The position numbers were made by a program, and so were the translations under genes. Of a DNA stretch of 64,000 nt, positions 1 to 64,000 are shown one piece after another. The notes beneath the pieces were generated by a model. It was not told where the DNA came from and did no database searches. It was given only the letters and a program-made list of their open reading frames with translations. Every line of letters begins with the position of its first letter. Position 1 is the first letter of the stretch. Source of the DNA: Nitrosopumilus sp. (GTDB lineage Archaea > Thermoproteota > Nitrososphaeria > Nitrososphaerales > Nitrosopumilaceae); assembly GCA_965223425.1 (NCBI GenBank), contig OZ245003.1:1888001-1952000 (forward strand), given 5' to 3'.

Positions 1-103
1 TCGTCTTCAAGCCGGTCATCATGCCAAGGTGTGATGTTAGCCATATTTGCTCTGACGTCAGTGCAGTGAAAGATTCGTCTTCAAGCCGGTCATCATGCCA
101 AGG
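1..103. repeat. 29-bp direct repeat, 74-bp period
   Basis: tcgtcttcaagccggtcatcatgccaagg at 1-29 and 75-103; the first copy is cut by the window edge. Confidence 0.85.
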
Positions 104-486
104 GGTAGCCCACGAAAGAGTTCAGGCAGTATTGCCGATAGATACATCGTCTTTGCGACAAACCGCATGCTGCAAAATGACGCAGCTGTGATTCAAAGTT
201 CCGGAGGAGTACAGGCAGAGGTGGGGAATTGAGACGGGGTACAGGTGTGCAAAGGGCGTCAGGCCGCGCACCACTACACCGTGTGTCAGTCCGCATGTTT
301 CTGTTCTTCTGGCGTCTTCTTTTGTACAACACATGGATCCTTGCAAGAGTCGGATCAGGTTCTGCCGTCCGGCTTGTCACGATTATGTCCGTGATGATCT
401 CCGAGGCATTCTGGACTGATCGGATGTTTCACAGGAGGCCTCTGGATCTTGGATGAGGCAGGCCGGGAGCACAATCGGAACTACTG
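1..486 (+). pseudogene. ISH3/IS4-like DDE transposase C-terminal remnant with right end
   Basis: Frameshifted + strand fragments read YIVFATN...VPEEYRQRWGIETGYR...VRMFLFFWRLLLYNTW, similar to the transposase at 24379-25266; ends in ...GAACTACTG like the other ISH3-type ends here. Confidence 0.75.
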
Positions 487-625
487 GGGAATGCCAACGG
501 AATTCCAAATCCATCATTTTTTCGTAACCTGGCAATCCTTTCAGACCCATAACAGATGAGTAATCATCCTGACAGGCAGACGGGTGTGGGAAAGGCAAAA
601 ATGCTTGCGGCATTTATGAAAAAAT

Positions 626-1078
626 ATGCAAGAAAAAGACACGACAATCAAAATAAGAACCAGTCTGATTCGACGACAGCAAGTCATCTTTGTTGCAATG
701 ATGGCAGTCGGGGCATTCCTGATTACCATGAGCCAGCTAGTGGACCAAAGACTCCTAAGCGAGGGCATAGCCTTTTTTACCATTGGATTCGTAGGAATAC
801 TAATGTCTTGGACTACAATGGATATCGGAGCTGGCATCAAGGAGGCAATCCATGAGGTCGGCCAGCAAAATCAAAGGGCAATTGCCGAAAACAATCAAAG
901 ATTTGATAAGACTCTAAACCGCATTGCCGAATCCCAAAAAGATATTGCCGAATCCCAAAAAGATATTGCCGAATCCCAAAAAGATATTGCCAAGGTGTTA
1001 GACAATGTCACAAAATCTCAGGAACGCATGCACAAATCCCAAGACGACATCAAAGACACGATAAAAAACAAAGACTAG
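626..1078 (+). CDS. Small membrane protein (2 TM) with C-terminal coiled coil containing 21-bp tandem repeats
   Basis: 150-aa ORF with two hydrophobic stretches, then IAESQKD x3 (attgccgaatcccaaaaagat repeats, ~923-990). Confidence 0.75.
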   Translation: MQEKDTTIKIRTSLIRRQQVIFVAMMAVGAFLITMSQLVDQRLLSEGIAFFTIGFVGILMSWTTMDIGAGIKEAIHEVGQQNQRAIAENNQRFDKTLNRIAESQKDIAESQKDIAESQKDIAKVLDNVTKSQERMHKSQDDIKDTIKNKD

Positions 1079-1179
1079 GTTCTTCAAACATCCAAACATT
1101 TTTTCGTGACTGGGTCATAGTCCAAACCTGTTTTACCTCCAGCGCCAGCTGTGGGCCGACCCAGCAGACGGGTGTGGGA

Positions 1180-1488
1180 TGATAAATTCTCATGCGGGAA
1201 TAAACGTCAATATGAAAAACGATGTTTTCAGAGTAGCACTACGTCTGTTCTGGCATGACGGATACTGCAATACTTGACGGAATGAGGGTCTACTATAATT
1301 TCACAAAAAAACACTCTGCACTTGGAGGCAGGACATCAGCTCAAGCCTCACTCATGGAGGCTGACGGCTCTAACAAGTGGAAAACCATAATCCAAAACGC
1401 CTCACCAAGCAAGGATTCTCAATAGGCATGAAATTCAACCTGGAAAAAATTCACATTTCAATCTATGAACCAAAGACTAGACAGATCC
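1180..1488 (+). pseudogene. IS6-family-like transposase C-terminal remnant
   Basis: Frame from 1261 reads DTAILDGMRVYYNFTKKHSALGGRTSAQASLMEADGSNKWKTIIQNAS, resembling the archaeal DDE/IS6 C-terminus; possible right end ...ACAGATCC at 1481-1488. Confidence 0.65.
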
Positions 1489-1512
1489 TGTCAAGAATCA
1501 AAATTTGAAAAT

Positions 1513-1881
1513 TTAGATGTAATGCATTCGCATATGGATGTTGAGCTCAGTTTCATATTGTGTTACAAAACCACAATGAGCACATGAAAACATTTCAGAT
1601 TGAGGCTCACTGTCTTTTTCTACAGTTCTTCCAGAAATAGACGTTATACTTATCACATCATGACTGGAAATTACAGCAAAATTAGAGCTCTCACCAATTG
1701 AATCCAAATATTCTTTGATTGCAGAAATAACTGCATTAGCATCAATAGTTTCATCATCATCAAAAGTAGATAGAGTGAATTGGTGGTTTTTTAGAGTAGG
1801 TATGGCCTCAACCTTGTCAGAAACATAAACCAGTAAATCATTTTTGATCGATAAAACATCCTTACAGTCAACTATCAGCAT
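1513..1881 (-). CDS. Conserved hypothetical protein with C-terminal C2H2 zinc finger
   Basis: 122-aa ORF ending CAHCGF...HMRMH. Confidence 0.8.
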   Translation of the reverse strand: MLIVDCKDVLSIKNDLLVYVSDKVEAIPTLKNHQFTLSTFDDDETIDANAVISAIKEYLDSIGESSNFAVISSHDVISITSISGRTVEKDSEPQSEMFSCAHCGFVTQYETELNIHMRMHYI

Positions 1882-1964
1882 AAACTTTCAAAGTCAAATC
1901 CATATTTTAGTTTAACACGAACATGAAAATGATTATTATGGTTTGATGTGATAAATTTTTGTAG

Positions 1965-2351
1965 ATGGCAATCTCAGAAACATTTGGCATTGAAAAAGGG
2001 CATGGAGGAGAAGTTTTGACATGGCTAAATGAACAGGTAAAATCTCAAGGTACAAAGCTTGAGGCAAGACTGTATGGTTACGATGTATCTACGAAAAATT
2101 TTGGGGATTTTGAAATGTTTTCATGGATGGGGGATGTACAAATTGCACGAAAATTGATCATAAGGGCAAGTAAGAGATTCAAGGTAAAAGTTATCGAAGG
2201 GGGATACAAGCCAAAAGAAAAAGTGTTTAGAATGAAAAAATTTGATTATGCAAAAGTCAAAAAAGGTGACAAAACGATAGGGCAGCTAGAGTTTGTAGTA
2301 TCAAGATTTGGGAACAAACAGTGGGAAATTCAAAATGAAGAACGTCATTAA
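1965..2351 (+). CDS. Conserved hypothetical protein
   Basis: 128-aa ORF with core-like composition, first gene of a + strand run. Confidence 0.75.
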   Translation: MAISETFGIEKGHGGEVLTWLNEQVKSQGTKLEARLYGYDVSTKNFGDFEMFSWMGDVQIARKLIIRASKRFKVKVIEGGYKPKEKVFRMKKFDYAKVKKGDKTIGQLEFVVSRFGNKQWEIQNEERH

Positions 2352-2378
2352 ATATACGGCTTTATGGAATAAAAAACG

Positions 2379-3275
2379 ATGAAAAAAATAGGAATTATTG
2401 GGCTTGGGATGTTGGGAAATGCAGTAGCATTACACTTGCTTGATTTAGGTTTTGAAGTAACAGTTTACAATAGAACTGAAGAAAAAACAGCACAGGCCAA
2501 AGAAAAGGGAGCAATGGTTGCAACATCTCCAAAAGAAGTTGCAGAAAATTCAGAGTTAGTCATCACAGTAGTAAAAGATGCAGATGCTGTAAAAAAAGTA
2601 TCATTTGAAAAAAATGGAATCATAGAAGGAAAAAATGAAAGGCCAATTGTTGCAGACATGAGTACCATAGATCCATCAGAATCTAAAAACATCTCAAAGA
2701 AATTTCAAGAGCATGGGATTCAGAAGTTAGATATTCCGGTAATGGGGGGGCCAAATGTCGCCATAACAGGAGATTTGGTCATGATGGCATCAGGAGATAA
2801 AGAAAGTTTTGAGCATTGCAGAAATATTTTTGAAAAGACTGCAAACAAAGTGTTTTTCCTGGGAGAGTCAGGGACGGCTCATTCAGTCAAATTAGCCATG
2901 AATTTACAGATAACCATGCTTGCACTGGCGCTATCTGAAGGAATTACTCTTGTTAAAAAAGCAGATGTGGATCCAAAAATATTTCTTGAAATTTTAAACT
3001 CTACGTATTTTAAAACTGGAATGAGCGAAAAGAAAGCATACAAAATGATTGAAGGAAAATATGACACAACATTCACACTTGCCAATCTAAAAAAAGACAT
3101 TAGCACAATGATACGCGCCTCAGAATCCATGGGAATAGAACTGCCAATGACTAAAAAAGCCGAAGAGATCTACGAAAATGCAGTCAGGGAGGGATTTGGG
3201 GAGACAGATTATACTGGAATTATTGAATACATTAAAAAAATCAACAAAGGCAGACAAAACCGGATTTGTAAGTAG
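2379..3275 (+). CDS. NAD(P)-dependent beta-hydroxyacid dehydrogenase (3-hydroxyisobutyrate/6PGD family)
   Basis: IGIIGLGMLG Rossmann motif, DMST, DIPVMGG, catalytic KLAMN. Confidence 0.9.
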   Translation: MKKIGIIGLGMLGNAVALHLLDLGFEVTVYNRTEEKTAQAKEKGAMVATSPKEVAENSELVITVVKDADAVKKVSFEKNGIIEGKNERPIVADMSTIDPSESKNISKKFQEHGIQKLDIPVMGGPNVAITGDLVMMASGDKESFEHCRNIFEKTANKVFFLGESGTAHSVKLAMNLQITMLALALSEGITLVKKADVDPKIFLEILNSTYFKTGMSEKKAYKMIEGKYDTTFTLANLKKDISTMIRASESMGIELPMTKKAEEIYENAVREGFGETDYTGIIEYIKKINKGRQNRICK

Positions 3276-3318
3276 GATGCGGCAAAAATTCTATAAGTTA
3301 CGGCAATAATACGACTAT

Positions 3319-4080
3319 ATGCGATTAAACGGCAAAGTTGCAATTGTTACTGGGGCATCAAGTGACATTGGTAAGGGAATTGTAAAGAGATTCGTAGAAG
3401 AAGGAGCCAAGGTGATCCTAATTGCAAGAAATCTAGAGGGATTGGAAAAGACACGAAAAGAGATAAGAGATGAGGATTCAACAGCATCACTAACATGTGA
3501 CTTGACTGATGAATCACAGGCATTGCAAGTTGTAAATCAAATCATGGATACGTATGGAAAAATCGACATTTTGGTTAACAATGCAGGGGCAATCAATGAT
3601 CCTGTACATTTTCATGAAATGAAAGACGCAGAAATTAAAAATCTTATCGACGTTAACTTGTTAGGTGTTTTTCATATGACAAAAGCTGTGCTTTCAAAAA
3701 TGTCAGATGTTAAAAGCGGCACAATTGTAAACATTGGCTCTATTTCCAGTGAAAGAGCAATTCCAAGAGTTCACTTGGCAGTGTATTCGGCTACAAAAGC
3801 AGCGATTTCGATGTTTACAAAATCAATTGCAGTAGAATATGCAAGAAGAGATATCAGGTGCAACTGTGTCAATCCAGGAATTATCAATTCAGGCATGATA
3901 AAGCCATATCTTGATGATCCCCAAGCAAGAAAGGTTCTAGAAGAAAGATTGCCCCTAGCAAGAGTCGGTGAGCCTGTAGATGTCGCAAATGCCGCACTCT
4001 ATTTAGCATCTGACGAGTCAAACTGGGTCACGGGAACCATTCTAAATGTTGATGGCGGTAAAACAGCTTCAGAAGGATGA
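3319..4080 (+). CDS. Short-chain dehydrogenase/reductase (FabG-like)
   Basis: [17 protein letters not shown] catalytic motif, VDGG. Confidence 0.92.
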
Positions 4081-4674
4081 TTGATTCTGCAAAAATGTTT
4101 TTGCAAGTAACTGGGATACCCGTATGGGCTCTGGAACAGAGCCATGCAGTGTTAGTTCATCTAAAAGATGTTTGACATCGCTTAAAGTACAGCCTTCTTT
4201 TCTAACAAAGATATCGTGTGACGTGCCTAGAGTAATTTTTTCCCGTTTTCCTAGTTTTTGATATTCAGTAATTTTTGACTTGAACGAAGTTGGAAAATGT
4301 TTCTTAATCGCTCCTTCAATTCCTGTCGAGTCACGATAAGAGATCCCAATGATTGGAATTTTTAGAGAGTCGTACAATTTTTTTATGCTTATGATATTGT
4401 ACATGGACACGATTAGCCCAGAAATTAAAACATAGCTGATATCAGGCCTCTGAAGATCATCATACATTTCTAAGATGGTGTCAGTAGCATCATCCCCCTC
4501 TAGTGTTGCGCCTCCAAATACAAAACCATCAATTACAAAATCTCGACGCATGACAATTCCCGCGAAAACGGATTTTTGAGAACGTTGTTTAAAACTTTCA
4601 GCAACTGCCAATCCGCGTAAACCTTTTTTTTCAAGATGAAGAGATCTCACGGTTCTTTCTCCTCGCATATGCAC
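4069..4674 (-). CDS. DUF99 family protein (endonuclease V/dU-like)
   Basis: GLAVAESF...EGDDATD...LISG...PEPIRVSQLLA pattern of archaeal DUF99. Confidence 0.8.
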   Translation of the reverse strand: MHMRGERTVRSLHLEKKGLRGLAVAESFKQRSQKSVFAGIVMRRDFVIDGFVFGGATLEGDDATDTILEMYDDLQRPDISYVLISGLIVSMYNIISIKKLYDSLKIPIIGISYRDSTGIEGAIKKHFPTSFKSKITEYQKLGKREKITLGTSHDIFVRKEGCTLSDVKHLLDELTLHGSVPEPIRVSQLLAKTFLQNQSSF

Positions 4675-4823
4675 GATAGCTTAGTCCAGTAATTATCATG
4701 ATAATTCCGGTAACTGCAGACCACATTACAAATGGCAAGATTACAGATTCATCCACAAACGATAGTGAATTTCTAAACATCTAAAGTTTCGGTTCAAGGC
4801 ACATAATTTCCAAGAGGAGTTCT

Positions 4824-4964
4824 GGTTCTGTGAAGTTGTCGGTACATGACAAAATACGGATCTTCTCTGGATTGGAATAACAAATGGAAGACTTTGATTC
4901 AAAACGCCTCATTGAGCCAATACCAGTAGTGATTTTGGTCATGTACCGATAACTTCACAGAACC
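4824..4964. mobile_element. IS6-derived MITE (141 bp)
   Basis: 27-bp IRs ggttctgtgaagttgtcggtacatgac (4824-4850) / gtcatgtaccgataacttcacagaacc (4938-4964), 1 mismatch; GGTTCTGT terminus typical of IS6; interior encodes NKWKTLIQNAS, matching the 1261-1425 remnant. Confidence 0.85.
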
Positions 4965-5007
4965 ATCAATAGGATCACTTTAATAAGTTAGATTTCGAGA
5001 TCCCTCG

Positions 5008-5934
5008 ATGAATGGAAAACCCGTTTTGGTATTGTCGCTGTCTGTCGTATTTGTGTTGGGTGCCTACCTTGCCCCCCTGTCACACTCTGACTATCCCCCT
5101 CCATTAAAACAAATCAAAAACGGCGTAGAGTCAGAGGACATACAGTGCAACTCTGATCGCGTTCACGTGGTCCGTCCAAACGGGGATCATGCGTGTGTGA
5201 CCGAAAAAACCGCACAAAAAACCAGCTGGAGAGTCGTCCAAAAAACATCGGATGCTGATCCTGTGGAACCAAAGATGATAGAGCTCAACGTTGCATCACC
5301 TGTAGAATTTGTTGACGATGGAAGGGAGGTCAAAAGATCCGTGCTGCAAAGGTCGCCGGCCCCCTGGCCCATGTATGAGAGAATCATGGACAGCCAGATA
5401 ACCCCTGATGATGTCGGATCTGACGGTCTTGCAAGGGTTTCCAGTACTCCGCATGAGAAATACTCTGTGAATCCCGGGGTTGGATTCTATATTGGGGACT
5501 GGTTTCCAACACACATTCTAGACGGATACAAGCTGTTGTATGCTGAAACTGAATGTCACCCATCAGGTAATTGTGGTTTAACAATACAGTACGTTCCAAC
5601 CACTTTTGTGTTGCATCAAAACGTAACAAATTATGACTTGGATGTTTCAAAAGGATTTATGGTTGGTGTAAAATATAGTGTTGAACCATTAGATGAAATC
5701 GAAGATGCGATTGAAGAAGGTAAGGAAATTGACGAGTCACAACATGGTAATTATGGAAGAGGTTTTGTTAACATGACACGTGACGGAAAAACAGTTTATG
5801 CTTTTGAAGGAGGAAATTCATTGAATCATTATAGAGCTATTTTGTCTTATCAGATAAACGATCATGTCAATTTTCATGTAATATCCAACTATCACACACT
5901 TGATGAACTACTTCCGGTCTTTAACAGCATATGA
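5008..5934 (+). CDS. Exported protein with thaumarchaeal PPLKQ...C...C domain
   Basis: Signal peptide, then YPPPLKQIKNGV..IQC....HACVTEKTA; stop overlaps next gene (ATGA). Confidence 0.8.
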   Translation: MNGKPVLVLSLSVVFVLGAYLAPLSHSDYPPPLKQIKNGVESEDIQCNSDRVHVVRPNGDHACVTEKTAQKTSWRVVQKTSDADPVEPKMIELNVASPVEFVDDGREVKRSVLQRSPAPWPMYERIMDSQITPDDVGSDGLARVSSTPHEKYSVNPGVGFYIGDWFPTHILDGYKLLYAETECHPSGNCGLTIQYVPTTFVLHQNVTNYDLDVSKGFMVGVKYSVEPLDEIEDAIEEGKEIDESQHGNYGRGFVNMTRDGKTVYAFEGGNSLNHYRAILSYQINDHVNFHVISNYHTLDELLPVFNSI

Positions 5935-8654
5935 AATTGACCAAATTTCTCATCTTATTTTCTGTTGTATTTGCATTAGGTGTTGTTGCATATGATCAAG
6001 AAGCATTTGGAATTTTAGGCTGTGACAATCCTCACTGCTATGCGTTACAACAGACAAGCCGTTCCACTTCAATTCAAGGTATTGAATATGAATTGGATTC
6101 TCCTGACTTGTGGGTTGACAGAACGGCTTGTGCAAACATTGCAGTATCTACTGGATGGTTAGTTGCAAATACATTAAGTGGTAATAGTGGACATGAGTGG
6201 GTCGAATCAGGTGTTACAAAGGGTCATATTGAAAATGTAGGCTGTGTGACATTACTAAGCACATATTATGCTTTTAATAACCTTGACAGTCAAGATAGGC
6301 CAACATATCAAGAATACCTAGTCCCAAACGGCCGTGTTGATCCTGGAGATGATATCACAGTAAAGATACAAAAACATGGAGCAAACCAAGTCCAGGTGTA
6401 TGTTACCACCCCTGACAGGACAAGCTCGTTTCCGGTTGCTCAGATCAATTTAGATTCTAGAAACGTATACTATGGAGATTATGGAATAGAAGGCACAATC
6501 TCTGCCACAGATGAATACTCTTCAATTCCAATGAGCAAGTTTACAAACATGAAGATAAAACAAGGCACTACTTGGAGCAATCTTCCAGCCTCTGCAACTG
6601 TCTACGAACCAGATACTGACGAAGGATATCTCGGCCAAGAGTGTACAGGTAATGCATTTGTTGCTGGAAGTGTTACATCACTTGACTGTGACGTTGTTGC
6701 TACAAGAAACCAGATCCCAACTGTAAGCACTCAGGTAGTCAATGTAAACACGAACGCACCTAAAACAATCGGCCTAGATGCGATAGATACTGACAATGAC
6801 TATCTGACATACAATCTTGTAGAGCTGCCGACAAATGGATTCCTAGACCATAACAACAAAGCTCAAAAGATCCCAAACACCGATGGTGATTCGGCTTCAC
6901 TTGTTTACACCCCTGCAAATACAACTCCTGAATCCGATACAATACGATACTCTGTTACAGACAAGAGAATCGGCCACACAAGAGAGGGACTGATATCAAT
7001 AATAGGACCAACACCGGCTGACACGGTACCTGATGCGGTAGATGACTTTTCTCACACATTGGATGGAAATGTCATTACATTTACCTGGGGGATTCCAGAT
7101 GACGGGGGCTCTGAAATTACTTCGTTCAGAATGGAAAGGTCAGCAGATACCGAAAGCTGGATGCAGCATAATACGGTTTCTGAAACCACTACAAGCCTAA
7201 ACTATACCCGACAGCCGGGATACGACCAATACTTTAGAATATTTGCCAAAAATGCAATAGGATACTCTGCTGCCTCAAATCTGGTACATGTACATATCAA
7301 CGACAATACCCCGCCAACCATAAACATCAACTCCCCGACAAACGGATCCATCATAACCCAGCCCAGCATTCCAGTCTCCGGATCCGTCTCAGAGTTTGAC
7401 AACTCCGGAATAGAATATGTGCTCATCTATGTTGACGGGACCATCGTCTCCGATCCAATCTCTACTCCCTTTGTTTCGTCTACAACCACAAGATTCGAGT
7501 CCAGCATAACGGGGTTAGACAATGGAAACCATACCATTACAGTAAAATCGGCAAATGGGGACGGAGCCACTGCAAGCAAGAGCGTCGACATCACGCTTGC
7601 AGTGCCCGCTTCAACCACTCTTGATTCATTTGCTGAGGACTTTGAGGGGGAGGAGATGTCAAACTGGATTTTAACCACGGAGGACGATGAGTTTTGGTCC
7701 ATCAGGGCCAGCCCCATCGAACCTGTCCCCAACTCCAAGGCAGGAAACAAGGTGGGAGGGACAGAAGACTGTGACGATGTCTGCTCCATGATAATGATAG
7801 ACAGGGTGGACTTGACAGGAATGTCGGAGCCGACCCTCAGCTTTTACAGGTTTGTTGCAACGGGAGCTGATGTTTCAAACAACGAGGGAATCTACGTCTA
7901 TACTTCGGAAGACGATGGCGACACGTGGATCCTGCTGGACAGCTTTACTGCCAATGAATCAAAAGACGACGGAATCTGGCACTTGGAGGAATACAGCCTT
8001 GTAAATTCATCGTCATCTGATTTTAAAGTAAAATTTGACGCGCGTTCCAGCTCAAACAGCGAAGACACGGAACTTGACGATGTCCTGATTTATGATGCTG
8101 CCGCGGCCGTGGACACTACTGCTCCTGTTCTTACAGTTCCCGATGACAGAATATTCGAGGCAACCGGCACCGAGACGCCGTTAAACAACACCCAGATTGG
8201 CGTGGCGACGGCCACCGATGACACTGATCCCGCCCCGGTTGTTTCAAACAACTCCACGGGGCTGTTCGTACTGGGGGACACCGCAATTTTGTGGACTGCA
8301 ACGGATGATGCCGGCAACACTGCCAATGCAACTCAGACAATCACCATACGGGACACCACTCCCCCAGCGGTATCTGTGCAGGATGACATTGCCATGTATT
8401 TTGAACCGGGTGCCGCATACGTGGTAAACTTTGACGTGCCTGCGGCCACAGATACCGTAGACGGCGATGTAGCCGTCGCCTGTGACTATCCGCAGAACTT
8501 TGCGTTTGCCTTGGGCACTACGACCGTAACCTGTACTGCGACTGATGGTGCCGGTAACACTGCCACTACCAGCTTTGATGTAACCGTAGGCAGTTCATCT
8601 TTTGTTGGTACTCGCATCACCCCACCGCCACAATATCCGCCTACCCTACCTTAA
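5931..8654 (+). CDS. Secreted multidomain protein (N-terminal neprosin/G-peptidase-like?, Ig/cadherin-like, FN3, two HYR-like domains)
   Basis: Signal peptide; WGIPDDGGSEITSF FN3 motif; DTTAPVLTVPDD / DTTPPAVSV...FALGTTTVTCTATDGAGN HYR motifs. Confidence 0.8.
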   Translation: MKLTKFLILFSVVFALGVVAYDQEAFGILGCDNPHCYALQQTSRSTSIQGIEYELDSPDLWVDRTACANIAVSTGWLVANTLSGNSGHEWVESGVTKGHIENVGCVTLLSTYYAFNNLDSQDRPTYQEYLVPNGRVDPGDDITVKIQKHGANQVQVYVTTPDRTSSFPVAQINLDSRNVYYGDYGIEGTISATDEYSSIPMSKFTNMKIKQGTTWSNLPASATVYEPDTDEGYLGQECTGNAFVAGSVTSLDCDVVATRNQIPTVSTQVVNVNTNAPKTIGLDAIDTDNDYLTYNLVELPTNGFLDHNNKAQKIPNTDGDSASLVYTPANTTPESDTIRYSVTDKRIGHTREGLISIIGPTPADTVPDAVDDFSHTLDGNVITFTWGIPDDGGSEITSFRMERSADTESWMQHNTVSETTTSLNYTRQPGYDQYFRIFAKNAIGYSAASNLVHVHINDNTPPTININSPTNGSIITQPSIPVSGSVSEFDNSGIEYVLIYVDGTIVSDPISTPFVSSTTTRFESSITGLDNGNHTITVKSANGDGATASKSVDITLAVPASTTLDSFAEDFEGEEMSNWILTTEDDEFWSIRASPIEPVPNSKAGNKVGGTEDCDDVCSMIMIDRVDLTGMSEPTLSFYRFVATGADVSNNEGIYVYTSEDDGDTWILLDSFTANESKDDGIWHLEEYSLVNSSSSDFKVKFDARSSSNSEDTELDDVLIYDAAAAVDTTAPVLTVPDDRIFEATGTETPLNNTQIGVATATDDTDPAPVVSNNSTGLFVLGDTAILWTATDDAGNTANATQTITIRDTTPPAVSVQDDIAMYFEPGAAYVVNFDVPAATDTVDGDVAVACDYPQNFAFALGTTTVTCTATDGAGNTATTSFDVTVGSSSFVGTRITPPPQYPPTLP

Positions 8655-8748
8655 GAAGCACACGATCTCAGATCCTGCCGGCCTTGCAAAGGACGCGTCG
8701 GATTTCGTCTCTGCCAACTCGGTGGCCGGCAGGCCAAAAGGTCCTGTA

Positions 8749-8840
8749 CGTAGTGTCTTCATCAAATAATCGAACACAAATTTGCGATACTCTACCTGTT
8801 TTGACACGAAGATGATTGGTTTTCAAGTAAAGACACTACG
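8749..8840. mobile_element. IS630-derived MITE (92 bp), 3-bp TSD GTA
   Basis: gta|cgtagtgtctt...aagacactacg|gta; same termini and TSD as the IS630 at 26576-27718. Confidence 0.8.
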
Positions 8841-9074
8841 GTAGTGTCGGGGAATAGGCACGCCGTACCGGCGGAGGACGAGGCGTTCCGGGGGATCCCA
8901 CACGGACCGGGATGCGGACGGGGGAGGTGCCTCAAGCGCGCAAGACCGAAAAATGTCTACGACGGCCCCGTAGGAACGGAGGAATCGGTACGGATGACGG
9001 TTCGCAGAAAGGAGGCCGCGCCGGTCAAAGCGGCCGACTATCTAACGCGTTGACTGCAGTTCCCCTTAACCACC

Positions 9075-12000
9075 GTGTTTTTATCAACCCGGAATGCTTT
9101 TAGGCTTTTTAAGAAATTACATATTTTTTGTGATTTGAGCTCAAAGCGATGGCGTCTGGCAAACACGAAAAAGCAGAAAGGACAGCTCTCACAAGTTACA
9201 AAATTCCTTCCAGAAGCGGGGAATCTGTCTGCCTGCTCCGTGATAGTCCCCATAACGATGGACAAAAAAGAGGCGGTGGCCGCCGCCGGGGGCCTGGTCA
9301 GTGCAGGCATACGAAGCTTTGAGCTGTGGTGGGACAGCACGGAGAAGAGCCTCCGGTTCGTACTGGTGGGAGAGTCACAGGATCTCTCAAACTTCAAGCA
9401 GGCCTTTGCAAACATGTACCCCAACGCGTTCTTTGCCGACCTTGATCATACGGTTCCAACATGGTTTGACAAAAAATCAGAATATCAGATATTTGATGTC
9501 AGCACGTACCACGGCCACTATACGGCAGTCTTTGACCAGACCAGGGCGCACCAGATCATAACGCAGATTGCAAACACCATACAGCTATCAAAGCACGCGT
9601 GGATTCAATTTACGTTCAGGTATTACTCGTTTAATTCGTTTTTACGGCGGCACGTCACGCGCCTTGATGAAAAGGCCAGGGAGATAAAGCGCGGCAACTA
9701 TCTTAGCAACACCGAGATTATCATGAACCCGGACAAAAAACCGCATGACCACCCAGAGATGGGATACGACTTTACAAACAACTATGCCGGCCTCCAAAAA
9801 CATGCCACACTCAAGATGCAGAGCGCGCATCTTTTGATGAGCGTCAGGGGCATGATGAGCGGTGACTCCGAGATAAACCTGCACTTTGACGAGATAGAGG
9901 CACTTCCATTAGAAAACATCCACTCAAACCACGAGCATCTGACAAAGTTCCGGTATGATTATGGCGAGTTTTACTCTGACAAATCCAGGAAAACGCGGAT
10001 AAGGACAGGGGGGTCAAAGGAGAATCGCCGCAGGATAGAGATCTTTGAATCGCGTCTGCTGCCGGATCCGCGGCCGTTTCTGGACTCGGCGTCCGGAAGA
10101 TACTTTGAAAGAGGCCTGCTAGGCTACAGGGAGAGGGCACCACTGCCGTTTCTCGTGCTGAATTTATCGGAGATTCCGTTGTTTATCCACCTTCCAAATC
10201 CTACAACACCCAACATCGGCACCACCCGTGGCGTCTCGCTTCCAATAAAACCATCTGCAAAGACGGGCGCAAACATCGGGTTCTTCAAGATCAAAAAGGA
10301 CTTTGACTGGCAGTCAATCTGGGGAGGAATGGAGAAGTCAAAGGACATAGATGCCGCAGTCATATCGCCTACCGACTTTGCCAACCACTTTTACGGGGTG
10401 GGCGCGTCAGGCTCCGGCAAGACTTCGCTGATCAGACTGCTTGCCAAGCATCTCGAAGTCTGGAACAACAACGGCACGTTCCAGAACGCGTTCATATACG
10501 TGGATCCAAAGGGGGATGACTCTCACAAGTTCATAAAACAGTGCGAGCGGGGCACCGTATCGGAGGGACGCGCACATTTTCTTGATCCGCAGGAGACCAG
10601 GTTTTCCATAAACCCGCTGGAGCTTCCAGCATACCAGCCAAAGGAGCGTGAGGAGGTGGTATCAAGATATGTCGGGTATTTTATGAAGACCATCGAGGAG
10701 TGGTACCAGCAGTCGGCAAGCTATGTCCAGATGGAGAGGATATTCCGCGCGCTGCTGTTTTACATCTACATGAGGCATGATGCCCCCACGTTTCTGGACA
10801 TCCATGATATCATACTAAAGCTGCAAGACCGGGGAAATGACGCCCTGCCGCAGATAATCCAGACCTTTGGCGTGCCGGACCCCGAGATGAAGCAGGCCCT
10901 GAACAGCATTGCCACGCTAAAAGGCGATGCCTTTACGCCGCTGTTGAACAGGGTAGAGCAGTTTGCAACCGACCCGGTTCTAAAGAGGATGTTCTCTGTA
11001 CGGCACGGAACGGTAAACTTTGACGAACTGATACAGGCCGGCAGATACACCATAGTTAGGATCTCCCCGCTCAACATGCCCCAGCACGTACAGCCGCTTG
11101 CCATGCAGGCGTTCATACTGAAGCTGTGGTTTACCATACAGGAGAGGGCAAACAAGGTACAAAACGAAAAGGACAGGATACAGGTAGTCTTGGCCCTAGA
11201 CGAGTTTCAGATAGTAAAGGACCTCCAGGTGCTGCAGCTTATGCTGGAGCAGGCAAGGTCGCTTGGACTTGGATTGATCCTGTCACACCAGACCACGGAG
11301 CAGATAAGCGACAAGCAGCTGGGAATAATTTCCGGCAACTCTGGCACGCAGATGATAGGAAAGGTAAACGGCAAGGACGCCTCCAGGATAGCCCAGATAT
11401 GGGATCCACAGTTCCAAAAAGAGTTACAGCAGCAGTTTGCCAGCCAGGAATACTTTCACTGGACCGTCAGGGAAAAGTCACCGCCGGGTGAGGAGCAGCC
11501 GCCCCCCGTACAGTTCTGGCTGAACCTGCCGCCGGCCCTGCTTGTGGTAGATGAGGATTATGACGAGTTTTTACTCGGCCAGCTGGAAAAATACGGCAGG
11601 GGCAGGGTCGAGGATACGGCTACGAGGCAGATGATTACCCAAAAAAGCAAGTGGCTTGAGAACATTACCGTGTCGTTTCCGACACAGATGGAATGGAAGA
11701 TCATGCTCATGCTCAAAGAATCCGACATGAGGCAGGCAGACATGGTGGACAGACTGCGGGTTCAGAACCGGTCAGAGGTTCTTGCCGTCCTGAAGCAGAT
11801 GGTCTCAGACAAGACTCTGGAGAGGATTAATAGTTCCAGAACGTCCCCGTACACCCTGACTGCCAAGGCAAAAAAAGACTATTTCGAGTATGACAGTGCC
11901 GAGATTGGAACCGCACAGGATATCGAGGTGATGACCAAATCCATAGTCTCCACCTATCACAAAAAAGAAATGTTCGTGACAATGGCCGGGCAGAAGATCC

Positions 12001-12245
12001 GCAAGGGGCAGGATAGGACGGATCTTGTCGCCTATGACTATGGTTCCCAGCTTGCAATAAGCGTGGAGATCGAGTCAGAAAGCGAGGTGAACAGTCACCG
12101 GGAGCACGTAAGATACAACATGACAAAGTGGAAGAACATGGGATTCGACCGGTGTCACATGTGGTCCAAGAGCCCCAAGATCCTCAAGATTCACGACTCC
12201 CTTGATGGTGAAGAAAAAAAGGATGTAAGGTTGATGTCTATTTGA
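9075..12245 (+). CDS. VirD4/TraD/HerA (FtsK-HerA superfamily) ATPase with C-terminal winged helix and probable PD-(D/E)xK nuclease domain
   Basis: Walker A GASGSGKT, VDPKGD, INPLE, Walker B LALDEFQ, ARSLGLGLILSHQ; wHTH-like region ~aa 870-935; TDLVAYD...ISVEIES; true start uncertain. Confidence 0.85.
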   Translation: MFLSTRNAFRLFKKLHIFCDLSSKRWRLANTKKQKGQLSQVTKFLPEAGNLSACSVIVPITMDKKEAVAAAGGLVSAGIRSFELWWDSTEKSLRFVLVGESQDLSNFKQAFANMYPNAFFADLDHTVPTWFDKKSEYQIFDVSTYHGHYTAVFDQTRAHQIITQIANTIQLSKHAWIQFTFRYYSFNSFLRRHVTRLDEKAREIKRGNYLSNTEIIMNPDKKPHDHPEMGYDFTNNYAGLQKHATLKMQSAHLLMSVRGMMSGDSEINLHFDEIEALPLENIHSNHEHLTKFRYDYGEFYSDKSRKTRIRTGGSKENRRRIEIFESRLLPDPRPFLDSASGRYFERGLLGYRERAPLPFLVLNLSEIPLFIHLPNPTTPNIGTTRGVSLPIKPSAKTGANIGFFKIKKDFDWQSIWGGMEKSKDIDAAVISPTDFANHFYGVGASGSGKTSLIRLLAKHLEVWNNNGTFQNAFIYVDPKGDDSHKFIKQCERGTVSEGRAHFLDPQETRFSINPLELPAYQPKEREEVVSRYVGYFMKTIEEWYQQSASYVQMERIFRALLFYIYMRHDAPTFLDIHDIILKLQDRGNDALPQIIQTFGVPDPEMKQALNSIATLKGDAFTPLLNRVEQFATDPVLKRMFSVRHGTVNFDELIQAGRYTIVRISPLNMPQHVQPLAMQAFILKLWFTIQERANKVQNEKDRIQVVLALDEFQIVKDLQVLQLMLEQARSLGLGLILSHQTTEQISDKQLGIISGNSGTQMIGKVNGKDASRIAQIWDPQFQKELQQQFASQEYFHWTVREKSPPGEEQPPPVQFWLNLPPALLVVDEDYDEFLLGQLEKYGRGRVEDTATRQMITQKSKWLENITVSFPTQMEWKIMLMLKESDMRQADMVDRLRVQNRSEVLAVLKQMVSDKTLERINSSRTSPYTLTAKAKKDYFEYDSAEIGTAQDIEVMTKSIVSTYHKKEMFVTMAGQKIRKGQDRTDLVAYDYGSQLAISVEIESESEVNSHREHVRYNMTKWKNMGFDRCHMWSKSPKILKIHDSLDGEEKKDVRLMSI

Positions 12246-12491
12246 TTCTGAACTTTTCCCGCGCGCTCATCTTTGTGTACATGACGGGTTTGTCTTTGGA
12301 TTCTTGCCGGTCATCCTTCATTGCCTCATCAAAGGCCCTCTCATACATGTCGATGTCTGTAAGGTCTTTTTTTGTCAGATCCTTGTCTGAAGGCATCAGG
12401 AAGACTTTTCCATTGATCGGACAAAATTTCATGTTCTTGCCTGGCTTTACCCCCATGTAATGAACGATTGGCCCTGGCACCGACATGATGT
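12238..12491 (-). pseudogene. AbrB/MazE/SpoVT-like DNA-binding protein, 5'-truncated
   Basis: MSVPGPIVHYMGVKPGKNMKFCPINGKVFLMP resembles the swapped-hairpin fold; the N-terminus of the ORF call lies inside the IS end. Confidence 0.55.
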
Positions 12492-13858
12492 CAGTAGTTC
12501 CCAGATGTAGATTTACCGCAACCGCAACTGGCATCGGTTCTACTTGCCTCGATCATTGACAAACAACTCGTTTCTGCTTGTAATGTACACGATAAACAAC
12601 GCCATGGTGAGTTTTTTTCCCGCAGAAGACACTCTTCCATGCCTCTTTCCCGCATCAAGGCAGAACCTGGCAATCCTCCACAGGTTGTACAGCAGCAGCG
12701 GCAGGTAAAACATCAGCAGCCTCACAGACAGGGAGTTGCTGCATGTCCTGCCCATGATCTCCTTTATGACGCGAAACCCCGTCTCGATGCCCCATCTTGC
12801 GGTACTGCTCCGGTATGATGCCTGTCATGGCTCTGGCGCTCCTGATGGGAATGTTTGTTGCAAACGCAATGTATTGCTCCTCCCCCTCCTCTTCCCCCTC
12901 CTCCTTTTTCTTCTTCTTCCTGTCTCTTTTGACAATTACAAGGTTGTAGGTCACAGTTACGCCGTCTTTGTTGGTCATTGACTGCTGCGATACCTGGCTT
13001 GCCTTTCCGTCCTTGTACATCTTGACTGTCTTTTTGATCTTGGAGTTCATGATGACAGGCATAATGTAGCGGCACCCGCCCTTTCCTGCCTCTGTCATGC
13101 AGTCAACGTTGTAAAAGGCGCGGTCGTACAGGAACACAGTCTTTGAGTGTGCGCCCCCTCTGAGGATTTTCGTGCGTGTTTTGGCTATAAAATCGGCCAG
13201 CTTTTCCTTTGCCGGTAGTAGCTTCGATTCCAGGACAATCTGCGAGGAGTCCCTGCCGACTCCGTGCACTGCGACATACGAGAGAAACGTGGATGTTCCT
13301 GCCCTTGGACGCGACTTTCTTGTATGCTCCTGCAGCTGCTCCCCATGGTATGGTATGTCCGTAACGTCTATTGCAATGGCGTCGATGTCCTGCAGCATTC
13401 CTGTATGGCGGGCGTGCCGCACCGTGCGTGCCAGCGTCCTTGCACACCAGGCCTGCACGTCTGCCGGTTTGACGCCACGGACTGCAGACATGACCAGGTC
13501 TGCATCAGGCGTACGTGCACCCGTGTCTTGAAGCCTGTTGCGCCGTACGGGGGATTCTACAAACGTGTTTCTCTCAGACGCCTTGATTGGCACGTCCAGT
13601 ATGTCATTGCATCCGTATACGGCGTTGTGCCTCTCAGACATTGGCATGCCAAGCTTTTGAAACGACGAGCGCAGGATTTTAAACCGGTTTGATGCTATGT
13701 TGTACTGGCGTGCGATCAGTTCGTCATGTAATTCGACTTTCATGACATATTGCACGCCGTAGCCTAATCTGGATCTTTGCATTGCAGTTATGCGGTAACG
13801 CACCGGCATCTGGGCACAAACCTACATCTGGGCACAAACCTACATCTGGGAACTACTG
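12492..13858 (-). mobile_element. ISH3/IS4-like IS, copy 1 (transposase 12540-13809, frameshifted near C-terminus), 4-bp TSD ATGT
   Basis: IRs cagtagttcccagatgtag / ctacatctgggaactactg; atgt at 12488-12491 and 13859-13862; AIDVTD, DRAFY, YRK(R)WGIE motifs; 19-bp tandem repeats in the left end (13807-13850). Confidence 0.9.
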
Positions 13859-13925
13859 ATGTACCGATAACTTCACAGAACCGGAGTTCTGAAACATCTA
13901 AATAGATTTGATGTAGACGAAATTT

Positions 13926-14135
13926 ATGCCTGAAATCATATGTCCTGACTGTGGAAAACGACTGTTTCACGAGAATGAGACCACTTTGAAGGTACAAGAG
14001 ACGGTTCATTCAAAGTTCTGCAGAAAAAAGGAGGGTGAAACGCACAGTTACATGCACAGAGATCCGGCACACATGGAAACTTTTGATTCAGAAAGAGAAA
14101 ATGATTCAGCAGGCGCGGCCGTTTTAAAAAAATAA
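13926..14135 (+). CDS. Small zinc-binding protein
   Basis: 69 aa, CPDCGK...H...C. Confidence 0.65.
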   Translation: MPEIICPDCGKRLFHENETTLKVQETVHSKFCRKKEGETHSYMHRDPAHMETFDSERENDSAGAAVLKK

Positions 14136-14186
14136 TTCCCACAATATAGCCCAGAATTATATCCTAGGACAGGGGATGCTAGTCAC

Positions 14187-15401
14187 TTGTCAGAAGAATT
14201 CGATTATGATTTAGTGGTTGTAGGAGGGGGTCCTGCAGGGTCGTCTGCAGCATTTGCAGCTGCTAAAAATGGAGTCAGAGTCGCATTACTTGAAAAAGAG
14301 AATTCAATTGCAGAAACAGTAAGAACCAGCGGAGTTACATGGATTCAAAATATCAAAGAGTTTGGAATTCCCGATAATTGCTATAATCCAATTAAAAATT
14401 TTTCGTTTTGTTCGCCAAATAATGAGGTGACAATTGGCGATTCGATTCCAAGGGCGGCAGTCCTGGATGTAAGAAAAACATACAGATGGCTAGCTAATCA
14501 GGCAAAAAAAGAGGGGGCAGATATTTTTGTTAAAACTAATGTTAAGGAAGTTATTAAAAATTACAAAGGAGACATTGTTGGGGTAAGTGGGAGCGGGCCT
14601 AACGGGGAAACTACATTTCATTCTAAAATAGTAATTGATGCAAGCGGGTTTCCTTCAACAGTATGCAAGGCAATGGGACTTGCAACCCAATGGGAAAGAT
14701 TTGGCGCGGGGGCAGAATATGAAGTGAAAGCAGAGAATGTAGATTCTCAAACATGGTGGCTAATGGTAGGACAGCAGTATTCTCCTGCAGGATATGCATG
14801 GATTTTTCCTTTAGGAAACAATATTGTAAGAATTGGGGTGGGTGTAGGAAAACCCGAATCGGATGTGGATCCAACACAGAGACTCGAAGAAATAATGGAT
14901 GCAAAGTTGGGTCCGATAAAAAAACTAGGAAAAATAACACCGATTGAATTTCATTATGGGCTAATTCCAAATGATGGTTTGTCAAGAAAGACAGTTTTTA
15001 ACAATTTGATGTTAGTTGGGGATTCAGCCGGACAGGCAAATCCACTTGTTTTAGAAGGAATAAGATACGCAATAAAATTTGGAAGGGTTGCAGGGCAAAC
15101 TGCCTCTGATGCCATACAGTCTGGAAAAACAGACAAAGAAGCACTTTGCCCATATGAAGAGAATTGGAGAAAAGAGATTGAATCAAAAATAAAATCCGCA
15201 GGAAAGGTTCAAGACAGATGGATTGGGCTATCAGATGAAGAATGGGACAGGGAGCTAGACGTCATAAAAGAGTTGAAGCCCGAAGAATTTCTTGATTTCA
15301 TAAAGGCGGATTTTGGATTATCCAATATGATAAAATTAGCAACACGCCATCCAAAACTTGCTGTAAGGCAGCTCTTCAACTTGGTAAAAGGAAAAAATTA
15401 A
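14187..15401 (+). CDS. Geranylgeranyl reductase family FAD oxidoreductase (DGGGPL reductase-like)
   Basis: VVGGGPAGSSAA, PAGYAWIFP, VGDSAGQANPLVLEGI. Confidence 0.9.
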   Translation: MSEEFDYDLVVVGGGPAGSSAAFAAAKNGVRVALLEKENSIAETVRTSGVTWIQNIKEFGIPDNCYNPIKNFSFCSPNNEVTIGDSIPRAAVLDVRKTYRWLANQAKKEGADIFVKTNVKEVIKNYKGDIVGVSGSGPNGETTFHSKIVIDASGFPSTVCKAMGLATQWERFGAGAEYEVKAENVDSQTWWLMVGQQYSPAGYAWIFPLGNNIVRIGVGVGKPESDVDPTQRLEEIMDAKLGPIKKLGKITPIEFHYGLIPNDGLSRKTVFNNLMLVGDSAGQANPLVLEGIRYAIKFGRVAGQTASDAIQSGKTDKEALCPYEENWRKEIESKIKSAGKVQDRWIGLSDEEWDRELDVIKELKPEEFLDFIKADFGLSNMIKLATRHPKLAVRQLFNLVKGKN

Positions 15402-18365
15402 TTATTTTACAGCAAAAAAGTCTGTTACCACAACATCATGGTATTGTAACCGGACAACATAGACTCCAGGATCAAATGGTTGTGACAGGACTTCATTAAA
15501 CAGTCCTGTTGGATCATCTTTGAGGGCGATTTCTTCTACATGATTGCCTTGTTGATCATAGATATCAATGAAGAGATCTTCGCTGAATTGTGTAGTTTTT
15601 AGAACACGTCCAGTTATGACAAGTTTGTCTCCATCATAAGCTGCTTCAATAGGAGCTGTGGGATTCCTTATTGGAAGATACCGTTCAATGATGGTTCTTA
15701 ATTCATGTAGATTGTCATTTACACCTTCAGCATTTTTGTCAGTGAAGCCAAATTTAATTTCGTTAATGACAGATGCAAACCTGGAATTATCATGGAAATT
15801 TTCACCGCCGAATTTTTGTGCAAACGATTCTAATTCATCAAATTCGCGTGCCAAGTCAACCATGTCCAAATCAGCTTTGCTGTATTGAGTGTCAAACTCT
15901 TCTTCAATATGAACAATTTGTGTAGCCCTGGAGTCCAGATACTGTAGTGACACAACGTAAAGTCCCGGATCTGTTGGAGCAACCCACTGGGTGTAAAAAT
16001 TCCCTTGCCTAGTATCAGTAAATTCTAGATTGCTGTGAATGCTGCCATCCATTTTGTAAATAGTGAGATAGAGATTTTCTCTGTAATCAAAACGGGATTT
16101 TTCAGTCGCACCCCGTAGAATCCAAACTTCTTTTTCAGGATCAAATGAAATATCATAGATGATGTTATCTGCATGTAAAACTAAATGGTCACTAAGATAA
16201 TCTCCAATTTCTGTTATCTTGGATTCAGCATCGACAAAGTTTGCAATTTCAATTAATTCATAAGCTTCATCCATCATCTGATTATACTCACTTGCATATG
16301 CGGCAAACTCATTGTTGTAGAAATTAGACACCATGTCCGAGTAAGCCTCTAGTTTTTCACGAAATTCAATACGTTTTATTTCATCTACAGTGTATCCAAC
16401 ATCAGAGCCATTAGGATCATCAGTATAAGCTGTTGAAACAAGAGTCCACTCATCAAATAAATCTCCGACTAGTGCATCAGCTTGATCAAGATCATTTTCA
16501 ATTACAAGATCTCTTACATCGTCAATTTTTTCATTTAGTTTTTCAGTGAACTCAACATAATTTGGCAAAAATCTATTTTTAGTTAAGCTTAGCTCAACTA
16601 GGTTTTCAAGAGATTTTGCTCGCTGTAAAATGTCACTGGCACGGATTTTGAACGCATCTTTATTGTAAGAATCCAAATCTGTTTTTATTTGAGGGGCTTT
16701 TTCACTAACCCAAGTTAACAGAACCTCAATTCTATCAATTCTAGTAATAGACGGATTACCAGATTCCATTTGTTTGGCAGTGCCTAAAATTTTCAATGCG
16801 TTATCAATTAGGAATAGATTTTGATAATCTGCTTGAATTTCAGCTTTTGTCTTCATGGATTTGTATTGGAATTCCAAAACTGTCAATGGGTTTCGTTTTT
16901 CTCTAAGTTCAGTCATTGATTGATCAAATGCAGAGACAATCTCTAAAATCTCATCTGTGGATTGGGCATTCTCAACTCTTTCCAAAAGGGATTCCCAATC
17001 AGATACAAGTGCTGAGTCAATGCCGCTTGATTGCGAAATCTCAACACTCTTGTTAATTCGTGCAGAAATATCTATAATCTGAGTCATTTGGGAGATTTTA
17101 GACTCAGAGTCTAGTATGTCATTGACGGAAGTTGCTGATGCTAAATCAGATTCCAGGCCATCCCAATCAGGCATTAAGAGATTTGCAAGTTCGCTGTTTT
17201 CTTCAGAATCAGAAGAGATGAATCTTTCAACATCGTCTAATGCTCTCAAAAGTATTGCTGCTTGATATAATTCTGAAACACTAGCACTGGAGGCAAGTAA
17301 TTCCCCAATGGATGCTTTTTCTTGTAATGATGGCTTTAGAGATTCCCAACTATTTTGCACTAGTGTGTAAAGATCGCTTTGTTTTCTTGAGATAACATCA
17401 AGGTATCTAGATTTGGAAAGAACGTCAATGAGTTCAGTAATTTCATTAGAATAAACAGGGGCAGTTCCTCGAGCAAAGATAAATCCAACTTCATGTTTTA
17501 CATCTCTACTCATTATGGTGCCAGCCTTTTTCATCAAGTTCAGTAGTGTTTCTTCTAACTCATCAAAAGTTGGTGTTCTTTGAGTAGTTTTTTCAGGGGT
17601 TACATTTCTTACATCAACAAAAGCATCAGTTAGCAAGCCAATAGCCTTAGTTTTATCATCAATTTCATAGTAAAATACTGCTGCAAAAATTGTTCTGTCA
17701 ATGGATTTTGCAATATCAAAAGATATTTCATCATCATTTAGTAGTTGTTGCACCGAATCTAATGATGAAGATATCGCAGGCCTGATTAAAGGATCTATTT
17801 CAAAAAGTAGCTCCTCTACAAAAAATTCATCCCACAAGTCAACGTAAGCAGATTCTAGATCAGATATGTCAGTAGAGGTCTGGTTTGATACAGGAGATGA
17901 AATATCAAATATTTCATTGATTAAAGATTCTTGATCAGATACCAAGGTTTGTGCTAAAGAAGTTTTTTGATCATTGTTTGGTTCAGAAAAAGAGTCAGAA
18001 GAAACATCAAATGTTGTAGATTTTGAATAGTCACCGTAGAACAGCTTAATCTCATATTCACCAGGAAGACCACAGATTCTACCTTTTAGGGGAATAACGT
18101 CTGTGATAAAAACACCGTTTGGAAGCGGTGTGAGTTGTTGAATTTGACACAAGTCTCCTTGAGGGTTAATAATTTGCATGATCAGAAAGGAATCATCTAC
18201 AATGCTTGCAACTTGTCCATAGATGAATAATGGTTCACCGCGGTCATAGGTGCCAAAAGTGTCAAGAAGTGTGATCCGATCAGAGCTTTGAGCAGACGCA
18301 TATGCGGGCACCAAAACAAGCGCAATTAGCCCCAATACAATTGGAATTTGTCTCACAAAGATCAA
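15402..18365 (-). CDS. Large exported hypothetical protein (Ig-like ends, helical core)
   Basis: 987-aa ORF, signal peptide, acidic, PGEYEIK/PGLYVV/PGVYVV beta-sandwich motifs. Confidence 0.8.
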   Translation of the reverse strand: MIFVRQIPIVLGLIALVLVPAYASAQSSDRITLLDTFGTYDRGEPLFIYGQVASIVDDSFLIMQIINPQGDLCQIQQLTPLPNGVFITDVIPLKGRICGLPGEYEIKLFYGDYSKSTTFDVSSDSFSEPNNDQKTSLAQTLVSDQESLINEIFDISSPVSNQTSTDISDLESAYVDLWDEFFVEELLFEIDPLIRPAISSSLDSVQQLLNDDEISFDIAKSIDRTIFAAVFYYEIDDKTKAIGLLTDAFVDVRNVTPEKTTQRTPTFDELEETLLNLMKKAGTIMSRDVKHEVGFIFARGTAPVYSNEITELIDVLSKSRYLDVISRKQSDLYTLVQNSWESLKPSLQEKASIGELLASSASVSELYQAAILLRALDDVERFISSDSEENSELANLLMPDWDGLESDLASATSVNDILDSESKISQMTQIIDISARINKSVEISQSSGIDSALVSDWESLLERVENAQSTDEILEIVSAFDQSMTELREKRNPLTVLEFQYKSMKTKAEIQADYQNLFLIDNALKILGTAKQMESGNPSITRIDRIEVLLTWVSEKAPQIKTDLDSYNKDAFKIRASDILQRAKSLENLVELSLTKNRFLPNYVEFTEKLNEKIDDVRDLVIENDLDQADALVGDLFDEWTLVSTAYTDDPNGSDVGYTVDEIKRIEFREKLEAYSDMVSNFYNNEFAAYASEYNQMMDEAYELIEIANFVDAESKITEIGDYLSDHLVLHADNIIYDISFDPEKEVWILRGATEKSRFDYRENLYLTIYKMDGSIHSNLEFTDTRQGNFYTQWVAPTDPGLYVVSLQYLDSRATQIVHIEEEFDTQYSKADLDMVDLAREFDELESFAQKFGGENFHDNSRFASVINEIKFGFTDKNAEGVNDNLHELRTIIERYLPIRNPTAPIEAAYDGDKLVITGRVLKTTQFSEDLFIDIYDQQGNHVEEIALKDDPTGLFNEVLSQPFDPGVYVVRLQYHDVVVTDFFAVK

Positions 18366-18419
18366 CCCGCTGCTTGTCTTACTTAAAACTTGGGCAGTAA
18401 TTATACTAACACGAGTTAG

Positions 18420-18656
18420 TTAGATAAAAACAAGATATAGGGCAACTACCAAAGAGTAGTTCTCTGACTTTATTTGTGGCACAGTATTGGTCTGGTTGGA
18501 TTTCAAAGGCATGCAAATTGAATGGAATTGCTCAATTGTACATAATGCACATTTTTGACAAATCATGCTGTTTGGTTTCATACATTGAGGACATTTTGTA
18601 TTCTCAGTTAATTTTCCACCACAGCGTCGGCATGATTCGTCAGGCAACCTATTCAA
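18420..18656 (-). CDS. Small Cys-rich zinc-ribbon protein
   Basis: CRRC..CPQC..CQKC..H..C. Confidence 0.6.
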   Translation of the reverse strand: MNRLPDESCRRCGGKLTENTKCPQCMKPNSMICQKCALCTIEQFHSICMPLKSNQTNTVPQIKSENYSLVVALYLVFI

Positions 18657-18756
18657 ATTAGGTTAATGAAAATTGAATATAAGGCACACGTAAAAGTTGT
18701 TCATCTCAGAGATCAGTAAGACGAAGATTATAATGTAAATAAAAAAAATCAAAACT

Positions 18757-19404
18757 ATGGATAAGGTCAGAGAAACATTTGACAGGTGGGCTCAAAATGG
18801 AAGGGCAGAACTAATGGAGACAGAACATGGAAAAAATGTATCAAAATTTTTGCACACCATACCATTTGATGAGCCATTTATCTTTCTTGATGTAGGATGT
18901 GGGAATGGATGGGTCGTAAGAAAAATTGCACAAGAAAAAAACTGCAAGAAAGCCATAGGCATTGACAAAAGCAAAAAGATGATTCTTCAATCTAAAAAGA
19001 AGATGGCCAGTAACAAAGAAGAGTTTTTTCACACAGACATTGAATCAATGAAATACAAGGGAAAGTTTGATTTTATTTTTTCAATGGAGTCACTTTACTA
19101 TGCAGATTCTATTGAAGTGGCACTTGAAAAGATATACAAACTTCTAAAACCGAGTGGAAAGTGTTTCTGTGGAACAGATTTTTACACAGATAATAAAGCA
19201 ACAGCCAGATGGGCAAACGTTATGGAAATACAGATGCATTTACATTCAAAAAAAGAATGGAAGTCGTTTTTTCAAAACGCAGGTTTTAGTGTGAGAGCAA
19301 AACATATCAAAGATTTGAAAAGTAGAAAAAAATGGAAAAGAGAATTTGGAACTTTATTCATAATAGGCACAAAACCTCAAGCAATACTCAAATTCAAGAA
19401 ATGA
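18757..19404 (+). CDS. Class I SAM-dependent methyltransferase
   Basis: FLDVGCGNG, GIDKS, FDFIFS, LLKPSG. Confidence 0.9.
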   Translation: MDKVRETFDRWAQNGRAELMETEHGKNVSKFLHTIPFDEPFIFLDVGCGNGWVVRKIAQEKNCKKAIGIDKSKKMILQSKKKMASNKEEFFHTDIESMKYKGKFDFIFSMESLYYADSIEVALEKIYKLLKPSGKCFCGTDFYTDNKATARWANVMEIQMHLHSKKEWKSFFQNAGFSVRAKHIKDLKSRKKWKREFGTLFIIGTKPQAILKFKK

Positions 19405-19933
19405 GTAATAGTTTCATGTGAGCTGGAGCACGACACGCTGCTACGGCAGAGGAAACTCCTCCCCCCATACAGGAAATGTGATCCGGAGATGGATAATCAG
19501 AGATGGTTGGCAACGGAGCAGAAAAAAATCCAACATGGCGCACAATGATGGTAAAACCTGAGATTTCCATAGAAGGAATGAAAAAAGCCGACCCACATGG
19601 AGTAAGGCCAAACAGAACTAAGAGTTCCTGTACTAAGTTCAGGTAGGCTGCAAAGCGAAATATCGTGAAAACAGAAGGAGGGTTACTCCCAGCACACATA
19701 ATTTACTATAATTCGAATATGTAAAAATCAATTAGCAGTAATTGGGGGGATGTTGTGGGAGATATTTTATAATTGATTCCCCATTGTTTGTCTGTTATTT
19801 CTTGATGAATCATAAAATGATGTTGCACCGTATTGTCAGATCCATGCTATCACCAAATGTTTACAAAATAATCTGTTTTAGGATGAGTTGGCAGAACAAC
19901 ATACCAAGAATCATCTTAAATTGGAAACTCTCA

Positions 19934-20156
19934 TCAACCCCAGCTCAGAACATATTGATTGCCTGAGAGCGCATAATCCCCCTGCCAGAGTCCTTTGTTG
20001 AGCAGTTCAGCTGCCACATCAGGAGTTACACAGGTTGTACTGCTGTGATCATACTTGACCAGAAAGACTGGGGCATCAGGAGGGCATGCGTATTCCTCAT
20101 ATTTTCTGACTATTTTTTCATGTACTGACTCATTGACTGGGCCGCCAAGTTCCAAT
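19934..20156 (-). pseudogene. C-terminal fragment of exported protein, truncated by IS
   Basis: CPPDAPVFLVKYDHSSTTCVTPDVAAELLNKGLW resembles the C..C module of 5008-5934; abuts the IS end. Confidence 0.5.
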
Positions 20157-20159
20157 AGT

Positions 20160-21705
20160 AGACTTTATGCATAATTGACCCGTCAAATTTTTTCTGCAGC
20201 ATACACTACCAAGACACACAAAGCCAGTCCAGGAAATTATTTAATTTTGATGCAAAAGATCATTGTAAATTCGCAGAAATTAGAAATCCGTGCGCACTCT
20301 TGCAGTGCCTCATGCACCCTGTGCTGTGCCGTCAATAACCAAGTGACGGCCGCTTTTTCTTTGCATCCCACAGCAGTTGAAAGTTCGCAAGGCCGGTACA
20401 CACAGCCAGCTCCTCGCGAAACTCCTCTACCGTGCCGTCATACGGGTCTGTCATCCTCGCCCACTGCTTTATTCTTCCGATGGCGTGCCCCGCCTTTACC
20501 CTCTTGGCGCTGATCCTTTTGTTCGAGTCCTTTTGCTGCTGCGTCAGCTCCGTCCGCGGCCTCTTTTTTTCCGGCATCTCAAGTGCCATTCCCGTGTAGT
20601 GATTGGCATCCCTGGTATCCCTTGTCTGCAAGCACCCGTATCCTGTCCTTTTCCGGAGTGTCTTTTTTGTACATGGATTTAGACCACCTGCCAAAGTCTA
20701 TCGGATCCTCTCTTATCATGGTAAGGTCGTGCGTCCCGCCCTCAAAGGACCTGCCTGCTGCAAGTATCAGGCCCTGCCCTGTTTGTTGTTATGGTGGTGT
20801 TAATCGTAAAGCGCTTCTTTTTGCCAGAGTACGTGTTTTTTCTTTTATCCCTGTCCTGCGGACGCTGCCTTGGCACCACCTCGGTGCCGTCAATTATGAT
20901 GGTTCTGTCCGGCATTAGCTGCTCTAGCTGCCCTGATGTCTCGGCCTTTTTTACCAGACGGGTCATCCTGTCTGCAGTAGGCAGGATCCCTGCCAGCACG
21001 GAATCTGCGAACTTGAGGTACCTGCACACGGTGGACTGGTCAACATCAAACAGTGCCCCAGAGCGTCCTGCGTCACGTTTGAGCGCTTGCGGAACAGCGC
21101 AAGCAGCAGGACGGACCTGCGGCCAGGCAGGCAGCGGTTTCCGGGATCCGGTGTTTCGTCCTCTGAAAAGAGCGGCGCGTCTTTGCTGTGCCTCTTTGAC
21201 TCTGCCACAAAGTCATTGCAGGTGTAGTCAAACTGGTCAAGGTCATACGGTAATCCCTGCAAGCTTTGCGCTGTTGTGCAGTATGCCGTGGATCACCTCC
21301 CTGATGTGCAGCAGCGACGTGTCCGTATCAGAGCGGCCTGCATCTGTAACGGCCCACAGGCTGTCCTCGCGCAGCAGCAGCTGCTCGCGCAGCAGGCCAA
21401 TCGTCTTCTCGCGCCTGCTGATTGCTGCGTCCTTTTGCTTGATTGCTCTGTTGTTCTGCTTGATTGCTCTGTTGTTCTGCTTGATTGCTCTGTTGTTCTG
21501 CTTGATTGCTCTGTTGTTCTGCTTGATTGCTGTGTCCTTTTGCTTGATTGCTGTGTCCTTTTGCTTGATTGCTGTGTCCTTTTGTTTGAGCTCCCTTTGC
21601 AGCCTGCGTATAGTCTGTTCTGAAGATTCCATTACCTGTTGCGGCGATCAAAATGGATCTAAATCTTTCGGAAAAATTTTTATGATTCAATTATGCATAA
21701 AGTCT
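20160..21705 (-). mobile_element. IS5-like (DDE_Tnp_4) element, copy 1, frameshifted, 3-bp flanks AGT
   Basis: IRs agactttatgcataattga / tcaattatgcataaagtct; IIDGTEV, YSGKKK, HD, ADKGYQG motifs split over several ORFs; N-terminal heptad ORF 21243-21632. Confidence 0.88.
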
Positions 21706-22383
21706 AGTATACCGCATAATGAAAAAGAACGGCATGGTGGCACCATCTGCTGCAAAGTCAAAGAAGCGCAAGTACGTCCGCTTTGAGCGAAAATACTCCA
21801 ATGCCATGTGGCATGTGGACTGGCATGCCATGAAGGATCCGCGCTTTAAGGGACTGCAGCTAGTCACGTATCTTGATGATGCCTCAAGATGCATTACTGG
21901 TGCTGCATTGTTTGGGCATGCCACCTCAGAGAATGCGGTAATGACACTCAGGCTTGCAATTAAGAGGTTTGGTGCGCCTGCATCCATACTGTCTGATAAC
22001 GGCTCGTGCTTTGTAGGACAGAACGGCAGGAAGAGGAGGAAGAAATCAAAAGAAGGCAGAGCGTGGAGACCAACCCCCTTTGAGGGAGAGCTTCTGCAAA
22101 AGGACATCATACTGATAACTCAAGGCCGTACCACTGCAGACCAACGGCAAGCTGGAGCGCCTTCACCGCAGTATCGAAGATGAGATATGGCACTATGAGA
22201 GCCTGAGAAAGTATGTCGGCCATTACAACGAGAAAAGGCTGCACTTTTCACTGGACATTGAGAACTGAGGTTCCATTGCAGGCATTTAGTAACAAAAAAG
22301 TACCAGAAGCGATCAGAAAAAGTGACCCAAAATGGATGAAGAGAGATGCAGATGACTAGCGGACCTACTTTCCGTATATTACA
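21706..22383 (+). pseudogene. IS481-family transposase, C-terminal half and right end
   Basis: YRIMKKNGMV...RFERKYSNAMWHVDWH...LDDASR...LSDNGSCF...QTNGKLER; ends ...ATTACA (TGT terminus). Confidence 0.85.
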
Positions 22384-22415
22384 ACTCTGGTTGACAGCGA
22401 TCAATTCATATATAT

Positions 22416-22466
22416 TATAAAAACAAAAATCAAGGAATTTTTTTATAAAAAAATAATTTTTATAAA
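22416..22466. repeat. Left site of paired 51-bp AT-rich structure
   Basis: 21-bp arm tataaaaacaaaaatcaagga (22416-22436) + 25-bp core tttataaaaaaataatttttataaa (22442-22466). Confidence 0.9.
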
Positions 22467-22489
22467 CTAGGCGCAATCAAGTCCATAGG

Positions 22490-23734
22490 ATGGCCAACAT
22501 CTGGGCAGGCCTTGGGCTGACTGACAACCCATATGATCCAAGACCGCTTTCAATTGATACAGACGACAGGAAACTGTTTGTAGGCCGTGCAGAGACACTC
22601 GACGAATTCAATATCCTTCTAAGCAGCACGAGGGGCGGCATGATAATAGTCGAGGGCGGGGTGGGAGTAGGCAAGACAAGTTTTGTAAATATCGGCCTAT
22701 ATGACAAGTTCAAGTCAGAAAGATACCTTCCCTGCGACAAGATAGAGCTGGAAGGCAACATGGACATTATCCAGTTTGTTCTTTCAGTCTTTTCAAACAT
22801 GTTTCACAGCATTGAAAAATGTGACAGGACAGAAAGGCTGGGCAGGTTTGCCGTACATGAAAAAGCAAGGGCCCTGTTGAGCCAGACCATCCAGTCCAGC
22901 TGGGGCGGCGAGGTAAAGTTTCTCGGAACAGGCGGGGGAGTGAGCAGGCAAAAATCTGCAACATCTCCAGTTGCAGTCGTCCTATCTCCTATTGTTTCAG
23001 TCATGAATGAGTGGATAGACTTTGTCATAAACAAGCTAAACTACTCTGCCATCATAGTCCCGCTTGACAACTTGGATATTGTCGATGACATGGATATTGT
23101 GGGATTTTTAAACAAAACAAGGGACACCCTGATGGGGTTTGATGGAGTATGGTGGGTGCTTGTTGGCAAGCCAAACCTGTTCTCGCTGCTAGAAAGAAAG
23201 GCAAGCAGGGTAAGCGAGATGATAACCGGAAGTCCGGTAAAACTTGATCCGTTATCAAAAAAAGAAGTCCACGGGATGATAAAATTAAGAATCAAAAACC
23301 TTTCAACAGATAAGATCGAAGCACCGGTTCCAGAAAAAGTGATAGATATTCTGTATGATGTCTCAAAAGGTGAGGCAAGATACATCCTAAAGCGATGCGG
23401 CGATCTCATCCTAAAGTTCCATGCAAAATTTCCTTCAGAAAAGACTGTTCCAGAAGAGACGGCCGTCAAGATGCTGTCAGTCATGGCCAAGGAAAGAATT
23501 GACGCCGCCAGCCTCTCACCTTCAGACAGAAAGATTCTGGAGAAGATGGCCAAAAAAGAAAGGTTCCAAAACAAGGACTACAGGTACTTTGGCAAGCCTT
23601 CTGCCCAGAATTTTAACTATGTGATCAAAAAGCTGTTTTCACTGGGGTTGATAACCAGGGAGGAGTCGTCGGGCAGGGACGTATACTATCGCACAACCGG
23701 CGATGTCAACATGGTTTTTGGCGTGAAGTCCTAA
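22490..23734 (+). CDS. AAA+/STAND-like (Orc1/Cdc6-type architecture) ATPase with C-terminal winged helix
   Basis: NPY..PL, FVGR, Walker A GGVGVGKTS, Walker B IIVPLDNLD, S.GEAR sensor-2, LSPSDRKIL...LFSLGLITREE..RDVYY wHTH. Confidence 0.85.
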   Translation: MANIWAGLGLTDNPYDPRPLSIDTDDRKLFVGRAETLDEFNILLSSTRGGMIIVEGGVGVGKTSFVNIGLYDKFKSERYLPCDKIELEGNMDIIQFVLSVFSNMFHSIEKCDRTERLGRFAVHEKARALLSQTIQSSWGGEVKFLGTGGGVSRQKSATSPVAVVLSPIVSVMNEWIDFVINKLNYSAIIVPLDNLDIVDDMDIVGFLNKTRDTLMGFDGVWWVLVGKPNLFSLLERKASRVSEMITGSPVKLDPLSKKEVHGMIKLRIKNLSTDKIEAPVPEKVIDILYDVSKGEARYILKRCGDLILKFHAKFPSEKTVPEETAVKMLSVMAKERIDAASLSPSDRKILEKMAKKERFQNKDYRYFGKPSAQNFNYVIKKLFSLGLITREESSGRDVYYRTTGDVNMVFGVKS

Positions 23735-23755
23735 AGCTGGTTTTCGGGTAAAATC

Positions 23756-23806
23756 TTTATAAAAAAATAATTTTTATAAAAAAAATCCTTGATTTTTGTT
23801 TTTATA
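23756..23806. repeat. Right site of paired 51-bp AT-rich structure
   Basis: Identical 25-bp core at 23756-23780 (direct) + tccttgatttttgtttttata at 23786-23806 (perfect reverse complement of the left arm). Confidence 0.9.
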
Positions 23807-23964
23807 GCGTATGAACCCTAAATCGATTATGATTTGCATGGGGTTGCAGAAACTGAAAATCAGACACTTGGAGCAGCAGCGTCTCTTTTGGGCATTGCCG
23901 TAACCAGGCAATCCATCCTAACTCGTCCACTTTGCAGTTTCAAACTCGGCTTTGACCGTCACAT

Positions 23965-25314
23965 CAGTAGTTCCCAGATGTAGATTTGTGCCCAGATGTA
24001 GATTTATGCTCAGACACTGGTGCGTTATCGCATAATAACTGCAATGCAAAGATCCAGATTAGGTTACGGTGTGCAAGATGTCATGAGCCTTCAAACACAA
24101 GACGATCTGATCGCACACCAGTACAATATAACATCAAACCGGTTTAAAATCCTGCGCTCGTCGTTTCAAAAGCTTGGCATGCCAATGTCTGAGAGGCACA
24201 ACGCCGTATACGGATGCAACGACATACTGGACGTGCCAATCAGGGCGTCTGAGAGAAACACGTTTGTAGAATCCCTCGTACGGCGCAACAGGCTTCAAGA
24301 CACGGGTGCACGTACGCCTGATGCAGACCTGGTCATGTCTGCAGTCCGTGGCGTCGAACCGGCAGACGTGCAGGGCTGGTGTGCAAAGACGCTGGCACGC
24401 ACGGTACGGCACGCCTGCCGTGCAGGAATGCTGCAGGACATCGACGCCATTGCAATAGACGTTACGGACATACCATACATGGAGAACAGCTGCAGGAGCA
24501 TACAAGAAAGTCGCGTCCAAGGACAGGAACATCCACGTTTCTCTCGTATGTCGCAGTACACGGAGTCGGCAGGGACTCCTCGCAGATTGTCCTGGAATCG
24601 CAGCTGCTGCCGGCAAAGGAAAAACTGGCCGATTTTATAGCCAAAACACGCACGAAAATCCTCAGAGGGGGCGCATATTCAAAGAATGTGTTCCTGTACG
24701 ACCGCGCCTTTTACAGCGTTGACTGCATGACAGAGGCAGGAAAGGGCGGGTGCCGCTACATCATGCCTGTCATCATGAACTCCAAGATCAAGAAGATAGT
24801 CAAGCTGTATGAGGACGGAAAGGCAAACCAGGTATCGCAACAGTCAATGACCAACAAAGACGGCGCAACTGTGACCTACAACCTTGTAATTGTCAAAAGA
24901 GACAGGAAGAAGAAGAAGGAAGAGGAGCAATACATTGCATTTGCAACAAACATTCCCATCAGGAGCGCCAGAGCCATGACAGGCATCATACCGGAGCAGT
25001 ACCGCAAGAGATGGGGCATCGAGACGGGGTTTCGCGTCATAAAGGAGATCATGGGCAGGACATGCAGCAACTCCCTGGCTGTGAGGCTGCTGATGTTTTA
25101 CCTGCCGCTGCTGCTGTACAACCTGTGGAGGATTGCCAGGTTCTGCCTTGATGCAGGAAAGAGGCATGGAAGAGTGTCTTCTGCGGGAAAAAAACTCACC
25201 ATGGTGTTGTTTATTGTGCATATTACAAGCAGAAACGAGTTGTTTGTCAATGATCGAGGCAAGTAGAACCGATGCTAGTTGTGGTTGCGGTAAATCTACA
25301 TCTGGGAACTACTG
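23965..25314 (+). mobile_element. ISH3/IS4-like IS, copy 2 (transposase frameshifted near 24478), 4-bp TSD ACAT
   Basis: Same IRs as 12492-13858; acat at 23961-23964 and 25315-25318; ORFs 24020-24640 and 24379-25266. Confidence 0.9.
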
Positions 25315-25598
25315 ACATGCGCGCAGTTTGGGCAAGTATCAGCTCCATCCCCCCCCCCCCGGGGGGGTTGTTTTTGATCAAAAAAACTAATTTGTCTGTC
25401 AGGAATCTTAGTTCCTGTGTGTGCCAGATGGTAACTCTTCCAGTAACCATCTTTTCTTTTGTTCATTGAAGGGGCACACACACTCTTGATCCAAATGCGG
25501 CGCTGTCCAAAAGACGTAATTCGGCACTCAGGGAATTACGCAACAACTTTGTTTACTTTAGAAAATTTATAAAGTATATAGTACATATCGTGTTTAAC

Positions 25599-25742
25599 AT
25601 GGCCTTGAGAGAAGTAAAACCATTAAATGAAAGTCAATGGAAAACACTGGTTGACACTTTAAACAAAAAACCCACATTTCGACAAAAACAAATTGTAAAA
25701 AAAGCCGTAGAGAACGGAAAGAAACTTAAAGTAATCCGATAG
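25599..25742 (+). CDS. Putative DUF1778/TacA-like antitoxin (47 aa)
   Basis: Hand-translated MALREVKPLNESQWKTLVDTLNKKPTFRQKQIVKKAVENGKKLKVIR*; stop abuts the GNAT start; BRE/TATA-like gaaaatttataaa at 25561. Confidence 0.6.
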   Translation: MALREVKPLNESQWKTLVDTLNKKPTFRQKQIVKKAVENGKKLKVIR

Positions 25743-26273
25743 TTGTACAACATTTGGTTGCCTGCTTCTTCGATTAATTTCCAGAAAGATGTTCATATTC
25801 AAAGATTGGATAAGACCAGTTTTGATCTAGATCGTTTTAAATGCAGTAAGCGGCAATATGAAAATTATATAAAAAAAGAAGCTTTTGATGATCAATCCAA
25901 AGAAATTGGACAAACTTGGCTTTTTGTATACAAGAAAAAAGAAGTGATTGGTTACGTCACAATTGCAATGGCAGACCTGAATAAAAACGAGCACAAAAAA
26001 CTAGGATCTTTTCCATATTCCAACGTCCCAGGTTTATTGATAGGGCAGATTGCAACACACAAAGATTTTGAATGCCTAGGTATTGGAAAAATGATGATTG
26101 ATTGGGTGATTACAGAAGCGAAGAGTTATCAAATTAATATAGGCTGTCGAGTAGTCGTTCTTAATCCTGAAAGCGATGTGGTTAGGTGGTATAAGAAAAT
26201 TGGATTTGTACACATACAACACAGAAGAAAACAAGATGTGATGTTTATTGATTTGGATTGGTATTCTTATTAA
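25743..26273 (+). CDS. GNAT acetyltransferase, TacT/AtaT toxin-like
   Basis: FKCS..YENYIK..A, VIGYVTI, PGLLIGQIATHKDFECLGIGK, WYKKIGF. Confidence 0.8.
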   Translation: MYNIWLPASSINFQKDVHIQRLDKTSFDLDRFKCSKRQYENYIKKEAFDDQSKEIGQTWLFVYKKKEVIGYVTIAMADLNKNEHKKLGSFPYSNVPGLLIGQIATHKDFECLGIGKMMIDWVITEAKSYQINIGCRVVVLNPESDVVRWYKKIGFVHIQHRRKQDVMFIDLDWYSY

Positions 26274-26575
26274 AAAAATTGATCTGGTGAATTTAGTTTC
26301 GGTATGTTAGTTGGCAACATATTTTTTCCAAGTTTTGAAAATTCATCGTTTACAGGACGGCCCCGACCAATCGATTCATCATCTGAGAATGACGTTTTCT
26401 GTAAATGCACCGCTATTTCCAAAGTCATCATATGCTACAAACTCTACAAGTATGGCATCGCCGCTTGACGGTGGCTCATCAGGATCGACGGGTTTGAGAT
26501 ATGTTGTATGGGACAAGGAATCAGATTGCAGTACTCTCTGGTGGGTTTTTGCATAATTACAGCACGCGGCATGTA

Positions 26576-27718
26576 CGTAGTGCCCATAATATATAATCGA
26601 TCTTGATCCTTTTGGGAATGTTTTTTGACCGAAGGATCTAGATCATGCGGATTCCCAGCCACTCTATGAAGAAACCTAGGAATTTGGAGAGGGGATCCGG
26701 CTTTCTGAAGGGCACAGGCACAGGTTATTGAGGGAGTGCCACAAGAGGGAGACTGACCCCAAGGCACGGGACAGGCTCCTTGTGTACATGATGCGGAAGG
26801 AGGGCATGAGCATACGCGGCATCGCCGCGCGGACAAACCGCAGCTACTCCACAGTACGGGACTGGCTGGTGCGGGCAAGGGACGGCGGCCTGCGCGGCCG
26901 CCGCGACCGCGGCAGGCCGGGATGCCCGTGCAGGCTCGACGAGTCCCAGAGGGCGGAGCTGCTCGCAGATCTTGTAGCGGGACCTGAGAACTGCGGGTTT
27001 GAGACCCGGCTGTGGACGGCGAGGATCGTCTGCGCGCACATCGAGAGGAAGTTCGGCGCGGCGTACTCGCTCAACGGGGTGCACAAGCTGCTCTCAAGGC
27101 TCGGCCTGTCGTGGCGCAAGCTGCGCCCCAGGAACCCGAAGGCGGCCTCGGAGCGCGAGATCAGCGAGTTTAAAAAAAAGCGCGGCGGATCGCCCTCAGG
27201 TACCGCAGGCTGGGCTATACCGTCCTGACTGCCGACGAATGCACCCTGACGATAGGGGACAGGAGGCCCCGATACGGGTGGCAGCTCCGCGGCACAAAGA
27301 GGACGGCGCCAGTCACGCTCTCCAGAAAGAAGAAGCACGTGTTCGGCGCGCTGGGCGACGGCGAGCTCTGCTTCAGATTCTGTGACGCGCAGAACAGCGA
27401 AGCGTTCCTCGCATTCCTGAGGCACCTGCACCGCAGGTTCGGGCCGGTGCTTGTGTTCGTGGACAACGCGTCGTGGCACAGGTCGGCTGCCGTGCGGGAC
27501 GGGCTCATGGAGTTCAACGGGGAGGTGAAGCTGAGGTACTATCTGCCGCACACGCCGGAGCTGAACTCGGAGGAGCCGCAGTGGAACGTGATGAGGGACG
27601 CGATCGGCAACAGGGTATACGACAACACGCGCGAGATGGTAAAGTCAATCCGCAAGATGATCAGGAAGAACGTGATATTTCCCGTCAAGCTGAGCGATTA
27701 TTTAGTATGTTGACTACG
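26576..27718 (+). mobile_element. IS630-family element, two ORFs (26728-27228, ~27200-27713) joined by probable -1 frameshift, 3-bp TSD GTA
   Basis: HTH...GRP..L, WTA, tttaaaaaaaag slippery site at ~27169-27180, ADEC, VDNASWH, PELNSEE; gta|cgtagt...actacg|gta. Confidence 0.88.
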
Positions 27719-27721
27719 GTA

Positions 27722-28462
27722 GATATGTTGCAGAACAGATAAGGTACATCCGCTCGCTAAATGACCACTTTCCGGTGTTTATTCGCGACATGATAGAGAG
27801 TAGAAAGGTTGATGCAAACTTTATCGTATCCATAAAAAAACTCTCCTCCCAGAAGAACATGGGCGGGAAATACGGCGCATTTTCAGACGTGCTAAGGCAG
27901 ATTCGGATGCGGCTTGAATACAACACAAACAGAAGCCGTCTCATATACGATGATACGGTAAGATCGTGGCGGCTGCGGATGCTCATGTTTGTGTTTCAGA
28001 CGATATGCGATGCAGGAGGCGACTCGATTGATACGCTGGAGAAGATGCACTCCTTTTCGATGTCAGTTAATTCGATAAAAAACAAGCTGTCCGACTCCAT
28101 CATGCTGTCATCTCTGATGCTGTATGTCGCACCTACAATATTCTTTGTGGCACTTGTCGGCATGTCTGTTTTTATGGGCTCGTTTTCTGCCTCGATTCCA
28201 GAAACTGCCGCCGGACATACAGGGCGTGTCGATGATGGCAGGATTGTTTGCAAAGCCGGACTTTTCATACATGCTTGAGGCGATGCGTCCGGCATTTCTG
28301 ATAATGTCGATATGTTCGGGGATAGTGATATCGCGTGTGGCATACATGTCGTTTTTTGCAACCATGCCGATAGGAATCTGCTACATGGTGGCATTTGTTG
28401 TTTTGACTGGATGGCATTTCTTTTTTGATCTGATGTCAGGTTTGATAGGGTTGGTGATTTAG
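27722..28462 (+). pseudogene. Type II secretion/type IV pilus platform (TadC/FlaJ-like) membrane protein remnant
   Basis: KYGAFSDVLRQI...DAGGDSIDTLEKM followed by TM helices; frameshift into 28124-28462; 5' end lost at the IS630. Confidence 0.55.
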
Positions 28463-28543
28463 GTTTGGCAGACTGCAGATGCATGATTGTCCGGACTGTA
28501 GAACCGCATTTGGGCTTTTTATGGAATTGTTCCATGAGGAAGG

Positions 28544-28858
28544 GTGAACGGATTTTTCTCCACATTAATCCACCCCGAAGATACGGATCTGGAACCGTTA
28601 GAGTTTATGGTTCCCATCGCATGCATAACATGGATGTGTGCCGCATTCATACCGGCTATAATACCGATGCCTGAAGCGATCTTTTTGATAATTGCAATGG
28701 TCGGTTCCACTGTGATCAGCCTTGGCGCCTTTATGACAAAGTTCTCACAGAAATATCTAAAGAACATATCATTCCGTGGTCGGTATCCTCATCAAATATG
28801 CCTAATTCTGACTTTGAGGCCTCTGTTTCTATCTCATCAAGAAATTGACAGGATTTGA
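28544..28858 (+). CDS. Small membrane protein, possibly truncated
   Basis: 104-aa ORF with two hydrophobic segments. Confidence 0.4.
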   Translation: MNGFFSTLIHPEDTDLEPLEFMVPIACITWMCAAFIPAIIPMPEAIFLIIAMVGSTVISLGAFMTKFSQKYLKNISFRGRYPHQICLILTLRPLFLSHQEIDRI

Positions 28859-29045
28859 TTCTGTAATGTGAGTTAATTTGTCTCTATTTTCAAGATGAAT
28901 GTTATGTTTGTCTGCATCTCGTAAAAGTTGTTTAATTGAACCATACAGATATTGTAATAATTCTTCATTCAATTTCCAGATTTTATGTGCTCTTTTGAGG
29001 TATAAACAACATTAAGCTAATTAATAAAAAAAGAAAAAAGGTATG

Positions 29046-29696
29046 TTAATTTTTTGTTTCAGACATTATGGATGAAATGTTTCTTCCTTCTGTGTACAGT
29101 TCGTTGTATGCTTTATCACCGTGAATCTTGTATTTGCCAAATTGCCCTAATTTGACGTATTTTACATTTTTACCAATGATTTCATTTGGATCTTCTGCAA
29201 TGTGTACAATTACTCTCTCACCGATTTCATATTGCTCTTCCCCACCATCGAGTTTGAGTTTATTATCTAATAGTTTTCCAGTAATTGTTACTGTTACAAT
29301 AGAACCTGCATCCAATTCAATTTTGGATTTACTAGTTTCATCAACTTCTATGTCAATTTCTATTTTTACATTCTCACCATTTCTTATGAAATATCCTTCT
29401 GATTTTGGTGTTGGTTCAGTCCAAGTAATTGGCTCAGAGATACTTACAACAGTACCTTTGATTGTATGATCAACTTGATCTTTTACCTTGCTGATATCAG
29501 TAGTAGCAAAACTTGCTGCACCTTGTGTAACTTCATCGACAGTGGTTAATGCATAACCAATGTTTGATGGAATATAGGTGTATGATTCAGCATCATGTTC
29601 ATGATAATTTATCATAGCTACTGATGCAGTAATGGTCAACACAATTATGAGAGCTGCAATTATTGGATATGTTTTTTGCAATTTAATACTCTCCAT
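29046..29696 (-). CDS. Membrane-anchored exported protein, partner of upstream protease
   Basis: N-terminal TM helix; overlaps the upstream gene by 14 bp. Confidence 0.75.
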   Translation of the reverse strand: MESIKLQKTYPIIAALIIVLTITASVAMINYHEHDAESYTYIPSNIGYALTTVDEVTQGAASFATTDISKVKDQVDHTIKGTVVSISEPITWTEPTPKSEGYFIRNGENVKIEIDIEVDETSKSKIELDAGSIVTVTITGKLLDNKLKLDGGEEQYEIGERVIVHIAEDPNEIIGKNVKYVKLGQFGKYKIHGDKAYNELYTEGRNISSIMSETKN

Positions 29697-30294
29697 TTAC
29701 TTGTGTTTCATCACCACTTTTGATTGAATTCCAATAAATACTACAAGAATCCTTCATCATTGTGTGTGAACTAAAAACAGATCCATGATGTTCCATTCCT
29801 GCAAGGTGTCCAAATTCATGATTTGCTACTCTGCTCATTTCTGGTGTGCTTCCACAACTATTGTCACCATTTTGCTGCCAATTGATACCAGAATTATTAT
29901 TGTATTCCATATCTTTATACTCATTACCTAACGTGGTATTTACTTGTAAATCGGTTTTAGCTAATTTTCCAATATCACTTTCATAATAGGGAGATACTTC
30001 CGATTCATAAGTTCCACAACTTGTATCATGGCTGATGTTTAGATCTGTATTATTATCCATTTCATCTTCACCATATTGTATTTGACCAGCGACAGTGTTT
30101 CCTTGGTTAGTACTACCTTCATATTTTATACTGTCTAACGATGAAATGTTGTAACAAATATTCTGTGAAGATGAACTAAACCAATAATTAGAGGTATAGT
30201 CGTGTGCCAATGCTCCAGGAATTATGGAGAATCCCATAATCATTGTTGCAGATAGCAAGAATGTTGTTATTGTTTTGTTTGTTATGTTTTTCAT
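29683..30294 (-). CDS. Secreted metzincin (M10/matrixin-like) zinc metalloprotease
   Basis: Signal peptide; HEFGHLAGMEH (HExxHxxGxxH) plus Met-turn HTMM. Confidence 0.85.
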   Translation of the reverse strand: MKNITNKTITTFLLSATMIMGFSIIPGALAHDYTSNYWFSSSSQNICYNISSLDSIKYEGSTNQGNTVAGQIQYGEDEMDNNTDLNISHDTSCGTYESEVSPYYESDIGKLAKTDLQVNTTLGNEYKDMEYNNNSGINWQQNGDNSCGSTPEMSRVANHEFGHLAGMEHHGSVFSSHTMMKDSCSIYWNSIKSGDETQVNGEY

Positions 30295-30330
30295 GTTCTT
30301 ATCAAATCTGATAATATCTTACTATATAAT

Positions 30331-30429
30331 AGACCTTATGCGTAATCGATCAAACTAATATTGCTAGATGATTTTTACCTTAGTAAACCAATTTGATTTT
30401 GAATTCTTAGTCGATTACGCATAAGGTCT
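30331..30429. mobile_element. IS5-related MITE (99 bp), 3-bp TSD AAT
   Basis: Perfect 19-bp IRs agaccttatgcgtaatcga / tcgattacgcataaggtct, related to the IS5-like IR; aat on both sides. Confidence 0.88.
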
Positions 30430-30449
30430 AATCTCTATTACCAGTCTTC

Positions 30450-31009
30450 CCAGAAGTACCTCACGGCAGCACCGGTGGCGGTGGTTTTGGCTATCTGAGG
30501 TCGGGATTCCTGTCATGGTGCGGAATCTTGTGCTTGTCTATTGCAGCTACTGTCGTTTCGTTGCTGATGCGTCGCCTCATGCTGCGGCATGCCGTGTTGA
30601 CCGTATCATGCATCATCTGGTCGCAGAAACAGCTCATCTTGTCCTGCTTTATGATGCGCAGCTTTTTGAGCAGCCAGCTGCCAGACTGCATGCGTATGCC
30701 GGGAGAGCCGAGATCGCGTGCGCTGTTGGCGTATCCGTTGGAGCTGGTCATGACCAGAAGAAGTATGTGCGCTGCATCCCTGAGGCAGTACAGCGTGTTG
30801 TGTCTTGTGCCAAAGGCAAGGCTCAGGCGCTGCAACGCAGACTGGAAGATTTTAAATTCCCTGATGTCTTGGTTCTGTTGGTGTGTTTGCCCATCTTTTC
30901 TGTGCAAGTCAAGGTGGGTGAGCATGCCTTGTATTTGGATCTGGTTGATCGTGTTTTGTTCTTAAAATGATCAGTTTGGGCTATCCAAAATGTACAATCC
31001 CAACTACTG
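30450..31009 (-). pseudogene. ISH3-like transposase N-terminal remnant with left end
   Basis: QSGSWLLKKL...VAAIDKHKIPHHDR; end cagtagttgggattgtac on the minus strand. Confidence 0.7.
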
Positions 31010-31149
31010 TCCAGTGGGAGATCCTTAAAGTCAAGTGCGGTGGTTTTTAGCCCCAATATTATTGCATGAACCCCAAGCTCGCTGTTCTTCACATCGGGCG
31101 CAAACGTGTTCTTGAATGTCCTTTGTTTAGATAAATGCTGAATCACCAT
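31010..31149 (-). pseudogene. Truncated paralog of 31189-31416
   Basis: TFKNTFAP.V.N..L.VH..ILGLKTT shared; cut by the IS end at 31009. Confidence 0.6.
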
Positions 31150-31188
31150 TTCCCAATCTCCTATTAAACAAACGAGGACGGCACGCCA

Positions 31189-31416
31189 TCAGGCCTTGGC
31201 GCGTGTGGCGGGATCGCCCTTGCGCCGTTTGCCCTTTTTAATTCTTTCAAGCTCCTCGCTTACGGCGTCCTGCACCTCCGGCGGGAGGTCTTCAGAGTGG
31301 AGCATCGTGGTTTTCAACCCGAGGATTACGTCGTGTACGGTAAGATATTCGTTTTCCACACGCGGTGCAAACGTGTTCTTGAAAGTCTTTTGGTCAGAGG
31401 TATCTTGAAGCGTCAT
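31189..31416 (-). CDS. Small hypothetical protein
   Basis: 75-aa ORF with an adjacent paralog. Confidence 0.6.
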   Translation of the reverse strand: MTLQDTSDQKTFKNTFAPRVENEYLTVHDVILGLKTTMLHSEDLPPEVQDAVSEELERIKKGKRRKGDPATRAKA

Positions 31417-31810
31417 TTCGTATCTCCATGATTGATAGTTGGTCGTACTGTTTTTTATACTTTAAAGCACGGTTCCTGTCGATTCCAGACATGATTGTTA
31501 TCACGTCCCTGTATGTTACTCCCTCCGGATCAGTCCACTGGCCAAGCATGACTGCCCTTCCCTCCATGCACAACCTGACATATGCCTTCCTCGTAGTTTC
31601 GTTAAAGTTTCTCTCATTGTTTGTGATACCTATGATGTAGACAGGCATACCGCCGTCGGTAAATTCGTCAAAGAATCTATCCTGTTCTTCTGTTTTTGCC
31701 AGGTCAACACATGACTGTAGTTTGGGAACGTAGCTGACGTTACCAGACCCGTATTTTTCGATTGCCCTGACTGCTACATGATAATCCTTTTTGCATTCCT
31801 TCTCTCTCAT
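31394..31810 (-). CDS. Hypothetical protein (138 aa)
   Basis: GGAGGT immediately before ATG at 31810; non-IS part of the 348-aa ORF call. Confidence 0.6.
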   Translation of the reverse strand: MREKECKKDYHVAVRAIEKYGSGNVSYVPKLQSCVDLAKTEEQDRFFDEFTDGGMPVYIIGITNNERNFNETTRKAYVRLCMEGRAVMLGQWTDPEGVTYRDVITIMSGIDRNRALKYKKQYDQLSIMEIRNDASRYL

Positions 31811-31822
31811 ACCTCCAATACT

Positions 31823-33430
31823 AGACTTTATGCATAATTGAATCATAAAAATTTTTCCGAAAGATTTAGATCCATTTTGATCGCCGCAACAGGTAATGGA
31901 ATCTTCAGAACAGACTATACGCAGGCTGCAAAGGGAGCTCAAGCAAAAGGACACAGCAATCAGGCAAAAGGACACAGCAATCAGGCAAAAGGACACAGCA
32001 ATCAGGCAAAAGGACACAGCAATCAGGCAAAAGGACACAGCAATCAGGCAAAAGGACACAGCAATCAAGCAGAACAACAGAGCAATCAAGCAGAACAACA
32101 GAGCAATCAAGCAGAACAACAGAGCAATCAAGCAGAACAACAGAGCAATCAAGCAAAAGGACGCAGCAATCAGCAGGCGCGAGAAGACAATTGGCCTGCT
32201 GCGCGAGCAGCTGCTGCTGCGCGAGGACAGCCTGTGGGCCGTTACAGATGCAGGCCGCTCTGATACGGACACGTCGCTGCTGCACATCAGGGAGGTGATC
32301 CACGGCATACTGCACAACAGCGCAAAGCTTGCGGGAATTACCGTATGACCTTGACCAGTTTGACTACATCTGCAATGACTTTGTGGCAGAGTCAAAGAGG
32401 CACAACAAAGACGCGCCGCTCTTTTCAGAGGACGAAACACCGGATCCCGGAAACCGCTGCCTGCCTGGCCGCAGATCTGTTCTGCTCATGGCGCTGTTCC
32501 GCAAGCGCTCAAACGTGACGCAGGATGCACTGGGGCGCTGTTTGATGTGGATCAGTCCACCGTGTGCAGGTACCTCCGGTTCGCAGATTCCGTGCTGGCA
32601 GGGATCCTGCCTACTGCAGACAGGATGACCCGTCTGGTAAAAAAGGCCGAGACATCAGAGCAGCTAGAGCAGCTAATGCCGGACAGAACCATCATAATTG
32701 ACGGCACCGAGGTGGTGCCAAGGCAGCGTCCGCAGGACAGGGATAAAAGAAAAAACACGTACTCTGGCAAAAAGAAGCGCTTTACGATTAACACCACCAT
32801 AATAACAAACAGGGCAGGCCTGATACTTGCAGCAGGCAGGTCCTTTGAGGGCGGGACGCACGACCTTACCATGATAAGAGAGGATCCGATAGACTTTGGC
32901 AGGTGGTCTAAATCCATGTACAAAAAAGACACTCCGGAAAAGGACAGGATACGAGTACTTGCAGACAAGGGGTACCAGGGATGCCAATCACTACACGGGA
33001 ATAGCACTTGAGATGCCGGAAAAAAAGAGGCCGCGGACGGAGCTGACGCAGCAGCAAAAGGACTCGAACAAAAGGATCAGCGCCAAGAGGGTAAAGGCGG
33101 GGCACGCCATCGGAAGAATAAAGCAGTGGGCGAGGATGACAGACCCGTATGACGGCACGGTAGAGGAGTTTCGCGAGGAGCTGGCTGTGTGTACCGGCCT
33201 TGCGAACTTTCAACTGCTGTGGGATGCAAAGAAAAAGCGGCCGTCACTTGGTTATTGACGGCACAGCACAGGGTGCATGAGGCACTGCAAGAGTGCGCAC
33301 GGATTTCTAATTTCTGCGAATTTACAATGATCTTTTGCATCAAAATTAAATAATTTCCTGGACTGGCTTTGTGTGTCTTGGTAATGTATGCTGCAGAAAA
33401 AATTTGACGGGTCAATTATGCATAAAGTCT
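31823..33430 (+). mobile_element. IS5-like (DDE_Tnp_4) element, copy 2, frameshifted, 3-bp flanks ACT
   Basis: Near-identical inverted copy of 20160-21705 with three extra 21-bp repeats. Confidence 0.88.
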
Positions 33431-33740
33431 ACTGCGCGGTAGCTTATATCATGATTTTCCCTCAGTCTTTTTGCAGTGCGCAGAACCCCTACAGGGTTGT
33501 CCTGGTGCGCCCCAGTTACAAGGCGCATCTGGGCAGATGTGGCTGGGACATGCGGCCTGCCCATCTTCATGCGTGTTGTTCTGATTGTCGGAACCTGGCC
33601 CAGCCTTCGCACATGCCTTGCAGTGATGCCAAGATCTCGGGCTATCTGAGAGGAAACGACTCCTTTTTTGCGCTGCCTGATTATGTATTGCCGTGATTTT
33701 TCTGTCAGTCTTTTTGTCATGGATTTTTGTGATCGGTACA
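33431..33740 (-). pseudogene. IS481-family transposase, N-terminal half
   Basis: MTKRLTEKSRQYIIR...IARDLGITARHVRRL...GRP...HDISYRAV; joins in frame to YRIMKK at 21709. Confidence 0.8.
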
Positions 33741-33775
33741 GCCTGAAATAATCATCTATTGTTCTTCTGATCCTA

Positions 33776-34872
33776 GAGTGGCGATTATAATTAATTTCGC
33801 CTCTCCAGACAGGACTGAACAGAAAAGCTTATTGATCACCAGATCAGCTGCAAGCTGTGAACGAAGTACAGGCACTGACGGAGGCCATGCGTGCAGAGAA
33901 GAACATCAAGATTCGTGACAGGATGCTGGCAGTGCGCGGAGTCCTCATGGGACACTCTACGGCAGATCTTGCAGATATTGCCAACGTAGACCAACGCACA
34001 GTCCAGCTGTGGGTATGCAGGTTCAGAAAATATGGCGCAGATGGCCTCCGGGACGCGCCAGGAAGAGGCAAAAGCCCGGACGTCTTGTACGCATTGATAG
34101 AAAAGCTGGCCTACAGGCTTTGCAAAAAGAACACGCTGACTCCGCGAAAGCTGCGCAACCAGATACGTCGCAAGACAAACAGAAGATACAGCATGTCCAA
34201 CATGCGCAGGATAATGCGCGTCTTTGGATTCTCCTGCAAGACATCCACGACAGTATACGGGAACAGTGCAGGCGCCGACGAGGTACGACGGTGGCAAAAA
34301 GACGCCTCAGCAGTCATTTCACGTGCAAAAAGGCGTGGATTCCGGATTGCGATACAGGACGAGTCGATATTCATAAGGATCGGTGAGGACGGCAAGAAGC
34401 TGTGGTCGCGCATAGGCGATCCCGTGGAGATAGAAAGGTCAGGACGCAGGGACAAGACAGTCGTATACGGGGCGCTTGCAGATGACGGCACCAGACTGAT
34501 GCGCCTGTATGACAAGTTTGACGGCCCTACGTTTGTGAGGTACCTGGCAGAGGCCCGCCGCAAGTGGGGCAAGGTGCTGCTGATAATGGACAATGCCGGC
34601 CAGCACAAGACGGCGGCGGCAAGAAAATACTTGGAGGATCACAAGGGAGAGATCGAGATACTCTACCTGCCTGTTGCCACTCCGAAGCTTAGTGCCATCG
34701 AGGCGTTGTGGAAGCAGGCCAAGTACAGGCTGATCACGGCAGCACACTATGACACGCTTGAAGATCTCAAACACACAGTGTCAGAGTACTTTAGGACATG
34801 TTCCATTAAACTTGACATCTACAGGTATCTAGCTCGTTGTGTTTGAGGCGAAATTTTCAATGATCGCCACTC
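33776..34872 (+). mobile_element. IS630-family element with intact single-ORF transposase (33857-34846), TA TSD in CTAG context
   Basis: IRs gagtggcgat..atttcgcctc / gaggcgaaat..atcgccactc; QDES, MDNAGQH, PKLSAIE. Confidence 0.9.
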
Positions 34873-34951
34873 TAGGCGGACTGACTTTTCATACAATTGA
34901 GGCTCAACGTATTACTAGAAAATTTATAATGTTGGTGATGTTATTGATAAC

Positions 34952-35146
34952 ATGAATCAAACAACCCCTGATCCTGAGATTTGCACTATCTGTTTTTCAG
35001 ATGAATCAGAGCAAGCCAAGGCATTCAATCATTTGATTCATTCTAAGGCAAGTATTAGTGGTGTTGATAAAAACACAATCACCATTAAAAAAAGTGATTG
35101 TGCCACACTAAAAAGTAAGAATATACAGTACCAAGAACTTTCCTAA
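34952..35146 (+). CDS. Small hypothetical protein
   Basis: 64 aa, preceded by BRE/TATA-like gaaaatttataa; 1 bp from the next ORF. Confidence 0.6.
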   Translation: MNQTTPDPEICTICFSDESEQAKAFNHLIHSKASISGVDKNTITIKKSDCATLKSKNIQYQELS

Positions 35147-35147
35147 C

Positions 35148-35486
35148 TTGATGCCTCTACTAAAACTCGAAATATTACTTCCACTTTATCATAATCCTAC
35201 TAAAAACAATAATCGTAAAAAAGTAGACGATGATGAATTTTTAGAAACATACAAGGATTTAATGAGAGAATTTGGCGGATGTACTATTGTTCCTAGTCCT
35301 TTATTTGGAGGTTGGTTAAATCCTGATACTAAAAAAGAGGCAACTGATGAACATATTGTGTATTGGGCTGTTTATGAAGATACAAAAGAGAATATTGAGT
35401 TTTTGAAAAATTTCAAATGTACTCTAAAGAAACGATTCAAACAAGACGATATTATGATGTACTCTGTTTCTATTACTCAGTTCTAA
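35148..35486 (+). CDS. Hypothetical protein, DUF3574/PII-like fold candidate
   Basis: EILLPLYHN...FGGCT...GGW...LKKRFKQDDIM pattern. Confidence 0.65.
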   Translation: MMPLLKLEILLPLYHNPTKNNNRKKVDDDEFLETYKDLMREFGGCTIVPSPLFGGWLNPDTKKEATDEHIVYWAVYEDTKENIEFLKNFKCTLKKRFKQDDIMMYSVSITQF

Positions 35487-35797
35487 TTCTCCCATACGAA
35501 ATCGTCTCTTATCCTACTGCGGGCCATTCTCAGTGTGCTTTGCTGAATCAGGACGTTTCTGATTTGTCTTGCATCTTCTTATACTTTCTTTGTGTCAACT
35601 CATGATTCTGTATGCGATATTCCTCCATGTTTGTTAGCATGTGCCAGATTATCTCAAGCATCATCTGCCTTGCAGCTGCTATCCTTGCCTTTTGTTTTCC
35701 TCTCCTTTTTGCAATTCTTGAATAAAATGATTCCATCCTTGGATCAAATCGTATCGTAGTGTTTGCAGCCTCCACCATTGCATTGCGCAGCCATGCA
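35487..35797 (-). pseudogene. IS110-family transposase C-terminal remnant and right non-coding end
   Basis: AMVEAA...FYSRIAKRRGKQKARIAAARQM..IIWHML. Confidence 0.75.
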
Positions 35798-37241
35798 CAG
35801 TAGATGAAAACGTGTTTTCACGGAGTGGAAGGACGACAAGATTTTGCCTGATCTGCAAACAATCTGGACAGAAAAGGCAATTGATCAGGTGCCCCTGCAG
35901 TTCCTTATGCTTCACCAAAAAGAGCAGCAAAGATACCGACTTGACATGGCAGGCAGGACGTTTAAAATGTTGCCTGCAATGCTGGGAAGAGTCGGCATCA
36001 GTTTCTCTGGCAGATACAACGCCCGTACGGGATAGGCGACTTTGTGCGCGTCATCATATCGATGTGCGAGAGCGGCTCGTGCGCCTCTGGCGTGACAAAG
36101 ATGCTCTCCGTGCGCCACGGGCTGTACCGCATACCGTCGTCGATGTGGATCCTCTCAAAGGTAAGGAATGTCTGCACTGACGCTGATGTGATGGAGAAGC
36201 GGTGCAGGGACATGATACGCGGCACCATACACGAGGCAAGGCGCACCGGCCTTCTCAGGGACATTCCCCACACCATGGCAATTGACACCCACCTGATACC
36301 CAGATATGACAAGAATCCCAGAACCCGGGAAGAGCAGCTGGTGCGCTCAAGACACCGCAGTGGAACCTCGCGGTTTGAGGGGGCGGGTATACCACGTCTA
36401 CATCTGGGCACAAGCTACATCTGGGAACTACTGGTGGAACCTCGCGGTTTGAGGGGGCGGGTATACCACGGCGCAGTGCGTGGACAAGCCCAACCTGAAC
36501 GTGGCGTGCAGGCCCCTCAGAAAGGGGCGGACAAACGCCGATCTCGTGCGTGATCTGCTAAATGATTGCAAGGATGCCTGGGTTTGCGCAGGACTGGTGC
36601 TGCTTGACTGCGGCTTCTTCTCAAGTGGTGTGATGCAGGAGATCCGGGAGGCGGGCCTCAAATTCATCATGCCGGCATCAAGAACCTCCGGAATAAAGAG
36701 GAGGATCATGGAGTACAGTCAGGGAAGGGCGGAGGCCGTCTTGACGTACCGGCTTACCACGCACAACCACAAACCCGGAGAGTCGTTCAGCTTGGTCATA
36801 ATTCCAAAGGAGAAAGGGGACAACGGATGGGATTCAGAGAACGTGCAAGAGAGGTACCTGGCGTATGCCACCAACATGGACTCCACAATGCGATATTTGA
36901 GATAGGAAAGATTCCAAGGGAGTACGAGAGGAGGAGGAGGAGGAGGAGGAGGAGGAGGAGGAGCATTGAAACAGGATACAGGGATACTGAAAGGACGAGG
37001 CCCAAAACCACCAGCCAGAATGCCCCTGTCAGAATGTTTCTGTTTTTCATGGCCCTTGTGATGTACAATCTGTGGGTGATCTCAGTTGCAAGGTCTGCTG
37101 CGTGGCATGGGAGCTACGACACTGCCGCAATCCAACTTGTGATTATGCTTGAGTATATGTCAAGGCTGTCTGTCGGCCTTGAGCATGACGATTAGGTTGG
37201 CCGGATCTGGCGTCTGCCGGGCAGCACATTTTCATCTACTG
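35798..37241 (+). mobile_element. Degenerate ISH3-like IS (different subtype)
   Basis: IRs cagtagatgaaaacgtg / cacattttcatctactg; AIDTHLIP, LLDCGFFS, YLAYATN, IETGYR fragments; (GAG)n expansion ~36927-36963; no matching TSD. Confidence 0.8.
36360..36470. repeat. 37-bp direct repeat flanking a 37-bp IS-end insert
   Basis: gtggaacctcgcggtttgagggggcgggtataccacg at 36360-36396 and 36434-36470; insert tctacatctgggcacaagctacatctgggaactactg. Confidence 0.92.
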
Positions 37242-37474
37242 ATACTGCCAGCAGGAATCCCTCCATACGGATGCTTTTTTTTGTTTTATCACTGGTGCTA
37301 AACAACATCTGGATAGGCCTGCGTCGCACGGTAGGCAGACAAAGATATCATGTGACACTTGCCGGTATTTTAAACAGGATGATCCACGTGGTTGTAACAT
37401 GTGTGTATGCTAGGTGGCTGCCGCCTACCGGGTGATTGGTGGGCTGCTTTGGAACGGTACAATCCCAACTACTG
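37242..37474 (+). pseudogene. ISH3-like transposase C-terminal remnant with right end
   Basis: SRNPSIRMLFF..SLVLNNIW; gtacaatcccaactactg identical to the end at 30992-31009. Confidence 0.65.
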
Positions 37475-38196
37475 TGGTTGCACTAATATGTATAAATCTG
37501 GCCGTTCTACTGCAAGTAAAATATTATCACCACAATATGCTATATCAAATGCTGTTGAATTAAATGGGATTGATTTTGAAAAAATTTTGCATGAAGATAC
37601 TGAACCGTTATCTAAAATAATATTTTTTGTTAATGATGCCTATCTTCCAAACACATAATTCAAAATTTTAGAACTCTGTATCTATCTATTGAAGATCTTA
37701 AGGAAGAAGACTTTGGAATTGATCTTGAGAAATACCGACATCTTCGAAATGCTGTTAGTCATAATTGTATTTATCAAGGAACTCAAAATTCTATTAAAAA
37801 ATTTTTTGGTCCTAGTTATTTTGATTTTAGTTCTTATAACTAATTTGATTTCTATTCTGATAAAAACATTAAACATTTGAAAGATGAAGTTAGAATTTTG
37901 TTAAAGTTGATTCTAGACCATATCAAAGATGAATTGAAAAAATAACTTTTGGCGATTGTAATAAGATGGTTCAAAAACTTACTATATCCACGAGAAAAAG
38001 TTCGCGTGATAAATCCTATTGAACCAAAAACAAACTTTTAGTATGGCACCTGAGAATGGCAGCAGTGTGACAGGAGACGGTTTTGTATGGGAGAACCCAA
38101 AATTTTCCATAAGACAGCAACTGATTATAAAAATAATAAAAAGATAGACTGATTTAAGAAAACAAAAATGAACTCTTAAATTAAAAAATTCATTGC

Positions 38197-38388
38197 CTAC
38201 TCTGATTTTTTGACTTTTTGTGCTGCTGGTCCTTTTTTACCTTCGCCTACTTCAAACTCGACTTTATCGCCTTCGTTGATGAATCCGTCAACATCTGATT
38301 TGTGTACAAACAGATCGTCTCCATCTTCTCTTTCAATAAAACCAAAGCCCTTAGTACGGTTAAACCATTTTACGGTACCTTGTTCCAT
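38197..38388 (-). CDS. cspA: Cold-shock protein
   Basis: [15 protein letters not shown] (RNP1), LFVHKS (RNP2), [10 protein letters not shown]. Confidence 0.95.
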
Positions 38389-38459
38389 TTGATTTTGAGA
38401 TAATTAATCACTATATTAAGTAAGATGTCAAAAACGGATCATATCAAATAGAATTGAGA

Positions 38460-38771
38460 CTAGAAATCTTTAGGAATGTGATTATTTTCTTTTAACCATG
38501 TAACTTGAGGCAATGTAAACCTCCAAATAATATCACCACGTTCATTGTCTTTGAAATCCCAAGGAGCAATGATCACAATGTCATTATCTCGAATCCAAAC
38601 CCTTCGCTTGAGTTTTCCTCGAATTCTGCCCCGCCGGGTAACATCATCAGCACATTTTATCATGACGTTTTCTCCTCCAAGCATTCTCAAGACACGGCCA
38701 AAAAGTTCGCCCTCCTCTGGCATGCGGATCTCTTTTAGAGCACTTTCATTTTTTACCTGGCGCTTACCCAT
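38460..38771 (-). CDS. eif1a: Translation initiation factor aIF-1A
   Basis: MLGG..V..KCADD..R.GRIRGKLKRRVWIRDNDIVIIAPWDF...GDIIWRF; start placed at MGKRQVK. Confidence 0.93.
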   Translation of the reverse strand: MGKRQVKNESALKEIRMPEEGELFGRVLRMLGGENVMIKCADDVTRRGRIRGKLKRRVWIRDNDIVIIAPWDFKDNERGDIIWRFTLPQVTWLKENNHIPKDF

Positions 38772-38879
38772 GACTCTCACTGCCATTGTGAGCATATAAC
38801 TGATAGGGTTTTTGATGCGCGGGGCGTGTGAGGCAGAATCAAACACAGGGGATTTTATCCACCTAATGAAAGCTAACTT

Positions 38880-39400
38880 GTGGAATTTAGATGCGTAGAG
38901 GAATGTGCGCAGTGCTGTATTGAAAGGGATTATTATCCCAGTAAAAAATTTGGAAAGATAGGGGTGCTAATCCTTCCCGAAGAAAAAGAAAGGATGGCAA
39001 AGTCAGAAGGGCAAGGGGAATAAAGATCCAGATTGCCAAGAATCGGGGTATCTGGAGGCAAAGACTTGATTCCAACGAAAGTTTTGGCATACCAGCTGAT
39101 GGGAGTTGAAGAAAACGGCAACGCCTGTCCTTTTTTGGACGGACAGCGCAGATGATAAATCTCCCCATGGGGGATTTCCGTGCAGAATTTACAAGCAAAG
39201 ACCGCTTGCATGCATGGCCTACCCGTTGATCGAGTCTGATCCAATCACGCTTGATCAGAGATGCAAGTTTGCAGAAAGCACGGCACTGCAGACTGGAACC
39301 TGGATTGAGACAGAGCCGCCTCTGAAAACTAGAAAAAGTGAACGCAGGTGGTTGTTCGTCTGGAGATACGCTGCGGGGACGCGAGGGGGAGGAAGCGGCG
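38880..39400 (+). pseudogene. YkgJ family cysteine-cluster protein, frameshifted
   Basis: FRCVEECAQCC...CPFLD...CRIYKQRPLACMAYP spread over different frames. Confidence 0.75.
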
Positions 39401-39941
39401 ACATACAGGTTCTCGGATCTGCGGGGTTTTGGAGGAATGGGCAGCCAGACGGTGCGTAGCTCCGGCCATGGATGCAAAAGGTGCAGGAAACTGCCGGTTG
39501 GGGGTGATGCACAGGGGCTTGCCGCTGCCCGGGTCTGACCGGTGCGGAGACTGTCATGTCACCAGGCCGACAGAAAACAGCACTGCGATTGCAGACTGCA
39601 TATCAGAAGGGCCTGCCAGAGGCGCGTATTTGCGCAACGGGGTTTGCCAGGTTAAGAGCCAGAGAGGGCGCTGCCCATTATACGGCCAGGGATCTGAAAA
39701 GGGCGCTGCTGCTGCTGCTGCTGCTGCTGTTTGGAACGGCCAAGGAAAACAACGCATATGGGATGATGATATGATGATGCGCCGCAATCCGGTTGCAGGC
39801 TCAACTGGGGACTGCAGGGGTGGGGGTTGGTAAGACCCTGTGTGTGTGCGTGGTGCCAGACAAGCAGATCCTAGCTGCGTTCCCGGTGATCTGCGGCGGG
39901 CATCTGTCTTTGACTGGCAGGTGATACCCTTTGGCGTCCCC

Positions 39942-42900
39942 TCAGTTTAGCAGCAGCCCGCGCTGCCCGAGGTACGACAGCGCTGCGACAAACTCCTGCG
40001 CAGTCAGGCCGTCATCTGCGTCATCTGCGTCTGCGTCGAGGAACCACTTTGCTGTCTGCTTAAAGTATGTGGGGATGCTGGTGCCCTCTATTCCGAACTG
40101 GGCTAAAAGCTGCGAGTCAGATGCGGACTGGGACGCAAATCCGCCCCACTGCTTTAGGGTGTCAAGCTGTTCTGCGGTGAAGCCCTGTCGGGGTTGTTGT
40201 GGTTGCTGCTTGTCTGCAGTGTCAGCTGCGGTGCCGTTGCCAGTAGCGGTTGTTGTTGTTGTTGTGCCGTTGCCGCTGCCGGTGGCTGGGGGGACAGTAC
40301 TGCTGCTGCTGCTACCGCCGCCGCCTCCGCCTCCGCCGCCACTGCTGCTGCTGCCTCCGCCACCGCCGCCGCCGCTACTACTGCTGCCGCCTTTCCTTCC
40401 CTCAGACACCACAAGGGCGTCCTCAAGGTGGATGTAAAGCGCGTTTCTGCTGGTGTCCCACAGGCGGTACAGCACGTCAGAGAGCGGGACCTTCTTGGCA
40501 AAGGTTATGACAAACTCAAACTGCGCCTTTGTGGCATCAATGGCAGACGCATCCACAGTGGCACTGGCAATAAGGCCGTGCGGATCAGTTATCCGGATGT
40601 TGCCTGAATCGTATGTCACGTGGGTTTCTGTGCCGTCGTTGTGTATTGTCCTGCCGTCGTGTGCGACAAACATGTCGACGTGCTGTACGTTTTGCGCCCC
40701 GCCGTTCTCGTATACTGTGAGGGTGCTGAGAAGCCTCTCGCCGCTGCCTGCGCGTATCGTGGCAGTGTGGGGCGAGTTGATCGTGTCAGGGCCGTACTTT
40801 ATTCCGTCGTATACCAGGGGGTACTGGCCCGCGCCAAAGCCCGTGCGGATTGAGGGGGCAGAGACGTCTCCGCTGCTGCCACCACCACCGCCGCCAGAGG
40901 ATACAAGGCCCTCAAGGGTGCCTGATGATCCGTAATACCTGAATTCTGGCTCAAAGGAGGTCCCGCTGCCTGCATCAAGGGAGAGGACAAAGTAGTCAGC
41001 CTGCAGCAGGTCGCCGTACTCGTTGAGCGTGGTGTTGCCCATGGCAGGGTCTGTGTAGTGCCCGTTTGCGTTGTCTGCTACCTGCGCGATGTTGCCAATC
41101 AGGCCCTCGTTGACCATATTGCCTGCAGAGCCGCCGTTGAGGTGTATGGCAGTGCCGAGTATGAATACTGCGTCATATGCCGCATAAGAGTATACGTCAG
41201 CGTTGTCCACAGAGCTGTCTATCCTCTTGTTTTTCTCGTTTTCGTCTATTGCAAGGGTGAGCACGTTATAGTCGGTGCGCTCAAGGAATGTCTTGCGCTT
41301 CTCGTCCCGTCTGGTATCACCCTCAAGCAGCTTTGATGGCGCCACGGCGTCGCTGCCGTACCACTTTGCTGCAGGCAGGTTTGCAGTGGCTGCCGCCTCG
41401 CTGAGTATGTCAAGGGTCTCGCTAAATCCGAACACCACCACTGCGGGGGCCTTTTCACTGACGGAATCCCGACTTAGCGTGTCATTCAGCAAGGCAAGCG
41501 TTGTGTTGGCAGAAAGTGACACAGTGTCAGGGTTGTACAGTATTCCGCCGTGTACGGTTATTTTGCTGTCTGTGCTGTTGTTATGATCATCAATTTCATC
41601 TGCAAGGGTCCGGTTCAGTGCTACCCCCCACGCGTCGTTGCGGAACACCGGAATCACGTAATCGACAGAGTCTGCCTCAAAGAGGCTGACGTACGCCCTG
41701 ACGGTGTTGGAATCGTCAGGGACGGTCCTAAACACGCGGTCGTCCTTCTGCTTGAGATCCTCTGTGGGCGCAGTAGATGCGTAGCTTATGGCAAGCCTTG
41801 GCGGATTGTCAAACAGGGTGTTGTTCTTGACTTCAGACAGCGCCTCACTTGTGAGGGGGCCCACAATTGAGGTTATGTTGCTGCCTGCAAGCAGTTCCAG
41901 TGCTGCAATTGCGCCCTCAGAGGCAGACCCGTCATCATGTGTAGATACTGCAAGCCTCCATGCGGCCTCGTTTGGCGCAAGGTATCTGTCGTTAAAGTCG
42001 TTTACTGCCAGGTGTATGGTGTCATTTGCAGGTATGCCAAGTGACGAGATGGAGCCCGTAGTCGAGACGATTGCCCCTATGGTTACCGTGGCAGGTGCGC
42101 GCACGGTGAGTGTCTCTGTGATTGTGTGGTTGTTTGGCGAAACGGCCGAGTCAGAGACTGTATACTGTATGGTGTAATGTCCTATGGGAGGCCTGGTATT
42201 GTTAATGGAGTCGATCTTGTTTGCCTCAGTGGTGACAGCAGCATCGCCGGTGCCGTTATAGTACCTTATCTCCGTGCGAGTCGGAGGGCTGCCAGTCTCG
42301 GTAATGTTTTCTATCTTGCCGTTCCTGTAGGTCTGGCCTTCTGTTAGGGATGTAGCAAAGTCGGTTGCGTTGCCGTTTACCGTAAAGGTTGGAGGCGTGG
42401 TGTCAGGCAATACGGTGACTTTCCGGGTAACAGTATCTGACTCGTTGCCTGCAGCGTCCTTGCACGTGTACTCTATCTCGTAGGTGCCCGGTTCGGAGGT
42501 GTCTACAAAGCCGGATGTCACCAGTTCGGGGGAGTCATCCCGCAAGTCGGCGCACTCGGCTCCGGGATCATCGTAGGAGGCGCCCTTGTCGACTGTATGC
42601 TCAGGGTCGCCGACAAGTGAGATTGTGGGGCGTGTGGTGTCAGGTGCAGAAAGGTGCAGGACAACCTGGAGGTATACGATGATGCCGCCTGAATCCTCGC
42701 AAGAGTATGAGAGGGAATACCTGCCTGCTGTGTTTGGATCATACGTCGGACGCTCATCAAGCATAAGCGTAATGTCGCCATCCTCCGGGTCAGAGCATGT
42801 TACGCCCAGCTCGGCAAGCTCAAAGCCGGTATCGCGGTCCAGCGTGATTCTGGTAGTAGAGATTTGGTCGGTGTCCACCGTATGCAAGATGACAGGAGGT

Positions 42901-45900
42901 TTGTTGGGCGGTGGTGATGTGGTGTCACCCGGTGGCCGGCTTACGTTGGTTATGGTCATGGTGTGGTTTGCAGAGCCTGTGCCGCCGTCGTTGTCAGTTA
43001 CCACCAGCGTGATGACTAGCAGGGTGTCTTTTGTGACATTGGGTGCCGTAAATGATGCCGTTGCCTGGTCATCATAAGTTATTGTGATGGACGTGTCGTT
43101 GGTAGTCCACGCGTATGATGATATGGTGCCGTCATTATCTGTCGAGCCGGTTCCGTTAAGTGATACCGTTGCTCCCTCTGCTGCCCGGGCAGGCGCGCTG
43201 ATTCTCGCAGTCGGTGGGACGTTGACGTCCGGTGGTGGTGGTGGTGGTGGTGGTGGTGGTGGCATGGGCTCTGTAACAATTACGGTCCGGGTTACCGGAT
43301 CTGCGGGGTTGAACCCGTCTGAGCAGGTATATATCACATCGTACTGGCCGGCTACAGCCGTGTTCACCGCATCAAGGCCGCTGACTGTGACGGTAATGGA
43401 ACGGCCCGAGTCAGTGCAGGTTGCCCCGTCATCTGTGTATGGGTCGCCCACTGTCAGCGATACGGATGACAAGCCGATAAGGGAAAGCACGGGTGTCACG
43501 GTATCTGCCACAAGAACCTGTCTGGTCACGTTTTGCGCGGCAAGCCCGTGTTCGTCTGTACACGAGTAGGTGTACAAGTACGGAGCTAACGGGATCGTGT
43601 CTGTATCCACATTGGAGGAGTTGGTAAGCGTTGTGTCATCGCCGTCAGGATCGGCGCAGGTTGCCCCGGCATCGGTATACGTGACGTACCTTTCTGCAGT
43701 TGCAGGGTTGTCGCCAGTTAGGGTGATTGTCGGCTGCCGGTTTTCTGCCTGCGGGAGGAGGGAGACGCTGTATAATTCGTTGTCCCCGGTAGGCTGCGCA
43801 AAGAGCCGCACGTCGTTGCCTGCGGCGTCCTTGATGTCGCGTACTGAGAGCGGTGAGATGGAAAGGCCTACAGTGCCGTTTGCAGTTACTGTTACCCCCA
43901 CGTCGTATACGGCATCAGATTCCTTGGTGACTGCAGAGACTGTCGCTGTGGCGCTGCCTGTGGTCGCAAAGTCTGATTTATCCACGTTAACTACTGCCTC
44001 GCTGAAGGTTGCCCTGAAGGTCGGGGTGGAATCAGTTGTGTTTTCTGTGAGAGGGTCGTGCCTTGCAACGGATGCGAGGGTAGGTCTAGTGATATCTACG
44101 CTGTATGATTCGTCGTCCCCAGTCGGTGTCGTGCCAGACAGGGCGTTGCCTGCAGCATCTGTGATGTCGCTTGCCGTAGCATTGATGCCAAGGCTGACCG
44201 TGCCTTCTTCGAATACAAGTACGCGTACTTCGTATGTGGAGTTGGAGCTGGAAGGCACCGGGGTGACTAGCAAGCTGCCCGCATCGGCGTTGTCCAGGAT
44301 CTCAAAGTCTGATGGATCCACGTTGTTGACTGCCTCGCTGAAGGCGGCCCTGAAGACCAGGATACTGCTGCTTGTGTCCTCCTCTGCAGGGTTGTGCCTT
44401 GTAATGGATGCAAGGGTTGGGGCAACGGTATCTACGTTGTATGATTCGCTTACCTCGGTAGTAGGTGTTGTACCGGACAGGGCGTTGCCTGCGGCGTCCT
44501 TGATGTCGTTTGCAGTAGCATTGATGCCAAGGTTGACCGTGCCGTCTGCAGTTACTGTCACCTCCACGTCGTATACGGTATCAGATTCCTTGGTTACTGC
44601 AAAGACTGTGGCTGTGGCGCTGCCTGTGATCTCAAAGTCTGTCGTGTCCACGTTAACCACTGCCTCGCTGAAGGTTGCCCTGAAGGTCAGGGTGCCGTTG
44701 TTTGTGTTCTGTGTGGCAGGATCGTGCCTTACAACTGACAGGAGGGCCGGCTGAACGGCATCCGCAGGCGGCGTGCCCACCGGCACGCGGGGGAGGAGGA
44801 CGTTGTATGATTGGTCAGTTGCCGGCTCCTCATCAGACAGGGGGAGGCCTGCAGTGTCAATGATATTGTGTGTTGGTGAGATGCCAAGGCCGACTGTGCC
44901 GTTTGCAGTTACGGTCACCCCCACGTCGTATATTTTACCGCCGGGCACCGGGGCGACTGTGGAGACTGACGCTGTGGCGTTGCCCGTGGTATCAAAGTCT
45001 GACGTGTCCACGCTGGTGACTGCCTCGCTGAAGGTCACCCTGAAGGTGGGGGTGGAATCGTTTGTGTCCTGTGATGGGGGGCCATACCTTGCAACTGATA
45101 CGAGGGTCGGCAGAACGGTATCTACGGTGTAGGAATCGTCAGTATCAGGCTGTACATCAAGAGACAGGGCGTTGCCTGCAGCATCTGCGATGTTGTTTGC
45201 CGCTTTAATGTCAAGGCCTACCGTGCCGCCTGCAGTTACTGTCACCTCCACGCGGTATGTTTTACCGCCGGACACCGAGGTGACTGCAGAGACTGTTGCA
45301 GCGGCATCGCCTGAGGTTGCAAAGTCTTCCTCATTTACGCTGTTTACCCCCTCGCTGAAGGTTACCATGAAGGTGGGGGTGGTGTCGCCTGTGTCCTGCT
45401 CTGCGGGCTCGTGCCTTTCAACTGATACGAGGGTCGGCAGAACGGTATCTACCGTATATGACTCGTCAGTCTCAGGCGGTACCTCAAGGGACAGGGTGCT
45501 GCCTGTGACATCTGCAATGTCGTTTTCTGGTTTAATGTCAAGGCCTACCGTGCCGTCTCCAGTTACTGCCAGCTCCACGCGGTATTGGGCAGTGCCAGGT
45601 GCCCCGGTGACTGTTTTGATTTCCGCAGCGGCGCTGCCTGTAATCGCAAAGTCTTCCTTGTTTACGTTGTTTACTGCCTCGCTGAATGTGACGCTGAAGG
45701 TGGGGGTGTCATCGTTTGTGTCCTGTGATGCAGGCTCGTCCCTTTCAACTGATACGAGGGTCGGCCGAACTGTATCTATAATGTAGGAATCGTCTGTCCC
45801 AGTCGGTTCCGTACCGGACAGGGCGTTGCCTGCGACATCTTGGATGTCGTGTCCTGTAACGATGCCCAAGTCTACCGTGCCGTCTGCAGGTGCGATTGCT

Positions 45901-48900
45901 GTCACGTTGTATGCTGTGCCGCCGGGCATCCTGTTGATTGTAAAGTCTACCACATCGACGTCGCCTGTGGTCTTAAAGTCTGCCGCATCCACGTTGAACA
46001 CTTCCTCGCTGAACGTCACCTTGAAGGTCGGGTTACGATCGTTTGTGTTTTGTGTGGCAGGCTCGTGCCTTTCAACGGATACGAGGGTCGGCCGAACTCT
46101 ATCTACCGTGAGGGACGAGTCGTCAGCTACGGTAGGTGCCGTGCCGGACAGGGCGTTGCCTGCGGCGTCCTTGATGTCGTTGTTTGCGGCGATGTCAAGG
46201 ATGACCGTGCCGTCTGCAGTTATATCCACTGATATGTCGTATGTGGAGTTGTCAGATGATAGTACCGGAAAGACTTGCAAGTTGGTCACAACAGCGTCGC
46301 CTGTGGTCTCAAAGTCTGCCGCATCCACGTTGAACACATCCTCGCTGAAGGCTATCCTGAAGGTGAGGGTGTCGTCGTTTGTGTACTCTGATACGGAGCT
46401 TTGCCTTGTAATGGTTTTTAGGATTGGCTGAACTGTATCTATAATGTAGGAATCGTCAGTCACGGTAGGTCCCGTACCGGACAGGTCGTTGCCTACGGCA
46501 TCCTCAATGTCGTTTACTGCATTGATGCCAAGGCCGACAGTGCCGTCTGTAGTTGCAGTCACCAGCACTTCGTATACGGTACCAGATGCCGTGTTGACTG
46601 TGGTGACTGTGGCGGCAGCGTCGCCTGTGGTCACAAAGTCTGATGTGTCCACATTGGTGACTGCCTCGCTGAAGGTTGCTCTGAAGGTGGGGGTACGATC
46701 GTTTGTGTTTTGTGTGGCAGGATACAGCCTTTCAACTGATTCAAGGGTCGGGGCGGTGACCTTTACGTTGTATGTGCTTGTTTGGGCATCCCCGGTGCCG
46801 GAGGGCAGGGCGTTGCCTGCGACATCAGTAATGTCGTTTTCTTCTGCATCGATGCCAAGGCCGACAGTGCCGCCCGTATCTGCTGATACCACCACGAGGT
46901 AGTCGTTGTCAGATACCTTGGTTACCGTAGAGACTGTCGCATCAGCGTCGCCTGTGGTCTCAAAGTCTGGCGGATCCACGTTGATTACTGCCTCGTCGAA
47001 TGTTACCCTGAAGGTCAGGGTGGTGTTGCCTGTGTTCTGCGTGGCAGGATCATGTATTATGGCAAACGAGAGTGTTGGGGCGGTAATGTCTACGGCGTAC
47101 GACTCGTTGGTGGTTTGGTCCGCCGATTCGAGAACCGCGTTGGCCAGCGGGTTGCCCACAGCGTCTGCAATGTTGTGATTGTGGTTGAGTGTCTTGATGT
47201 AAAGTCCGACTGTGCCGTCTCTGACCACGTTTACCTCCACGTGGTATACGGTACCGCCGGACACCGGGGTTACGCTACTGACAACCGCACCCGCATTGGC
47301 GCTGCCTGAGATCTCAAAGTCTGATGCATCCACGTTAACGACTTCCTCGCTGAAGGTTACCCTGAAGGTGGGGGTGTCATCGTTTGTGTTTTCTGTGGCA
47401 GGATCGTGCCTTTCAACAGACAGGAATGCCGGGTCGGTGGTGTCTATGCTGTATGAATCGTTGATCCCCCCGGTAGGCGCAGTATCGGCGGACAGGGGGA
47501 CGCCTGCGGCATCTGCAATGTCGTTTTCTTCAGCGATGCCCAGGTCTACCGTGCCGTCTTCAGTTACGGTTACCAGCACGTGGTATACCGTGCCGCCGGA
47601 TATCCTGGTGACATTAGAGACTGCAGCGTCGGCAGTTCCCAGGGCCACAAAGTCTGATGCATCCACGTTGAACACCGGCTGGCTGAAGGTCACGTTGAAG
47701 ATGGGGGTGTCATCGTTTGTGTCCCGCGTGGTAGGATCATGCCTTTCAACTGATACGAGTTTCGGCTGAATGATGCTTACGTTGTATGACTCGTTGGTTC
47801 CGGTAGTAGGCGCAGTGCCAGAGGACAGGGCAGCTGCTGTAACGGCATCTGCAATGTCGTTTTCTTCTGCATTGATGCCAAGGCCTACCGTGCCGTCTGT
47901 AGTTACTGCCACCTCCACGCGGTATTCCGTGCCGCCAGACGCCCCGGTTACAGCAGAGACTGTGGAATTGGCGGTGCCTGTGGTGACAAAGTCTGATTGG
48001 TCCACGTTGACCACTCCCTTGTTGAACGTGACGCTGAAGGTCGGGGTGCTGTCGCTTGTTTCCTGTTCTGGAGGTTCATGCCTTTCAACTGATGCAAGTT
48101 CCGGTTGGGCAAAGTCCACACTGTACGATTGGTCTGCATCTGCTGCCGCAGGGGTCCTCAGGTCGACCAGCCGGTTGCCTGCAATATCTGCAATGTCGTT
48201 TGCTGTTTTAATGTCAAGGCCTACCGTGCCGATGCCAGTCACACGCACCAGTACGTCATATGTGGAGCCGGACACCGGGGTGACTGTGGAGACTGTAGCG
48301 GTGGCATTGCCTGAGATTGCAAAGTCACTGCTGCCAACCTCGGTTACCGGTTCGCTAAATGTCACCTGGAATGTTGGGTTTTGGCGGTCTGTTTCCTCCG
48401 ATGTAGGGTCGTGCCTCTTGATGGATAGAACTGTTGGCGCAAGGCCGTCAGTTACGCCTGCTGACACGTCAAATGCGGTGGGCAGGCCGTACTGGAAGAT
48501 GCCGCCGGTATGGGGATCAAGCATATACATTCTGCTGCCGTCATCAGAGAATGCAAGGGAATCAAAGATAAGGCTGCTGTGGGATGCCGTAAACGAGGCG
48601 CCTGCCGTGCCGTCAAGGGTCGCACTGGATACGCTAAAGGCCTCAGACAGGCCGTACTGGAAGATGTCGCCGTCATCAGAGTCAAGCACGTACATTTTGC
48701 TGCCGTCATCAGAGAATGCGACAGAGCCAGGCGAGTCCAGCCCGCCGTGGTCTGCCCTAAACGCATAGCCTGGCGGCGTGCCGCCGTCAAGGGTCGCGTT
48801 TGCCACGCTAAAGGCCGCAGGCAGGCTGTACTGGAATATGCCGCCGTCATCAGAGTCAAGCACGTACATTTTGCTGCCGTCATCAGAGAATGCGACAGAG

Positions 48901-51900
48901 CCAGGTTCACCTAGATCATCATGGGCTATGCTAAGCAGATAGCCGTTTGAGGAGGAGTCATCAAGGGTCGCGCCAGTCACGTCAAAGGCATCAGGCAGGC
49001 TGTACTGGAAGATGCGATGGCCGCTGCTGTCAAGCACGTACATCTTGCTGCCGTTGGCGGAGAATGCAACAGTGTCAGGGTTTGACAGATTGCCGTGGAA
49101 TGCAGTAAACGAGGCGCCTGCCGTGCCGTCAAGGGTCGCACTGGATACGTTAAAGGCCTCAGACAGGCCGTACTGGAAGATCTCGCCGTCCCTGCTGTCT
49201 AGCACGTACATTTTGCTGCCGTTGGCGGAGAATGCAACAGAGGTGGGGAATCCCAGATTGTCGTGTTTTGCAGCAAACAGGGCGCCTGCAGGCTGCGTGC
49301 CATCCAGTGTGGGGCCTGCGTTGATGGTTGCAGTGACCATCCTGTTGCCTGCCGCATCTGAAATGTCCCCTGCAGTGTATGTCACGTCAGGTGTCGCACC
49401 GGTGTCAAGTGCGTCTTGCAGCGTCATTACTGCGGTGCTACCGGTCCCGTCAAGGCCGGTGACTGCAGTGACCGTGCTTCCTTCTACGCCCCATGCAGTA
49501 TGGGAGTCAGCCGTGCTGTTGACGTTCTCAGAGAAGGTGACAGTCACCTGGTTTGTGTCAGGGCCGGTCCTTGCAGCAAACGTGGGCGGGGCGGTGTCAT
49601 CAGCTGGCGACGGTGTCGTCGTAGTCGTTGTCGTTCTCGGGAAGTACTTTTCATAGTCGTCATCATGTATAACGAAAATATTGGTTCCTTCTTCAACCAG
49701 GCCGCTGCCCTGTTCTGTGTTGTGAATCTCAAATATGATTACCAGTTCATCCAGGGAATAGTCGATTGGCACCTGTTTGGGGTCGATGCTGACTGTAACT
49801 GGGAAGAAGCCTACCTGCGTATCGTTTTGTGTGTATATTACCTTCTCGTCCTGCTCAAGGTATACCCTTGATTGGTAGATGGCATCCTGACTGGGTATGA
49901 TGTTGGTCCTTCTATCAAAGCCAAATGTGATGTCAAGCATGTCAGTTGTGTCATTATAATACGGAGTGAAATATGCACGATAAGATTGAGGGTATAAAAC
50001 AGGCCTGTCCGACTTTGTTATGGTCATGGTGTGGTTTGCAGAGCCGGTGTAGCCGTCATCATCAGTCACCTTCAGCGTGATGACCAGCGCGGTGTTCTCT
50101 GTGACCCGGGGCGCCGTAAATGATGCTGTTGACTGGTTGCTGCCGGCAATGGCTATTGTCGGGTCGCCGGCAGTCCATTCGTATGATGATATGGTGCCGT
50201 CAGTATCATCAGATGCTGTCCCGTCAAGGGGCACTGTTCTCCCCTCGCCGGCAGTTTCAGGCGCGCTGATTACCGCAGTCGGTGGCATGTTCACATCAGG
50301 CGTGGTGCTGTCAGTTGGGATGCTGTTTTGAACCTGCAATAGCGCAAATGACCCAAGCGGGTTTGGAAGGACGCCGGGATCAAAGGGTTTGGCAGGGGGC
50401 GCCAGAGTGTACTGTTTTACTGCAGGCGTCCGAGCAGATACTGAATCAGGAAAGTCGCTGCTCTCATCTAGCACGAACATGCGGGTGCCGTCAGCAGAAA
50501 AGGCCACATCTGAGGGCCGGAATGGCAGTTCCACATCAACAAAGGACAGGGAATCAGGGGAAAGAACGCTAAAGGTCGACGGCCCTGCGCTGAATGATCC
50601 CGCGTGGGTGGCACTTGAGATGTCCCAGGCCTCTGAAAGAGCAAACTCGCTTATGAGGTTTTTATCAGGCACTGCCACGAACATGCGGGTGCCGTCAGCA
50701 GAGAAGGTGATGCCTGCAATGACAGCAGCAGCGTCTGCCCGGGGGTCTTCTGCAGAGATGCTGTGCGCCAGGACGGCAGAGGAGGCGTTCCACGCCTCAG
50801 AGAGGGAGAACTCGCTTATCCGGTCGTTGCGGTCACTTGCGATGTACATCGCAGTGCCGTCCGGCGAGAAGGCAATGCCGCGCAGATCCGTGTTGGGCAG
50901 AATCCCGGCCGAGGAGAGCGTGTGATTGACATACGAGGAAAAGGACGCATCAGAGGCGTTCCACGGGGAGGAGAACACAAACTCGTGGATGGCAGAGCCG
51001 TCCAGCGCGTCTGTGGCAAACAGCCTGGTGCCGTCAGCAGAGAAGGTTAGGCCCACCATGGCAACAGCGGGGTTTACCGTGACTGTGCTGTTGACGGGGA
51101 TGGGCGGTATCAGGGATGCAAGCGAGGTGGTGTATGCGTGGGATGCGCCAGAGGAGGAGGAGGAGGAGGAGACTTCCCACGGGGCAGGCAGGGCATATGC
51201 GTGCAGGCTGTTAGAAAAGTCAAGCACAAAAATTGTTGTGCCGTCCTTTGAGAGGGCCATGGCGACGGGAAAGTCCGTCTGCTCGCCGATAGGAAGGGAG
51301 CCGGCAAGCAGGGTGCCCCCTGAGAGGTCGTTTATGGTGCCTCCCGAACCGGTGCTGATGCCGGCAGAACCGCCCTTTTGGTACGAGACCTTTACGTCCT
51401 GGTTTCCGTCCAGCGTGTCGTTCAGGAGGAGCGTGATGCTAGAGCCGTCAACTGACATGGAGGCAGCATGCGGAGTCGGACGGATGTCGTCTGCATGCAC
51501 TGTCATGTTGGTTATTACCCTGACTGCAGACAGCGCAAAGTCGCCGGGAGCGGCACCGGCATTAGTTACGGCCTCTGAAAGCTCGATGCGAATGGCAGTG
51601 GAGTTGGACGTGTGGGCAGATATTGCCACGGGAGGCACCTTGTCCACGGTTCCATCAAAGGTGCCTGCATGCGCGGGGATCCCGTTGGTGTCCTCCACGC
51701 TTCCGGATGCAGAATCATACGTGATGTCAGGCGGATCGCCAGTGGAGCTGCCGCGCCCGGTGATGCCAAGCGTTATCTGGGCTGTGGCGCCTGCCGGATC
51801 CGTGTTTGCGGCGACTGTTCCTGCAGACAGCGCGAATCCGGAGCCGTCAGTCGTGTTGGACTTTACGTCGACTGGCTCGCTGTAGGTCAGGACTATGGTG

Positions 51901-54900
51901 TCGTTTCTGATCAGGGCGGCACTGACAATTACGGGGGACACCGTATCGCGGACTGTAACCAGGCGGATCACGCGGTCTGCGGGAATGCCGCTGTCAGGGT
52001 CAGTGCAGTAGTAGTTTATCTCATAGTCGCCCACGGTGGATGCGTCAACTGGCGCGGTATAGTTTATCACGAGGTTCTCCGGCAAGAGTATGTCATTGCC
52101 GGCACCGTCAGTGCATATGGCGCCCGGCTCGTCGTATCCGGAGCCCCATTCCACAAAGTGCGGGGTGTCACCGTTTAGCTTGATTACGGGGGGCCTTGAA
52201 TCAGACACTATTACGGTCTCAGTTATCGTGTGCGAGTTGCCAGAGGCGTCAGTGACGGTGTAGGTGACGTAGTAGGTTCCAGGACTGTCCGTATCTACTG
52301 CGCCGGCGTTCCCTATGTTCTGGGTGGTCTGGTCGCGGTCAGTCACGTTTAGGATCGTGCCTGCAACGTACGTGCCCCCCAGGGTTATGGTGGTGGTATA
52401 GTCTGCGTCGTGCTCATCTACTGCAAATGCGGGCTTTACGGTGTCGCGGACCTCGATTACGCGGGTCACGGTGTCGGCCCTGCTGCTGTCGCTGTCATCT
52501 GCTGCACAGTCGTAGGTGACGTTGTACTCTCCCACGACAGGCCTGTTGACACTATCGCTGTTTATCACGATGTTTCCTGATATGTCGGTGCCGTCTGCAT
52601 CAGCACACGTGGCCCCGGACTCTGTATAGTTGGCGCCAAGCTCCATCTGTTGCGGGTTCGCACCCAAGAGTGTGATTGTTGGCAGATCCTGGTTCGCATC
52701 AGGCGTGCCGCCGCCGGTATCGCCCGTAAACGGCGTGCTCACCGGTATGTTTGCAAAGCTTGCCACGGGGTTGCCTGCAACGTCTGCCATGCTGCTGTCC
52801 ACCAGATCCTGGTTATAGTTGATAACCAGGGTGTTGTTGCCGACAGGACCGTCAAGGCCAAGCGTGAGGGTTGAAGAGTCAGTGAGTATTGTTTGCGGCA
52901 CCACAGCAGGTATTGGTATAGACGTTGTTGCGCTGCCTGCAGCACGCGAGAGCGAAAAGCTCCCGGCGCCATGCGAGCCCTTGACGTTCTCCGAGAAGGT
53001 TACGGTTATTGACGTTGACGTGGCAGAAGCTGCCGCGGCGCTGACTGGGACAGGCGGCAGGCCGTCATTTGCCATGATGTTGCGTGCGTTATCGAGGTAC
53101 TCGGTCCCGTTGAAGATGCCGCCCCTGTGTGAGGTGGCACCATCACCATCGGCAGGCGGCCTCTGGTAATGGGCGTGCACGGCATCAAACCTGGTGGCAG
53201 TGTCCGGCAGGGAGGCGTTCAGCGCAAGCGTCATGGCGTCTGTTGTCCCGCCGGGATCCGAGTTTGATTTTATGGCAAGGCCTGCCGCGTCTGCGCCAAA
53301 CAGGATCCATCCCGTGCCGTCAGTTATGTCCGTATCAACGTTGGACAAAAAGCGCACGGCAAGCTCGTTATGGGCTACGAGGGTAACAGATTCTATCAGC
53401 GGAAGAAATGCGCCGCTCTTGCCTATTGGCAGGTCGTTCTGGTTGTAATTAAATGAGAACCCGTTTTGGGAATATGTAAAGAATCCCTCTATGTCAGCCT
53501 CCGGGGATGCCAATGCCCTGACTGCGCTGTCTGTGGACGGGTCAAGCTTGTAATGCGCCGTGCTGCCACTCGTGTGCAGCAGTAGGGGGAAGGCAAGATC
53601 CGAGCCGCCAGAGTCAGAGCCGGACTCGCGGATATGGAACAAGTCAAGCTCAGTACTAATGAGCAGGTTGACGTCCTTGTTGAAGGTTACACCGAGGATG
53701 CCGTGGTTTTCATAGTATGTGGCAGACCTGGCAAAGATCGTCTGGTCGTCGTAGACTGTTACTGTTACCGTGTCATTGTTGCTTGACAGGGAGCCGTCAT
53801 TTGTTGTAAGCGCGAACGTCAGGGCAGTAAAGTTGGCAGTGGACGGTGCAGTGAAGGTGGGGCTTGTTGTGTTGGCGTTTGTCAGTGTTACGGCAGGGGA
53901 GCCGGATGTCTGGGACCACGAGTACGTCAGGGTGTCGCCGTCATCAGGATCCGCCGATCTAGTCCCGTCAAGGGTCACCGTGTCGCCCTCCTGCACGTGC
54001 TGGTTTGGGCCGGCATCGGCAGCTGGCAGCCTGTTTGTGTCGTAGAGCGTCATGGTGTGGTTTGCAGAGCCTGTGGCGCCGTCATCATCAGTTACCTTCA
54101 GCGTGATGACCAGAGTGGCGTTCGCAGTGACCTGGGGTGCCGTAAATGATGCTTCTGCCTTGTCAGCATCAATTATTGTGATGGACGTGTTGTTGGCAGT
54201 CCACGCGTATAATGATATTGTGCCGTCACTGTCACTGGAGCCGGTCCCGACAAGGGTTACAGTCGTGCCCTCTGCTGCCCGGGCAGGCGCGGCAATTGAG
54301 GCAGTCGGTGGGGCGTTGCCGTCCGGCGGCGTTGGAGGCGTTGGCGCAGACTGCGTGCCCACCGGTATTCCTTCAAAGCTTGCCACGGGGTTGCCTGCAA
54401 CGTCTGCTATGCCGCTGCCTGCCAGGTCCTGGTTGTAGGCGACAGTCAGGTCGTTGTTGCCGATGGTGCTATTAAGGTTGAGCGTGAGGGTCTCAGAGTC
54501 AGTGAATATCGTTTCTGGCACCACTGCAGGTACGGGCGTCGTGGTGGCGCTGCCTGCGGCACGTGAGAGCGAAAAGCTTCCGGCGCCATGCGAGCCCAGG
54601 ACGTTCTCTGAGAAGGTTACAGTTATCGACGTTGACATGGCAGAGGCTGCTGCGGCGCTGACTGGAACCGGCGGCAGGCCGTCGGCTGCCTTGATGTCAG
54701 CAGTGTTCCCGAGGTATTCAGTGCCGTTGAAGATGCCTCCGCCATCGCCTGACGGCCTCTGGTATTTGACGTGCACGTCATCGAACCTGGTGGCAGTGCC
54801 TGGCAGGGAGGCATTTAGCGCAAGCGTCATGGTGTCTTTTATTCCGCCCGGATCCGAGTTTGATTCTATGGCAAGGTTTGCTGCCGTTACGTCTGCGCCA

Positions 54901-57900
54901 AACAGGATCCACCCCGTGCCGTTAGTAATGTCCGTGTCGACGTTGGACAAAAAGCGCACGGTGAGCTCGTCACGGGCCGCAAGGGTAACAGATTCTATCA
55001 GCGGAAGAAATGCGCCGCTCTTTATTGGCAGGTCGTTCTGGTCGTAATCAAATGAGAATCCTCCTTGTGAATATGTGAAATCGGGTTCTATGTCAGCCTC
55101 CGGGGATGCCAATGCCCTGACTGCGCTGTCTGTGGATGAATCAAGCTTGAAATGCGCCGTGCTGCCCGTCGTGATCAGCAGCTTGGAGGAGAGAAGATTC
55201 GAGCCGCCATCATCAGAGCCGGACTCGCGGATATGGAACAAGTCAAGCTCAGTACTAATGAGCAGGTTGACGTCCTTGTTGAAGGTTACACCGAGGATGC
55301 CGTGGTTTTCATAGTATGTGGCAGACCTGGCAAAGATCGTCTGGTCGTCGTAGACTGTTACTGTTACCGTGTCATTGTTGCTTGACAGGGAGCCGTCATT
55401 TGTTGTAAGCGCGAACGTCAGGGCAGTAAAGTTGGCAGTGGACGGTGCAGTGAAGGTGGGGCTTGTTGTGTTGGCGTTTGTCAGGGTTACGGCAGGGGAG
55501 CCGGATGTCTGGGACCACGAGTACGTCAGGGTATCACCGTCAGGATCCGTCGAGTTGGTCCCGTCAAGGGTCACCGTGTCTCCTTCCTGCACGTGCTGGT
55601 TTGGGCCGGCATCGGCGATTGGGGGCGGTCTTACGACAACGTTGTACGTACTGTAGATGGCCATCGGATCAACAACCAGGACGTTGCCTGCGGCGTCTGT
55701 GATGTCGTTTTCTGCAGCAGCGATGCCAAGGCCTACAGTGCCGCCTGCAGTTACGGTTACCTCCACGCGGTATTCGGAACCAGATATCTGGGTTACGCCG
55801 GTGACTGCCGCATCAGCGCCGCCTGTGGTCTCAAAGTCTGATGCATCCACGTTAACGACTGCCTCGCCGAATAGGATCCTGAAGGTCGGGGTGGAATCGC
55901 TTGTGTCCTCTGCTGTAGGATCATGCCTTGTGACAAACGAGAGTGTCGGGGCCACAGTGTCTGTGGTGTATGACTCGTCGGTTTGGCCCGAGGTGAGAAG
56001 CGTGTTGGCCAGCGGGTTGCCTACAACGTCTGTAATGTTGTGAATATGGTCTGCTGTCTTGATGTAAAGGCTGACTGTGCCGTCTTTAGGTACGGCTACC
56101 TCCACGTGGTATACGGCACCGCCGGACGCCGGGGTTACGCTGCTGACAGTCGCACCCGTATTGAGGCCGCCTTGGATCACAAAGTCTGATTTATCCACGT
56201 TAACCACTTCCTCGCTGAAGGTTACCCTGAAGGTCGGGGTGGCATCGTTTGTGTTCTGCGGTGTGGGATCGTGCCTTTCAACTGACAGGAATGCCGGGGC
56301 GGCAATGTCTATGGTGTATGACTCGTTGGCCCCAGTCGGTGCCGTACCGGACAGGGCGCGGCCTGTAACGGCATCTGCAATGTTGTTTGCTGATGCGATG
56401 CCAAGGCCGACTGTGCCGCCTGTAGTTACGGTTACCCCCACGTCGTATGATTTACCGCCGGACACCGGGACGACTGTGGAGACTTCTGCAGTGGCGTTGC
56501 CATACGTCGCAAAGTCTGCCACGTCTACGTTGGCCACTGCCGTGCTGAACGTGACCCTGAAGGTCGGGGTTTTATCGTTTGTGTTTTGTGCTGTGGGGTC
56601 ATGCCTTACAACTGACACGAGCTCTGGTTGAATAAAGTTTACATTGTATGATTCATCAGATACAGTCGGTGTCACCGGGTCGTCGCCTGCCGGTGCTGCT
56701 GCCAGTAGCAAGTTGCCTGCAACGTCTGCAATGTTGCTGCTTGCCTTAATGTCAAGGCCGACTATACCGCTGGCAAACACAAACACCCGTACGTCATATG
56801 TGGAACCGGACACCTGGGTGACTGTGGAGGCACGCGCAGTGGCGTTACCAGAGGTCTCAAAGTCACTGCTGCCAACCCCGGTTACAGGTTCGCTAAATGT
56901 TACCCTGAAGAGTGGATTGTCCTTGTCCGTGTCCTGTTCTTCAGGGTCGTGCCTTGCAATGGATACAACTGTTGGCGCAAGGCCGTCAGTTACGCCTGGT
57001 GACACGTCAAATGCGGTGGGCAGGCTGTACTGGAAGATGTCGCCGTTATATGGATCAAGCACGTACATCTTGCTGCCGTTAGAGGAGAATGCAAGGGAAT
57101 CAGGATTGTCGCTGTGGAATGCCGTAAACGAGGCGCCTGGCTGTTGTTGTTGCGACGTGCTGCCGTCAAGGATTGCGCCAGTCACGTTAAAGGCATCAGG
57201 CAGGCCGTACTGGAAGATGTCGCCGTCATCGCCGTCAAGCACGTACATCTTGTTGCCGTCATCAGAGAACGCAACAGAGTTAGGCGTGTACAGATCGTCG
57301 TGTTCTGCCGTAAACGAGGCGCCTGGCTGCTGCGGCGTGCCGCCGTCAAGGGTCGCGTTTGCCACGCTAAAGGCCGCAGGCAGGCTGTACTGGTAGATGT
57401 CGCCGTCACGGCTGTCAAGCACGTACATTTTACTGCCGTTAGCAGAGAATGCAATAGAGTCAGGTAAGTTCAGATCGCGATGGGCTACATCGAACAGATA
57501 GCCGTCTGAGGACGCGCCGCCGTCAAGGGTGGCGCCAGTCACGTCAAAGGCATCAGGCAGGCTGTACTGGAAGATGCGATTGCCGCTGTTATCTAGCACG
57601 TACATCTTGCTGCCGTTAACAGAGAATGCAACAGAGTCAGGTCCCCGCAGATTGTCGTGTGTTGCAGTAAACGAGGCGCCTGCCGTGCCGTCAAGGGCCG
57701 CACTGGATACGTCAAAGGCCTCAGACAGGCTGTACTGGTAGATGTCGCCGCCACGGCTGTCAAGCACGTACATTTTGCTGCCGTCAACAGAGAATGCAAC
57801 AGAGGTGGGGAATCTCAGATTGCTGTGTGTTGCAGTAAACGAAGCGCCTGCAGGCTGCGTGCCATCCAGTGTGGGGCCTGCGTTAATGGTTGCAGTGGCC

Positions 57901-60900
57901 ATTTCGTTGCCTGCCGCATCTGAGATATCCCCCGCAGTGTATGTCACATCAGGTGTCGCACCGGTGTCAAGTGCGTTTTGCAGCGTTATTACTGCGGTGC
58001 TGCCTGTCCCGTCAAGGCCGGTGACTGCGGTGACCGTGTTTCCTTCCACGCCCCACACGGTGTGGGAGTCAGCCGTGCTGGTGACGTTCTCAGAGAACGT
58101 TACAGTTATCTGTTTTGTGTCAGGGCCGGTCCTTGCAGCAAACGTAGGCGGGGTGTTGTCATCGCCGGATGAAGGCGGCGTCGTTGTTGTTGTTGTCGGG
58201 TCAGTCGGGAAGTAATCTTCAAGCTCGCCGGCAGGTATACCGGAAATAACGGATCCCTCAACCAGGCCGCTGACCTGTTCCGTGTTGTGAATCTCAAATG
58301 TGATTATCAGATCCGTGGAATAGTCGACTGGCACCTGTTCGGGGTCAACACTGACTGTAACGGGTGGGAGGCCTGTCTGCGTATCGTTTTGTGTGTATAT
58401 TACCTTGTCGTCCTGCTCAAGGTACACCCTGGATTGGTAGGTGGCATCCTGACTGGGTATGGCATTTCTCACGTAAAGTGTGATGTCAAGCATGTTGGTT
58501 GTGTCGTTATAAGACGTAGTGACAGAAGCGCGATTAAGGTTAGAATAGGAATCAGGCCTGCCCGAGTCGCTTATGGTCATGGTGTGGTTTGCAGAGCCGG
58601 TAGCGCCGTCATCATCAGTTACCTGCAGCGTGATGACCAGCGTGGTGTCCTCTGTGACCCGGGGCGCCGTAAATGATGCAGTTGCCTGAGAGGGGTTTGT
58701 TATTGTAATTGACGTGTCGTTGGCGGTCCATCCGTATGATGATATGGTGCCGTCATCATCAGCAGACGCTGCCCCGTCAAGGGTTACCGCGTCGCCCTCG
58801 GTTACTCTGGCCGGTGCGCTGATTATCGCAGTAGGGGGCCGGTTCACGTCAGGCGTGTCCACATGTATGTTTGCAAAGCTTGCCACGGGGTTGCCTGCAA
58901 CGTCTGCCATGCTGCTGCCTTCCAGATCCTGGTTATAGTTGATAACCAGGGTGTTGTTGCCGACAGGACCGTCAAGGCCAAGCGTGAGGGTTGGGGAGTC
59001 AGTGAGTATTGTTTGCGGCACCACTGCAGGTATTGGTGTAGACGTTGTTGCGCTGCCTGCAGCACGTGAGAGCGAAAAGCTCCCGGTGCCATGCGAGCCC
59101 TTGACGTTCTCCGAGAAGGTTACGGTTATTGACGTTGACGTGTCAGAGGCTGCCGCGGCGCTGACTGGGACAGGCGGCAGGCCGTCATTTGCCATGATGT
59201 TGCGTGCGTTATCGAGGTACTCGGTCCCGTTGAAGATGCCGCCCCTCTGTCCGGCGGCACCATCACCATCGGCAGGCGGCCTCTGGTAATGGGCGTGCAC
59301 GGCATCAAACCTGGTGGCAGTGTCCGGCAGGGAGGCGTTCAGCGCAAGCGTCATGGCGTCTGTTGTCCCGCCGGGATCCGAGTTTGATTTTATGGCAAGG
59401 CCTGCCGCGTCTGCGCCAAACAGGATCCATCCCGTGCCGTCAGTTATGTCCGTATCAACGTTGGACAAAAAGCGCACGGCAAGCTCGTTATGGGCTACGA
59501 GGGTAACAGATTCTATCAGCGGAAGAAATGCGCCGCTTTTGCCTATTGGCAGGTCGTTCTGGTTGTAATTAAATGAGAACCCGTTTTGGGAATATGTAAA
59601 GAATCCCTCTATGTCAGCCTCCGGGGATGTCAAAGCCCTGAATGCGTTATCTGTGGACGGGTCAAGCTTGTAATGCGCCGTGCTGCCACTCGTGTGCAGC
59701 AGTAGGGGGAAGGCAAGATCCGAGCCGCCAGAGTCAGAGCCGGACTCGCGGATATGGAACAAGTCAAGCTCAGTACTAATGAGCAGGTTGACGTCCTTGT
59801 TGAAGGTTACACCGAGGATGCCGTGGTTTTCATAGTATGTGGCAGACCTGGCAAAGATCGTCTGGTCGTCGTAGACTGTTACTGTTACCGTGTCATTGTT
59901 GCTTGACAGGGAGCCGTCATTTGTTGTAAGCGCGAACGTCAGGGCAGTAAAGTTGGCAGTGGACGGTGCCGTGAATGTGGGGCTTGTTGTGTTGGCGTTT
60001 GCCAGTGTTATAGTAGAAGAGCCGGATGTCTGGGACCACGAGTATGTCAGGGTAGTGTCGTCGCCGTTATCAGGATCCGTCGAGTTGGTCCCGTCAAGGG
60101 TCACCGTGTCTCCTTCCTGCACGTGCTGGTTTGGGCCGGCATCGGCAATAGGGCGCAGGTTCACGTCAGGCGTGCCCACCGGTACGCCTGAAAAGCTTGC
60201 CAGGTAGTTGCCGTCAACGTCAGATATGATGTCTCCGGAATCCCTGTCGTAGCTGATAGTCAGGGTGCTGTTGCCGATGGGGCCGTCAAGGTTAAGCGTA
60301 AGGGTTGGATCAGCGTCGGCTCTGACCTGCTGCTGTGTCAGTCCAGGTACCGGCGTCGTGGTGAGGCTGCCTGCAACACGCGAGAACGAAAAGCTTTCGG
60401 CACTGGCCGTGCCTTTGATCCTCTCTGAGAAGGTTATGGTTATTGACGTGTCCGCGGGGGAGGGTGCGCTGGCACTTACTGGGATCGGTGATATGCCGTC
60501 GGCCAGTATGATGCGGTTGGTGCTGCCCATGTATTCGGTGCCGTTGAAGACGCCGGTGCTGCTGCTGCTGCCGTCATCAGACGGCCTCTGGTAGTCAAGG
60601 AAGATGGCACCTGACCTGAATCCTGTCGGCAGCAAGCCGTTTAGCGCAAGCGTCATGGTGTCTGTTGTCCCGCCGGGATCCGAGTTTGACTGTACGGCAA
60701 AGTCTTCTTTCAGGCCTATGTCCGGGGAGGCGCCCACGGACCATCCCGTGCCGTCATCAACGTCCGTGTCGACGTTGGACAAAAAGTGCACGGTGATCTC
60801 GTTTTGGGCAGTGGCAACAGCAGAGGCTACCCGCGGAAGAAATGCGCCGCTTTTGACGACTGGCAGGCCGCTCTGGTCGTGTTCGAAGAAGATGCTATTT

Positions 60901-63464
60901 GCGCCATACACGGCATAATTCGCTATGTCAATCACCGGGGATGTCAATGCTCTGACTGCGTTATCCGTGGGCTGATCAAGCATGAAGGTCATCGTGTTGC
61001 GCGCTGCCGTGTTTCGCAGCCATTCAGAGGAGGCAAGATTCGAGACTACAGCATCAGAGCCGGACTCGCGGATATCCAGGTCAGAGAGCATGGTCTGTTC
61101 ATCGTTAATGATGTCTTTGTTGAAGGTTATGTCAAGGATGCCGTGGTTTTCATAGTATGTGGCAGACCTGGCAAAGACTGTCTGGTCGTCGTAGACTGTT
61201 ACTGTTACCGTGTCAGTGCCGTTTGAGGAGGAAGAGTCGCTTGCCGTAAGCGTGAACTCTAGCGTGATAGGATCGGCGGCGGTGGTGGTGGACGGTGCAG
61301 TGAATGTGGGGCTTGTTGTGTTGGCGTTTGTCAGGGGTACGGTAGGGGAGCCGGATGTCTGGGACCACGAGTATGTCAGGGTAGTGTCGTCGCCGCCGTC
61401 AGGATCCGCCGAGTTGGTCCCGTCAAGGGTTACCGTGTCTCTTTCCTGCACGTGCTGGTTTGGGCCGGCATCGGCGATTGGGGCGGCATTGCCTATCTGA
61501 AATACAGGCGAGATGGCATAAAACTGAAGCGGGGAAGATGGGTTGAAAATATTATTACCGGATAATGGACCATCATCTGTGTTTGGACCCCCCAGTTGTA
61601 CCTGGAAGGTACTGCCTAATTGAGTGGCTGATGATTTTGTCCCATCATGATTAGAACCAGTAAATATAGAAGTAGTGCCAAACTCGAATTCATTTCCATG
61701 CTCGTTTCGCCCGGATGTCTCCTCATCCCATGATCCATCGTAAAAGTCCTGATAGTCGTCTGCCACCTTTGCGCCGTCTAGCCAGTAGATTGGGGGGCCC
61801 TTGTTTGCACTGGTATAGGTGGTACCGGTGTGGACGCGCGCATCGACTGCAGACGTACTGCCCACCACCCTGAATGACGAGCTGTATTCTTGGATGTCTG
61901 CATGGCCTGCTGCTACGAGGTTTTGGACGAATGTGTCATATACTGCTATGTCAGTAGATGTGGCGTTGCGTGTAGTCGATGTCACAATGAGCAGCCTGAA
62001 CCGGTCTTGTCCCTCGCCAAGGCCCGAGGGTATCAGGCCCCAGTCTGCCGGGACAAGCGTTGCATCTGCGGATGATTGTTTGCTTGTGGTAATAGGTTCT
62101 GTGTATGATTGTGTTGATGGCTCCAGCCTGTCTGCAGCGGATTCTTCTTCTGCTGCCGTCGAGATGTCAATTATCTGGACTCCGCGGTCACCAGATGCTG
62201 CGACCAAGGCGTAGGTGCTGGTACCTATTTTCACGGCAGTTATTCCATTGGCGCCTTCAAGCTTGTCAAATGTCTTGCCGTTGCCATATTCCTGGCTGTC
62301 AACAACAGAGGCAACTGGGACGGGGTTTGCAGGATCCGTGATGTCGACTATCTGGACGCCGTTGTCTTGATATGCCGTAACAAGGGCGTAGGTGCTGGAG
62401 CCGTCAGTTACAGTGGTGATGCCCCGTGCGCCTGCAAGCGTGTCAAATGTATTGCCGTCAGTAACAGAGGCAACCGGTACGGGGTTTGCGGGATCCGTGA
62501 TGTCGATTATCTGGACGCCAAAGTCGTTAGATGCCGCAACAAGGGCGTAGGTGCTGGAGTCTATCTTTACGGTGGTGATGTCCCATGCGCCATCAAGCTG
62601 GTCGTAGGTCTTGTTTTCCCCGCCGCCGACTGTGACGGTGTCCCCGTCACCAAAGGAGGAGGTCGGGACGGGGTTTGTGGGATTTGTGATGTCTACTATC
62701 AAGACGCCGTCGTCAAAAAATCCCGTAACAAGGGCGTAAGTGCTGGAGCCCATATCCACGGTGGTGATGTACTGTGGATACTCTAGCTTGTCAAATGTCT
62801 TGTCTGTCCCGTTGACTGTGACGGTGTCCCCTTTATCAAAGGAGAAGACTGGGGCAGGGCTTGCGGGATCCGTAATGTCAATTATCTGGACGCCGTTGTC
62901 AAGGGATGCTGCGACTAGGGCGTAGGTGCGGGCGTTGATAACCACGGTGGTGACGTCATGCGCGCCGCTAAGCTCGTTGAATGTCTTGCCGTTGAGATGG
63001 GTCTGGCTATCACGGATAGAGACGACCGGTGCTGGGTCTGCGGGATTTGTGATATTGATTATCTGGATGCCTTTCTCATTGAATGATGATGCTGCGACCA
63101 AGGCGTAGGTACTGGAGCCGATAGTTACGGTGGTGACGCCCCGTGGGGATCTAAGCGCGTCAAATGTATTGCCGTCACTGATAGCGGCTACAGGTGCGGG
63201 GCTTGCGGGATCTGTGATGTTGATTATCTGGACGCCATGGTCTGTACCTCCCGTAACAAGGGCGTAGGTGCTGGCGTTGATAACCACGGTGGTGACGTCA
63301 TGCGCGCCGCTAAGTTCGGGGTAGGCCGGGCTGTGAGTAACAGAGGCGACTGGAACAGGCGAATCTATCGCGGCATCAGCAAGGGAGACGCAGAGGGGAA
63401 TCAGAAGAGCAAGTGCCACTATTGCTGCTATTGCAGGCAACGGCGGCTTTGTCAATCGTTGCAA
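39942..63464 (-). CDS. Giant (7840 aa) modular cell-surface/adhesin-like protein
   Basis: Uninterrupted ORF; signal peptide; LVIVD-like propeller, C-type-lectin-like domain, PKD/K319L repeats, SwmB/Ig-like repeats, three YVTN-like propellers, DUF5011-like repeats, type I periplasmic-binding domain, Gly/Ser linkers, thaumarchaeal IP..K..A.W...EFV.AL.YL C-terminal motif. Confidence 0.93.
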   Translation of the reverse strand: MQRLTKPPLPAIAAIVALALLIPLCVSLADAAIDSPVPVASVTHSPAYPELSGAHDVTTVVINASTYALVTGGTDHGVQIINITDPASPAPVAAISDGNTFDALRSPRGVTTVTIGSSTYALVAASSFNEKGIQIINITNPADPAPVVSIRDSQTHLNGKTFNELSGAHDVTTVVINARTYALVAASLDNGVQIIDITDPASPAPVFSFDKGDTVTVNGTDKTFDKLEYPQYITTVDMGSSTYALVTGFFDDGVLIVDITNPTNPVPTSSFGDGDTVTVGGGENKTYDQLDGAWDITTVKIDSSTYALVAASNDFGVQIIDITDPANPVPVASVTDGNTFDTLAGARGITTVTDGSSTYALVTAYQDNGVQIVDITDPANPVPVASVVDSQEYGNGKTFDKLEGANGITAVKIGTSTYALVAASGDRGVQIIDISTAAEEESAADRLEPSTQSYTEPITTSKQSSADATLVPADWGLIPSGLGEGQDRFRLLIVTSTTRNATSTDIAVYDTFVQNLVAAGHADIQEYSSSFRVVGSTSAVDARVHTGTTYTSANKGPPIYWLDGAKVADDYQDFYDGSWDEETSGRNEHGNEFEFGTTSIFTGSNHDGTKSSATQLGSTFQVQLGGPNTDDGPLSGNNIFNPSSPLQFYAISPVFQIGNAAPIADAGPNQHVQERDTVTLDGTNSADPDGGDDTTLTYSWSQTSGSPTVPLTNANTTSPTFTAPSTTTAADPITLEFTLTASDSSSSNGTDTVTVTVYDDQTVFARSATYYENHGILDITFNKDIINDEQTMLSDLDIRESGSDAVVSNLASSEWLRNTAARNTMTFMLDQPTDNAVRALTSPVIDIANYAVYGANSIFFEHDQSGLPVVKSGAFLPRVASAVATAQNEITVHFLSNVDTDVDDGTGWSVGASPDIGLKEDFAVQSNSDPGGTTDTMTLALNGLLPTGFRSGAIFLDYQRPSDDGSSSSTGVFNGTEYMGSTNRIILADGISPIPVSASAPSPADTSITITFSERIKGTASAESFSFSRVAGSLTTTPVPGLTQQQVRADADPTLTLNLDGPIGNSTLTISYDRDSGDIISDVDGNYLASFSGVPVGTPDVNLRPIADAGPNQHVQEGDTVTLDGTNSTDPDNGDDTTLTYSWSQTSGSSTITLANANTTSPTFTAPSTANFTALTFALTTNDGSLSSNNDTVTVTVYDDQTIFARSATYYENHGILGVTFNKDVNLLISTELDLFHIRESGSDSGGSDLAFPLLLHTSGSTAHYKLDPSTDNAFRALTSPEADIEGFFTYSQNGFSFNYNQNDLPIGKSGAFLPLIESVTLVAHNELAVRFLSNVDTDITDGTGWILFGADAAGLAIKSNSDPGGTTDAMTLALNASLPDTATRFDAVHAHYQRPPADGDGAAGQRGGIFNGTEYLDNARNIMANDGLPPVPVSAAAASDTSTSITVTFSENVKGSHGTGSFSLSRAAGSATTSTPIPAVVPQTILTDSPTLTLGLDGPVGNNTLVINYNQDLEGSSMADVAGNPVASFANIHVDTPDVNRPPTAIISAPARVTEGDAVTLDGAASADDDGTISSYGWTANDTSITITNPSQATASFTAPRVTEDTTLVITLQVTDDDGATGSANHTMTISDSGRPDSYSNLNRASVTTSYNDTTNMLDITLYVRNAIPSQDATYQSRVYLEQDDKVIYTQNDTQTGLPPVTVSVDPEQVPVDYSTDLIITFEIHNTEQVSGLVEGSVISGIPAGELEDYFPTDPTTTTTTPPSSGDDNTPPTFAARTGPDTKQITVTFSENVTSTADSHTVWGVEGNTVTAVTGLDGTGSTAVITLQNALDTGATPDVTYTAGDISDAAGNEMATATINAGPTLDGTQPAGASFTATHSNLRFPTSVAFSVDGSKMYVLDSRGGDIYQYSLSEAFDVSSAALDGTAGASFTATHDNLRGPDSVAFSVNGSKMYVLDNSGNRIFQYSLPDAFDVTGATLDGGASSDGYLFDVAHRDLNLPDSIAFSANGSKMYVLDSRDGDIYQYSLPAAFSVANATLDGGTPQQPGASFTAEHDDLYTPNSVAFSDDGNKMYVLDGDDGDIFQYGLPDAFNVTGAILDGSTSQQQQPGASFTAFHSDNPDSLAFSSNGSKMYVLDPYNGDIFQYSLPTAFDVSPGVTDGLAPTVVSIARHDPEEQDTDKDNPLFRVTFSEPVTGVGSSDFETSGNATARASTVTQVSGSTYDVRVFVFASGIVGLDIKASSNIADVAGNLLLAAAPAGDDPVTPTVSDESYNVNFIQPELVSVVRHDPTAQNTNDKTPTFRVTFSTAVANVDVADFATYGNATAEVSTVVPVSGGKSYDVGVTVTTGGTVGLGIASANNIADAVTGRALSGTAPTGANESYTIDIAAPAFLSVERHDPTPQNTNDATPTFRVTFSEEVVNVDKSDFVIQGGLNTGATVSSVTPASGGAVYHVEVAVPKDGTVSLYIKTADHIHNITDVVGNPLANTLLTSGQTDESYTTDTVAPTLSFVTRHDPTAEDTSDSTPTFRILFGEAVVNVDASDFETTGGADAAVTGVTQISGSEYRVEVTVTAGGTVGLGIAAAENDITDAAGNVLVVDPMAIYSTYNVVVRPPPIADAGPNQHVQEGDTVTLDGTNSTDPDGDTLTYSWSQTSGSPAVTLTNANTTSPTFTAPSTANFTALTFALTTNDGSLSSNNDTVTVTVYDDQTIFARSATYYENHGILGVTFNKDVNLLISTELDLFHIRESGSDDGGSNLLSSKLLITTGSTAHFKLDSSTDSAVRALASPEADIEPDFTYSQGGFSFDYDQNDLPIKSGAFLPLIESVTLAARDELTVRFLSNVDTDITNGTGWILFGADVTAANLAIESNSDPGGIKDTMTLALNASLPGTATRFDDVHVKYQRPSGDGGGIFNGTEYLGNTADIKAADGLPPVPVSAAAASAMSTSITVTFSENVLGSHGAGSFSLSRAAGSATTTPVPAVVPETIFTDSETLTLNLNSTIGNNDLTVAYNQDLAGSGIADVAGNPVASFEGIPVGTQSAPTPPTPPDGNAPPTASIAAPARAAEGTTVTLVGTGSSDSDGTISLYAWTANNTSITIIDADKAEASFTAPQVTANATLVITLKVTDDDGATGSANHTMTLYDTNRLPAADAGPNQHVQEGDTVTLDGTRSADPDDGDTLTYSWSQTSGSPAVTLTNANTTSPTFTAPSTANFTALTFALTTNDGSLSSNNDTVTVTVYDDQTIFARSATYYENHGILGVTFNKDVNLLISTELDLFHIRESGSDSGGSDLAFPLLLHTSGSTAHYKLDPSTDSAVRALASPEADIEGFFTYSQNGFSFNYNQNDLPIGKSGAFLPLIESVTLVAHNELAVRFLSNVDTDITDGTGWILFGADAAGLAIKSNSDPGGTTDAMTLALNASLPDTATRFDAVHAHYQRPPADGDGATSHRGGIFNGTEYLDNARNIMANDGLPPVPVSAAAASATSTSITVTFSENVKGSHGAGSFSLSRAAGSATTSIPIPAVVPQTILTDSSTLTLGLDGPVGNNTLVINYNQDLVDSSMADVAGNPVASFANIPVSTPFTGDTGGGTPDANQDLPTITLLGANPQQMELGANYTESGATCADADGTDISGNIVINSDSVNRPVVGEYNVTYDCAADDSDSSRADTVTRVIEVRDTVKPAFAVDEHDADYTTTITLGGTYVAGTILNVTDRDQTTQNIGNAGAVDTDSPGTYYVTYTVTDASGNSHTITETVIVSDSRPPVIKLNGDTPHFVEWGSGYDEPGAICTDGAGNDILLPENLVINYTAPVDASTVGDYEINYYCTDPDSGIPADRVIRLVTVRDTVSPVIVSAALIRNDTIVLTYSEPVDVKSNTTDGSGFALSAGTVAANTDPAGATAQITLGITGRGSSTGDPPDITYDSASGSVEDTNGIPAHAGTFDGTVDKVPPVAISAHTSNSTAIRIELSEAVTNAGAAPGDFALSAVRVITNMTVHADDIRPTPHAASMSVDGSSITLLLNDTLDGNQDVKVSYQKGGSAGISTGSGGTINDLSGGTLLAGSLPIGEQTDFPVAMALSKDGTTIFVLDFSNSLHAYALPAPWEVSSSSSSSGASHAYTTSLASLIPPIPVNSTVTVNPAVAMVGLTFSADGTRLFATDALDGSAIHEFVFSSPWNASDASFSSYVNHTLSSAGILPNTDLRGIAFSPDGTAMYIASDRNDRISEFSLSEAWNASSAVLAHSISAEDPRADAAAVIAGITFSADGTRMFVAVPDKNLISEFALSEAWDISSATHAGSFSAGPSTFSVLSPDSLSFVDVELPFRPSDVAFSADGTRMFVLDESSDFPDSVSARTPAVKQYTLAPPAKPFDPGVLPNPLGSFALLQVQNSIPTDSTTPDVNMPPTAVISAPETAGEGRTVPLDGTASDDTDGTISSYEWTAGDPTIAIAGSNQSTASFTAPRVTENTALVITLKVTDDDGYTGSANHTMTITKSDRPVLYPQSYRAYFTPYYNDTTDMLDITFGFDRRTNIIPSQDAIYQSRVYLEQDEKVIYTQNDTQVGFFPVTVSIDPKQVPIDYSLDELVIIFEIHNTEQGSGLVEEGTNIFVIHDDDYEKYFPRTTTTTTTPSPADDTAPPTFAARTGPDTNQVTVTFSENVNSTADSHTAWGVEGSTVTAVTGLDGTGSTAVMTLQDALDTGATPDVTYTAGDISDAAGNRMVTATINAGPTLDGTQPAGALFAAKHDNLGFPTSVAFSANGSKMYVLDSRDGEIFQYGLSEAFNVSSATLDGTAGASFTAFHGNLSNPDTVAFSANGSKMYVLDSSGHRIFQYSLPDAFDVTGATLDDSSSNGYLLSIAHDDLGEPGSVAFSDDGSKMYVLDSDDGGIFQYSLPAAFSVANATLDGGTPPGYAFRADHGGLDSPGSVAFSDDGSKMYVLDSDDGDIFQYGLSEAFSVSSATLDGTAGASFTASHSSLIFDSLAFSDDGSRMYMLDPHTGGIFQYGLPTAFDVSAGVTDGLAPTVLSIKRHDPTSEETDRQNPTFQVTFSEPVTEVGSSDFAISGNATATVSTVTPVSGSTYDVLVRVTGIGTVGLDIKTANDIADIAGNRLVDLRTPAAADADQSYSVDFAQPELASVERHEPPEQETSDSTPTFSVTFNKGVVNVDQSDFVTTGTANSTVSAVTGASGGTEYRVEVAVTTDGTVGLGINAEENDIADAVTAAALSSGTAPTTGTNESYNVSIIQPKLVSVERHDPTTRDTNDDTPIFNVTFSQPVFNVDASDFVALGTADAAVSNVTRISGGTVYHVLVTVTEDGTVDLGIAEENDIADAAGVPLSADTAPTGGINDSYSIDTTDPAFLSVERHDPATENTNDDTPTFRVTFSEEVVNVDASDFEISGSANAGAVVSSVTPVSGGTVYHVEVNVVRDGTVGLYIKTLNHNHNIADAVGNPLANAVLESADQTTNESYAVDITAPTLSFAIIHDPATQNTGNTTLTFRVTFDEAVINVDPPDFETTGDADATVSTVTKVSDNDYLVVVSADTGGTVGLGIDAEENDITDVAGNALPSGTGDAQTSTYNVKVTAPTLESVERLYPATQNTNDRTPTFRATFSEAVTNVDTSDFVTTGDAAATVTTVNTASGTVYEVLVTATTDGTVGLGINAVNDIEDAVGNDLSGTGPTVTDDSYIIDTVQPILKTITRQSSVSEYTNDDTLTFRIAFSEDVFNVDAADFETTGDAVVTNLQVFPVLSSDNSTYDISVDITADGTVILDIAANNDIKDAAGNALSGTAPTVADDSSLTVDRVRPTLVSVERHEPATQNTNDRNPTFKVTFSEEVFNVDAADFKTTGDVDVVDFTINRMPGGTAYNVTAIAPADGTVDLGIVTGHDIQDVAGNALSGTEPTGTDDSYIIDTVRPTLVSVERDEPASQDTNDDTPTFSVTFSEAVNNVNKEDFAITGSAAAEIKTVTGAPGTAQYRVELAVTGDGTVGLDIKPENDIADVTGSTLSLEVPPETDESYTVDTVLPTLVSVERHEPAEQDTGDTTPTFMVTFSEGVNSVNEEDFATSGDAAATVSAVTSVSGGKTYRVEVTVTAGGTVGLDIKAANNIADAAGNALSLDVQPDTDDSYTVDTVLPTLVSVARYGPPSQDTNDSTPTFRVTFSEAVTSVDTSDFDTTGNATASVSTVAPVPGGKIYDVGVTVTANGTVGLGISPTHNIIDTAGLPLSDEEPATDQSYNVLLPRVPVGTPPADAVQPALLSVVRHDPATQNTNNGTLTFRATFSEAVVNVDTTDFEITGSATATVFAVTKESDTVYDVEVTVTADGTVNLGINATANDIKDAAGNALSGTTPTTEVSESYNVDTVAPTLASITRHNPAEEDTSSSILVFRAAFSEAVNNVDPSDFEILDNADAGSLLVTPVPSSSNSTYEVRVLVFEEGTVSLGINATASDITDAAGNALSGTTPTGDDESYSVDITRPTLASVARHDPLTENTTDSTPTFRATFSEAVVNVDKSDFATTGSATATVSAVTKESDAVYDVGVTVTANGTVGLSISPLSVRDIKDAAGNDVRLFAQPTGDNELYSVSLLPQAENRQPTITLTGDNPATAERYVTYTDAGATCADPDGDDTTLTNSSNVDTDTIPLAPYLYTYSCTDEHGLAAQNVTRQVLVADTVTPVLSLIGLSSVSLTVGDPYTDDGATCTDSGRSITVTVSGLDAVNTAVAGQYDVIYTCSDGFNPADPVTRTVIVTEPMPPPPPPPPPPPDVNVPPTARISAPARAAEGATVSLNGTGSTDNDGTISSYAWTTNDTSITITYDDQATASFTAPNVTKDTLLVITLVVTDNDGGTGSANHTMTITNVSRPPGDTTSPPPNKPPVILHTVDTDQISTTRITLDRDTGFELAELGVTCSDPEDGDITLMLDERPTYDPNTAGRYSLSYSCEDSGGIIVYLQVVLHLSAPDTTRPTISLVGDPEHTVDKGASYDDPGAECADLRDDSPELVTSGFVDTSEPGTYEIEYTCKDAAGNESDTVTRKVTVLPDTTPPTFTVNGNATDFATSLTEGQTYRNGKIENITETGSPPTRTEIRYYNGTGDAAVTTEANKIDSINNTRPPIGHYTIQYTVSDSAVSPNNHTITETLTVRAPATVTIGAIVSTTGSISSLGIPANDTIHLAVNDFNDRYLAPNEAAWRLAVSTHDDGSASEGAIAALELLAGSNITSIVGPLTSEALSEVKNNTLFDNPPRLAISYASTAPTEDLKQKDDRVFRTVPDDSNTVRAYVSLFEADSVDYVIPVFRNDAWGVALNRTLADEIDDHNNSTDSKITVHGGILYNPDTVSLSANTTLALLNDTLSRDSVSEKAPAVVVFGFSETLDILSEAAATANLPAAKWYGSDAVAPSKLLEGDTRRDEKRKTFLERTDYNVLTLAIDENEKNKRIDSSVDNADVYSYAAYDAVFILGTAIHLNGGSAGNMVNEGLIGNIAQVADNANGHYTDPAMGNTTLNEYGDLLQADYFVLSLDAGSGTSFEPEFRYYGSSGTLEGLVSSGGGGGGSSGDVSAPSIRTGFGAGQYPLVYDGIKYGPDTINSPHTATIRAGSGERLLSTLTVYENGGAQNVQHVDMFVAHDGRTIHNDGTETHVTYDSGNIRITDPHGLIASATVDASAIDATKAQFEFVITFAKKVPLSDVLYRLWDTSRNALYIHLEDALVVSEGRKGGSSSSGGGGGGGSSSSGGGGGGGGGSSSSSTVPPATGSGNGTTTTTTATGNGTAADTADKQQPQQPRQGFTAEQLDTLKQWGGFASQSASDSQLLAQFGIEGTSIPTYFKQTAKWFLDADADDADDGLTAQEFVAALSYLGQRGLLLN
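48425..50290. repeat. Intragenic duplication of propeller/SwmB-like/PKD block (partner ~56965-58850)
   Basis: Shared runs such as ggcgcaaggccgtcagttacgcctg and cagggccggtccttgcagcaaacgt. Confidence 0.85.
52745..54020. repeat. Near-identical ~1.27-kb intragenic duplication (partner 58865-60146; diverged copies ~54375-55617 and ~60190-61475)
   Basis: Long stretches are base-identical at offset 6120 (e.g. lines 53161-53460 vs 59281-59580). Confidence 0.9.
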
Positions 63465-63689
63465 CTGTCAGAATCTCCCGTCCTCTTCTTCTCCCAATAC
63501 CATTATTGCTGCCGCTGATCCTTTCTCCACACACGCACACGCACCCCCCCCCCCCGGGCGGAGTCAGGCAACATTGTGGCAGGGAAGGCAGAATTATTGC
63601 AGGAATGACAAAAGTACGGTACTGTTGGCAACGGCTTGAAAGCAGATAACTGAAAGGTGTAAATCAACAATTTGATGCTTTTGTTTTGG

Positions 63690-63708
63690 TATTTATATAT
63701 TTTTTTCA
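63690..63708 (-). promoter_or_regulatory. Candidate BRE/TATA promoter for the giant gene
   Basis: Minus strand tgaaaaaaatatataaata ~230 bp upstream of the start. Confidence 0.4.
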
Positions 63709-63855
63709 GACTCTGGATTCTGTTTGCAGAAATAAGATTGACCAAAACATGGCATGCGCAACAGATGCTGCCGGTTCTGCGGATCTCGATCATGGCAAAA
63801 GACGGATAAGGTTCTGATGGCGCGGCGCGGGTGGCAGATCCGAAGACGCTAGGTG

Positions 63856-63907
<52 letters not shown>

Positions 63908-64000
63908 TCTAAGGCATTCCAGACTACAGGACTGAAATCCGCAAGTCCGAGGATCAGCGCCAACTTGTGCGGCAGGGCAGTCTTCAATTCCAGATGGCAG

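Follow-up and report, generated by a model that had tools for sequence, protein, structure and literature searches.

A one-gene cassette with an Orc1/Cdc6-like ATPase between paired palindromic sites in ammonia-oxidising archaea

A 1.39-kb unit, consisting of one gene for an AAA+ ATPase with an Orc1/Cdc6-like fold and a 51-nt site at either end, was found in the window (the whole 64,000-nt stretch of Nitrosopumilus sp. DNA analysed here), and comparison of its copies across genomes indicates that it is a discrete unit that has moved between ammonia-oxidising archaea as one piece. The explanation that we favour, with somewhat less than even confidence, is a self-contained, horizontally mobile one-gene cassette whose end sites are its own cis elements and not the ends of another IS. 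The features on which the argument is built are as follows.

22387..22415, no strand: unique 29-nt spacer from the end of an rve-type IS remnant to the left arm (repeat comparison)
22416..22436, + strand: left outer arm, a 21-nt terminal inverted repeat with an ATCAAGG box, complementary to 23786-23806
22437..22466, + strand: left block of 30 nt, A and T only, with a distal (T7-AT-A7) and a proximal (T5-AT-A3) TATA-like palindrome; it includes the core at 22442-22466
22475..22482, + strand: AATCAAGT box between core and start codon, a second ATCAAG copy in the same direction as that of the left arm (read from the sequence)
22490..23734, + strand: ATPase gene; the 414-aa product is an AAA+ protein with an Orc1/Cdc6-like fold and a winged helix at its C-terminus (ORF and structure model)
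23756..23780, + strand: right core, the same as the left core and in direct orientation (25-mer match)
23786..23806, - strand: right outer arm, a 21-nt inverted copy of the left arm (inverted-repeat match)
23807..23959, no strand: unique 153-nt spacer from the right arm to an ISH3-like IS copy (repeat comparison)

Paired sites and the ATPase gene between them

The original prediction of two 51-bp sites with inverted 21-nt arms and identical, directly repeated 25-bp cores was confirmed by coordinates and alignment. The two sites (22416-22466 and 23756-23806) form a 51-nt inverted repeat of 88% complementarity with 1289 nt between them; inversion is perfect over the outer 21 nt (21/21), the 25-mer core is identical and in direct orientation at 22442-22466 and 23756-23780, and the mismatches of the pair are confined to the 5-nt centre and the joint between arm and core. 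The match of arms and cores exceeds chance by far, with z = 20.3 for the inverted and 13.1 for the direct local alignment of the upstream and downstream flanks (100 shuffles). The gene lies as tightly between the sites as predicted, its ORF starting 23 nt past the left site and its stop codon ending 21 nt short of the right site; the unit likewise contains no ORF for a transposase or recombinase, and no target-site duplication of at least 3 nt is visible at the cassette ends, where ...ATATATAT abuts on the left and GCGTATGA... on the right. As single strands, the core can fold into a hairpin with a 10-bp stem and a 5-nt loop, its stems consisting of A/T only and being weak (-5.6 kcal/mol), and for the right site a folding energy of -8.9 kcal/mol was obtained (z -3.4). 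No Rfam match was obtained within 21800-24400.

Both parts of the sites proved private to the cassette in the 2.64-Mb host genome (G000). Allowing up to three mismatches, the core occurs at two places, both at the cassette (reversed-pattern control, 0), and the 21-nt arm at both cassette ends and at one further place with three mismatches (control, 1); a second inverted pair of the 18-nt terminus was not found in this genome at up to three mismatches. We rejected the idea that the sites are ends of a multicopy IS or MITE, since they occur only twice in the host genome, without a second terminus pair, and no multicopy IS or MITE there has such ends.

The ATPase contains a Walker A motif (GVGVGKT, about residues 57-63) and a Walker B region (PLDNLD, about residues 191-196). 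Its structure model (pLDDT 86.6) comprises an AAA+ domain that contains a helical insert, followed by a lid and, at the C-terminus from about residue 340 to 414, a winged helix; the best fold match was 2qby_A, an archaeal Orc1/Cdc6 (Z 17.7, 319 residues aligned across 8-413); 1w5t_A was matched by Foldseek at E 5e-10, the archaeal ATPases 2qen and 2fna were also among the top matches, and NLR/STAND structures scored below Orc1 (Z about 13). At the sequence level, Pfam matches were all sub-threshold (nSTAND1, 21.1 bits against a cut-off of 27.1; AAA_16, 16.1 against 32.6; HTH_27), no Cdc6_C or ORC Pfam match was present, a PDB profile search reached ORC1 at E 0.016, and hhalign against the host's own Orc1/Cdc6 gave a probability of 15%. 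The ATPase has an initiator-type fold but is not a canonical Orc1/Cdc6. Among the families proposed for comparison, Orc1/Cdc6 was thus upheld as the best fold, while nSTAND1 stayed below threshold and KAP surfaced solely in precomputed tags carried by some homologs. With Pfam and PADLOC profiles, no nuclease or recombinase domain was found in the ATPase; the PADLOC defence models gave nothing significant (the best match, at E 0.0078, was with the wHTH portion of Csa3), and membership in a defence system was dropped for that reason. A dN/dS of 0.07-0.2 indicates that the gene is under purifying selection. The ATPase has relatives in bacteria, and related proteins of the same single-domain architecture in bacteria and archaea amount to 333 cluster representatives at E <= 1e-30. 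No homolog was detected by tblastn in PLSDB or INPHARED and no cassette in viral contigs (protein profile and site pattern), and a plasmid, phage, or virus origin was dropped on these grounds.

This protein evidence bears on the portable origin-initiator module of the original prediction, of which the Orc1/Cdc6 fold stood and an initiator of the canonical type did not, bacterial relatives also existing. In its fullest form, an integrated mini-replicon, the Orc1-like protein would bind arms and boxes as origin elements and melt the 30-nt AT-only cores, and the free form would be a roughly 1.3-kb circle with one core. In favour of such a replicon, the best structural matches are archaeal Orc1/Cdc6 proteins bound to origin DNA, and each inverted arm faces an AT-only block, as ORB pairs do around an unwinding element; in one group of relatives, tandem units resembling iterons precede the gene, the direct cores would permit a 1314-bp circle with a geneless relic as the matching chromosomal product (both described below), and the available portion of a survey of thaumarchaeal integrated elements reports Cdc6/Orc1 homologues on them (PMC6563490). 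We nevertheless consider it rather unlikely. Besides the lack of a Cdc6_C or ORC match and the low score against the host Orc1/Cdc6, the Cdc6_C-positive gene of the host is a different one, preceded by ORB-like repeats, and no repeats of this type were found at the cassette, whose sites, on either side of its gene, are TATA-like palindromes rich in AT; moreover, the relatives include proteins from bacteria, which lack MCM, the plasmid, phage, and viral-contig collections yielded no homolog, 30 nt would make a short unwinding element, and assembled contigs contain no circle junction, the last being weak evidence.

Copies, junctions, and genomic neighbourhood

Relatives of the cassette occur in 10 of 400 genomes of the same family and in 8 of 27 genera, including the host's own, in which a first draw of same-genus genomes held no ATPase homolog (0/36); there is one copy per genome, except in G140, which has two. 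The 36-nt arm plus core was found in 5 of 401 family genomes, with the gene or a gene fragment in four (G000, G123, G140, and G339) and as a solo left site in G411. Between the window and the G123 copy (L008; different genus, 80% protein identity), DNA similarity is limited to 22414-23812. Left flanks part just upstream of (AT)TATAAAAAC in eight contexts (the window, G123, G140 twice, G339, G254, G411, and G009), and across the junctions read (eight left and four right) similarity mostly ends no more than a few bases from the outer arms; the two G140 copies remain similar to the window for a further 18 nt past the left arm (from 22398), and a contig of sequencing run X3 departs from the window sequence at 22414. 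The arms changed in pairs, with TCAAGAAAT in both arms of L008 and TATAAAAACAAGA in both arms of the G009 copy. In the two G140 copies, the right site is replaced by an IS630-like element and the genes are intact; the right site is therefore dispensable for the gene. AT precedes the left arm in all eight junctions and follows the right arm in three of the four two-ended copies (L008, G254, and G009), the window having GC instead. Since AT is self-complementary, a flanking AT is not distinguishable from a longer inverted repeat. No empty target site was found with the right spacer of the window and the G254 left flank as queries; the former was present in none of 55 other genus genomes, and the latter had a 107-nt partial match, which is not an empty site, in G243 only.

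The cassette of the window sits in an IS-rich island. The neighbours of the gene include an ICE-like gene as well as IS elements and CRISPR arrays. These neighbours, the unrelated flanks with sharp breakpoints in eight contexts, and the scatter of the gene across genera at 10 of 400 family genomes all speak against a resident regulator gene whose promoter and terminator are palindromic, for which apparent mobility would be differential loss. The position of the TATA box (see below) suits a plain promoter, and the T-runs of the right site, at 23771-23805, could terminate archaeal transcription, T-runs being archaeal termination signals; this reading is already disfavoured, and we regard it as very improbable.

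Several candidates for an enzyme that moves the cassette were tried and rejected. The rve remnant next to the left spacer is frameshifted and part of a separate repeat that ends at 22386 and has other copies elsewhere, which argues against a pairing of the IstA/IstB or TnsB/TnsC kind; at the other loci read, no rve gene lies beside the ATPase gene. An IS630 parent was discarded because the DDE_3 element of the window has unrelated inverted repeats. Trans-mobilisation by an IS200/605 element was discarded because Y1_Tnp (PF01797) had no match in the host genome or in four of five other hosts, the fifth (G254) having only a fragment with an internal stop. In no cassette copy read was a recombinase gene present within or beside it.

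The junctions also bring in a transposon that is not autonomous, either a mobile insertion cassette or a MITE carrying a passenger, in which the arms would be the TIRs of a trans-acting DDE transposase, the ATPase cargo, and the AT-rich cores its promoter and terminator. Perfect 21-nt inverted arms with precise junctions in eight contexts are what such an element would show, the AT before all left ends and after three of four right ends fits a 2-nt duplication or a TA/AT target, the setting is an IS-rich island in the window and a surround of IS630-like genes for the G140 copies, and a 78-bp solo form described below resembles an internally deleted MITE. We judge this reading unlikely: no IS in the host genome has matching termini, the repeats of the IS630-like element in the window being unrelated, and neither the one copy per genome (two in G140) nor the single-copy state of the solo form points to a transposon. 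In addition, some related cassettes (group 2 and L012, below) are bounded by direct, not inverted, repeats, and boxes accompany the ATPase down to 24% identity, which is not expected of a passenger.

Cores, probable promoter, and boxes of related cassettes

The directly oriented core centre, central to the original prediction, is present in the window, but it is not a fixed feature of the element, because in the G254 copy (L013) the whole site including the centre is a pure inverted repeat. In G009, the cassette is reduced to a single-copy, 78-bp arm-core-arm relic without the gene, the left flank of which is a three-copy IS ending 2 nt from the relic. This relic is the product expected of recombination between two direct cores and is explained equally by slippage between the 25-nt repeats. 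The core-to-core spacing would give a 1314-bp circle; neither a circle nor a deletion joint was found in the assembled Logan contigs of four runs, which cannot show rare forms, and one 1635-nt contig covers 22355-23989 without differences and without a joint at the cores. The excisable one-gene cassette that had been proposed therefore stands as far as a discrete, moved unit with a one-core form in G009 is concerned, and a circle or joint was absent from the contigs of the four runs.

At up to two mismatches, 3 of 40 other genus genomes contain the 25-mer core; relics of the element account for two of the matches and the third is an AT-rich stretch between ORB-like repeats, and a dif-like resident site was rejected on this basis. 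The same result weighs on a site-specific recombination cassette (IMEX- or integron-like), in which the 25-nt cores would be the crossover sites of a host tyrosine recombinase and which we find quite improbable. The cores are identical, direct, and built as palindrome-centre-palindrome, G009 has the one-core relic, and the host genome has 12 Phage_integrase-family matches elsewhere (10 of them exceeding the cut-off of the family). The centre of known Xer and integrase sites is 6-8 nt long, but that of the core is 5 nt; the cores are inverted in L013, the outer arms travel with the unit, so that the junctions are not at the cores, the core is no resident site in relatives, no copy has a recombinase gene in or beside it, and a 25-nt direct repeat can also be deleted by slippage or homologous recombination. 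The Xer-like layout originally recognised in the sites did not hold up, given the 5-nt centre, its inversion in L013, the occurrence of sites in either order, and the absence of a genus-wide dif-like site.

The left site probably serves as a promoter, because the proximal half of its core lies at the usual TATA distance of this genome. The TTTATA at 22459, in the proximal palindrome, begins 31 nt ahead of the ATG at 22490, and among 1892 ORFs of the host genome TTTAWA starts peak 28-31 nt before the ATG, with 57 matches at these four positions and mostly 0-6 at each other position; all six group-1 loci have TTTAWA both 31 and 48 nt before the start. We thus regard this TTTATA as the likely TATA box of the gene, at the distance of a leaderless mRNA. 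The left site is identical at 51 of 51 positions (arm, 21/21) between the window and one G140 copy (G140a), though dS is 0.8, indicating that it is much more conserved than synonymous sites. The AATCAAGT box, which is kept in L008, partly kept in G339, and lost in G140, is a possible half operator.

Close homologs share the flanks of the window cassette, contrary to the possibility that homologs never have them; more distant ones have other boxes, and 10 of 18 loci have no downstream site (both G140 copies, groups 3 and 4, L010, and L069). Group 2 (51-54% identity) has ACTTTATAAAGT boxes within direct repeats of about 57 nt on both sides, which occur only twice per genome and bound the similarity between two of its loci, L016 and L017 (1437-2863). 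Group 3 has tandem, iteron-like 68-nt units with CTTTACAAAG boxes upstream of the gene, group 4 has three AGTTTATAAACT boxes, and L012, whose ATPase is 24% identical, has GCCTATCATAGGC boxes on both sides and is bounded by direct repeats; whole sites thus occur in direct or in inverted order among the related cassettes. The palindromes of groups 2 and 4 are perfect over 12-14 nt. Because distant homologs bear other palindromic boxes, direct or inverted, the flanking sites appear to belong to the ATPase. TATA-like words are found in all boxes of the archaeal groups, and the co-variation of boxes with protein lineage may partly mirror mere promoter differences. At L067, where the downstream site is missing, the direct match between upstream and downstream sequence (z 16.5) comes from sequence outside the unit. 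A right-arm pattern, TTGATT...TGTT..ATA, is confined to the window, L064, and L067, L020 coming close to it; we take this conservation across groups as no more than a lead. The CTTGTAAA palindromes that precede two cassettes (2 of 19 loci) are probably a coincidence.

Of the three readings offered by the original prediction, operator sites for the winged helix of the ATPase itself has the best, though indirect, support, which comes from where the TATA box lies, from the extreme degree to which the left site is conserved, and from the way the boxes differ between protein lineages. In the mobile cassette that we favour, the left site would be promoter and operator at once, with the winged helix binding the TATA-overlapping palindromes and the ATCAAG boxes and thereby leading to autoregulation; the same factor would bind the 21-nt arms at both ends, the arms marking the ends used in movement. 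Direct cores would not be required and may be a state fixed in the window lineage, probably by gene conversion between palindromic cores able to pair either way; where present, they would make the gene deletable by core-by-core recombination. A bolder idea, which we hold to be improbable, is an undescribed autonomous selfish element whose sole protein, the Orc1/Cdc6-like ATPase, recognises the end sites, represses its promoter, and drives maintenance or spread, either by replication from the 1.3-kb one-core circle or by an assembly on the two ends that recruits host recombination or replication enzymes. If this were true, the 333 related cluster representatives would stand for similar "initiator-only" elements.

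Relation to known systems

Few mobile elements have been characterised in ammonia-oxidising archaea, and a 1.39-kb one-gene unit with sharp ends, its own promoter, and an initiator-fold protein is a tractable case that bears on how genes move between genomes without an encoded transposase, as well as on the role of Orc1-like AAA+/winged-helix ATPases, of which bacteria and archaea have many that are uncharacterised. If the protein binds the flanking sites, the pair could be used as it stands as an orthogonal module for DNA-protein recognition, and it would come from a group of organisms without genetic tools. In the available portion of a published survey of thaumarchaeal integrated elements, transposons with passenger genes are described as not detected in archaea, and no integrated element of an ammonia oxidiser is given that carries passenger genes between inverted repeats (PMC6563490).

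The cassette ATPase shares domain order and fold with Orc1/Cdc6 proteins, including Orc1-2, the DNA-damage regulator of Sulfolobales, and its gene, like theirs, adjoins presumed binding sites. It differs from them in having no significant sequence-family match, in being patchy and accessory rather than core, in having bacterial relatives, and in that the sites flanking its gene are AT-rich TATA-like palindromes, not ORB elements. A precedent for an Orc1/Cdc6 paralog as a transcription regulator exists in the accessible parts of two publications (PMC6061795, PMC9738581), and the cassette ATPase, like Orc1-2, may be a DNA-binding regulator and not an initiator.

With mobile insertion cassettes and MITEs, the unit shares TIRs around one non-transposase gene, precise junctions, and a short deleted derivative. 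However, no parent IS with the same ends was found here, there is one copy per genome, the ends hold the gene's own promoter, and distant relatives of the cargo keep analogous boxes, some of them direct. IS200/IS605 elements resemble the cassette in the direct-order hairpins at both ends, but a Y1 transposase was not found in the host genome.

RAYT products recognise the REP palindromes that flank their genes; these proteins are transposases of the HUH/Y1 type, and REPs are present in many copies per genome. The cassette is similar in that a single gene is bracketed by palindromic sites, and different in that its protein is an AAA+ ATPase and its sites occur only at the gene. Plasmid partition and replication modules have cis sites on both sides of their genes or iterons beside a rep gene, and the repeated boxes of the cassette, which overlap the promoter and recur downstream, as well as the iteron-like units of group 3, recall this arrangement; in contrast to these modules, the cassette is chromosomal, has no plasmid homologs among those searched, and combines ATPase and DNA-binding parts in one fused protein.

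Layout of the cassette and its surroundings

We read the cassette (22416–23806) as a single Orc1/Cdc6-like ATPase gene between a left site (22416–22466) and a right site (23756–23806), which form a 51-nt inverted repeat (88% complementary); because the core is identical in direct orientation, the mismatches of this repeat are confined to the 5-nt core centre and the arm/core joint.

Features of the window (strand where assigned)
9075–12245: 1056-aa ORF with TrwB/TraG-like coupling-protein domain
12655–13809: DDE_Tnp_1
20332–20694: DDE_Tnp_4 fragment
20700–21710: ~1-kb repeat; about 20 or more genome copies, 85–97% identity
21719–22360: rve (IS481/IS3-like) transposase gene remnant, frameshifted, in three frames
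22416–22436: left outer arm, 21 nt, perfect inversion of the right arm
22442–22466: left core, 25 nt, AT-only
22490–23734, + strand: ATPase ORF, 414 aa, filling the interval between the sites
23756–23780: right core, 25 nt, AT-only, identical to the left and direct
23786–23806: right outer arm, 21 nt
23960–25319: ISH3-like (DDE_Tnp_1) IS; about 30 copies, 92–95% identity
33857–34846: DDE_3 element
39942–63464, − strand: single 7840-aa ORF with PKD, Ig-like, SGL and ANF-receptor-type domains

At up to three mismatches, the core occurs at just two sites in the 2.64-Mb genome (reversed control, 0), and the arm at both cassette ends plus one further place, with three mismatches. The similarity between upstream and downstream flanks stood far above 100 shuffles (z = 20.3 inverted, 13.1 direct). 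The observation of a one-gene cassette with hybrid sites is confirmed: the original prediction had described inverted 21-nt arms with identical direct 25-nt cores, as read here, an interior free of transposase and recombinase genes (Pfam and NCBIfam found no such domain in the 414-aa ORF), and no target-site duplication (no duplication of at least 3 nt flanks the unit in the window).

The genome is thaumarchaeal by its relatives, the nearest Atlas cluster being mostly Nitrososphaerota. The window is a GC-content mosaic rich in mobile DNA, within a genome whose IS load is unusually heavy compared with its 1.2–2.2-Mb congeners. The TrwB/TraG-type ORF suggests an integrative-conjugative element nearby. 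The ~1-kb repeat contains 21-nt tandem repeats (21500–21604) and a 331-aa ORF (20791–21786) that matches nothing in Pfam or NCBIfam; the repeat may represent an uncharacterised IS or a family of repeated genes. The rve repeat, which has further copies elsewhere in the genome, stops at 22386. From there a unique spacer of 29 nt leads to the cassette, itself single-copy, and on the other side a unique 153-nt spacer parts the cassette from the next repeat. The 7840-aa ORF, predicted to be a giant surface protein, lies in a stretch of 55–60% GC. The genome's 123-kb contig C2 (GC 47% vs 41% for contig C1) carries four of its 12 Phage_integrase matches; a plasmid is one possibility for it, an unplaced integrated element another.

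Distribution and movement of the unit

Homologs were found in none of 36 genomes of a first same-genus draw, in 10 of 400 genomes of the family (8 of 27 genera, including the window's own) and in 15 of 401 genomes of the class, the window's genome included. Close copies share 77–82% protein identity in unrelated surroundings. One (L008, genome G123) lies beside a repeat-protein gene; its ATPase gene is disrupted within the Walker A region (1170–1200), where a frameshift or stop points to a pseudogene or else to a fault of the assembly. In another (L013, G254), two neighbouring CRISPR arrays (+ strand, 1–1300; 37-nt repeats, 12 and 6 copies) lie some 110 nt past the right arm, and an IS5-family element that has inverted repeats of its own and a 9-nt duplication interrupts the left site. 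The two copies in G140 stand between IS630-like genes, both without the right site, the G339 copy is truncated after codon 104, and G411 retains the left site alone.

DNA similarity between the window and L008 is restricted to 22414–23812, a contig from sequencing run X3 leaves the window sequence at 22414, and flanks diverge directly upstream of (AT)TATAAAAAC in eight contexts; the G140 copies have 18 more nt in common with the window. AT follows the right end in three of four two-ended copies. On these boundaries the unit has probably moved as a block, and a plain resident gene seems highly improbable. Both arms show identical lineage-specific changes in L008, and likewise in G009, which indicates that the two ends are kept alike.

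A passenger cassette mobilised in trans is an unlikely reading: no IS with the cassette termini was found in the genome. Y1 transposases are absent from it and from four of five other hosts. The local IS630-like element was rejected as parent, as its repeats differ. Flank searches in relatives recovered no empty target site.

Roles of the sites

Among 1892 ORFs of the genome, TTTAWA starts 28–31 nt before the ATG in 57 cases over these four positions and mostly in 0–6 at each other position, a peak that is the signature of leaderless-gene TATA boxes. In the cassette, the left core's arm nearer the ATG puts TTTATA at −31, and TTTAWA at −31 and −48 is kept in all six close copies. The left 51-nt site is identical between the window and one G140 copy (51/51), while dS between the genes is 0.8; the left site is thus a predicted promoter under strong constraint. 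The G140 ATPase genes are intact though the right site is missing, which argues that expression does not need the right site.

Core centres stand in direct orientation in two copies, the window's and L008, and are inverted in L013; the predicted direct orientation therefore holds for the former two and is not essential. Of the two forms predicted, a ~1.31-kb circle or a one-core empty site, the latter has a counterpart in G009 (same genus), where an arm-core-arm element of 78 bp stands in single copy and lacks the gene. Contigs of four runs, which cannot exclude rare forms, contain no core-to-core joint. The G009 form would be the product expected of recombination between two direct cores; it is accounted for equally well by slippage or homologous recombination of 25-nt repeats and by a dedicated enzyme. 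Tyrosine recombinases occur elsewhere in the window's genome, at no cassette copy. A recombinase cassette is very improbable in our estimation. The core as a resident genus site was rejected by core searches of 40 other genus genomes. The sole core-like 25-mer of G023 (L032, ~1500) lies between inverted GAGTGGAAA / TTTCCACTC repeats; since these resemble repeats upstream of the window genome's own orc1/cdc6 (L057, C1:147965–148150), the 25-mer looks like part of an AT-rich chromosomal-origin stretch.

Distant homologs have other palindromic boxes around the ATPase gene.

Sites of distant homologs (protein identity to the window)
Group 2 (L016, L017, L018, L009), 51–54%: ACTTTATAAAGT-type boxes, sites repeated on both sides; direct in three loci, inverted in L009
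Group 3, 40–42%: CTTTACAAAG boxes in tandem 68-nt units, upstream only
Group 4, 42–43%: three AGTTTATAAACT boxes, upstream only
L012, 24%: GCCTATCATAGGC boxes, both sides

Two 57-nt repeats bound the similarity between L016 and L017 (1437–2863), and their site occurs just twice per genome. Directly past the downstream site of L016 (G092; gene-forward 2897–3751) lies a 284-aa ORF whose N-terminus looks actin/ParM-type ATPase-like by eye; it is missing around the otherwise 90%-identical L017 unit. Sites appear to follow the protein lineage. Upstream and downstream sites match in 8 of 18 loci examined, and because their orientation is mixed, putative symmetric protein-binding boxes fit better than a transposase or recombinase rule.

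The ATPase and its structural relatives

No variation is seen among the aligned homologs in Walker A (GVGKT) and other motifs. Among copies, dN/dS is 0.07–0.2, which argues for a functional protein. The close family is small (28 matches in a 90%-clustered database); beyond it, proteins of this length make up a larger superfamily (333 representatives at E ≤ 1e-30, 823 at 1e-10), largely bacterial by the Atlas. Pfam gave sub-threshold nSTAND1, AAA_16 and HTH_27 and nothing else, and NCBIfam and PADLOC no significant match.

The AlphaFold model from 24 homologs is confident (pLDDT 86.6), and its best full-length structural match is archaeal Orc1/Cdc6 (2qby_A, Z 17.7, 319 residues aligned over 8–413); Foldseek likewise returned archaeal Orc1/Cdc6 (1w5t_A, E 5e-10). 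Canonical Orc1/Cdc6 identity was rejected: a separate Cdc6_C-positive gene (n = 1) lies elsewhere in the genome, and profile comparison with it gave 15% probability. An integrated mini-replicon would suit this fold and is rather doubtful, plasmid, phage and viral-contig relatives of the cassette not being found in the collections searched. No published description of such a one-gene element was found in the literature searched, including matching passages of PMC6563490. Our preferred reading, held tentatively and at slightly less than even odds, is a self-contained mobile one-gene cassette whose end sites would serve as its own promoter/operator and for recognition of its ends; the winged helix of the Orc1-like protein probably binds these sites. 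Behind Orc1/Cdc6, the next structural matches are 2qen and 2fna, both archaeal ATPases of the AAA+/winged-helix type, followed at Z of about 12–14 by TnsC, MuB, NLR/STAND and BrxC.
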